Assembly: GCA_964016885.1 (NCBI GenBank)
Contig: OZ024742.1
Coordinates: forward strand, 248,124,001-248,188,000
Direction of reading: 5' to 3'
DNA length: 64,000 bases
From: Eledone cirrhosa
Lineage: Eukaryota
In this document: piece by piece, positions 1-64,000 of the stretch
Numbering within the stretch: the first letter of the stretch is position 1
Layout: each line of letters starts with the position of its first letter
Position numbers and translations under genes: made by a program
Notes under the pieces: model-generated
Databases searched by the model: none
Told to the model about the DNA's origin: nothing
What the model saw: the letters and a program-made list of their open reading frames with translations, nothing else

Positions 1-84
1 ACATTGTTTGCAGAAATAAATAATTAAGGAAATTCAGCATGCTTGGCCTCCTGTCATTTCACTATTAATATATATATAAATATA

Positions 85-1600
85 TAGGTATTAAAGGTAC
101 TAATTAATTGCGTGCGTAGGCGTTATACCGAAGGAGCACTCGATGCTCTTGGTGACCAGAGTATGAATAATATTAATATATAAGGGAACAAAGAATCAGT
201 GTTGCATCATATACATATTAAATTACATATTACATATGTTTCACTGTCGATCAGCTCGAGGAACAATATACTAGTGATCGAACCTGACTCAGGAATCGGA
301 AGCTCCTCAGATATCTGTTAACATATAGACTGATCAATTATATATATATTATGATTTAATTGATTATCCATAATTAGTTTTACCCTAGATATATCAAGTT
401 AGAATAGGGGCTACTTTCCGCCGATGATTCAATCCAAACTTCCTCTGTTGATTCAATTTACTCTCAACCATGATATGAATGGAGATACTACCATGTTATA
501 TGAGAAATAGTTGCTAACTTGTTCGCATTTGCAAACTCCATACTGCTTGATAGACCAACTACTCATAATGATGTTATCAATGTAATGGCGAGTCAAGGAT
601 AATAATATATATGATTTACATGCTGGTACTGAACTAATGTGTCTTTGAAAACAGATGTTCGACAATACTATAACTTAAATTGTCTTAATTTATTGTCACT
701 GATATTATCAATGATGTCCTACAGTTAATTAGTTACTATAAAACTGGAAAAATAATTATGTTTCTAGATGGTCTACCGTCTGAATTATAATTCAGACGGT
801 AGACCATCTTGCTCTTGTCTTCATTTACTCTCAGTGAGGGAGTCTTTGGTAAATACTGACTTACTTTTTGTTAATAGTTATGGCCTTGGATACTCTATCT
901 TCTTCTTCTTCTTCTTCTTCTTCTTCTTCTTCTTCTTCATGAGCCACTTACTTATAATAGTGTTGTGGGTGCTGTGTCTTGATTTACTGATAATTTTGTT
1001 ATCATTGTCAATGTTCTTATGACTCACACATATGTAAATCTAGGTGGTCTCCTATGAAGTTATATCTAATAAAAGTTTTATTGGGTGAATTAATGATATA
1101 GACCCTGTTTCTACGAGAAATGTTTTGAATGGGGGCGGGTATGAAACGAGGAATAGTGACTTATGTTTTACAATCCAATTAGTCATATCTTGGAAATACC
1201 AAGTTAGTCTAACGTCTTTGTAATCACAGTTTACTGTAAACGCTCATATCTTTGCAGACACTAAGATACTATGCGGCGATTTGTTGCTAACAATCTAGTC
1301 AGAGTCTTCAAGTGCCCATTGAGACACTTTATTTTCGTTGACACTGTTATTGTTATGATGGGTGATGGGGAGGTCAAAATGGTGAATGGTGAATGATGAA
1401 TTACTTGTTCCTAAATAATTATTGTAGTCTTAGGAGACTAGATGTTAGACACTCTAACATCTTCATAAGTTGTCCCAATTTACTGTTACTGTTATTAAAA
1501 ATGGAAGAAAACTATACAAAACGTAGTGCAGTATTTAAGTGGCTCCCTCTACTTCATTCTGTGTTAAAATCTGGACTGAAGTGATTTTATCTTTTATTCA
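85..1600 (-). mobile_element. Degenerate Penelope-like element (decayed endonuclease region plus HHR-bearing terminal repeat)
   Basis: Minus-strand HHR at 227-314 and ACTC..GAGTGCT hairpin at 135-162. ORF 453-665 (SLTRHY..SWSIK) weakly resembles a PLE GIY-YIG C-terminus. 5' boundary uncertain. Confidence 0.5.
227..314 (-). ncRNA. Type I hammerhead ribozyme, long stem II
   Basis: atat-CTGAGGA...tcgatca/tgatcga...GAAAC-ATAT-GTA-atat; palindromic stem III loop; stem I only 4 bp. Confidence 0.6.
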
Positions 1601-2157
1601 TAAATATTTATTTCATAAAGACAAATTGTATAGGTGTGAAGGTTCATTTCTTTGGGGTTAGGGTATTCGGCTCAGAATCGTAATGTCGTGAGTTCAATTC
1701 TCGGCGGTGCATGGCATCCTTTATTTTCTATTCCTCTAGATTATTCAGCTGATAACAATGAGTTGCAGTTCTCCTTCAAACCGCCAGAATTGTCACATTG
1801 TGTGTGCCACTTAATCTCCATTTTATTTACGATACAGGCGCATGTGTCTGTGGAATGCTCAGCCTCGTTCACGTTAATTTCAGCAGCAGGCTGTTCCATT
1901 GTTTGAATTAACTGGTCGTCATAACCCATGGTATGAGAGTAGAGAAGGCTATTTGTAACACGAGTGAGTTGGCATTTTAATTTGGATATCATCTTCCTCA
2001 TTTCTGGCAGAGCATGAAATATTGTTAAAGCAGCCGACAAAATATATATTTTGTAGTGTCGGGACCTAAGTTAAAATTCTGTTGTCAATAAAAGCAAAAT
2101 GTGAATGATTACGTTCAAGTCATGTGTTAGAAAATGAGATATGTATCCACAAGAGAT

Positions 2158-2194
<37 letters not shown>

Positions 2195-2195
<1 letters not shown>

Positions 2196-3177
2196 TTCTT
2201 TATTAGCCACAAGGGCGCAACAAGAAAGGGGACAATACAAAGACATGCCGGGGATTTTACATACAGTCGTGTAAAAAATATAAAAACAAACAATTTCAAC
2301 AATCGAAATCCCCAATAGGGGGGAGGCGCCACAAATGGGTTGTTTAATACCCCGTCGATAGAACAACCCTCAACTCAAGGAGCGTGTTGTGCAAGTGCTC
2401 CTTTCTTCCTTTTGCTCTCTTCCTCAACCTACAGGCTTATAAACAGAGAAGGCCCAATCACTCGGGCCATTTTTGCTTCATTCACCCACCTTTCAGTAAA
2501 TTTACTGGGGTGCAGTGCCTCTCTCTCCACCCTGATTCTCCTTCTAAAGTGATACTTAAAGAATGGAATCAATTGTTGTCCGGAGAGAAAGGCATCTGTC
2601 CTCAGTCCTCTCAACCTCGTCCACCATATAACTTCTTTCACCATAGCCACCGTACAGAGGAAAACCGCCTCTCTTTCGTTTTTGAAAGAGTCTGGCGGTT
2701 TGATCCTTACTATGGACTCGGCAGTCAACTGTATTTGTCCCATACGCGACAGCAGTTGTTCTGCATAGTTCCACAGGTCGCTTACGCCCGGGCAGTGTAC
2801 AATTGCGTGCAGAACTGTTTCAATGTCCTGCGCACATCTTGGACACGTCCTCTTGGAAGGATCCCTGCCAGGGCGTCCGTGCCTGTAGATCTTGTCACGA
2901 ACCGGTAGAGCTCCTCGGTAGCACTGCCAGGCCAGGGACCTCTGGAAGTTGTCCATAGGTCCCGGGCGGAAAGTCCTACCAAACATACTGGTGAGCTCAT
3001 CGTCTTCGACGCCCAGAGTCTCTCCGAGCACGTCGTCGCCCTTGTAACGTACAATCCCTCTATAGAATGTCGAAGTGGAGTCTCCACTGATTGCTGCGCC
3101 CGCTTGCCAGAGGACTGTGAGCGCCTGAGCGCATTCAATGTGCCAGGCGCCCATCGTTTTCGGTCTTTTCTTCACCC
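2195..3177 (-). mobile_element. 5'-truncated L1/Tx1-clade LINE (ORF2 C-terminus plus 3' UTR)
   Basis: ORF 2429-3175 has a zf-RVT-like motif (WQCYRGALPVRDK..CPRC..ETVLHAIVHC..W). 3' end GTGGCTAATAAAGAA. (GATA)n on both flanks. Confidence 0.85.
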
Positions 3178-3758
3178 AGATAGATAGATAGATAGATAGA
3201 TAGAGAGAATGATTAAAACAGTGAGAATTCCGTCAAATTACCCCGATGTCGAAACGTAGCATTTAAACATAGTAGGCTAAAGCAGAGTTGACCTCGGAAC
3301 GCGGATAGTAGATAACAAGCATTAATTGCATCGGGCGGGCTTAAAGCAGTTTAGATGTCGTCCACATCTCTAATATATAAACAAGGTTTATGAGAGACAT
3401 CTACACATAATGCGTCAGTGATATAATAACAACTACTTAGTCGGTCCGATCTTGTGTTAGAATAAATTTAGACGAATGGCGTCATGGAGAAAATCGAAAC
3501 AGAAACTCGGCAGCCACGAAGTGGGCTTTGTAACCATAGAATAATAACACGAATTATATATATATATACTTATCTCTCTCTCTGTATCTGTGTGTGTGTG
3601 TAGGTGTATATGCATGAATATTAATACATGTACAACCCATGTTTCTTCTAGCGTCTGAAGATCAAAGTTTGGTGAGCTATGAAATCACAATGAAATCAAT
3701 CGGGTGACGGGTTTGTCCTTGTGCTAAATGATAATTAAACTAAACTAGTTATGCGTAT

Positions 3759-3818
<60 letters not shown>

Positions 3819-4517
3819 ATGTATATATATATATATATATTTACGAGTATATATCTTTACATATATGTATCTGTTCAGTTTCCGATGTGTGAATTTATGG
3901 AGATAATTATCGACTTCTAAAACTGATTGATTAAGGCCTCAGTGAATAATATTATCGATTTTCATTGAGGATTTATATTTCCAATTATAGATCTTAATTT
4001 GTCAGGAACCGATTGCCTCTGGACCAATTGCTTTGACTTCACAATGCATCAATATATGTGCGTGTAAGTGTGTGCTTGTTTACTCTATCTGTTACCTCTA
4101 ATTGACTTGTGAGGATTAACATGGACGGAAAATTAGCAAAACATTCCATTAGAAACAAAATTATTGCACATACACATGCACACATACAACATACACCGTC
4201 AATACCGTCACACACATGTGTGAGCGTGTCAGACACACAAACACACATACAACACACTCATACATACACACACACGGACACAGACATATATATATATGTG
4301 TATATACATATATTTATTTATATATATGTATATTTATATATATTTATACGTATATATATATATTTGTAAATATATATATATATATGTACATATGTATATA
4401 ATATATCCATATGTATATAATATATATATATATATACATATATATGTATATAATATATCCATATGTATATAATATATATATATACATATATATGTATATA
4501 ATATATACATATGTATA

Positions 4518-4607
<90 letters not shown>

Positions 4608-4979
4608 CATATAGATAAATAGATATAGATAAAGATACATCCATACATATATGAGAGTGTGATATTTTATATTTGTGTATTTGTGCGTGTAGTATGTGAT
4701 TTACAAGTAATCCATTATATGTTTAACCCTTCTAATACACCAACTAACTTGATATTATCCAATTATCTAGATATTCTCCAAATTATCCTTCTCTTTGATA
4801 TCATCCTATTTCAATACGGTTTAATGCCTCATATCCTTCTGTGTCGTACAACACACTACGGCTGGCACCTGCTCTCTGTATCTATAGATATCAATTTAAC
4901 CTTTTCACTCAGCATTACTGCAAAAATCACTCCGCCAAAAGAAGAGCACACGGTTGCCTCTCCATGCTATATTCCTCCT

Positions 4980-5010
<31 letters not shown>

Positions 5011-5418
5011 ATCATCATCATCATCTCTTCCTCCCATCATCCTCTTTCTCAACTTCCCCCACCGCCTCCTGATCGTCCTCATATCCCTCCCCTTTCTTCG
5101 ATCCTTCTCCTCCCCCTCCCTCCCTCCCTCCTCATACTACTACTACTACTACTACTACCATCTATCTATCTTTCTATCTATCTATCTATCTATCTAGTCT
5201 CTCTTCTCAACCATGCCTGAGCAATCCCTCATTCACATCCTCATTGAGTTATTTAAAACACCATGCCTTGGTTCTCTTTCACGTTACCTTTCTCGACCTC
5301 TCTCTCATTCTATTTATCAATTTATCATTCAATTTATGTAACCATCTCCCTAATCTCTATTTCCCCCTCTCTCTACCCCTTTCTCTCATTCTCTTTCTCT
5401 CTGGAACTCCACTCTGTC

Positions 5419-5493
<75 letters not shown>

Positions 5494-6038
5494 GTGTGTG
5501 TGTATATATATATATGTGTGTGTGCATACATAAAAACATATATACATAAATATAGATATAAACGCATTACTCACCACCACTATAACAATCACTCCACGGC
5601 TACACACACCCCTCTTTCTTATATTTCAACACACGTCAAGTAGTTTATTCGATTTACTTCAATAATATTGAGAACAATAGTATAGAAAGTGAAGTATTTT
5701 TCTAATCGGAATTTAAAGACACTTGAAGATTACTCACTCTCAGACTACATATTATCTGACCCTTTTATGTCTACATAATAATGATCATATTCATAGCTGT
5801 CTGGTTAAGAGGTTCGTTTAATAAGCAAGTGGCTCTATGTTCAATTAGAGATTAAAAGGATAAACTAACCTCGCTTTTTCATTATCTTGTTTATGTATCT
5901 CTTATTTTTAAACAGTTTAAAGCCTTTAACGATATATTTTCATTATATACTTCTGCTCTGTATTAACCTCAACGTGCTGGTAACGGAGTGACAGTTGCTA
6001 TCTATAAACAAAGGAAAAATGGGAGATAACGACAATAT

Positions 6039-6280
6039 AATTGGTTCTACTTTTGGCACAAGGCCAGCAATTATCCCAGTGCATTAATGATGCTTTATTT
6101 ATCGACCCCGTAAAGATGAAAGGCAAAGTTAACCTAAGACCATAAAGGGACATAACTCTATGCTGGAAAGCATGGCGTCTGACCCTCTACCGATACTGCC
6201 AATCCACCATATGACAATATAATTGTTTCTACTTTTGGCACAAGGCGAGCAATTATACCATTGTATTACTGGTACTTGAC
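6039..6280 (-). mobile_element. tRNA-derived SINE family 1 (one internally deleted copy plus a 3' fragment)
   Basis: Matches copies at 36728, 47678 and 62558; 3' end CCTTGTGCCAAAAGTAGAAACAATT. Confidence 0.8.
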
Positions 6281-6610
6281 GAGTGGGAACCATATCGGGA
6301 GAGATGTGACGTGCACATAACCAACAATTAAAATATATAATATATGAGGACCCTGTGTCCAGGGAAATCTTAATATATAAAAATAATCTGAAATGCAATG
6401 TTTTAAGTAGAAGTATATCAATTCTTTTAGGTTTGTATGGGAGAAACAGAGATGGTCTCGCCAAGAGGGAAACCCAAAACATAAATATGGACACTTAGGT
6501 GAAAAAAGAATAAAATAAAGAAAATTATAAGCTGGCCGTTACAGGTACCTCTGCAAAACAGTGGTAATCTCAATCAATCTGTCAACCTCTCATTTCGAGA
6601 AAAGCGCATC

Positions 6611-7581
6611 AATAGACAAACTACCTGGTTCTCTCCTCCCTTCTCACTCAACGTTAAAACCAATGTAGGAAAACAATTTCTAGCCCTCTTATATAGACAC
6701 TTCCCCATAGGTCATAAATACTGCTCCATCTTTAACCGACACAAAGTTAAACTAGGATACTCCTGCGCTAAGAACATGAAGGCCCACATCACCAGCAGCC
6801 CTAAGAGCAACACCCCTCAAGGGTGCTCTTGCCGTAAGCCTGAAGATTGCCCCCTTCAACAGCAATGCAACACACCAGCTGAAATCTATGAAGCTGTGGT
6901 CACTTCCAACCGACCAAACGAACTACAGGAGGTCAAATCCTATCTGGGCATGGCGGAGGGCCGATTCAAGGAGCGTTTCCTGAACCACCAGTCTACCTTC
7001 AGATACCCGGATAGACGTTCATCCACGAAACTCGCGAGCCATGTATGTTCCCTCAAGGACTCAAGTATAGGCTACTCCATTCAATGGAAAGCCATCACTA
7101 AGTCCAAGCCATACGCAAGGGAAAATCTGATGTGTCGCTTATGTATTGACGAACGAATAACTATCCTAAAGAGATTACGCAATAGTGATTGCCTAAACAC
7201 GAAAAGTTAATTTTTTACACGTTGTCCACACGTCACCAAACATCTATTGCATAACTACAAAGCTCCGGACTGATTCTTTGTAATTTTATTTTAAATTTAA
7301 TTTACAACCTAAAAACTTTCCGGACTTTCGCAGTCATTTCCCTTACACCTCCCGCACGCAGTCTAGTATTGCCTGCGTGAAGTGACCAAGTTTCTGCGTA
7401 TGCGCATTCGTACGGTTGTCGTTCCTGTTCCTATAACCATACACATCCCGAGCTGAAGATCCGCGAAGGTGAAACGATTTTTCTCGGTATGGTGAACTAA
7501 CTGTTGTGTAACCACTTCTACCTAACTCGTCCCTTGGACTGAGTGCTCTACCACTACGGATATTACCTTCCAGTGTTCCAC

Positions 7582-7586
<5 letters not shown>
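6611..7586 (+). mobile_element. 5'-truncated Neptune-type Penelope-like element (family P)
   Basis: WFSPPFS..HFP..IFNRHKVKLGYSC, CSC..CPL..C linker, GIY-YIG (IYEAVV..YLGMAEGRFKERFLNH). Close homolog at 52392-54806. Ends in (TA)n. Confidence 0.92.
7448..7487 (+). ncRNA. Minimal hammerhead in family P terminal repeat (cleavage triplet mutated)
   Basis: ccgag-CTGAAGA-tccgcgaaggt-GAAAC-gatt-ttt-ctcgg; intact homolog at 54654. Confidence 0.7.
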
Positions 7587-7635
<49 letters not shown>

Positions 7636-7890
7636 GGTATATATTGAGTTAGAAACACAAAATAGTCTTCTAAATTTAATAAACAAAGAAAGATGTTTTT
7701 TCTGAACCGTATAATATAATTCAATATAAACAAATATAAACTCAGATATAAACATATATGTGTTCAAATCGTAAAGGACCAGATTCGCTAGGATGAAATA
7801 AATACTAACTATTTACAATATGGTTTGCCAGGCTCAATTAAGGTAATACATCAAGAAAAGAACTACAAACCGATATTGGGCAACTCCCAG

Positions 7891-7968
7891 ACACCTAGAC
7901 ACCATTTGGTATGCTGTTTGGTAATTTCAGCGAAAGGAATTACCAATTCCTTGCTCATCAGTAGGTGT
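7891..7968 (-). ncRNA. Type I hammerhead ribozyme in a ~360-bp (TA)n-flanked insert (7631-7985)
   Basis: acaccta-CTGATGA-gc-aaggaatt/aattcctt-tcgct-GAAA-ttacca..tggt-GTC-taggtgt; perfect 7-bp stem I. Confidence 0.85.
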
Positions 7969-8019
7969 AAATTTAGTAAACCCTTATATATATATACACA
8001 TACTGTTTCTGAGGATATA

Positions 8020-8093
<74 letters not shown>

Positions 8094-8702
8094 ATATATA
8101 TATTAATAAAGCCACTTAACAGTTCGTGTTCTTCAGCGGCCTCGTATTGCAGACATTATATATATAAGTATGGACGAGGTATCAAATTCTCATGAAGTTT
8201 ATTATGTTGTGACGCGCGTTTCATGATTGGTCAGCTCAGGGTTCGATCTCTAACAGTCGGGACAGACTCTGGAATCAAAAGTTTCTCAGACTTCTGTTTG
8301 AGTATTTGATAGATGTAAATTTTTCAATAAGTGCGAGAATGTGCATGCGGTGAGGGTGAGTGCATATATCTTTACCGTGTAGTTATTTCGCAGACAAAAT
8401 ATCAGTCGGTGTGAATGTATTTTTGTGTGTGAAGACGGGGCTGGGGTGAATGTAATATCTTTATCATATCGTTTGTTTGTGTGTGTTTGTGTGTGTGAGT
8501 GAGAAAATATGTAGCGTGTTATTTTGGTACGTATTTTTAGAAAAGCTCAGGTGAAACACTTGTTTACTTCTGAAAGAAATTTGAAAGCAACATAGCTATA
8601 TGTGAAATGTCTCCGATATAAACACATGTGTAATATTAAGTAACAAAGAAAAGATATATAAATGATAATAAAATTCAATTTAATTTGGTGTAGTTTTAAG
8701 TA

Positions 8703-8836
8703 ATTGTTTCTACTTTAGGCACGAGGTCAGCAACTTGAAGGAGAGGAGAAAGACACTTGAATCGACGTCAGTGCATTACTGGTGCTTTATTTTATCGACT
8801 TCGTAAGGATGAAAGGAAGGGAAAACTAACCTCGGC
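8703..8836 (-). mobile_element. SINE family 1, 3' part
   Basis: Homologous to the other family 1 copies. Confidence 0.7.
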
Positions 8837-8979
8837 TTTTAAATAAAAGTAGTGAATTATTCGAGACTTTAGATCGTTAATATGTGTCCCAGCTCTCTGT
8901 GCACAGCCTTCAAATTTCACTGATAACAACATCGATCTAATTCTTTCATGGTCGTGACACCGATATATATGTATATATG

Positions 8980-9192
8980 AAGGCGCGATGCTGAGTGGTT
9001 AGAGAATTGGAAATCGCAATCGTGAGGCTGTAAGTTCGATTCCCGGACCAAGCAGTACGTTATGTTCTTGGGCAAGACACTTTATCTCACGCTGCTCCTT
9101 CTACTTGGAGTTGCGACCGATAGAGAGTATTAGCAATTGGAAAGACCAATGGAAACATTGGTCATTTTCGACGTAAGTCGATCGACTGTCGA
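8980..9192 (+). mobile_element. tRNA-derived SINE family 2
   Basis: A box-like (GCTGAGTGG) and B box (GTTCGATTCC), then CTTGGGCAAGACACTT (CORE/V-SINE-like). Second copy at 48584-48795. Confidence 0.8.
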
Positions 9193-9238
9193 AATATATA
9201 CATATCACATATATATAACTTATACATATATATATATG

Positions 9239-9327
<89 letters not shown>

Positions 9328-9328
<1 letters not shown>

Positions 9329-9773
9329 AGAAGTTCTATTTCAATTGTTGGGATACAACAAGCAAATATTTTTATAACTGATATAAAGCACTCAACAAAT
9401 AATTGGAGTAAAAATACGATATTAACAAATGGAAACTATATTTATAAAACCATATTTATTTCATTATACATATTTCAAGGACACCAAGTTAAATTATGGT
9501 GTGCTTTCATCAGATAAAATATAATATAGAGCAGTTTTATAAATAAATATTGACTAACCCTTAAATAATGCAACCATTACTGTTGGAAGGTCCCGAGAGC
9601 TTCCAACAGTAATGGTTGCATTCTTTAAGGGTATGTCAATATTTATTTATAAAACTGCTCTATATTATATTTTATCTGATGAAAGCACACCATAATTTAA
9701 CTTGGTGTCCTTGATATATGTATCATGAAATAAATATGGTTTTATAAATATCGTTTCCATTTGTTAATATCGT
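9328..9773. mobile_element. Fold-back HHR element (family A)
   Basis: Inverted arms ~9415-9588 / 9600-9773; left arm extends to 9328. Intact HHR at 9457-9521(-); GAAA>GATA copy at 9668-9732(+). Confidence 0.88.
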
Positions 9774-9788
9774 ATATATATCTATATA

Positions 9789-9833
<45 letters not shown>

Positions 9834-9959
9834 AGGAGGTGAGTTTTATTGTAGTACAATAAAGCAATGCAGATATCGAATAAGAAGCACTCAACAGTTT
9901 GTAGGACTGGAGTATACATAATATATAAGAACAAAAGATGGTTAAAAGAGTTCCATGTA

Positions 9960-10026
9960 TTTTATTATGCGCATTTCAAAAACAAATATCATCATGCAAT
10001 AATATTTGTGTTTTCATCAGATAAAA
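9960..10026 (-). ncRNA. Minimal type I hammerhead (family B)
   Basis: Reverse complement of 12801-12867. Confidence 0.85.
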
Positions 10027-10391
10027 CAGGAAGACATGATATGAAGGTTAAAAAAACACTTGTGGATAGTGCAGTTTTAAGTCAACATATGAAAAGTAGT
10101 TTTAGATTGATGTGTGATATTGGGAAAAATATTTTACTTTGAGGGGTGGGTGGAAAGGATGAAAAAGAGGAGGAGATGAGAGTAAAAAGTGGAGAGGGAG
10201 GAGTATAATGAGGAAGGATGAGATGGGAGGAGAGATGGGTGATAGAGAGAGAGAGAGATAGCTTTTATAACTGAGAAAAATATATTGTTTTACATAGAGA
10301 GGTTGAAAACCGTTGGAAGATAATGTATAAATTAAAAGAATTTGAAAATTAACGAAGAGAAAAATAATGTAAAGTTAAGGTTTGTATATTG

Positions 10392-10560
10392 AAGGGTTTA
10401 ATAATATGTGCGATGAAAAGAAAATGTTAATATGTATTAAGAATAATATTTAAGGGTTCAATAATATGTGCGATGGAAAGAAAAAGTTAATATGTATTAA
10501 GAATAATATTTAAGGGTTTAATAATATATGCGATGGAAAGAAAATGTTGATATGTATTAT
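10392..10560. repeat. ~60-bp tandem repeat x3 inside the family B terminal repeat
   Basis: Unit AAGGGTTTAATAATATGTGCGATG..; mirrored at ~12265-12435. Confidence 0.85.
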
Positions 10561-12800
10561 TAAAGTAAGGATATATTGAGATGAGCATGAATAAGTTAGA
10601 TGAAAGAGAGAAAAAAATAATGAATTGAGGATGAATAATCTAACGTCAAAAAAATGTTTATGTTTACGAAGGATTTTTACAAGGTGATAGAGAGTAAAAA
10701 TGCATTGTATTATGTAATAATTGTTTCTATGTTAGGCATAAAAACAATGATAACCTAAATTATGTTAATTTTAAATCTAACCATCCTACTAATATCAAGA
10801 ATGCTATAGTTAGTAATATTGGAAAAAGAATATCTAACCTATCTTCTAATAAAAACATCTTTGATGCTAACGCCAATTACTATAACAACGCGCTTTCTAA
10901 GGCCGGCTATCCTGATAAAATCAAATATATTAAAGAAACAAATTCTAGAAGATCTTACAGTAGAATAATTAATCATGATCATTCCAATAACTTTAATAAA
11001 AGACCTAGATACAAAAACATAATCTGGTATAATGCTCCTTTCTCCATCTCTATTAATAATAATATTCCTAAATTATTCTTTATTGCCTTAAATAAATGCT
11101 TCCCTCCCTCACATATCTATAGTAAAATATTTAACAAACACACTATAAAATTTTCCTATTCAACATCCTCCAACATTTCCAACATTATCTCTAAACACAA
11201 CAATAAAATACTAAATACTAAATCTCTTCCTTCCAACACAGAATATCATAATAATAGTAATAGTACTCCCGACGTCATTGTAAATCCTAGGCTAATTTCT
11301 GCAAACCCAAATACAACGTCAAACACAACTTCGCTAAATGTTCTTAATCCCATTCTAAATCAAGAAACTATTATTCCTATCGCAAATAACTTCTCCAATC
11401 CAATTCCTTCTATAGATAATATTAGGTCACTCGTTAATAATCTCTCTAATCGCAATTGCAATTGCCCTGTTAAAAATAAATGTCCTCTAAACAACCGTTG
11501 TCTTGATAAAAACTTAATTTTCGAATGTAAAGTTATAACTGACCTTCACCTATTTTGGCTCCACTTCCACCTCCTTTAAAGCTCGTCTTTATAACCATCA
11601 TTCGTCTTTTAAATACAAACTTAAAAGAACCAACACGGCTCTCTCAGAACTCATATAGTCCTTGAAAGACAAAAATATTAAATATAGCATCTTTTGGAAA
11701 AAGGTTTCTTCTGCTTCTCCATACTTGAACAGTTCTCTATCCAAGATTTGCAATCTCTGTCTAAATGAAAAATTTACCATTATATCTGATTTAGATTCTA
11801 TAATAAATAGACGCACTGACTTGTTTTCTCTCTGCTTGCATAAATTCCACAAAACATTCCACAAAGTATACAGCTAATATCCAAAACTTTATCAATTTAG
11901 AATCTTTTTCTCAAAGGCCCATATATATATATACTTCTTTAAAAATATACCCATCTTTCTACCTTATTTCAAAGTTATTTATTATACATTATAATACTTG
12001 TTACTCATTCTATATCTCTCCTATTTATCACTTCCCTTTCTTCTCTTTTTCTCTTAATGTCTAACCCCTAATCTGTACCTTTTCTCACTGTTGCCTAACA
12101 TAGAAACAATTATTACATAAAACAATACATTCTTACTCTATATCACCTTGTAAAAATCCTTCGTAAACATTTTTTTGACGTTAGATTATTCATCCTCAAT
12201 TCATTATTTTCTTCTCCCTTTCATCTAACTTATTCATGATCATCTCACAATATATCCTTACTTTAATAATACATATCAACATTTTCTTTCCATCGCACAT
12301 ATTATTAAACCCTTAAATATTATTCTTAATACATATTAACTTTTTCTTTCCATCGCACATATTATTAAACCCTTAAATATTATTCTTAATACATATTAAC
12401 ATTTTCTTTTCATCGCACATATTATTAAACCCTTCAATATACAAACCTTAACTTTACATTATTTTTCTCTTCGTTAATTTTCAAATTCTTTTAATTTATA
12501 CATTATCTTCCAACGGTTTTCAACCTCTCTATGTAAAACAATATATTTTTCTCAGTTATAAAAGCTATCTCTCTCTCTCTACCACCCATCTCTCCTCCTA
12601 TCTCATCCTTCCTCATTATACTCCTCCCTCTCCACTTTTTACTCTCATCTCCTCCTCTTTTTCATCCCCACCCCCACCCCACCCTCAAAATAAAATATTT
12701 TTCCCAATATCACACATCAATCTAAAACTACTTTTCATATGTTGACTTAAAACTGCACTATCCACAAGTGTTTTTTTAACCTTCATATCATGTCTTCCTG

Positions 12801-12867
12801 TTTTATCTGATGAAAACACAAATATTATTACATGATGATATTTGTTTTTGAAATGCGCATAATAAAA
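12801..12867 (+). ncRNA. Minimal type I hammerhead (family B)
   Basis: ttttat-CTGATGA-aaacacaaatat..atatttgttttt-GAAA-T-GCGC-ATA-ataaaa; palindromic stem III. Confidence 0.88.
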
Positions 12868-12897
12868 TACATGGAACTCTTTTAACCATCTTTTGTT

Positions 12898-12937
<40 letters not shown>

Positions 12938-13314
12938 TGTGTATGTGTGTCGGTAGTGGTGGCATGAGTGTGAATACACAATGCTTGTGTTAAGAAGTAT
13001 TAAACAAATTTAAAATTTGAAATATGGACGTCCCAACCCAAATAACCTGAGTATTAATCGATCAAAAGGAGTTAAAAATGCGGGAATATCTCATTGCCAG
13101 GAAAGGACCCCGAATTCTTCGAAGTCAGGCATTAGCAAAGAGCTACTGATAAATAGTGACATTTTCGAATATATTAAACCAGTAGCAAGAGGTGTAAGCA
13201 AAGAAACTGAATGGGTGCCCTCAGCATGGCCACAACCATTCTGATAGATCGCAAATAAATAAAAAGAAGCATTCCGCAATTTGAAACTGATTATTATCGT
13301 ACACACACACACAC

Positions 13315-13364
<50 letters not shown>

Positions 13365-13379
13365 GTTCGCTCTACATGA

Positions 13380-14282
13380 CTGAATACAATGAAAACCATG
13401 ACCGCAGGAAGCCACTTTGTTCTGGCTCCCTCTAATATCCTCCTCAGCCTCAGGATGTGGCTGGTGGTTGTTCTACCCTCTCTGAAGCCGTCTGGTTGTC
13501 CATGAGCTTCTTCTCCATCTCACGCTGGATCCTGTTAAGAATCATCTTGTTGAGGGTCTTTGCCACAAGTGAGGTCAGTGAGATTCTCCTGTAGTTGTTG
13601 GTGTTAGAGAGATCTCCCTTCTTTGGCACTAGGATGGTTTTCATTGACTTTAGGAAGGCCTTTGATTTTGTGGACCGTCACTGCCTGGTGAAGAACTTAC
13701 AGGCTTATGGAATCCCCAAGAATATAGTGGACCTGATATCACTGCTCTACACCAACACCAACGCCCAAATCATTACACCTGATGGGATGACAGAGTTCTT
13801 TGAGATACTGGCTGGAGTGCTCCAGGGAGATAGATTGGCTCCCTACCTTTTTATCATCGTAGTGGACTATTGTATGCGACTGGCACTGGAGAAAAACCAG
13901 GACTCTGGCTGTACTGTGGCACCGGCTCAGAGATTAATGGCTCTGGACATTAATCAGTATACACTGAGGATGAAAAACTCAGAGCTGAATAGGAGCCTCC
14001 CAAAATTCAGCTCAAAAGTGACACAGAGGAGACTGAGGTTAGCAGGACATGCTTACCGACATCCAGAGTTGACATTGCACTCAGTGCTCCTGTGGGAGCC
14101 CTTACATGAACACACTGCAAGAGGAAGATCAAGGTTAATCTATGTTGATGCTCTAAGGACAGACACTGGTCTGTTGTTGGAGACGCAGGACATAGCAGCG
14201 ATAATGAGGGACAGAGACCGCTGGAGAGAACTCATCCATGGATCTTGGGAATTTTACCCGCCCTAGAATGGCTGAATACAAT
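13380..14282 (+). mobile_element. RTE-clade LINE fragment with 5' inversion and target-site duplication
   Basis: Minus part: PKKGDLS..NYRRISL..GFR. Plus part: FIDFRKAFD..GVLQGD.LAP.LF..RRLRLAGH. CTGAATACAAT occurs at 13380 and 14272. Confidence 0.88.
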
Positions 14283-14845
14283 AAATGTAATGAGTTTTTC
14301 GAATATTAATAATAACATTCGATTCGTTTGCAATTATACGAACAAGCCTCAATTTTATAGCCATGTTAGTAGCATGAACCCTTCATTCTTTCTCTTGTGT
14401 TGGCATGTGAACAGAACTGCAGACACTAATGTTTCTGGGTATAACCCTTCATCACTTGAATTTGGCAAAGCGCCCGTTTATCGCTCGTATACAGGAAACT
14501 GACTGGCTAGTCTGCTGATATGCAAATCTGGCTGATCAGTGGATCTGCTAATATGCAGATCTGACCGATCAGCCAGTCTGCTAATATGCAACTCAGGCCG
14601 ATGAGTCACTGTGTATATTTGAAAATATATTTTCACTAGTTCTGACAGTTTGGCAGGTCAACAGTGAGCTGTACTGATGAAGGGTGATACCCATAAACAT
14701 TAGTGACTGCAGTTCTGTTGACATGCCAACACAAGAGCAAATGAAGGGTTCATTCTACTGGCATTGCTACAAAATTGAGGCTTGTTTACAAAATTGCAAA
14801 CGAAGCTAATATTAGTATTAATATTCGAAAAACTCAGATTACATT

Positions 14846-14850
<5 letters not shown>
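14278..14850. mobile_element. Older fold-back element with decayed HHRs
   Basis: Arms ~14278-14454 / 14675-14850. Consensus ctgta-CTGATGA-agggt..accca-GAAAC-attagt-GTC-tgcag, but each arm has core mutations. Spacer holds ~30-bp tandem units (14509-14610). Confidence 0.75.
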
Positions 14851-14895
<45 letters not shown>

Positions 14896-14897
<2 letters not shown>

Positions 14898-15232
14898 TGG
14901 CTGCCAACTCGTTTTCGAGTACGGCCACTACTTTACATCCATGTAGGATAACCCCTACCGAAGCGCTGAACGAGTGTGACTTTTTAGTCCAGCCAGCGAC
15001 TTGAAACCTCTGGTACAAACACTACACCTGTGACAATTATTGACACATAGTGCTGGGCCCATGGTAGGACAATTATTGACACATAGTGCTGGGCCCATGT
15101 GAGGACAAGTGCAGAGAGATCTCCAGATATAAAGCAATGCCTGTGCCGTGAAGCTTTTATAGTGAGCAAAGGCACTGCACAAAGCCAGTCCCACTCTCTT
15201 AACCAAGATGATATTTACCAAAAGGAAGAACT
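14896..15232 (-). mobile_element. RTE/BovB-like LINE 3' end
   Basis: Terminal zinc finger CSVCTRGFKSLAGLKSH; internal ~36-bp tandem duplication at 15033-15099. Confidence 0.65.
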
Positions 15233-15628
15233 TTATATATATAAATACATATATACATACATAAATTTCAATATACATACAGAGACACACACAGACACAC
15301 AATCCACACACACACATATATATATTTATAGATAGATAGATAGATATATTGACATATGCAATATGACGAACAATGCTCTCCTGTTGATTGTGGACAGAAT
15401 GTCAATGTCTGAATTACATTACAGACAGCTGTTTCTATTACACAAACACATAATTAACTACACATATATTGAAGTACTGATGCACTCACATACACTGATA
15501 CAGGTACACCGATAAACACCCACAGTCCCATCAACATATTAACATATTAGCAAATCACGTGTCTTAGAAGACGGTATTCAGTGCCACAGTTTGGGGGTAT
15601 GTAAACCGAAACCAATCGATCCATACGT

Positions 15629-15715
<87 letters not shown>

Positions 15716-15734
15716 TATATATATATAAATATAT

Positions 15735-15930
15735 ATTGTTTTGCTAGGTTGTTTATATGAAATCGTGTCTCGAAACAAATATTGTTATACTCGGTCAGTC
15801 AGTGAGAAACATTGAATTAACTATGGAGATATAAAATATGCAGAAGCGAGAACCAACCAAACAGTGAGTGTGTTCTGTTATCATTTCTGGCAATATTATT
15901 ACAATATTACCCTCCCCAAGTATAACAACA
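15735..15930. mobile_element. Diverged inverted remnant of family O terminal repeat
   Basis: ATTGTTATACT..CCAAGTATAACAA; similar to 45778-46036 and 55966-56525. Confidence 0.6.
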
Positions 15931-16044
<114 letters not shown>

Positions 16045-16061
16045 ATTAGAAGGAGCGAAAC

Positions 16062-16650
16062 GAACTGTGTGGTTACTGTAGACATGGTTTAAGATGGTAA
16101 TATGGACGAAACAAGAGAATGGCCCCTTCGTCACCTGTTTACTGCAGATCATAGATGGTTCGGCGCTTAAAACAGGACATCAAAATCTATCAGCAGCGCG
16201 CCCAAGTCCTTTTATCGATCAAAAGGCCACGAGGGAAAGAAAATAACAAATAGTGAGGAGAGAGGAAGAAAGAGGAAAAAACGAAGTAAACAAACCGAAT
16301 GGAACATGCATGTGAGCAACCGGGGAAAGAATAGAATTATTTACAACGAACCGATTAGACTTAATTGTTGTGGTGCAACAACTAGGAGCCATGTAGTTCC
16401 GTGCGGTTACTGTAAACAAGGTTTAAGATGGTAATATGGATGAAACAAGAGAAGGGCGCCTTCGTCAGCTGTCAACTGCACATCATAGATGTTTCGGCTC
16501 TTAAAACAGGACATCAAAATCTATCAGCAACGCGCCCAAGTTCTTTTATCGTTCAAAAGGCCAAGAGGAAAAGAGAAGAAAAAATAGTGAGGAGAGAGGA
16601 AGAAGGAAGAAAAATGAAGTAAACAAACCGAATGGTTCAATAACTAGGAG
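16062..16650. repeat. Direct tandem duplication of a ~335-bp unknown element
   Basis: GGTTACTGTA.AC..GGTTTAAGATGGTAATATGGA at ~16070 and ~16405. Confidence 0.8.
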
Positions 16651-16968
16651 CGATGTAGTACGTGCGATCTCAACAGAGGGAGGGTAGAGAGAGAAACGGA
16701 GCAACGGGAAGTGAGAGGGAGAAGGGAAAGGGAGATAATCCCAAAATGTTTTACGACATGTGTGAAACGTGTCGTAAACGATCGAAACCAGAGGAGTTTG
16801 ACGACATGTTTCACAATGATCGAATATGAGCAGATGGATATGAAGAAAGAGAGAGGGGGGAGAGAACAAGAGAGAGAGAAGGAAAGAGCCGATATCAAAG
16901 CGTGTGTGCTTGTGTGTGTGTTCATGTATACAACTATTTATAAAAACGCGCATATATATATATGTTTA

Positions 16969-17060
<92 letters not shown>

Positions 17061-17099
17061 CATATATATATATACAAAAGGACCAGGTACACACTTTAA

Positions 17100-17300
17100 A
17101 TGAGGTTGGCGTTAGGAAAGGTATCAAGCTGTAGTAACCCAGGCCAGAATCAGTCCTGGCGCTAGGAAAGGCATCCAGTCGTAGCAAACCAGCCATATCA
17201 ACTCTGCTATATGAGTGAGACACGGTCACCCGAACCAACTTATCTCTCAATAGGACAAACCGATCTAACCCATGATGGAAGTTAAACGATGATGATGATG
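17100..17300 (+). mobile_element. SINE/LINE 3' fragment ending in (GAT)n
   Basis: GGCGTTAGGAAAGG(C/T)ATC(C/A)AG motif twice, GTTAAAC(GAT)n tail; similar tail inverted at ~57057-57090. Confidence 0.5.
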
Positions 17301-17340
17301 AAGATGTTGATGAGGATAATAATGAAGATGATGATATATG

Positions 17341-17420
<80 letters not shown>

Positions 17421-17588
17421 ACTTTATGGCTGATTAAACGGTTGTATCTACTAAGACACACTAATAAATATGTTACTAGATGTCAAAACATACATCTTCT
17501 TTATGTACGAATATCTATTAATATTATATTTACAGATCTTTCTCCCTTCTGCTCTCCCTCACTCTATCTTTCACTTTCGTTCTCATAC

Positions 17589-17627
<39 letters not shown>

Positions 17628-17639
17628 CGTTAAGTGTGT

Positions 17640-17680
<41 letters not shown>

Positions 17681-18562
17681 AGAGAGAGAGAGTGTGTGTG
17701 TGTGTGTAGAAAGAGTGAGGTAAATAAAGAAGGAGAGACAGATACATACCCATTATTTCTTATAAACTCCAACCTATGAAGTAACCCAATCTATGATTAA
17801 TATTGCTATATTGCACATATAATAAACATTTGGTCGTTGTTTATGGCTGCTTCCAAACATATGTTTCGTTTGGCTAAATATTTTAATAACTAACCTAAAA
17901 CTGCACTAAATTTCCGTGGAATTTAAAAATATGGTTAATATAGTTAAATACTAGCGCTTGTTTACCTTTGAGATTCCGCATCTCGTTAGCAAATTTTGAA
18001 CATTTTTCCACATTTAAAGCATTGACAATTATACAAAGGGTTTGTATTAGATTTAGAGAAAGCGTTCATTGCGCATGTTTATAATCCATAAAATAATTTG
18101 GAAATGTTTATTATGTAAGACAACATACATAAAGATGTCCTCAGTCGGAACTTCAAATGAATTTGATAATCCTATTTATGAGTTTTGATAATGTAATTTA
18201 TGGTGTTATGTAAACTCACCATTTAATGCATTTCAGGCACGACGTGATCTGCTGACGTTTTCATTGAAGTATAAATGTTTGGGATCCATGCACACGTACA
18301 CACACAAACGCGAACACACACACACGCACACACACACGCACACACAAACACAAACGCACACACACACTCGCACACACAAACAACATACACACAAACAACA
18401 CACATACATGCATATATAGATGCATACAGACACACGTGGTTACATATGTATATGCTCGAGTACATGCAAACATTAACTCATATGTGTACATCATTCATAT
18501 GTATATATATATAGAGATACGCACACACACACACATGCACATACACACACACACACACACAT

Positions 18563-18654
<92 letters not shown>

Positions 18655-18657
<3 letters not shown>

Positions 18658-19135
18658 ATAAATGAAGAATTCGAAATAGAAGCCAGGAATATCCGTTATC
18701 AGTGGTCTACTAACCATAATAGGTATTTCTTCACATTACAGACCATATACCTCAAGCTAGGGCAATACAATAACTAAATTAAGTTATTGGGATAAAAAGA
18801 GTTGGGTGGAGAAAGAGAGGCAGGTAAACAAACACGAATGGTGAGGCACGTGAAGAGAGGAATAAATGAGAAAATCAAGTTAATAATTCATTTTGAACAT
18901 AAGAACTTGCGAATATTGACGAGAAGGCAAAGACACATCTTGGCCGTGCGGATGTGAGCGAGGAAAGAATCTCGTACGGTGAGAGACGATGGAGAAAGTG
19001 AGAGAGGGGGTGAGTAGCAGAGAGGGTGTGAGTGAAAATGTGAGGAAGAGGCTGCGAAGAAATACCTATGATGGCTAGTAGACCACTGATGACGTATATT
19101 CCTGGCTTCTATTTCTAATTCTTCATTTATTATAT
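18655..19135. mobile_element. Element with ~80-bp inverted ends (PLE-terminal-repeat-like, family G)
   Basis: 18655-18735 is inverted to 19054-19135; body is inverted to 20278-20662. Confidence 0.75.
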
Positions 19136-19480
19136 ACTAGCAGAGGCACCCGGCATTGCTCGGGTATTAAATAGCAGTTGTGTATACCATTTATGTCAAT
19201 ACTTCAGTGCTGCTTCGAAAACTATACTTATTCATGTGTAGGACAAACGTAGCCCATGTGTCAAGTTTTGTTAAAATCGGTGTCGAACTCCAGAAATTAT
19301 GACGTTTTGTTGCATTGCACTGCAGTGCTTCAGCCGACTCCAGGAAAGTGGTTATCTGCCGGGAGGCCCCATAATCAATATCAGGAAAAATGAAAGCGCC
19401 CATGACCATCCGGAGTACATATGTAACCTATGTCTTAAGTTTGGTGAAAATACTGTAGAAATGCATAAGGTTTATACATA
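19136..19480. mobile_element. Helentron/HINE (DINE-1-like) non-autonomous element
   Basis: Terminal TACTAGCAGAGGCACCCGGCATTGCTCGGG hairpin; internal AAGTTTTGTTAAAATCGG / AAGTTTGGTGAAAAT motifs. Confidence 0.55.
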
Positions 19481-19699
19481 CGCGTGCGTTTATGTGTGTG
19501 TTTGTGGGTGAGTATGTATTTGTGTGTGCGTCTGTATGTGTATGTCCGTCGGGGCATACGTATGTACTGGCCTAATCTTCACTATTTAATTTTACTATTT
19601 TAATAACCTCTGTCATTTTCGTTTTCAATTTTATTTACATCATTCTTAAACTCCGGGGCTGGAAATCATTCTGTTATTTTAAATAGAATATTAGTCTAA

Positions 19700-20662
19700 C
19701 GACTCCATTTATACCATAAGCTTGGTCTTGTTTTTGCATGAAATTGTTCTTTTCGCTCCACATAACGACGTATTATCCTCGCCTTTTTCCCGTTCATTGC
19801 CAGGGAATGTCTTCACGAACCAAAATATCGTCTACCTGTTTTCGTTCTGTTGCAACGTTTCTCGAAATATTTACTTCTGCGTTCACATATTACTCTCAGT
19901 TCAATTTGAATGGGAAATTCCTGTTTCATCGATTTTCTCCGTAACCATGGAAGCTTGTAGCTTGAAAGTCGAGCCAACGCCTCCGCGGGTCATTCTGCAT
20001 AACTGTGTACATTTGCGCTGCATTCCACCAAGTCATTTCAACGTTTATCCGACTGCACCTACTTACTTAAATATACAACCTCTGACCACTTCCAATTTAT
20101 ATCGTAGATATTCTATATGCAACAACACAGCTCGTCGTTTTTCATTCATATATGCTTTCCCCTTCGCTGTGAACTGTATTTTTCTCTTCCCTTGCTGCTA
20201 TCCTCTTTCTCTCTCCCTCTTCTCTCTCCTCCCCCTTTCTTTCACTCACCCCCTCTGCTAGTCACCCTCTCTCGGCTAGCCTCTTCCTCACACTTTCACT
20301 CACTCACTCTCTGCTACTCGCTCTCTCTCTCATTTCCTCCATCGTCCCACACCGTACGAGATCCTTTCCTCGCTCACATCCGCACGGCCAAGATGTGTCT
20401 TTGCCTTCTCGTCAATATTCGCAAGTTCTTATGTACAAAATGAATTATTGACTTGATTTTCTCATTTTTTCCACTCTTCACGTTGCCTCATCATTCCTGT
20501 TTGTTTACCTGTCTCTCTTTCTCAACCCAACTCTTTTTATTCCAATAACTTAATTTAGTTATTGTATTGCTTGAGGTATATGGTCCTGTAATGCGAAGAA
20601 ATACCTATGATGTCTAGTAGACAACTGATGACGGATATTCCTGGCTTCTATTTCTAATTCTT
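19700..20662 (+). mobile_element. Degenerate PLE 3' part (family G)
   Basis: FTNQNIVYLFS.CC..IYF resembles a decayed GIY-YIG. 3' part matches 18655-19053 inverted. Another fragment at 34361-34480(-). Confidence 0.55.
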
Positions 20663-20663
20663 T

Positions 20664-20773
20664 TCCGTGCCATGCACGGTTCGACTTCTTGTCGAGCATC
20701 GCTTCTGTGCCAGCCTCTTTTCCGTGCCATACATGGTTCGACTTCATGTCGATCTTCGATTCTGTGCCAGCCC
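20664..20773. repeat. ~57-bp tandem repeat x2
   Basis: TTCCGTGCCAT.CA.GGTTCGACTTC.TGTCGA..TTCTGTGCCAGCC occurs twice. Confidence 0.8.
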
Positions 20774-21719
20774 CATTTTAATTGCAAGGCAAATAAATGC
20801 ACATAAGTTTGTGATTATTAATTTGGTTGATCTTTGTTTGTCTCTGTTCGTATTTTGTCTTTTGGGATTTCAATTTCTTTTCTTTTTTGGGGGTTTTCAT
20901 ATTTCTGTTTTCAACCTTATTTGACAGTAAATTTATTAGGATTTCGGTTTGTTATTCTTAATATTTTTTTGTTTTTCGTGTTCCCTTTTTGTGATTTTTG
21001 TTGTTTTCTTGGTGGAGAAAAGAACTTCAATTCTTATCAGTGAACCAAATCTTCCGGGTCAAACCGGGTTAAACAGTTAGTATAATATATATATATATAT
21101 AGTCTTTAATGCGAAGAAATACCAATGATAATCAGCCGACTATATATATGTACAGATATATACATGTATGTATATATATATACATCCATGTATACATATA
21201 TACATGCATATATGCCTACAATCTTCCATACATATACGCATACGTATATACCAGTGTGCATACATACAGACATGCATACATGATGGCTGCAACTCAATTT
21301 CGAGTAATGCTACCGTTTGATACTGGAGTATGAGCAGCACATACCAGGCATTTTAGTTCTAGGGACGCGCAGTAGCAAGACGACGACCGGGACCTGGCTG
21401 CAGGGCTCTGGGACATCTGCCAGGCCAGACTACTTTAATACCCGTTCCAGAGTCCAGGGCCAGCCACACCGTGAAACGCAAAAGATTTCACATATCACGC
21501 AAAGCTTATGCGTGATGCTTTTTTAAGTGAGGAAAGGATTTGCACATAGCAAAAACCACTCTCAAAACAGCGTAAAACTGTTCTGCATCACTGGATGCAA
21601 ACGAAGGCGCAGGTTTTACATCAGAGTGACCTATTCCTAGAGAGATATATTAATGAAGACTAGGTGTCTCACATTGCACTTCCCTCACAAAAAATAATAT
21701 ATATATATATATATATATA

Positions 21720-22885
21720 TTTGCTTGGTTGGTCCTTATCTCCCCTGAGATCCTCCGCCCTGTGGCGGGTTTTGTGTTTCATACCGAAAGGTTTCCAAAA
21801 CCTCCCTCCTCAACAAACCAGCTTGGTGTGGAGTTGCCAATTCAGTCGCCGGGGATCCTATCAGGCACACGTTTTATAGAGTTACATGTTACCAGTAGCG
21901 ATGAAAACAGGCCTGATATACATACATACTTGATGGCTACTATCTCTGCTAAGAGTATTGCAATTGTTTGTCAGATTACAGAAAATGGTGCACTTTTAGG
22001 CTACGGTCAGTCACACGAACCTATAACATAATGCCTGAATAAGTAATGCCTGTGCTTTGAAGGTTTTTTAAGTGGGGAAAGGATTTGCTCTCGACCAATC
22101 GAACTCTTTGAGAATCAAAGACACTACCCGAAAAGGAAAACTGGTCAACGTCATCGGATACTTCTGAAGCCGCAGGTTTTTTTTTCAGTTTCCCTCTCTT
22201 AGAATGGTGTTGTGACAATAACTGTGTCCTTTCACTCCCAGGCGAAAAGAAATATACGTACAAACCCACACATATACATGATAGCTGCCCCCTCCTTATC
22301 GAGTATGGCAATTGCATGTTATACTATTATTAATAATTATTAATTAATTCTATCGTGCAATGCCTGTGCATGAAGATATTTTTTAAATATCTGTGCACTG
22401 AGCCAATCCCACTCTCTGAGCGACAGTAGCTATAACCCGAAAAGAAGAAAAGATCAACATCATCGGTTACTACTGAGCCGCAGGTTTCATATCGGAGTTA
22501 TCCCAGTTTCCTGATTTGCCTTCTCCTAGAAGAATTCCATGACAAATGCTTGGTGTCCTTCACTCCCAGTGGTTAAGCCGCGCGATTGGGTGTCCAGCCC
22601 GACTATTTTTATGTTTCCGCGCATAGACATAGACATGAACACATCTATATACACATATACATATACATACATATGTACACGCGTATATACATATTTACAC
22701 ATTCTCGGATGGCTGTTGACTCCTATGAGTTCTTTCGCCCTTTGTCAAGTATTGTTTGTTGTCCTGCAGGGTGTCCAAAATCACCCTCCTCACCAAGTAA
22801 ACTTGATGGGGTTGCCGGTTTAATTGCCGACGTCCCGTCTATGCGACAGGTTGTACTGGGTTACATGTTACCAGTACCACTCAAG
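21720..22885. mobile_element. Duplicated degenerate repeat segments, possibly RTE-related
   Basis: 21725-21900 resembles 22705-22880; 22085-22240 resembles 22400-22550. Confidence 0.4.
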
Positions 22886-24949
22886 AGTGACGACCATACA
22901 TACATACATGCATACATGCATACATACATACATACATACATACATACATACATACATACATACATACATACATACATACATGCAATATGTGACGATCTTA
23001 AATATCAATTAAATATGCGTACGTATATACCTAAGATTTATATGAATGTAACTTACTATACAGAAATCTTGAGCTTAGACATTCTTTTTTACTTTATGTC
23101 ATTGCATTTTCTGGTAACACTTATCACGTTTGGCAATACTATAGATACATGTTATATATCTTAGTCACAAACGATATAGTTAAATACGATACATCATATT
23201 ATGATTTACGTTTCTATCGGTTCACAATACAAATAATGTTTTGGGCGCATCATATTTTTGTCAGACAAATTCTATAGAAATTCTATAGAAATTTTCAAGT
23301 CGAATATTATTGTTTCCATATTGTTTCTTCTCAAGAACTATTCGTATTTTCATTTTCGACAATCTAATTAGTTTTATCAGTGGGAATTTGCATTACGACA
23401 GGGTGTAATCACTTGATTATTGTAAACACATTATTTTAACGTCACTTTCCTGGGATAATGACAACAGACAACGCAGGTCATTAGTGGTTTAAAATGTTAT
23501 TGTCTTCCTATAACCTCGTTTCACCAGAGTTAAATTTAAGATCTTTTCAATTCCTATTTTTTCCGTCTCTTTCTTTCCAATGATGCAATGAATAATAACA
23601 ACAATAAAATGAGTAAATTTTATTGAATTCAGGCTTTAATCTTTAATTTCTTTTTTAAACCATCAAATTTCTCAACATATTATTTTATTCGGAAGATTTC
23701 CAATAGAATAATAAAACGAAAACACAGAATCAAAAGCGGCGGAACGAAATAAATGAAATAAACTAAATAGTTACAAAAACAACACATTGAAATATTTGAA
23801 AACTAAAAGTTAATAGTTTAAAGATGAATGAATTGATTACACATTCATTTTCAGTTACCATTTTTAAATAAGAGTTTAAATCCGCAACTTAATGTTGTGT
23901 TAGTAGCAGAAGAAAATGTTACATGAAATTGTGACGTTCAAAATTTAAACATTTAACACAACATAATATAAAATTGAATATATAAATATATTAAAACGGG
24001 AAATGGTTGAGAAGCGGTGGTTAGAATTATCACGTTTGACTTTAAGCATCGACATAAAATATATACCTTCATGTATTTATTGAATAAAATAATCAAATCA
24101 TGGTAGAGTCATTATACGTTTTTCGAAACACACATACACTAAATTAAGTTTATTGTTAATCTAAGTGGATGTTTATGTCACTGATGCTGTTTTTTATTCC
24201 CACGTTATGTCTAAAGACGTAGAAGCATGTAGTTACATCACACTAATCGACTTCGACCATCCACTCTTAAAACTGGAGCACGCATACCTATGTAAGAAAC
24301 CAATTTAGTATATATTGTAATGGATTCTGAATCGAGGTACAGTATTGGAGGCAATGGATTTAATATAATAAATTATATCCTGATATTGTCATATTGTTCT
24401 AGTGCACATGAGTTTCTATACATATGGGTATACGAAATGGAATGGCATAGTGAGATTTTCAGTCATAATTAATGTAGTGGTTATGTAGAAGTAGATATCG
24501 AAATAGAGAGAAAGAGTGGAGCTTGGCCCATTGTGTAACATATAGAGAATGGAGTGGAATGATTATTGTAGAATTGACGATTGGAGTTTACATTCTAAAG
24601 TCTCACGAACTACAGTATTAAGAATCTAAGTATAAACATATGCAATGACATTGAAAGATAAACTATTCCAAATCACAGTTTCAAGAACTATCCGAAATTT
24701 CCCGACTACTTTCATATTTTGCAGATTTATACATGGTGATTCCTCGAAGGCATATAAGTAATTTTGGATTCTCTCTAGTCATATATTAAAGAAACCAATA
24801 CGAGGAAAAGAGAGCGGTTAACTTCCTTCATTTTGAGGGTAACCGCTTTCACTAAATACCTGTATTTCCAATATATGTTAACGTAGGTTCTCCTCGGTAA
24901 CATTTCGATTATATTTAAAGAAACAATAGTACATTTGTCAAACACCTAA

Positions 24950-25032
<83 letters not shown>

Positions 25033-25741
25033 ACACACACACACGTACTTCCACACACACACACAATTCCACACACCCACTCATATGTTATCTGATATAA
25101 TATATATACATTCTATATTAATACCTCGGAAAACGTATTATTATTGTGTTGAGAAATAAAAAAAAAACTACCAACGCATCCGCTCTCTCTCTCTCTCTCA
25201 TACACCTACTCACACACCAAACACACAACACATACCAGACTTTCCCACACATACCCAAACACACACCTTCACATATATGAATTGAATGGTATAATATAAT
25301 GTTTTCTGTATTAATACTAGAGAAAACAGTACTATTGTGTTGATAAACAAAAAAAATACAAAATACAAACGCTTACACATACTCTTTCTCTCTCTCTCTC
25401 ACATACACATATACAAACACACATACACACTCGCGCACTCATACACATACACAAACATTACTCACGGTTATCTTCATACGGTTTCTACCTGAAGAAAAAA
25501 TACGACGAAACTTTGAGATAAAGAATAAAAGATTAAAGGAATGAGATGGAAGATAAATATTTCTTATCCCCTTCCCTCTATTTTTCTACCATACTCTCTC
25601 CCCCTCTCTCCTCTCATTCTACTCTCTTGTTCTCATCTTCATTCTTTCATTTTTCTTCTCCTCTCCCGTCTACTCTCATTTTTCTCACACTCATCCATTG
25701 TTCACCTCTTCCTTCTCTCATTCTTCTCACCATCCTCTATT

Positions 25742-25824
25742 TTCTTCTTCTTCTTCTTCTTCTTCTTCTTCTTCTTCTTCTTCTTCTTCTTCTTCTTCTT
25801 CTGCTGCTGTTGCTGCTGCTGCTG

Positions 25825-25890
<66 letters not shown>

Positions 25891-25935
25891 GAACAACAAC
25901 AACAATAACAACAACAACTAATACTACTACTACTA
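25742..25935. repeat. Compound trinucleotide microsatellite (TTC)(CTG)(CTA)(CAA)
   Basis: Seen directly; similar (TTC)n(TAC)n at 37090-37197. Confidence 0.95.
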
Positions 25936-26587
25936 CACGCCCTAAACACTACAGCACTAATACCACCATCAACAACAGAAACACCGCCACCTACACTACA
26001 CTACAGGAAACACTACAGACACTACATCACAACCAACAACCTTACAACTGCACTCCTACATAACTACACTATCACCACCACCACCATCATCATCGTCACC
26101 AACACCATCACTACAACGAATACCACCATACAAATGTATTATGTCCTCCGATATTATTCACAACTATTCTACTTAAGGACAGTATAATATCAGCGTGTGT
26201 AGATGTGTTTATGTGTGTATTTATGCATTGCCATGTGTGTGCGTGCATGGGTTAGCTGTGGATGCATGTGTGTGTATGAGCTGATTTGTGTGTGTTCCTT
26301 CATATGTGTATACGCATCTGGTTTGTGTGTGTGTGTGTATGTGCGTGCCTCTGGCTGTCTCGGTTCTTCTTTTTATGACATAAAGACACTGTTTCTCCCC
26401 TCTGCGTGTCTCCGATGGTTGTGTCTGTGTAAGTGTGCATATGACATTGCAAATAATTATATATATATACATATATATAATACATATATATATAATATAT
26501 ATATATACATATATCTATACATATATGTATATTTATATATACGTATATTTATATACATATATATATATACACACACACACACATATG

Positions 26588-26620
<33 letters not shown>

Positions 26621-26621
26621 G

Positions 26622-26688
<67 letters not shown>

Positions 26689-26689
26689 G

Positions 26690-26756
<67 letters not shown>

Positions 26757-27054
26757 GTATATATATGTGTGCGTCCATGTGATGGGTGTGCAAGTATGTG
26801 CATGTTTGTGTATGTAGTAGTGCCTGTAGATATGTGGCTGTGTCTACTCTTTTCTTGCCATAAAGACACGGTGTTGTTGTTGTTGTTGTTGTTGTTGTCT
26901 TGCCTAAAACATTAATCTGGATAAGATGGAAGCAATCACAACATATATTCATCAATGGCTTGATCGATTGACTGTAGATATGAATATATATATATATATA
27001 TATATACATACATATATATGCATATATATATACATACATACATACATACAAACA

Positions 27055-27121
<67 letters not shown>

Positions 27122-27569
27122 GAGGGCGGCATACAAGTCGTGGAAAAGTACTCAATCCCAAAATTGAGAATATTATATTTTTATTATATTACTTAAATTA
27201 CTATGAGTTTCGCGAAGTGCCACTGATAACGAAACTGGAAATAATACTACAAGACGCAGTATATATGACTATTTAAAAAGGTGTGGTTATTACCCACGCA
27301 CTACTTCAGACTGAGAGTTCTTGCAGATAAATATAAAGATATTCTAAAGAAGAGAATAAACTACATTCATAATAACACATACGGATGCGCTCAGTCCCGC
27401 CTTCTTACACACTCACAATGATACATCCGCATATAAAAGCACACGCCTATATGCATATGTGTGTGTGTATGTTTTTTGTTTATGTGTGTCAGTGTGTGTG
27501 TGTGTGAATGTATATGTATATACACACATATCTACACACGCTCACACACACATACCTATATGGATGTTG

Positions 27570-27592
<23 letters not shown>

Positions 27593-27600
<8 letters not shown>

Positions 27601-28021
27601 GTTAAACAAGGTTCAATGAATAAATCAATGAATAAAGTTTCACAATAGATTAGAAGCACTCCACAGCAATGGTTTTCTGGAGTTATTAATATTAATTCAA
27701 AATATTAATAAATATAGACATTCATGTGATCAAGTATATTTTATTATACATATTTCAGAGGTACTGAGCTATTTTAAACAGTACGTCCTCATCTGATAAA
27801 ATAAGTTGATTCTTGACATACCTTGACTATGTTGATGTTTAAAATTCAGTCATGGCAGTCTGTCATGACTGAATTTTAACCATCGACATAGTCAAGGTAT
27901 GTCAAGAATCAACTTATTGTATCTGATGAGGACGTACTGTTGAAAATAGCTCTGAAATATGTATAATAAAATATACTTGAGCACATGAATGTCTATATTT
28001 GTTAATATTTTGAATTAATAT
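27593..28021. mobile_element. Fold-back HHR element (family H)
   Basis: Centre ~27859. HHR 27915-27973(+) has an 8-nt stem II deletion; HHR 27737-27803(-) has CAGATGA. Left arm longer. Confidence 0.85.
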
Positions 28022-28097
28022 ATATATGTATATATGTATATATATATGCATATATATATATGTATAAATATGTATATATATGTATATACATATATAA

Positions 28098-28170
28098 TGT
28101 TATACTTTGGGAGGGTCGTGCTGCTAATAAAAAAACACGCACCTCTTGGTTTTAACTTTAATTTATTGTA
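28098..28170 (-). mobile_element. Family O terminal fragment
   Basis: TGTTATACTTTGGGAGGGTC..CACGCACC, as at 55968. Confidence 0.7.
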
Positions 28171-28700
28171 AGTTTCCGGTTGATTGGATGGTTACGATCA
28201 GAGGTATATCCGTTACGAAGGAGAATTAATATTAGTGTATCAAACTAGACAAACTAAGTTTGTGTTAATACGTTCAACTTTCCCACTCGCTCAATGAATT
28301 CTCGGAACTTGCACTTCCGAAGCGCCAGACCGTGATTCACAGCGTACACATTTAGTTATTAGTGGTAAATTCGGGATTATGTGCGGGTGTGAACAATTTA
28401 CCCCGCTTGGTTTCTATGTCCTATGCACTGCGGTGCAATAATTTCACTCAGTACACAGAAGCTATACATTAAATCCAGAGTTATAGTCATACATTTTACT
28501 CTTATTTGATAAATGATTCGAGTCGAAATTTCTAATACTTTCTTCTCTTTCTATTTGACGTAACTATTTTCAGTGTATACAAGTTTTACCTATCTTTGTG
28601 CATATACTTTTGAACACCACGTCTTCTTTTCACGATGTTGTGTATTTATTCTTCAGATCTTACGCTTAAAATTTTTCGACCTCCGTCTTTTTTGTCATTT

Positions 28701-29258
<558 letters not shown>

Positions 29259-29479
29259 TATATATATATATATATATCAGGAGAAGAAATTTAAAATGCG
29301 ACTGGAGTCTTTTAAGGATATTTATTTATTTCCTTTACGGGATTCAGAATTCTTATGATTTTCAAAAGTAAAATTGAGGGTTTGCACAGGCCAACTTGTT
29401 ATATTTGTCGCCACAGCGTGATCCTTACTGCGGCCAAAATTATATGATCCTCAACAGGTCGATTCGTTGGGTCCCTCCT

Positions 29480-30860
29480 CTCAACGTCTAGTACTGATCG
29501 GTGATAGGCGGGTACGCAGTGAGCCTCTGACAGGATCTCCAAACAGTTCTCCCGCTTTGGAGAGGATCAGACTCGAGATCAACTCGACCAAGCTGGAAGT
29601 CTCGAACGTCAATACCGACGTCGTGGACGTGCGCTTTTCCCTCCATCATGTGCAAGAGACCGAAAAGGATGAGATACTTATTATCCTCGGTTCGACTATC
29701 CTCCCGCCCATCACTCGCTCTATCCTCAGATTGAAAATACGACATCTAGAATCCATGACGTTTAGAATGAATCTAATTAACGTCCAGCTAGCATGCCTTC
29801 TGTGGAGGAACTGTTTCGCCATGCCGAAGCTCTTGTATACCTTCTGCAGTAACTTCTACTACAACCAAGCGTCTCTCTTCACAGATCTCGTCACTGCATC
29901 CTATGGGCTGCTGAGGAGATATGCAACGTCCGGTTTGGCTAAACCGAATGGCAGCAGACTATCTTACTCGTCAAATATGGTGTCCTCGTTCTCCAGTCTC
30001 CTGTCTCACTGGCGCTGCTTGCTTTCTTTTCATCTGAGACACCTTGCCATGTCAACATCACCAAGGCTTTATACGACACAACTGAACATCCAGTGATCAA
30101 ATAGAGTGGGGCGGCTTACGGGTTATGAAACCAGCTCCGCTTCTGCCTTGTAAATGTTCATCATCTTCTCCCCTCCGTAGGTGTCCAGCTCCCAAAAAAA
30201 TCGGACGCCATCATTTGCAAATTGATTTCCGATGGGCTGGTGCCTGGTTCAACGCAGTTCCATCACTCTCAACTGGCATTCAGCTGGACAGCTATGGTCT
30301 CTGCATCGTTGTTTCACTGAGGCTCGGCCTTCGCATCTGGGAACCTCAGAAATGCCACTGCAGCATCATCTTTGTATCCGTTCGATCCCCCCCCCCACTG
30401 ACCTGCAGTTCCAATGCTGGCCGTCTCATAAAACATGACCTATGCGGCGCAGTCTTCCATTCTCAGCTCGAACCTGCCGGACCGAGGGGTCAGCAAAAGA
30501 ACAGACGGCATGACAATCTTCCCGTTCTGCGGTAGGCCCCACATCTGGGATGCCACTTTCTGTAACACCTACACTAGTGATAACCTTGTGCGTTAGGCTA
30601 CCAGCCCAGGCTCTGCTGCCCGTCAAGCTGAAGAGAGCAAACCGTCCAAGTATCGGCTACTCTCATATATCGTGTTTTAGAGCCTGTAGCAGTGGAGACT
30701 TCCGGCGTTCTTGTCCCCCGCACCACATCCCTACTCACTACTATCGGAGATGAGTTGGCGAGCCCCACAAGGTTGTCTGGCTGTTCCAGCGGGTCTCCGT
30801 CGTCGTCCTCCGGGACAATGTATTTTCCACCTTGTCGGCATCACGTTCTCTCTATTTCGA
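29480..30860 (+). mobile_element. Degenerate CRE-like LINE with restriction-like endonuclease
   Basis: AGAWFNAVP..LRLGL..CHC..LTC..GRLIKHD..LEP.G..RTDGMT..WDAT..ETSG motifs across frameshifts. Confidence 0.75.
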
Positions 30861-30929
30861 CATGTAGAAAAAGCAAAGGTCTAGCTATGCACTTCACTTC
30901 GTCTTCAAGGAAAGAGAGGGAGAGAGGGG

Positions 30930-31030
<101 letters not shown>

Positions 31031-31948
31031 ATGGAGTAATAGTTAGAAAATAAGAGAAATAGAGTAAACGTTAGAGGTGCAGAGAGATAGTGAGACGGAG
31101 GATAGAATGAGAAGTTGGGGCAGAAAAAAGAAACACATTGATCAGGAAGTAGCCATATTAAAATATAGAAAATATGAGATAATAGACACATATCGATATT
31201 GCATGACAATCTCTAATGTGTGTGTGTATTGTATTCTAGCATGTTGTATTAGTAGAATTGAAATCGTGTTAGTAGATCCGTGTGTTTTATGTATTGTGGT
31301 TTTTATTTTGGTATATGTTTGCCATGTGTAAAGATAAACAGTATTACATAGCCAAAACAATGTGGCGTTCAATCTGCATTGTATTCAGTTCTACACATTA
31401 AATGTTAAGCTGAACCAAATCCCATCCAGCAATCATCAATTTAAGCGGAATCATCTGTAGAGATTTTATAATATGCTTTAGTGTGGTTGACTCTAGTTAC
31501 CAGAAAGAAATATTATAATCATATTTAGGGATCATTTATAGAAGCATGATAGAGTCATGAGTTTGCTGAGACGGCAAAATGTTACAGTCACTAGCAGGCC
31601 TTGCATTAATGTTTCTGCTTTTCTGCTTTTGAAATCGCGATGAGATTAATTTCGCCTCTCATCCTTTCCGGCTCAATAAAAAGTTCCACCAATCCAAGAT
31701 GGTGAGTAGGCGGAATTCTTAGAAAGCTGATTGAGAAGGACCTCAGAAAATCAGTCTCAATTCAGCCTTTATCACCGGAAACATGGTGGAATTGTAGGAC
31801 ATTGGGGCCAATCATTAAAGTAATTAAAATATGTATGTAACCTTAAAGGGACATACTAAATTTACGCAGGTGTGAAACGTTATAACTCTAACAATGGGTT
31901 GCTGAATTTAGACTTGCCTATTATCAGCCAATTCATCTCTGGGTTTTA

Positions 31949-32046
<98 letters not shown>

Positions 32047-32589
32047 CTAATCATTTATTTGTTGATGCATACATACATATAAATACCTATCTATCTACAT
32101 GCAAACATATATACACACGCCCATACGTACGTATATACATACATAACCACTCGCGTACACATACATTTTTACTTGCGCACCTACGTATCTACCTACCTAT
32201 ATATATACATACATACACAATTAAATGTTGATTTCTGAGCCAACGATTAGCCACTACTTTTATCGATTTTTCGAGGTTATTTTAGTGTATTATGATGTTC
32301 CGTAATACTGGCATAGTTTACCACAGAGTATGAAACATGTGATTGTGTTTATATTTGTTTATCCAAACATTTACAGTTTGGCTACATCTAGTCGTCTAGA
32401 AACACTATGATTGATTGTTTCCTGGAGATCTGCCATATTTTCTGCAGGTATTGTACTTCGTATTGTAACACTATAGCTCTGCCGACATTTCTGATGGGAT
32501 GTTCGTAACCTTCTGATGAGTTCAACAACATTTCAGTATCAACAACAATTGGCCTCGGTCTCTAACAAAGTTCATTCGATTAAGGCAAT

Positions 32590-32740
32590 GAATTGGCAGA
32601 GTCGTTAGCAGGTCAGATAGAATCTTTGCAGTGTTCTTCCAGGCTCTCTGTCCTCTAAGTTCAAATCCTACCGATGTCATCTTTGGTGTTCATCCGTTCA
32701 AGTTTGATAAATGAAATACCAAACAAGTACTGGGGACAAT
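32590..32740 (+). mobile_element. Diverged SINE family 1
   Basis: TGGCAGAGTCG..AAGTTCAAATCC..GATAAATGAAATACCA. Confidence 0.65.
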
Positions 32741-33458
32741 TTTCCCTGTACTATCTCTATGTCTCGCATTCTCACTGGCTATCTCACCATATATTTCTAG
32801 AATGGGCTCCACCAGATTTACGTTCCCGAGACATATCGTACACAACGACGGTGACACTGCCATACTATCAAGTGTTCAGATTTTGTTATTCAAATTGTCT
32901 GAATTGTTAGAGCACTGAATACTTTTCCAGGTTCTCTGCGTCCAGTGTTCGCATCACGACAAGATTTACTGTAGCTTTGACAAGTGAAGTATCATTTTAT
33001 TTCTTGTGCAGTCCTCTCTCCTTCCAAATTTCTCATTCCGGATCTTCTACTCGAAGAAGCAAGGAATGTCGAGGGATTTGATAAAAGATCTGTGCTTGCT
33101 TTTATGTACATGGGCACCAACATCTATGAGTGTGAGCATGATACATAATACCAAACCATATATGACGTCTGCAGTTGGTTTTATTCTGTTATTTTGTTAT
33201 TGCTTTAAGAATTATTGTAAACACAACGCCTTACAGTTAGGCCACGAAGCTGAAACTTCGAAGTCACTGCTAATTTTCTACGCGAAAGATCAATTTGTAC
33301 ACTCTATCCACAAGTATTGAGTGATCATTCACATAATGTTCGAATGTTTCAAACACTAGGCTAATTTGCACCCATATATTTACATACATATACACACACA
33401 CTCACTGATACACATACTCATACATACACTCACGCATGTATATATATATATATATATG

Positions 33459-33497
<39 letters not shown>

Positions 33498-35174
33498 ATG
33501 TGTGTGTGTGTGTATGTCTGTCTGTCTGTGTTTGCGTGGGTGCGTGTTTGTGTGAGTGTGCGTGTATGTGTATGTATATATGTACATATTTGTGTGTGTG
33601 CGCGGGCGTAAGAAAACTGATTGGAACGCGCCTACGAAACCAATTGTAAATACTGAGATAAATTTTGTTGAAGAAAAGTTATGCCAATGGTTATGAAAAG
33701 CATAATGTTAGTAAGTTAGTAGTAATTACTAGCAGAATGGCCCAAAAGCATGTAATTGCGTTCCCTCTCTTTCTTGTTGTTTTTGCTGCTGTTGGTGTTA
33801 ATAGCAGGCGTTGGTCGTACTACTAACACCGTCTCGTTCTTCTTCAGCAAATCATGTATATCCCCTTCTGCCTCGTCTACCTAAACAATGATTGTAGCAC
33901 CTCCTTGTACACAATGTTCCTTGTTCTTCCTTGTTGGGCATATGCAAAGAGATGTGTCTTGCTTCCCACTCTTGAGCAGCCAACGTATAGTTGCCCGTGA
34001 CGAATTTATTCCTAGTTGGTAATTGGTAAAGAGAATAAAAAAATTTCCGCTTACAGTCAGCGTACGTGATTAATCATAGGTGTGGGGATATTTTGGCGGG
34101 GGTTTTCTAAAAGATCCACTATTTCTATCTACTGTGGTTAGTGGAAATGTCTCAGGATATGTTATCAAAAAATTAGTAACTGACATTTACCGATTGAATA
34201 ATAAGCCGACCGTCGGAATCGTAATCTCAACTTTAATTGGTAACCTGGGCTGGCTTGCCTCGCTCATATTATATATTAAAATAACAGATTAAAGTTTAAG
34301 CAAAGAATCGCTGTTTTCACCCTTAACGGGATTTTTTGAAACTAAAAAAAATCATCAAGCTGTGAACGCAGAAGTAAATATTTCTAAAAACGTTGCAACT
34401 GAAAGAAAACAGGAAGACGATATTTTGGTTCGTGAAGACATTCCCTGGCAATGAACGGAAAATAGCCAAGATAATACGTCAGCAATGACGTGTTTGTCAT
34501 AATGTCGTAATGCAGACAGCCAGACATACATACAGATATTATAAGGGCGCGACGGAGATCGATAACCGGCGCCTAACAACCCTTTAACAACAGAAAATTG
34601 AAAAATAAAAGCTGCAGTTAATATATTTAGCCCGCAATGAATATATAAATGCAAGTTTGAAGTCAATCGCAGTAGAAATGTGGATTTGTATAGACTTTCC
34701 AAAATTAGGACACACACACACACAGACAACTACAGTTTTCTTTATATATGTATGTATAGAAGATAGTAATAATAAAAGTAATATTTCCATATAATTAAAC
34801 ACATTTTCTCAGAAATAGAAAGAATATATAATAAAAATAGAAGAGGGATACGTATCGCATTGATTCGAAAATGGGTATGTTTGTCTTAGGAAATTATAAT
34901 GTATAAACAAGATGAGAATATGATATGGAGATTTGACAAGGTTGGATTATCCGTTGTTTTCTTTATGTGGGTTTAAACGGTTAATGATTTCTGACAACAC
35001 TATAGTCTACCACGTATATAGCAGAATTCCTACAAAAGATTTAGTATAGACATGACAAGTGTTCTTCATTGCCGATGTACCCCACACACACAAACGCATG
35101 CATATATAATATATATGTCTGTGCATGTATTATATGTATATGCATATGCATGCAACCATCCATACATACATATA

Positions 35175-35272
<98 letters not shown>

Positions 35273-35293
35273 CATATATATATACATATATAT

Positions 35294-35521
35294 ATACAAT
35301 ATGTTGAAAAGGTAACACACCAGAGAGAGATATACAGTGCGCTATCAATAAAACAGGGACCAACGTCTAGTTTTTTCCCTGTTTTATTGATAGCGCACTG
35401 TATATCTCTCTCTGGTGTGTTACCTTTTCAACATATTGTATATTAAAGAGCTCAGGATTTCTTCTCCTTTGAGCACATTATTTACAGGGGATGTCGAGGG
35501 CCAATGGCTCCGTTAATTTAT

Positions 35522-35527
<6 letters not shown>
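35294..35527. mobile_element. Fold-back element (family I)
   Basis: Arms 35294-35358 / 35376-35443 plus right extension; homologous to the HHR-bearing element at 37627-38040(-). Confidence 0.85.
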
Positions 35528-35556
<29 letters not shown>

Positions 35557-35559
<3 letters not shown>

Positions 35560-35611
35560 CAGAAATAGCCGTCGAAACGGCTTGAGCTCTGCCGTAGGGC
35601 TCATACTTTTT

Positions 35612-35615
<4 letters not shown>
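35557..35615 (+). mobile_element. Family J fragment (3' half of a hammerhead)
   Basis: GAAAC-GGC-ttgagctct-GCC-GTA, as at 46222-46250. Confidence 0.65.
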
Positions 35616-35679
<64 letters not shown>

Positions 35680-35771
35680 GTGTGTATATATATATATATA
35701 GGTATGTATCTGTCTGTCTATCTATGTATATATCTCTCTCTATATATATAAATATATATATATATACGTAT

Positions 35772-35958
35772 GTTAAGGTGTGGTAAAAACTAGGTAGACC
35801 ATAACCCACTAGAGTACTTGATACTAAGGGTAGTAGAGTGGGTAACATGAAAAGAGTTAGGACCCCGACGACTGAGCTCCGACCGCTCCAACAACTATAT
35901 CCGAACTGTTCGGATCTAGCTGTCAACATGGACAGAGCTCAACCGTCGGAGTCCTGGA
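35772..35958. mobile_element. Diverged family J fold-back
   Basis: Palindrome about ATCCGAAC-T-GTTCGGAT (~35907); left extension homologous to 46062-46140. Confidence 0.65.
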
Positions 35959-36027
35959 TAACAACACAATCGGTACAGTATATGGAAGGGATATAATAGG
36001 TTAAAGCTTGATATAGCAGGAAGAGGG

Positions 36028-36063
36028 TCTTAACGTTTCGGACGCTAAACCTTCATCAGAAGA
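36028..36063 (-). ncRNA. Minimal hammerhead with GAAACGTT palindromic stem III
   Basis: tctt-CTGATGA-aggtttagcgtcc-GAAACGTT-aaga; related copy at 37007-37043(-) has a broken stem I. Confidence 0.75.
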
Positions 36064-36156
36064 AAGAATGAGAAGTAAGACAGATTGCGGTGACGGGCGG
36101 GTTTGAATTGGAAAAAATGTCTTTAGATAAAAATAACAGGGCCATTCATGTTGAAA

Positions 36157-36204
<48 letters not shown>

Positions 36205-36727
36205 ATAGATAGATAGATAGATAGATGTGTGTGTGGTTGTGTGAGTGCATGTGTGCATGTATGTTTCTATTAAAGAGCGGTATATTTGATGAATATTTAT
36301 AATTTATCCCAACCGTTCACCATATGTTATCTCAAACTTCCCCCGCATCTCTCAATCCAAGTTTTCGTATAATTAACACAGTTAAATACTGCATTCTAGA
36401 TGATAATACATATGTAGTACAGATCTACTACTAATATACTACATCTGCACATACATATGTAATTATTTTGGTTCCACATTCCTTTTGCTATTAATTATAT
36501 ATATAAATGTAATGGTGTAGATAACTTATAATATATACACTCACAGATTTATATACATTTATTATCTATGTATCTATATCTATCTATCTATCTATCTATC
36601 TATATATATATATATATATATATATATCTGTATGTGTGTGTGAGTGTGTGTAAGTTATTGTGTTTGTGTGTGTATGTGTGCGTGTATGTGTGCGTGTATG
36701 TGTGTAAAAGGTTAACCGATATAACAT

Positions 36728-36916
36728 AATTGTTTCTACTTTAGGCACAAGGCCAGCAAATACCCAGTGCATTACTGGTACTTTATTTTATCGACCCCGT
36801 AAGAATGAAAGGCAAAGTCAACCTCGGCGAGATTTGAACTCAGATCGTAAAGGGACGTAACTATGCTGGAAAGCATGGCGTCCGACCCTCTACCGATACT
36901 GCCAACTCACCGCCCT
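36728..36916 (-). mobile_element. SINE family 1, full length
   Basis: A box TGGCAGTATCGG, B box GAGTTCAAATC, central GCCTTTCAT.CTT.CGGGGTCGATAAAAT.AAGTACC (Meta-SINE-like), A/T tail. Confidence 0.85.
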
Positions 36917-37159
36917 ATATTATGTTATAAACCGATATAACATAATATACAGTACCTTACATCGAACAAATGTAGTGTTTTAATGCTTGAAAAAGCAGGA
37001 AGAGATCCTTAACGTTTCGGACCTCTACTCCTTCATCAGGAGCCACATATTATTTCCATATATGTATGGATCACCATCTGGTATTCCAGTCTTCTTCTTC
37101 TTCTTCTTCTTCTTCTTCTTCTTCTTCTTCTTCTTCTTCTTCTTCTTCTTCTTCTTCTT

Positions 37160-37196
<37 letters not shown>

Positions 37197-37409
37197 TAGC
37201 ACCACCAATATCATCAACCTATATACGATCAGACAGAACATAAACAACGCCAAAGAAAGCAGACAGGAAGTTCTTCGAAAAGCCAAAGGCAATGCTCTTC
37301 CATCTCCGATTAAAATATTTACTTACACGTACACACACATGCACACATATACATATATATAAACATACATAATGTGCGTGATTACATATATATATATATA
37401 TACACACAC

Positions 37410-37440
<31 letters not shown>

Positions 37441-37466
37441 CACACATATATATATATATGTATTTA

Positions 37467-37526
<60 letters not shown>

Positions 37527-37541
37527 CACATATATATACAT

Positions 37542-37572
<31 letters not shown>

Positions 37573-37878
37573 CATATATACATATGTGTATATATATATA
37601 TATATATGTACGTATATATATATATATCACGATAAATTAACAGAGCCATAGACTCTCGTTATTCCCTGTCAATAATGTACTCAAACGAAAAGGAATCCTG
37701 AGCTCTTTAAAATACAATATGTTGAAGAGGTAACACACTAAAGAGAGATAGTGTGCCATCAATAACACAGAGAAAACCACCACTGTATGGAGTCTATAAT
37801 CTATGAAAGGCAAGGTAGACACACAATAAATAAAAATATAAATTAAAATGTATATAGGCACCTCTATAACTATATAAC

Positions 37879-37960
37879 ACACGGGTACAAATCCAAAGAG
37901 ATCTGTTTCGCCAGGAAGTTGTTGCCTGAATGGAATAGCCTATGGTTCATCAGCCCGTGC
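37879..37960 (-). ncRNA. Full type I hammerhead (family I element 37627-38040)
   Basis: gcacggg-CTGATGA-acca..tggc-GAAA-cagatc/gatttg-TA-cccgtgt; 7-bp stem I, 6-bp stem III, GUA triplet. Confidence 0.85.
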
Positions 37961-38043
37961 AAGACTATATATTCCAGACAACTCTAAGAGTATCGAAAGA
38001 GACCGTCCAGCTACACGCGGCAGAGAGATGTCACAGCGTGTTT

Positions 38044-38144
<101 letters not shown>

Positions 38145-38145
38145 C

Positions 38146-38745
38146 AAGTGTTAAAACTGATATAAAGCCCTCAACCGATTACTGGAGTAAATATTCAATA
38201 TATTTATAAATGGAAACTATATTTATAAATCCATAATCATTTTATTATATATATTTCAAGTGCAACCAAGGCAATTTTGGTGTGCTTTCATCAGGTAAAA
38301 TACAAAATATGTTTCATAAATGTTGACATTCGCGTAGAAAAACATATTTTGTATTTTATCTGATGAAAACACACCAAAATTGCCTTGGTTGCCCTTGAAA
38401 TATATATAATAAAATAATTATGGTTTTATAAATATAGTTTCCATTTATTAATATATTGTTTATAAAACCATAATTATTTTATTATATATATTTCAAGGGC
38501 AACCAAGGCAATTTTTGTGTGCTTTCATCAGATAAAATACAAAATATGTTTTTCTACGCGTATGTCAACATTTATAAAACATATTTTGTATTTTATCTGA
38601 TGAAAGCACACCTAAATTGCCTTGGTTGCACTTGAAATATATATAATAAAATAATTATGGTTTTATAAATATAGTTTCCATTTATTAATATATTGAATAT
38701 TTACTCCAGTAATCGGTTGAGGGCTTTATATCAGTTATAACACTT
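38146..38745. mobile_element. Four-armed fold-back element (family A relative) with 4 HHRs
   Basis: HHRs at 38239-38301(-), 38352-38416(+), 38475-38539(-) and 38589-38653(+): tattttat-CTGATGA..GAAA-T-ATAT-ATA-ataaaata. Confidence 0.92.
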
Positions 38746-38804
38746 CAGTAATGCACTGGCTAATTACTGGCCTTGTGCCTAAAGTAGAAACAATTAATAT
38801 ATTG

Positions 38805-38915
<111 letters not shown>

Positions 38916-39288
38916 GTGTGAGTGTGCTGTGTATGTGTGCGTGCGTGGTTCTTGGGTGTTGTTTCTATGCATAATAAATGCATAGATGTTCATACTAGCT
39001 AATCAAACGTCTTGAAGTTAATCTATCTATCGATGTAATAGTAAAACTGTGTGATTGCTTGCTTGCTTGTGTGTAATTGAATACAGACAAAAGGGTGCAT
39101 CATGGGAAAATACTTTGAATGGAAGTTGAGCCTGAAATGCGAATACGAATGAAATAAAACAAGTTTCACGTAAACCGGCGAAAGGGAATCGAGATATGGG
39201 GTTTTCTGTGTACCTTCATAAATAGAGAAAGAGAAGTGGAGAGAGAAAGAGATAGTGGATGTGAGAGAGTAGATTCAAAGAGGGACAT

Positions 39289-39350
<62 letters not shown>

Positions 39351-39384
39351 AGAATGGAAGAGATAGAGCTGGTTGTGTTGTGTG

Positions 39385-39415
<31 letters not shown>

Positions 39416-39612
39416 TTAGATATATATGTGTATATATATATATATATATATTTTATTTTATATGTATATATATATATATATATATTAGAAAGTGAGGTTT
39501 TTTTTACAAATTTTTTATATATATATATACATATGTATATGTATATGTATATAGGTGTGTGTGTCTATGACCAGTGTATATAGATTCAAGACACCCACAT
39601 ATAAATATATAT

Positions 39613-39649
<37 letters not shown>

Positions 39650-41285
39650 TGTATACACACATTTATATATATATAAATACACACACGTATATATATGGGC
39701 CTTCCAGTTTCATTTCATATTATATACATGTCTGTTTATATTTTAATTATTTCAAAACATGATTTCAAAAAGATATTTTGAAAGGAACGTGAGCCAGCGG
39801 GTCTCGGGTGGTCTAGAATCTATTATAAGCCGAATTCCGCACACTACAAGTCACAGATGTTGCATTGCCTCGGAGCAAATCAGTTTATTATTAATACATT
39901 TTTCATTATTCATTGAATTTCGCTCATTGAAATTATAGTCATTATTGTAGCCTGTAAATATCCAAACAATGAATGTCATACCAAGTGACCACGGAAAGGA
40001 TGGCTAGTTACGCTTGAGACTATCTCAATGAATTCCGCCTAAAATGAACCGTTATATTCCTTAAAATATGAAGCCCAACAAATATGAGGGAATCTTCGAT
40101 ACCGCAAAATGGGTAGTATGATCACGGTTAGATTGCCTTTATTCTGAGTTCTTTGGGGGTATGCAGATACAGCACGAACATCATCAACGAGAATAACAAA
40201 CGATGAAGCACTTTCGGTACTACTGAAGGTACTAAGATGAATCTAGAGCTAAGAGCTACATTTCAAACATAAAAATGCCAAAATACATTCAGCCAAGTTG
40301 CACATAACCAGTATACACAGAAAGCATTCTATATAAGATTATTGATGTAAGCTTTTCAAGTAAAGACAAAAGAACATGAAGTGTTATATGCATATCCCCT
40401 TGCTACAGGAGTAGTTAAACTTTTATTCGCTTCTTACGCCACGCAAGAATAAGGTGTACCTGTTCTAAACAGAACCACTATTGACTTAAATATTCGAATG
40501 GTTCATTATTTCATCAATTTCAAGTTGATGAGAGCAAAGCTGACCACGGCAATATTTGAACTAGAAACTAAAAAACCCGCACAAATATAATTTTTATCTG
40601 ACACCCTAACTATTCTGCAAATATTTTACCTGTAGCAGATCCATTAAAATAATGTGAAAAGTATATACGCATGGACACATACTCTCTCTATCTGTTTCTC
40701 TATCTCTCTTTTTTTTTAAATTTCACTCCCTCAACCCACCCCCCTCTCTCAAATTCACTCACACTATTTAACTCACTCTCCCTCACATACATCCACACAC
40801 ATTCTCTACAAAGCAGGACTCTATTTAGATATATATTCTTTAATAATGATATATAAATATTTCAATTTAGTTACCATTTACCGTATCGTTTTATCCACAG
40901 CCAGAAATAATTATTTTAGAAATGTATAATTTAAATCTATTTCTATTTTGCCACGATATGCGAGGAATACGACTAAATTTATACAAGTCATTAAACTGTT
41001 TCTTTAAGTATGGAACAACGACCGTTTAATTTTTTTTTCATTACTACCATTTTAAAAATCTTTTTAGAGACGGTATATTTTATTGTGTATCAATGCAGCT
41101 GTTTTCTTTAGTTCTTTTTATCTGTTTGTCCCCAAAAGAAAGAGAATGTTCTCGACATCCTTCTGTAATTCTTTGTGGGGTTGTATTGAGGAGGCAAATT
41201 GTTTGGGATGGAGATTTGAAAGTACAACGAAATAACCCGGAACCAACACCACAGAACATTATATATATATTCATACATGTATGTA

Positions 41286-41352
<67 letters not shown>

Positions 41353-41354
41353 GG

Positions 41355-41842
<488 letters not shown>

Positions 41843-42381
41843 TATATATATACAAGTGGAAGGTAGGTAAAATCTAGGTTATGGCAGTGGCAACACCTTA
41901 GAGTAATTAACATACGTTAGATAGAGTGACACATTGAAAACTGCGGCTCGGGGACATAGCCTCATAATTCGCCAAAACAATCAGGTTTTATATATAATTG
42001 GATGCTTAGTAAAATCGGATCTTTGGCGGTGTGCAAGCCAATTCGACCTACTATATGAATGTGTTAGCAAAGCACTCGACAAGGTAGGTTCTTAGAGTAA
42101 ATAACATACGTTTAAATAGCTTGACAAATTGAACATTGTGGTAGGCAAAATCTAACGCACAATACCAAAGTAACGAAAGAAATAACAGGCTGAGAAAAAT
42201 ACACCTGTACAAATCAAACGTTATACGTTTAAAGTGTTTCTATGAATCCGAAATCAAACATCAGACTTACGTAACTGGCAAGCTCGTGGTATTCATGATC
42301 GAACAGAGGATTCAATTCATCAACAGGTTTTCGTTCTACCAAAGAACGGGGCGAGATACTAAATGCTGCCGCTAGCAGCAG

Positions 42382-42427
<46 letters not shown>

Positions 42428-43198
42428 ATTGTTTACCTGTTCATAATTGATTATATATGTATATTTACTTAGTTTTTTTAAATATATATGTATATATTAC
42501 ATGTATATGTTTTAAATGGGCTGTATAACTTTAATACTTACTGCTCCTTTCTATTTTCTTTTCTTAGTGTGTGAATACCAGCGACGACAGATAACGTTAT
42601 CAGAATCACGGATGTTACTTACATTTAGCGCCATTTTTGTTGATATTACACCTCCGGTATTTGATAATATATGACTGATACGAATTAGATGAGCTAATTA
42701 ATTAAACCACCATTTAAAAGGATCACTGTTGGACTTGAAGATTGCCAATAAACTAGGACCTTCTTAAACAAGACAAACAACAACTATTACCGATAAAACA
42801 ACAGCAACTATTACTACTACTGCTGTTACTACCACCACTACCATCAACGATGTGTACGCCTTCCTATATATTGCTTGTTCTCTTTATCGCATTCACAGAT
42901 AAAATCAAAGGTAAGTTAATATATTTATGTATATATTTGTATTACAGAAAAGGGCTCTACAAAAAAATATCATGAAATCCAGTGTAAAATGAAGGGTGTT
43001 GCTTAAAAAAAAACAATGAGACTCCCCATCAACATGGATCTATCTAACTACCCATCTATCTATCTATCTATCTATCTATCTATATATCTATCTATGGTAA
43101 CAGTTATGTAACTGTCACGACATCATTAGACAGCTATTAAATGAGCAGAAAAAATACATGTAGTTCTATATAGACACATACACATATAAATATGTATG

Positions 43199-43293
<95 letters not shown>

Positions 43294-43295
43294 GT

Positions 43296-43374
<79 letters not shown>

Positions 43375-43415
43375 CGAAACATAAGTCAATTGCATGAACT
43401 CACAATCTTTGATTT

Positions 43416-43471
43416 ACTGCTATATATATTTCGATGATAGCCATTGTATGGCTATGACCTCATCAGTCAGT
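43416..43471 (-). ncRNA. Minimal hammerhead in a ~160-bp (TA)n-flanked insert
   Basis: actga-CTGATGA-ggtc-atagccat/atggctat-catc-GAAA-T-ATAT-ATA-gcagt. Confidence 0.82.
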
Positions 43472-43529
43472 TAGTCAGTTCTTAGATATGCCAGCTCTGT
43501 GTTTTTGGTGTTGATGGTTTCAGAGCCTC

Positions 43530-43624
<95 letters not shown>

Positions 43625-43947
43625 GTATGTAAGCATATATATATACCCGTGTGTATGTATATATGTATCAATAACAAAATATTCACAAATGGATATGCGT
43701 CTTGGACTGGGCTACGACACATGAACTGAAATTCCACTGCTCATATATCATATAATTAACAAAACTGGCTTATATAAAGGTTAATGCTACTCCATCCCAT
43801 ATATCAACATGTTCCTATGTCTATCTATATATCATTCTATTAATTTACGACTACCATCAGTCTATCTGTTTTTCTGAGCATATCACTATCTGCCTATCAC
43901 TGCCAACAACATCTTTCTAGCTAGTCTTCTACTTCTCTCTCTCAATC

Positions 43948-44001
<54 letters not shown>

Positions 44002-44348
44002 TCTCTCTCTCTTCGCTCTCTCCCTCTATCTTCCTCTTCTCTTTCTCTCTCTCTCACTTTTTTAGTGTCACAGACTTATGAGTACATACACCCAAACCCA
44101 TACGTTTCCACATAACTAATACTAAATTACCATTGGATGTCGTTACGTCCATACAAACACACACACATTCTGTTATACACGCACACATATATACGCACTA
44201 TTACATTATGTATACCGTACACACACACTCCTTCTCTCTCACACACATACACAGACACACACACACACACATATATGTAAATAAAAATAGATATGTATAT
44301 GTACAGCGAGAGTGAGAGTGAGAGAGAGAGAGGGATGCAAATATATGC

Positions 44349-44396
<48 letters not shown>

Positions 44397-44397
44397 G

Positions 44398-44495
<98 letters not shown>

Positions 44496-45024
44496 ACGAG
44501 CAGCCACTGTTCATCGGTTCACAGTTAAACCTGTGTAAATCTCTTCCTTTTTATTCACGCGTGAAATGATTGGGCGATTTTTTTGACATATGGTAATATG
44601 CTACTGCTGTGAATAACTTCTATGTTATAGTTAAATACGCCTTTCAAAGTCTATATTTACGCATACTGCCTAAATCGAACAATGTTTAAGTGAGAAAGTG
44701 GATTATTATGGTTTATTAATTCCTCCATCTCAATCCTATTCTCCTCATCACCAACGCTACCACGTTATTTTTTCGGTTTTAGTAAGGGGAAAAATAATTT
44801 ATTTGCGGTCGATTACCTGTTGTAGTTGATCAAAGGATAAGAGATTTACACATGCAAACCTGTGTGACTTACTGAATCCTAATTATATTCACAAATCTTC
44901 AGTTAGCAGAGAAATATAACATTTAAATGACGGACGGAACAGAAGTTGTTCAACAAGAGAATGCTGTGTATGTAGAATATCTATCCAGTTATGTGATTTA
45001 ATTGTGAAAAAGAAAGTGCACTAA

Positions 45025-45432
45025 CAATTGTTTCTACATTTTGCAAAATGCTAACGATTTAAAGGGAAGGCGAAGGTCGTATAAATCGATCCCAGTTCGT
45101 TGCTGGTACTTTATTTCATTGTCTCTGTAATGATGAAAAGCAAAGCTAACCCAGACGTGTTTTGATCTCAGAAAGTAAAGGACCGTAATTATATGACGCA
45201 TAGCATGTTGTCCGACGCAGCTACCAATACTGCCAATCTAATAATAATGTGGATGCACAGTATCGGTAGAGGGTCAGACACCATGCTTTGACGTATAGTG
45301 TTACGGCCCTTGCTATTCTGAGTTCAAATCCCGCCGAGGTTAACTTTGCCTTTCATCCTTACGGGATCGATAAAATAAAGTACCAGTAATGCACTGGATA
45401 ATTGCTGGTCTTGTGCCAAAAGTAGAAACAAT
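45025..45432. mobile_element. Head-to-head pair of SINE family 1 copies
   Basis: 45025-45236(-, diverged) and 45256-45432(+). Confidence 0.8.
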
Positions 45433-45620
45433 AATAATAATTTCTTTATTGGCCACAAGTGCTGGAAAACATGCTCATTGTTTTTATTAGATTATCTTTT
45501 GTATAAAAAAAAAAATAAGGGGAAACTACTAATTCAGTTCAATTTTCAAATTCTAACATCAGCTTCTATTCGGTGATATTTACATACGTACACACACACA
45601 CACACAGACACACACACACA

Positions 45621-45670
<50 letters not shown>

Positions 45671-45683
45671 CACACACACACAC

Positions 45684-45738
<55 letters not shown>

Positions 45739-45739
45739 C

Positions 45740-45777
<38 letters not shown>

Positions 45778-45781
<4 letters not shown>

Positions 45782-46030
45782 CGTTTCTGAGTTTGTTTAG
45801 CAAGATTCTTTATCTGAAATCGTGTGTTGAAACCGATATTGTTATACTTTGGGAGCGTCATGTTGCCAGTAAGAAACACACGCACCAGTTGCTTTCACTT
45901 CAATTTACTTACAACCAACCAACCAGAAATTTATAAATTTATAAATTTATTATAAATTTATTATAATAAATTGAAGTGAAAGCAACTGGTGCGTGTGTTT
46001 CTTACTGGCAACATGACCCTCCCAAAGTAT

Positions 46031-46036
<6 letters not shown>
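45778..46036. mobile_element. Fold-back element (family O, truncated downstream of the HHR)
   Basis: 45837-45908 is inverted to 45967-46036; left extension matches 56465-56525. Confidence 0.85.
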
Positions 46037-46060
<24 letters not shown>

Positions 46061-46062
<2 letters not shown>

Positions 46063-46267
46063 CGAAGGTAGTGTGGTAAGGAACCAGGTGGACCATAACG
46101 CACCAGAGTACTCGATACTTTCAGTAACAGAGTGGGTAATATGAAACAAGTAAGGACACCGACGGCAGAGCTCAAGCCGTTTTGGCGGCTATTTCTGGAC
46201 GGAGAGGCCAGAAATAGGCGTCGAAACTGCTTGAGCTCTGCCGTCGGGGTCCTGACTATTTTCATAT
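46061..46267. mobile_element. Fold-back element (family J)
   Basis: Centre ~46203; GAAAC..GTC half-hammerhead; left arm extended with the ACTC..GAGTACT hairpin. Confidence 0.8.
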
Positions 46268-46441
46268 ATATATATATATATATATATAATAATAATAAGT
46301 TGACGGGTGTAGCATGGGTTTCACTGCTTGTACAGGTTGCATCGCAGCGTACTCAATAGGTAATGTTAAGTAAACTCCCAGAGTAGACACATGGTTATTC
46401 GCTTTAATACAACACACGTAAAAGGGTACCTTCAATCTATA

Positions 46442-46552
46442 CCCGAACTTGTGTTTCTGTTACACCTAATGCAGCAATAGAGTGCACAGCAACTACTCTC
46501 TGCATTTATTATGCAACAATGCACAATCGGCGCATGTCGCTTCATCTGCGGG
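46442..46552 (-). ncRNA. Decayed hammerhead with long stem II
   Basis: cccg-CAGATGA...GAAAC-acaa-GTT-cggg; downstream ACTC..GAGTAC at 46349-46384(-). Confidence 0.5.
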
Positions 46553-47677
46553 TTTCGCTTAATCATTAACCAATCGATTAACAGAATTCGATTCCAATCC
46601 GTGTCGGGTATAACTGAATGTGACGAACAACAGAGTAAAACATTAGCAACTGAAATCCCTACGCGTCAACACAATGCTGTCAATTGGCCATTGGTTCAGA
46701 AATTTATGTGACGGCAGGAGACGAAATTCAAATAGTTCCGCTCCTGCCATAAGCGCTCAGTCAACGTGTCTCAAACACACACACACACACACGCGCACAC
46801 ACACACACATACCCCCCCCCCATACACAGACACACCAATGCACCCACACACACACATATATATATATTCAGAGAGATGTGAGGGATAGTGGAAATATCCG
46901 AATTAGCGTAACAATGTGTGATAAGGATGGACATTTGAATAAATGGTATATACCCTCCAACCGGCCTCCATACAGTGAGATTCATCCCACTCCCTGCTGG
47001 TTGCAAAAGGAACTTCCTTATCATTACTTTTGGCGTGCATCCTTTTACTAGCGATATTTATACAAAAACATGCGATTGTATCGTGTAGTAATTCAGCTAT
47101 TATACTATTCCTAGTGTGGTGGATTGGTGTAATTGTTTCCGCCATTCTCTTCGACAAAATTGGTGGCATTGAAAGTGAAGATTGCAAATATCAGCGACTG
47201 GTGGGCTTCGTTGGAGAATAACTTGCCAGTTACAGATCCATAATCTCAATAGATATATGAAGACCCAGATGTTTCTTTTGTACGTAATGGCACAAATCAT
47301 GATATCTATTTGTGCCTCTTTCAATAAAAGAGTAAACACATATATATATTACCTGTTGTGCCTAACACTCAAAGTGAGTGTGTCGTCAGTGATAAATGAG
47401 AATTTGACAACAACTATATCATCTGTGATTGCTATATTCAGAGATATGTGTTTTATTAATTGTTAGATCACATAATGTTTACCGCAAGATCTTGCAGAAA
47501 CACAAACAAAATTATATGATCGAGTGAAACGGTGAAAGGTTTAAAAATTGTACAACTGTGGTTGTTATTACTGTTGATGTTTGACCAATATCCAACTTGG
47601 GTGAGGAAATATCTGAGGAAAGACGATCTAATCATGACCATTCCATCAGTCTCTATATTCGGAACTATAGTGAATAA

Positions 47678-48043
47678 TAATTTCTACTTTTGACACAAGG
47701 CCAGCAATTACCTCAGTGTATTACTAGTGCTTTATTTTATCGACCCCATATGGATGAAAGGCAAAGTTAACCTCGGCGGGAGTTGAACACAGACCGTAAA
47801 AAGGCGTAAATCTATGCTGGAAAGCATGGTGTCCGACCTTCTACCGATACTGCCAACTATATTGAATAAATGTTTCTACTTTTGGCACAAGACCAGGAAT
47901 TACCCAGTACATAACTAGTACTTTATTTTATCGACCTCGTAAGGATGAAAGGTAAATTTAACTTCGACGGGATTTGAACTCAGACCGTAAAGGGACGTAA
48001 CTATGCTAGAAAGCATGGCGTCCAACCCTCTACCGATACTGCA
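47678..48043 (-). mobile_element. Two tandem SINE family 1 copies
   Basis: 47678-47858 and 47870-48043. Confidence 0.85.
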
Positions 48044-48583
48044 TTGAATAATACGATTATTTTAGGTAAATTGGCTGTTTTTCTCGCATGCCAGTCGACT
48101 ACATAGACGTACACTGAAATGAAATGTTGATAAATGCTTTAACTTATTGCTTTAAAACGTTTCTTAAAAAACTTTCTGTAACATCTAATGGATATATGAT
48201 ACCAGTTTACTTAATGGTGTTTATATTTAGCTAAAAACCTTCTATCAATTACATTTTAGAACATTTGTGAAGTTGTATTCCGAGCAATAATTTTGTAACG
48301 GCAAACGTTTATTATGTTAATCAATCCATATAAATCAGCAGTATTTTACAAATATATTTGCGGCTCTGCATCAAAAACACCAACAGCAGCATCAATAATA
48401 GCAAACATGCCTCAAATGCAATCATCGATGAGGATCATGGCATTGATTGTAAGATGATGGTGATGTTGATGACGATATTAGTGCTAAAACGGTAATTATA
48501 ATGATGACATGGATGGTGATGGTTCTTATTATGAAGTGGGTGATTATGTTGATAATGGTGAGTTCGATAGTGACGACGATCTT

Positions 48584-48795
48584 GGATGAGTGGTTAGATA
48601 ATTGGATTCGCAATCGTGAGGTTGTGACTTCGATTCCCGGATCAGACGATACGTTATGTCCTTCAACAAGACACTTTATTTCACGTTGCTCCTTCTACCT
48701 GGAGATACGACAGATAGATAATATTAGCGATTAGAAAGACCAATGGAAACATTGTTTCCTCGGTCCGATTTGACGGAAGTCGATCGACTGTCGAT
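48584..48795 (+). mobile_element. SINE family 2
   Basis: Colinear with 8980-9192. Confidence 0.8.
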
Positions 48796-48797
48796 AC

Positions 48798-48946
<149 letters not shown>

Positions 48947-49054
48947 ATTACTACAACAGAGGTCCGACGAGCTTTTGATTCCAAAGTCGGGTCAGATCGA
49001 TACAGAACGAACATTGAGCTGATGAATAGCGTAACGTGCGTCTCCATTCGTCCT

Positions 49055-49330
49055 TGTATTATTCCTTACGGGGTCGATAAAATAAAGTACCAGTAATGCA
49101 CTGGGTAATTGCTGGCCTTGTGCCAAAAGTAGAAACAATTATTATTTGGATTGGCAGTATCGATAGAAGGTCGGACGCCATGCTTTGCTGAATAGAGTTA
49201 CGTCCCTTGCTATTTTAACTTCAAATCCCGCCGAGGTTAACTTTGCTTTCATCCTTACGGGGTCGATAAAATAAAGTACCAGTAATGTACTGTGTAATTG
49301 CTGGCCTTGTGCCAAAAGTAGAAACAATTA
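49055..49330 (+). mobile_element. SINE family 1: 3' fragment plus full copy
   Basis: 49055-49142 and 49150-49330, each with an (ATT)n tail. Confidence 0.85.
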
Positions 49331-50294
49331 TTATTATCATTATTATTATTATTATTATATATTTATGTTTATGATGATAGCAATATCTTGGAAGATACAC
49401 CCCCACAAAGGGATAATAATAATTGTTTTATGTTATACATGAATGACGTCACAAACGCCGACCTCGTTGGCGTGAACAGCAATAAAAGAACCGTCAGTGA
49501 CGGCGTTGATGGAGGTGACGTCAGAGGTTGGCGTTATGATGAACTTAAATGTTATTGATTTGTGGGTAATTATGTCGATGGAAGGCAATTGATTTCTCAT
49601 GAAGAAATTTCGTAAATGTCATGAGTGATGCTGGCGTTGGTGGTGACGATGATTATGGGGTTGAAGGTGTTGTTGGTGGTATCGATTGCAGTGTTTGTGG
49701 TAGGGATGATGGGGGTGATGGCAATAATGTTGTAGAGGTCGTATTCGTGATGGAGGATGGAGATATTGATGATGTGGAAAGTGTTGGAAACGGTGGGTAT
49801 AGTGATGTCGGTGATGGCAATAATAATGATGATGATGATTATGATGATAATGTTGATGATGCTTATGATGATGTTGATTATGATAATGACGTTATTACTA
49901 ATGATGATCTAAATGAACGGCGTTTTTGATTAAGAGGTGGATTATGGTGATAATTATTAAGGACTTGTTGTTGCTTTTGTAGCCTGTATTACTCTCACCC
50001 CCCACCCACCCCTCCATCCTCCATTTTAGCATCATATCCTCTCTCTCTCTCCTTTCGCCTCTCAGCCAAACCCTCTATATATTTTGCCGTCTTCTACCAT
50101 CCATACATCCTCTTTCCCTCTCTATTTAACTCTGATGTAAACTCTTAGATTTGTTGTTTACACCTATGTTATTTTAATTTTTGTTAAAGAACCCCAGAAT
50201 TGGTGTCAATAATGTTCCTAAATCTACATATATATATTTACCCCCCCCCCTCTCTCGCTGTCTCTGTCTCTCTCTCTCTCTCTCTCTGTATATA

Positions 50295-50449
<155 letters not shown>

Positions 50450-50456
50450 ATATATA

Positions 50457-50521
<65 letters not shown>

Positions 50522-50528
50522 ATATATA

Positions 50529-50587
<59 letters not shown>

Positions 50588-50590
<3 letters not shown>

Positions 50591-50785
50591 AAAGAATAGA
50601 GGTGTAACACACGAGTTATGATATATTGGTAGACGGAAAACAAACTGATGACAAATTGTTCTCAGTGAAAAATAGTTTAATTAGGCCGCCCGTGGTGTTT
50701 GCTCTAATTAGAGCAAACACCTCGGGCGGCCTAATTAAACTATTTTTCACTGAGAACAATTTGTCAGCGTTTTCTTTTCCGTTTA

Positions 50786-50792
<7 letters not shown>
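50588..50792. mobile_element. Fold-back element (family M)
   Basis: Palindrome 50622-50792 centred on CTAATTAG (~50707); short left extension; (TA)n flanks; no HHR retained. Confidence 0.85.
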
Positions 50793-50837
<45 letters not shown>

Positions 50838-50877
50838 CATATTTACATAAAAATACATATATATATAAACTTGTCAG

Positions 50878-50944
<67 letters not shown>

Positions 50945-50954
50945 GTATATATAT

Positions 50955-51541
<587 letters not shown>

Positions 51542-52099
51542 TTAAAAAATAATGAATAAAACAATGAAACAGTTTCTTGTATTAAACAAAAAAAGTTCAT
51601 TATTTAACGATCGTTTCTAGGACATATATGTGTTAGAATTGGCATGCATATTCAACAGATCTATGTACAAAATTATACAAAATTATACAAACTATCAAAA
51701 TAGAATATACATACCAACACATACATATGCCGTCTTCAGAAATAATAAAGTATATTTATTGATAATAACAACAATTCAAAATTACAGGTCTGTTTGGGAA
51801 CAGATTTTAAATAGACCAATGAAATACATAACAATATATCAAGAAAATACAGTTAGGTGTGTGTATATATGTAAGTAACTTTGTTCACAGATATGCATAA
51901 AAATATATGTTCACATGCATACGAATGTCGAAAAAATGTATGTAAATACAAAAATTCAGGGCTAATGTCTCTGTATGTTTATAATCCACAGACAAAATAC
52001 ACATACGTATACATACACACACACACACTCATATATACACACATATACATACATTCATACACTCACACGCATATATACATAAACATACACATACCCACG

Positions 52100-52150
<51 letters not shown>

Positions 52151-52310
52151 GTATATATTATTATTATAACTATAAGGATATTGACTCTGTATTCCGTTTA
52201 TCTTTCACCGAAAGTGATTTTTGAATGCATCTCTTCTTTCCATGATATCCGGATTACATTGAGTTCTTCATACGGATTGGACATTACCGTAAACTTTTGG
52301 TAGATTTATC

Positions 52311-52391
<81 letters not shown>

Positions 52392-52392
<1 letters not shown>

Positions 52393-54045
52393 TGTGGTTA
52401 CACAACAGTGAGTTCGCCATACCAAGAACAATTGTTTCACCTTAGCGGATGCTCAGCTCGTAATGGACATGGTTATACGGAACAGGAAGGATAGCCGTAC
52501 GAACGCGGATGCGCAGAAACGATCACTTCACAGGCAATACTAAAATCCGTGCGAGAGGTGTAAGGGAAATAACTGCGAAATTCCGAAAAGATTCCAGTTG
52601 ATGAGAACATTAGGATGAAGTTGTAATTCAATCCGGAGCTTTGTAGTTACGCAAGAGGTGTTTTGAGACGTGTGGACAGCGTGTAAAAAATTCATTTCTG
52701 TTGTTTAGGCAATCGCTATTGCATAATCTCTTTAGAATATTTATTCATTCATCAATACATAGTCCACACGACGGATTCCCCCTTGCGTATGGCTTGGACC
52801 TAGTGATGACTTTCCATTGAATGGAGTAGACTATACTTGAGTCCTTGAGGGACCATACGTGGCTCGCGCGTTTCGGGGATGAACATCCGTTCGGATACCC
52901 ACAAGTCGACTGGTGGTTCAGGAAGAGTTCCTTAAATCGGCCCTCCGCCATACCCACATAGTATTTGACCTCATGTGGTTGATTTGGTCGGTTGGAAGTG
53001 ACCACAGCTTCATAAACTACAGCGGGTGTGTTGCATTGCTTTTGAAGGGGACAAGATTCGGGCTTACGGCAAGAGCACCCTGGTGTTGTGTTGCTCTTAG
53101 GGCTGTTGGTGACGTGGGACTTCATGTTCTTAGCGCAGGAGTATCCTAGTTTTACTTTGTGTCGGTTAAATATGGAGCGGTATTTATGACCTATGGGAAA
53201 GTGTCTATCTAAGTGGGAGGGATAGAAATTGTTTGCCTACATTGGTTTTAACGTTGAGTGAGAAGGGAGGGGAGAACCAGATAGTTTGTCTATTGTTATG
53301 CTTTCTTTTCTTATTGCTGCTGTTGATAGTGGGAGAGTAAGTGATAGGTTGCGAGAAGCCGCTGTTAGCTAACTCCGTGTTATAGTAGGGCGCTGCCCTG
53401 TCAAAGATAGACTTATTAGAGGAGAGGGTTGAGATTCTAGTACTGATATTATTTACGAAGTTTCTAAAAACAGCGGAAGGGTGGCATGAGTCCTTGTAAA
53501 TGTAGTTGAGGTTTTTGTTTAGCTTATGGAAGGGTCTGTAGGTGTGTGTACGAAGGTCTAAATTAATGTCTAAAAAATCTATGCTAGGGAGGTTGGTAGC
53601 TGCTGTTATCCTAAGTCCTAACTCATTGAAGATAGAAGCTAAATCTTTTTTAAACCGGTCGAGGTCGTGACCACTTTTATGGCTCGATAAGGTCAGTCCA
53701 TCGTCGCGGTATATTCCCGTGTGGAAGTCCGCGAATCTAACACGTAATATGTCTAAAATAAATAGGCCAACCAAGTCACATACGTCAGCACTGTCAAACG
53801 ATCCCATGTAGACGTCGAATAGGTCTGAAGTTGTTGACTTCTTTGCCCAGGCTACTCTGTCGTTGAAGAGGAAGGTTTTCCGGCAGTGAGCGATGATTTC
53901 CCTGTCTAAACCATCGACGGTAGTGTAAGTGGTAGCGAAGTCCAACGATTTGTTTAACAGGGTCTCTGAGATCGACGGGTAAAAATCAACATTGTCAAAC
54001 TGTGTGAACTTGGCTTTTTTGGATTTTAAGCAGTTAAACCACTTA
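52392..54045 (-). mobile_element. 5'-truncated Neptune-type PLE (family P): RT, linker, GIY-YIG, terminal repeat
   Basis: ORF 53205-53945 (LFDVYMGSFDSADVCDLVG, YRDDGL, FLD, SCHP) and ORF 52745-53125 (GIY-YIG); frameshifted. HHR 52423-52460(-) has a mutated core. Confidence 0.95.
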
Positions 54046-54046
54046 A

Positions 54047-54806
54047 TTAAGCCCGAACCTTGTCCCCTTCAACAGCAATGCAACACACCCGCTGTAGTTT
54101 ATGAAGCTGTTGTCACTTCCAACCGACCAAATCAACCACATGAGGTCAAATCCTATGTGGGTATGGCGGAGGGCCGATTTAAGGAACGCTTCCTGAACCA
54201 CCAGTCGACCTTTAGGTACCCGGACAGACGTTCATCCGAGAAACTAGCGAGCTACGTATGGTCCCTCAAGGACTCAAGTATAGACTACTCCATTCAATGG
54301 AAAGCCATCACTAACTCCAAGCCATGCGCAAGGGGAAATCCGTCGTGTGGACTATGTATTCATGGACGAATAAATATTCTAAAGAGATTATGCAATAGCG
54401 ATTGCCTAAACACGAGGAATGAATTCTTTACACGTTGTCCACACGTCTCGAAACACCTCTTGCGTAACTACAAATCTCCGGATTGAATAACAACAACATC
54501 CTAATTTTCTAATCAACTTGAAACTTTTCAGACCTTCGCAATTATCTCCTTTACACCTCTCGCACGCATTTTAGTATTGCCTGTGAAGTGATCGTTTCTG
54601 CGCATGCGCGTTCGTACGCTTGTCCTTCCTGTTCCGTATAACCATGTCCATTACGAGCTGAGGATCCGCTAAGGTGAAACAACTGTTCTCGGTATGGTGA
54701 ACTAACTGTTGTGTAACCACTTCTACCTAACTCGTCCCATGGACTGAGTGCTCTACCACTACGGATATTACCTTCCAGTGTTCTACCACACTATTATCCT
54801 TACTTG
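54047..54806 (+). mobile_element. Inverted second copy of family P 3' part
   Basis: CPLQQQC..VVYEA..YVGMAEGRFKERFLNH; terminal repeat runs ~85 bp beyond the end of the minus copy. Confidence 0.95.
54654..54691 (+). ncRNA. Minimal hammerhead (family P)
   Basis: cgag-CTGAGGA-tccgctaaggt-GAAAC-aact-GTT-ctcg. Confidence 0.82.
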
Positions 54807-54890
54807 ATATATATATATATATATTTGTACTTATATATACACATATATATATAGAAATATATATATATGTCTCTCTCTATATATATGTCT

Positions 54891-54955
<65 letters not shown>

Positions 54956-55965
54956 TGTGTGTATGTGTTAGTGTTCCTGTATCCGTCGTATGTTATATAT
55001 TTTGCAAATATATGTGATGAATTAGCGTTATACAGACATGTCATATACCTCTTATCCACATTCTTCTTCTTCTTCTTCTTCTTCTTCTTCTTCTTCTTCT
55101 TCCTGAGAGGGTCGTGTGGGCAGAGTCCTCAAACACCCCTTCCAGTGGTTTCTGTCAGATGCAATAATTTCTAGCTGAATCACCAAGTGAGACCAACCAA
55201 GCTCTTGATTCACCCTTGCTGATGTCACCATAAGTGCTGTTATTGGGGTTTTCTTGTTATACGAGCTGGTGATGTTGTTACAGTTGACGATGAAAATATT
55301 GATTCAGTTGTTGTTGTCAATGAAGCAGATGATGGTAATGGTAGTGGTTGATGACAGTGATGATGGGGGAACTGTGGATGTCGTTGGAACTGGTTATAGT
55401 TGTATTGATAATGATGATGATCGTCATCATGATTATCATAGTTGTGGTATTAATGATAATGTGGAGAATGAGGAGGTACCTTACAATAAGGATGCGGAGG
55501 AAGATGTTGATGTTAAAGATGGCGCTGATGATGAGATGATACGCATGTTGACACTGCTTGCGTTGATGATGATGTTGGTGATGATGATGATTTATGATGA
55601 AGATTGATGTTGATGATGATGATGATGATGATTATTATTACGATAACGATGATGTTGATGATGATGGTGATGATAATGATGATGATGACGATGTCGATGG
55701 TGTTGGGGAGGGTAATGCTATTTTCAATGTAGATGAAAGATTATGGTGGTTGTGATGATCATAACTCAAAATATATTATGTATCCCTACAGTCGTAAATA
55801 CTGAAATCATGATTCCATGAATTAATTTGAACTAAATGCAAAGCGTTCGGCACTCAATCTTTGAAGTTTTCTTACCTTCTAGTATAGAAGGCAATTGGGA
55901 TATGACAAAGACAGCATACGTTCATACATACAGGAACACAAATATATGTATATATATATATATAT

Positions 55966-56519
55966 ATTGTTATACTTTGGGAGGGTCATGTTGCCAATAA
56001 GAAACACACGCACCAGTTGCTTTCACTTCAATTTAATTTATTATATATTTATAAATTTACAAATTTATAAATTTCTGGTTGGTTGGTTGGTTCCACAACC
56101 AGATAGTTGTTTATATATATATAGTCATAGTTCTTTCGTCACACACTCTGTGACCTCTTCAGTGACTGGGGATTTCTTTCTTCGTTTCTGTGCCTTTCCT
56201 TTCTTATATCCTACGTAGGATAGAAGAAAGGAAAGGCACAGAAACGAAGAAAGAAATCCCCAGTCACTGAAGAGGTCACGGAGTGTGTGACGAAAGAACT
56301 ATGACTATATATATATAAACAACTATCTGGTTGTGGAACCAACCAACCAACCAGAAATTTATAAATTTGTAAATTTATAAATATATAATAAATTAAATTG
56401 AAGTGAAAGCAACTGGTGCGTGTGTTTCTTATTGGCAACATGACCCTCCCAAAGTATAACAATATCGGTTTCAACACACGATTTCAGATAAAGAATCTTG
56501 CTAAACAAATTCAGAAACG

Positions 56520-56525
<6 letters not shown>
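55966..56525. mobile_element. Near-perfect ~500-bp palindrome with two HHRs (family O)
   Basis: Centre 56214/56215, no spacer. agtca-CTGAAGA-ggtcac..gtgac-GAAA-gaa-CTA-tgact at 56262-56306(+) and 56123-56167(-). Confidence 0.9.
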
Positions 56526-56584
<59 letters not shown>

Positions 56585-57087
56585 TTTTCATGGATTAGGA
56601 ATTTTATTTTTCTAATACACACACACAAACACATATATATATATATATACATATATTTACATATATATATATACATATATATATGAATATATATCCACAC
56701 ACGCACACGCACAAACACACATATATATATGTGCGTGTATGTTTCTGTCTGTCTGTGTGAGTATGTGTGTGTCTATGTGTGTGTGTGTGTGTGTGTGTTT
56801 TATTCCAAGAAGATACAAATCTCTAAAATGCAGAAAATATCTGTACTCACATTAGATGGTGATAAATAATAACTTAGAACATCGGGTAAAACAACATATG
56901 AATTAAAAAAAGAGCGTAGTAGACGTAACATCAGTAATAGCTTTACAGTCGCATGACGTAGAATTGACGCCTCAAAAATGCGTATTATGGCTAATTAAGC
57001 TCTTAAAGAAATTATCGAAGTATGGCGTTCGCATTATTGTATATCCATCCTCCTCCTCGTTTAACGTCTATCTTCTACGCTAGCATG

Positions 57088-57217
<130 letters not shown>

Positions 57218-57244
57218 ATATATACATACATACATACACACTCC

Positions 57245-57315
<71 letters not shown>

Positions 57316-57402
57316 TTATATATATATATATTATATATATATATGCATATATGTATATAATGTATATATACTTATATATATATATATATAAATATATATA
57401 TA

Positions 57403-57560
57403 TATAAGATCAAAAGATGGTTAAAGGAGTTCCATGTATTTTATTATGCGCATTTCAAAAACAAACATCATCATGCAATAATATTTGTGTTTTCATCAGA
57501 TAAAACAGGAGGACATGATATGAAGGCTAAAAAACACTTGTGGATAGTGCAGTTTTAAAT

Positions 57561-57567
<7 letters not shown>
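57403..57567 (-). mobile_element. Solo family B terminus with intact HHR (57439-57505)
   Basis: Same extent as the left arm of 28832-29258; (TA)n on both sides. Confidence 0.9.
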
Positions 57568-57617
<50 letters not shown>

Positions 57618-58719
57618 TGATAGACTAACTGTGTTCATTTATCTACACATTAACTATATATTATAGTATAGAAGTGATGATTATAAAACATCAGAAAACA
57701 TATTATGACATCAAAATAATAATTTTAATATATTGGAAATTTATACAATGTATACTTACGTTAACTTAGAAATAACGCGTTTGACTATATACATGGCTAA
57801 TCCAATTTAATATACCGAGAATATATATATATATATAATTGAAAATGTTAACAAAAAAATGTTGTTTTATGACGAGCATTGAATGTTCTGTGGAGGTAGG
57901 AATTTCATCTCTAATTTCATGCTAGCTGTATCTTCTTACTACCAGCCTAGATTATTATTTTTTAAATTTGTTTGTATATATAGGCATATATATATGTGTG
58001 TGTGTGTGTGTTTAATATTCATATGTGTGTTTGGGCTGTATGTATTCATGTACGTGTATATAGTTCATGAAAATAGTATTTCAATAGTCCTAAGAATATA
58101 GAAACAGAAGTACCATATTCTGAGAAGCTTGCTCAATTCTGTAAATTAACTACATTCTGCATCGTACAATATTAAAAGATGTCACCACTTTGATACCTAC
58201 CTTCGAAAATACTAGACAGTCACATAATAATCATCAAGATATCCAATTGATGAACATTTACCTAGCATGCACGCATTTTTATCATAATGCCCTACACCCT
58301 CTATTATATTTGCACATAACAGTATATCACTATGTTAATGCACCTTCTGGTTTCCTTCATTAATTAATACTCCTTTCTTCATTTTAACATCTGCAGTTCT
58401 GTTTTTTATTAATCCTCCAACTCATTCTTAGGTTTCCTTCTTTTCTAGATTTCACCAATTTCTATTTAATATTTCCACGTCGATTTTTGTTTTACACTCT
58501 CGTGGATTTTATTCTACAGAAATTACACCAAATGCCATATACATATTAATATCCGATTATCAGAATCGGTAAAGCGCCGGACACGGTGCATTACGCTATT
58601 TAGTACTCAGTTTTACATTAAGAGTTCTAATTTTGCTTCGTTCAATTTTCGTGTTCACCCTTTCGAAATCGATAAAACAATGTATCAGTCAAATAATGGG
58701 TTCGATATAATCAAATTTG

Positions 58720-60110
58720 CCTATACTGAAACATTTCAGCGATGAAATCCATATTGAACTTGGAATGGACAAGGATGCAAAAGCCACATACAAGAGAGGT
58801 TTGCTCTGCAACTATTATGATATGGTCATAGACCAACATACCACCATAAACAACTTAACAATTAAGAGCTCTACAAACATCTTGGAGTTAATGAAGGGGG
58901 TGGAGTGCAACGTGCAAGTATGAAGTAAAAGATACGTGAGTAATACATAAACGTGGGCTAATTGCCCGCAAGAGTTCCAAGCCATTAACAGACTAACAGT
59001 ACCAGTTTTAACATACAGCTTTAACGTCATAAACAGGAACCTGCAAGAACTACAAAGGTTGGACACTAAGACAAGGAAACTATTGACAACTGAAAAAATA
59101 CAAGACCCTAAAGATGGTGTATATAGGCTCTATATCTTAAGGAGAGGATGTGGAAGAGGCTCCGACAACTGGAAGCTGCATACAAAAGAAAAACCATTGG
59201 ATTAGAGAGCTACCCCCACTATACCTGAGAAGAATTCCTTATGTGTGTACTCAGCATGAACGAATTAAAAAATTAAACTCAATAACAAAAGAGGTGAGAA
59301 AATTTAGGCAAACACTGAACATAGTAGAAGACAAACCCATAGAAAATTAACAAGAGTGCTGAACAACTAGTTAGGACTGTGAAGATCAAAGCAAATAAAC
59401 TCCATAACTAAATCGTGAATGGAAGGCAAAACCACTACAGGGAAGATTCGCAGAACTACATTCTGACAATGATATCGATTAGCATGGCCCATTATCCTGG
59501 CTCAGTAGTGCTGGTTTGCGAGCAAAGCAGAAACCGAGGGACTTCGTTGCTGTACAAGACCAATTTCTTAACACTCGTTCCTATAGGCACAGACTAGTGA
59601 AGTATGGGACTAGCCCTCTATGCAGAATATGCTGTAAACATGAAGAAATGGTAGATTATGTTATCTCCGGGTGTCCAGAGCTAGCAAAACTGATTGTATG
59701 GAACCGCATTGCCAAATATGTGCACTGCATGCTCTGCCGTTCTCATGACATCCAAACCTTTGCGAAATGGTATGAACATCAACCAAAAACAATAATGGAA
59801 AATGGTAACATATACATATTATTAGATATGTCTGTGATAACTGATCGAGAAATCACTGCCAACAGACCAGATATCATCATACAAATTAAAATAGATGGGA
59901 CATTTAGCCTTATAGACATTGCTGAACTAGCTGACAAGAATACACCTGCAACAATGAAAAAGCTGTCAATGTACAAAGAAAAGACATGGAAAAAGAAATC
60001 AACCGCATGTGGATGATGATCACAAAAACTGTCCCTGTGGTAATATGAGCATTAGAATTAATACTAAAATCATCAGACCTGCAACTTAGCCTCCTTCATT
60101 GCAAGATTAG
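58720..60110 (+). mobile_element. Degraded R4/NeSL-like LINE with restriction-like endonuclease
   Basis: LDTKTRKLL, QDQ..TRSY, CRIC..EMVDYVISGCPEL, WYEHQP, NRPDII motifs; many disruptions. Confidence 0.8.
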
Positions 60111-60262
60111 TAAATATGAGCTACAGAATATCCGGTTACTAGCAACAGCACACATTCTTTCTCTACAATGAAAACCACTTTTCCTCTAGATTCAAGGCCT
60201 GAAACCGGCAATAGAGAAACAAATGAGTCTAAAGAAAATAATATAACAACAACAACAACAAC

Positions 60263-60298
<36 letters not shown>

Positions 60299-60299
<1 letters not shown>

Positions 60300-62097
60300 T
60301 GGTGCCTCATTTTTGGATCACCAAAAGCCTGGAGATCTTCAGGGTGGCAGATAACATCAGACAGTTGCTGGGCAGGAGTATGGGGTCCTGGGAGACAGAG
60401 TTGACATCAACTGGAGTATCCTTGGGAAGCGTGAAGATCAAGAGAGGTATCTTCCAGGGAGATAGCCTGTCCCCTCTGTTGTTTGTCCTTGCCCTGATGC
60501 CCTTGACCATTATGCTGCGAACAGTGAGAGCAGGATACAAGTTGGGAAAGGGAGAGCTTACCATCAATCACCTCCTCTTCATGGACGATCTTAAGCTCTT
60601 CAGGAAAGTGAGAAGGAGTTGGATGTGCTTGTTGACACTGTCCGTATTTTCAGCAGTCATATATGTATGCAGTTTGGTATTAGTAAATGTGGAGTCATTG
60701 TGATGAGGAGGGGTAGGTTGAGCAGAAGTAACGGAATCCAGATACCAACAGGTGAGATGATAAAGGAAATTGACTCTGAGGAAGGATACAAGTATTTGGG
60801 CGTTCTGGAGGCTGATGGCATAAAGAACAAAAAAAATGAAGGAATTGTTAAGAACTGAATACATTCGGAGAGTAAGGAGCGTATTGAAGTCACATCTGAA
60901 CAGCAGAAATGCCATAAGCGCAGTAAATTCCCGAGCTGTGTCTATTATTAGGTACAGTGCGGGAATTCTGAGATGGAATGTTGCTGAACAAAAAGAAATG
61001 GATAGGAAGACTAGGAAGCTATTGACTATCTACAACATGTTCCACAAGAGGAGTGATGTCGATAGACTCTACCTAAGGAGATCTGAGGGTGGAAGAGGTC
61101 TTATCAGCATAGAGGACTGTGTTCAGATGGAGAAAAACAACCTATACAAATACGTGACCTATAGTAAGGAGCCAATGCTCAGAACTGTACTGAAGGAGGG
61201 GACAGTAGGCCAGGGGATGTCCAAGGAGGAAATAACATCAAGGAGGAAGAGCAGCCTTAAGGGAAAATCCCTTCATAGTACCTTCTTTGAGAAAACTGAA
61301 TTTAGAGATCCACAGACATGGAACTGGTTGAGAAGAGGAGACCTCAAAAAGGCTACAGAAGGAATGCTAATGGCTGCGCAGGAGCAAGTCCTCAAAACGA
61401 AGTGGTTGAAGCACCATATTTACAAGGAGGAGGCTAGCCCACTGTGCAGGATCTGTGGAGAGAGAGAGGAGACTGTGGCTCACATTGTGTCCGAGTGTAA
61501 ACACCTAGCCCGGACCCACTATAAGGGCTGGAGACACGATGTGATGGGCAGGGTGATCCACTGGCACCTGTGCAAAGTAAACAATTTACCACATTCTGAG
61601 AAATGGTATGAGCATAGGCCAGAGGCGGTGATGGAGAACAATCAGGTGAAGGTGCTGTGGGATTTTAGGATACAGACGGACAAAAAACTGGAACACAATA
61701 GACCTGACCTGGTGGTTGTGGACAAAGAAAAAAGATCGTGTCTGATTGTGGATGTGGCCTGCCCTTTCGACACGAGAGTGCAAGAGAAGGAGAGGGAGAA
61801 AATTAACCGATACCAGGACCTAAAATGGGAGGTGAAAAGGATTTGGAACTGCCATGAAGTCAAAGTGATCCCGATTGTCATAGGCGCACTGGGGACTATC
61901 TCCAACAGTTTCCAGGGATGGTTAAAGAAAATCGGCCCCTTCACGCTTTTTGGAACGCTTCAAAAGGCATGCTTGCTGGGAACAGCAAGAACCCTCCGAT
62001 ACGTCCTGAATATCTGAGGCTGCAGGTAGTGGCTTGATATTCATTCCAACGGACTTTCCAGTTAACCAACATCAATGACTGAGATTCAAGGAATAAC
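60299..62097 (+). mobile_element. 5'-truncated R4/Dong-like LINE
   Basis: RT (RGIFQGDSLSPLLF, HLLFMDDLKL, YKYLG), CCHC (CRIC..HIVSEC), RHD, RPD..D..K endonuclease. Two frameshifts. (TAA)n on both flanks. Confidence 0.92.
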
Positions 62098-62100
62098 AAC

Positions 62101-62157
<57 letters not shown>

Positions 62158-62182
62158 TAAAAAAAAAAATAATAATAATAAT

Positions 62183-62548
62183 AAAGATCGTGCCTGTTTG
62201 TGGATGTGGCCTGCCCATTCGACACGAGAGTGCAAGAGAAGGAGAGGGAGAAAATTAACCGATACCAGGACTAAGAGTGGGGGGTAAAAAGGATTTGGAA
62301 CTGCCATGAAGTCAAGGTCGTCCCGATTGTCATAGGCGCACTAGGTACTATCTCAAAGAGTTTCCAAGGATGGTTAAAGAATATTGGCCCCGCCCCACTT
62401 TTTGGAACACTTCAAAAGGCATGCTTCCTGGGAACAGCAAGAACCCTCCGATACGTCCTGAATATCTGAAGCTGCAGGTAGTGGCTTGATATTCATTTCA
62501 ACACACTTTCCAGTCAACTAATATCAATGACTGAGACTTAAAGAACAA
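62183..62548 (+). mobile_element. Short 3' copy of the same R4/Dong-like LINE
   Basis: Matches ~61730-62097; flanked by (TAA)n. Confidence 0.9.
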
Positions 62549-62557
62549 TAATAATAA

Positions 62558-62735
62558 TAATTGTTTCTACTTTTGGCACAAGGCCAGCAATTACCCCAGT
62601 GTATTACTGGTACTTTATTTTATCGACCCCGTAAGGATGAAAGGCAAAGTTAACTTCGGCGGGATTTGAACTCTGAACATAAATGGCCATAACTCTTTGC
62701 TGCAAAGCATGGTGTCTGACCCTCTACCGATACTG
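62558..62735 (-). mobile_element. SINE family 1
   Basis: Homologous to the other copies; lies within (TAA)n. Confidence 0.85.
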
Positions 62736-62754
62736 AATAATAATAATAATAATC

Positions 62755-63095
62755 TTTCCCCTTTGACATGAGAGTGCAAGGAAAGGAGAGCGAGAAAATT
62801 AACCGATACCAGGACTTAAAGTTGGAGTTAAAAAGAACTTGGAACTGCTATGAAATCAAGGTCGTCCCGATTGTCATAGGCGCTCTAGATACTATCTCAA
62901 AGAGTTTCCAAGGATGGTTATAGAGATTAGTCCAGCCCAGCTTTTTGGAACACTTCAAAAGGCATGCTTGCTGGGAACAGCAAGAACCCTCCGATACGTC
63001 CTGAATATCTGAGGCTGCAGGTAGCGGCTTGATATTCATTTCAACAAACTTTCCAGTTAAATAACATCAATGACTGAGACTCAAACAACAATAAT
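62755..63095 (+). mobile_element. Third 3' copy of the R4/Dong-like LINE
   Basis: Matches ~61762-62097. Confidence 0.9.
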
Positions 63096-63218
63096 CTTTA
63101 AATATCTTTTATTATTAAACGTCTCAATACGCCATTAGATGTTAAATTACGATGTTTTACAACAGCTGGAGTTTTCTGTTTTAATGTACCACACAAACAC
63201 ATAGACACACACACACAT

Positions 63219-63308
<90 letters not shown>

Positions 63309-64000
63309 GCACATACGTGCACACACGCAGAGAATTGCGCACAATCATATATAACGGATATAACAACACGTATACATACCACACATTGCAATATAAACAC
63401 ACTGCAAACTGCACACACACGGCAAATCTCCACAAACACACACACACTCGTCCATCACACATATACATGCACACATCCACCACGTACACACCGCCCCATA
63501 CGTACGCACATCAAACACACATTGGACACATGCACAGACACAACATTTCATACATACACCGCGTCCACATAACGAATAATCACATAACTGTTCTAAAATC
63601 TGTTCAAACCATTACTGCGTGTGTGTATTTTCTTTTAAAAATATTTTAGTGATATTTATAACATGTAAACATTATAAAAGTCTCCCATTCACTCTCGCTT
63701 TTTCTCTCGCTTTCTCTTGCTCTCTTAATTATCTGATTGTAATAGAGCCAAATAAATTCAAATTATTATACACGGTGTCAACCCATGTTTATTTCCTTCT
63801 CACCACTAATTTAATAACTGAAAATTGATATAAGCCGATAAATAAATAGTTGTTATTGAATGGAATGAGATGCAGTGTGTGAGGGCTGGCTGGGTAGGCT
63901 GGAATATTTTACAGTAAGCGGTTTTTTATTATATTTATTATTTGCTGAATAATCGCCATCTTTAATATGTAGTTCTGTTGTTTTGATTTGTTTCTTTATT

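Follow-up and report, generated by a model that had tools for sequence, protein, structure and literature searches.

The segment at positions 38146-38745 of the window (the whole 64-kb stretch of DNA that was analysed) is best explained by the fold-back of a terminal repeat (pLTR) of an abundant Penelope-like element (PLE), followed by reverse copying of the resulting hairpin at a SINE-like insertion. This would leave a palindrome of 600 nt, whose four hammerhead ribozymes (HHRs) are all predicted to be locked into double-stranded RNA. We give this explanation a probability of about 0.8. It accounts for the cassette by two known processes acting in sequence, and the equal spacing of 237 nt on both strands is the geometric result of copying a palindrome. 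We regard the cassette as a transposon accident with viroid-like geometry, which probably either does nothing or gives rise to double-stranded RNA.

Anatomy of the palindrome

The cassette forms a single inverted repeat, whose arms of 287 nt (38146-38432 and 38459-38745) are 97% identical and enclose a loop of 26 nt; each half is also a hairpin in its own right, and the whole is predicted to fold as one rod of -411 kcal/mol. To its left lies a (TA)n microsatellite (38058-38141), the usual insertion site of the PLE family concerned, copies of which are found in (TA)n. The left half begins with A1 (38146-38315, minus strand), the long arm left by the first insertion of the pLTR, continues through the 25-nt loop of the first fold-back, J1 (38315-38339), and ends with the short inverted arm, A2 (38339-38458, plus strand), at the family's usual short-arm boundary. 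The right half repeats these elements in reverse: A3 (38459-38552, minus strand) is a reversed copy of A2, J2 (38553-38575) of J1, and A4 (38576-38745, plus strand) of A1. It is followed directly by the 3'-terminal 50 nt of a ~188-nt SINE-like repeat, truncated at its 5' end (38746-38795, plus strand). A 13-bp direct repeat, with its left copy at 38447-38459 and its right copy at 38793-38805 (both plus strand), the latter followed by (TA)n, is the putative target-site duplication of the SINE-like insertion. The initial annotation contained neither this direct repeat and SINE-like fragment, which bound the right half, nor the two broken helix pairs in each HHR that are discussed below.

Its description of two HHRs per strand, all with intact cores and with the same cuts, is confirmed. 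A motif scan finds plus-strand cores at 38360 in A2 and 38597 in A4, with predicted cuts after 38408 and 38645, and a minus-strand core at 38531 in A3, with its predicted cut at 38483/38482. The fourth, on the minus strand in A1 (core at 38294, predicted cut at 38246/38245), has an intact core but escaped the scan because its first stem I pair is a C.A mismatch. All four are type I ribozymes with an 8-bp stem I, a long stem II, a short palindromic helix III and AUA at the cut. From the cut coordinates, the HHRs of either strand are 237 nt apart, as had been reported, giving a hypothetical plus unit (38409-38645, 23% G+C) and a hypothetical minus unit (38246-38482). Alignment of the arms also bears out two finer points, namely that at the GC[A/C]CTT site both outer copies carry A and both inner copies C, and that the two fold-back junctions, J1 and J2, match each other. 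The aligned arms show 10 differences in 287 columns; ADAR-type hyper-editing was rejected as their source, the differences being mixed substitutions.

An Rfam scan of the 64-kb window gave 0 families at the gathering score, ARAGORN found no tRNA gene within it, and no host exons near the cassette were recognised among the 27 frames scanned.

Could the palindrome be an assembly artefact arising from fold-back reads? Palindromes are prone to assembly error, and none of the listed contigs or RAD reads crosses J1 or the centre, family copies swamping the matches, with depth zero over J1 at 100% likeness. The two halves, however, are distinguished by substitutions at 10 of 287 sites. Contigs built from the short reads of one sample, possibly that from which the assembly was made, agree with the left end, private letters included (38140-38208), and with the private letter of A3 (38486-38545), in both cases with 0 differences and at a depth of ~9-11. 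The target-site duplication and the SINE join, moreover, are not features of an artefact, and we consider this explanation very improbable.

The Penelope-like family and the four-hammerhead layout

What kind of element supplied the unit? When one arm was used to search its own genome, 1506 first-look candidates were obtained (a number of candidates, rather than a count of exact HHR motif copies); 40 were scored, the best being 94-96% identical. An inverted arm of at least 115 nt lies adjacent in 12 of the 28 other best loci, and a shorter arm in 2 of the 28. These arms end near A2's boundary, beside (TA)n, and their fold point is variable. A 3' tail of 42 nt, absent from the cassette, is present in 26 of the 28 best family matches. 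Since the relatives show the same arrangement of arm, loop and boundary, positions 38146-38458, the cassette's left half, are an ordinary fold-back insertion truncated at its 5' end.

At two loci the family unit flanks an ORF of the RT/GIY-YIG type: in L037 an inverted arm and a forward pLTR persist together with remnants of the ORF, and in L055 a 743-aa frame lies between two pLTRs. A piece of the ORF drew 36340 first-look candidates in a genome search. The Atlas clusters nearest to the family ORF carry HTH_animal, GIY-YIG and RVT_1, at 0.95-0.98, and read by eye it contains YRDD and GIY-YIG-like motifs and, in L055, a Cys-rich linker; a Zn-finger-like linker between RT and EN is given as a feature of Neptune clade PLEs in excerpts of PMC8557442. 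Pfam, applied to the window's PLE-like frame and four family ORFs, and a PDB sequence search did not recognise the protein. Judged by its sequence, the family is a Penelope-like element, with an HHR in the pLTR, an inverted 5' arm, an optional tail and an AT-rich target. The cassette itself has no remaining ORF sequence. Its derivation from a PLE end, which the initial annotation had proposed, is near certain.

The likeness to truncated PLEs with minimal HHRs, as far as the available parts of PMC4209133, PMC8557442 and PMC3846280 describe them, extends to the type I HHR with a short palindromic helix III in the pLTR, the pairs of HHRs on opposite strands, separated by a few hundred bases, the palindromic fold junction, the optional 3' tail and the (TA)n targets. 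These sources report, respectively, dual minimal HHRs on opposite strands, 100-700 bp apart, near PLEs; inverted 5' pLTR copies and a 30-40-bp tail in PLEs; and palindromic PLE junctions interpreted as self-priming. In a portion of PMC11167929, internal RT start sites are held to explain the PLE tail. The cassette differs from these truncated elements in that its fold-back has been duplicated again, giving four equally spaced HHRs, and in that the ORF sequence is gone. A MITE or foldback DNA transposon with terminal inverted repeats was also considered and was rejected, the junctions being single-copy and the ends being PLE and SINE boundaries.

Other remnants of mobile elements are present in the window. 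A second PLE-like element, at 9840-12900, has long inverted pLTRs with HHR motifs at 10020 (minus strand) and 12807 (plus strand), and its ORF remnant (10698-11579) shares 45% identity over 188 aa with the ORF of the cassette family. HHR-bearing pLTR pieces also occur at 28800-29270, 9330-9780 and 57445-57499, the first two being single fold-backs with short-arm/long-arm geometry like that of the cassette family. LINE-type remnants with RVT_1 or zf-RVT matches lie at 2429-3232, 13595-14266 and 60242-62017.

How unusual is the four-HHR layout? Convergent HHR motifs within ~290 nt occur at 72 loci, and the 50 of these that were listed, the window included, were examined. A (TA)5 or longer run lies at the centre of 45 of the 50, the cassette's centre being without (TA)n, and three alternating intact HHR motifs are present at 15. 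The same four-HHR order is found at five of the 49 other listed loci (L086, L169, L176, L178 and L181), and the idea of a unique layout was rejected on this account. At these five the spacings are unequal (322-704 nt) and no inverted repeat extends across the centre; each is a pile-up of two fold-back insertions, from different families, in one (TA)n. Among the 50 listed convergent loci, four HHRs derived from a self-copy are seen in the window only, and a search of the literature by title found no paper title on a self-copied four-HHR genomic cassette.

The initial annotation had suggested a genome search for further copies of the fold junction. This gave 2 exact matches in 3.0 Gb, both within the cassette; the junction at the centre has 1 match, the cassette itself, and a convergent pair of the cassette's subfamily with a gap of 60 nt or less occurs once in the genome. 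With both junctions confined to one locus, it follows that the cassette has not spread.

Two other arrangements were seen. At L154, L177, L168, L077, L084 and L076, pLTR arms of the same family stand tail-to-tail about a central (TA)n, with 97.5-100% identity, the reverse of the usual head-to-head layout. L170 (G000:C7:48614600-48616470) has an inverted repeat spanning ~1040 nt (97.6%) that contains HHR first halves with the downstream part replaced.

Folding and the prospects of cleavage

Would the four hammerheads work? Whichever strand is transcribed, each HHR is preceded by its own near-perfect complement (complement, HHR, complement, HHR). As equilibrium estimates, the folding predictions put the cost of opening an HHR at 3.8-6.1 kcal/mol in isolation, at 88-94 kcal/mol in the whole transcript and at 77-94 kcal/mol in transcripts stopped just past the cut site. 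In a transcript beginning in J1, the predicted cost for A2 is 6.8 kcal/mol until A3 is made and 47.5 kcal/mol thereafter, and A3 is made before the dimer partner, A4, exists. On these models the ribozymes are likely to be blocked by the long hairpin. Avsunviroids must form active HHRs in both polarities during transcription (PMC12662183); the cassette is predicted not to do so, the complement always being made first. If it were transcribed, the predicted output would be a near-perfect 287-bp RNA hairpin, destined for double-stranded RNA pathways (editing, small RNAs) and not for circles. A search of sequencing runs listed no RNA run as holding the sequence.

The hypothetical 237-nt circles are predicted to be 80-85% paired (z = -21.6 against shuffles), in agreement with the earlier view that the released unit is largely self-complementary, and the plus and minus units are identical at 215 of 237 positions. 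Such strong self-pairing is simply what an inverted duplication gives. The catalytic cores are unchanged in all four HHRs, and 2 of the 18 helix pairs are broken in each, one shared and one private, with none compensated. The family controls have 0 broken pairs in 23 of 28 copies and one in 5 of 28, a sample biased towards undamaged or young copies because it was chosen as the best BLAST hits.

These results bear directly on the most far-reaching suggestion of the initial annotation, that the cassette may be a genomic template for rod-like circular RNA carrying a ribozyme on each strand. Transcription of either strand, cleavage as a double hammerhead and ligation would then give a 237-nt rod-like circle with one ribozyme in each polarity. 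The four intact cores, their equal spacing and the palindromic short helix III are all consistent with such a template, and its size and low G+C content recall avocado sunblotch viroid (PMC12662183). Animal tandem HHR units do yield circles, as stated in the available part of PMC7229834, and excerpts of PMC11167929 describe one PLE hammerhead that is protein-assisted, and dispensable for insertion in vitro; a transcript starting in J1 would, in addition, leave A2 briefly free. Yet the predicted block applies to both strands and to part-length transcripts, it reaches A2 even with a J1 start once the partner HHR has been made, the broken pairs are uncompensated and neither junction has a second genomic copy. 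The minimal HHRs of PLEs, moreover, cleave weakly even as dimers, according to PMC4209133 in the part available. The suggestion is not supported, and we think it extremely doubtful that the cassette is a working template. Slightly less probable again is a de novo proto-viroid route, in which a PLE protein or a start within the loop would let one two-polarity HHR unit, whether the cassette or one of the pile-ups (at least five), release a viroid-sized rod-like circle.

With avocado sunblotch viroid (Avsunviroidae, PMC12662183) the cassette shares a size near 246 nt (237 nt for its unit), the rod fold, an HHR in both polarities and a short helix III that requires a double hammerhead. The presence of HHRs in both polarities of the unit (246-401 nt in avsunviroids) is a likeness at the level of sequence. 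The cassette, however, is chromosomal DNA and not an RNA replicon, it shows no sign of replicating, and its ribozymes are near-exact mutual complements, giving uninterrupted stacks of 33-36 bp. Viroid rods, in contrast, are interrupted by frequent bulges. Animal non-LTR retrozymes, as described in parts of PMC7229834 and 10.64898/2026.07.22.740005, share PLE-related type I HHRs, 170-400 nt apart and on one strand, but are head-to-tail repeats of an amplified monomer for which cleavage and circles are reported. In the cassette there is no head-to-tail monomer tandem; the arms alternate, the junctions are single-copy, and the unit, likewise single-copy, includes its antisense sequence and, according to the folding predictions, would not cleave.

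If circles were made, the cassette would be a candidate for an intermediate in the retrozyme-escape origin of viroid-like RNAs, an intermediate that is still missing according to the review PMC8781251, in the part available. On present evidence its value is more that of a cautionary example and a fossil. In genomes rich in PLEs, hammerheads on both strands are easily produced and do not by themselves point to a viroid, and exact inversion is predicted to disable the very ribozymes that it duplicates, an obstacle that models of viroid origin have to explain.

Origin of the second fold

How did the hairpin come to be copied? The 3' end of the SINE-like repeat abuts the cassette's pLTR site at 75 exact genome matches, compared with 0 for a control pattern. 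Among the 73 joins examined, the window included, 48 have direct repeats of 10-21 nt, 14 have repeats of 7-9 nt and 11 have none, several of those with 7-8-nt repeats and long 'extra' stretches being spurious matches. Sequence of the pLTR lies upstream in 62 of the 73, and the SINE-like fragments range in length from 23 to 190 nt. The fixed 3' end, the variable 5' truncation and the flanking direct repeat of 10-21 nt are signs of SINE-like insertion, from which we infer the label SINE for the ~188-nt repeat.

In the cassette, the 13-bp repeat encloses both the copy and the SINE-like fragment, so that the unit bounded by the duplication is the reversed hairpin plus the SINE end; and since this repeat matches the target-site duplications of the SINE-like repeat, the SINE insertion is likely to have made the second fold. 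One site separates long from short arms in the left and right halves alike, implying that the first fold predates the copy. Together with the matching junctions, this agrees with the initial annotation in that a pre-formed hairpin was copied in inversion. Its broader proposal, that PLE termini built the structure, stands as regards the origin from a PLE pLTR but not as regards PLE termini acting alone, the SINE-like insertion explaining the second fold better. We conclude that the second fold was likely made by SINE-triggered copying of the neighbouring hairpin.

The events may have run as follows. A 5'-truncated pLTR would have entered (TA)n as a long arm, loop and short inverted arm, the anatomy seen at 38146-38458. 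A SINE-like repeat, of a kind that often targets this pLTR site, would then have inserted at the short-arm end, generating the 13-bp target-site duplication; its cDNA would have halted at 50 nt, the gap being filled by a 286-nt copy of the adjacent hairpin. Copying could have begun when the upstream DNA end snapped back on itself, or when the reverse transcriptase switched templates, and neutral decay would have followed. Excerpts of PMC11702581 describe L1 insertion sites that carry local inverted duplications and templated DNA. The cassette shares with them a truncated retro-insert and reversed local DNA, here within a 13-bp duplication; it differs in being an aged germ-line event in an invertebrate-type genome, with a SINE/LINE pair, and in that the DNA copied is a transposon hairpin. 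On this explanation, the locus records a SINE-like insertion with 286 nt of adjacent DNA reverse-copied.

Several features count against the SINE step. The 13-bp repeat is AT-rich and coincides with the sequence at which short arms of the family usually end, and could therefore be an abortive PLE start instead of a SINE target-site duplication. Microhomology is weak at both new joints: at one, the 5 nt at 38141-38145 (plus strand) agree with the end at which the SINE-like fragment is truncated but are shifted by 2 nt, and at the centre 1-3 bp are shared. Of the 73 insertions, that of the window is alone in having a long inverted insert templated by local DNA between direct repeat and SINE (286 nt, 96.5%), so there is no second example; at L119 an 11-nt reversed local copy lies between repeat and SINE. 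Private changes number 8 on the left and 2 on the right, although equal numbers would be expected after a single copying event (p = 0.11).

A second fold made without the SINE would have arisen by a fold-back during replication or repair, at a hairpin prone to cruciform formation beside an older SINE remnant, or by two-ended PLE priming on a transcript from a hairpin source. Both halves can indeed be read as the same cDNA from nearly one start point, the usual end of the family's short arms recurs at the right end, and (TA)n-centred long inverted repeats are common among the listed convergent pairs. The cassette's centre, however, lacks the (TA)n present in 45 of those 50, and its fold junction occurs at no source locus elsewhere in the genome. 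The direct repeat, moreover, has the start and length of the SINE's duplications, at a site used at least 75 times, and the end of the copy coincides exactly with the SINE truncation point. We consider an origin without the SINE unlikely, and prefer SINE-triggered copying.

The occurrence of the SINE-like repeat at least 75 times at one pLTR site, the short-arm boundary, marks a hot spot common to two unrelated elements (L061-L072, L088-L147). At L137 a 127-nt run of a 10-nt unit lies ahead of a 23-nt SINE stub, and at L010 and L025 short-arm starts are repeated at the insertion junctions.
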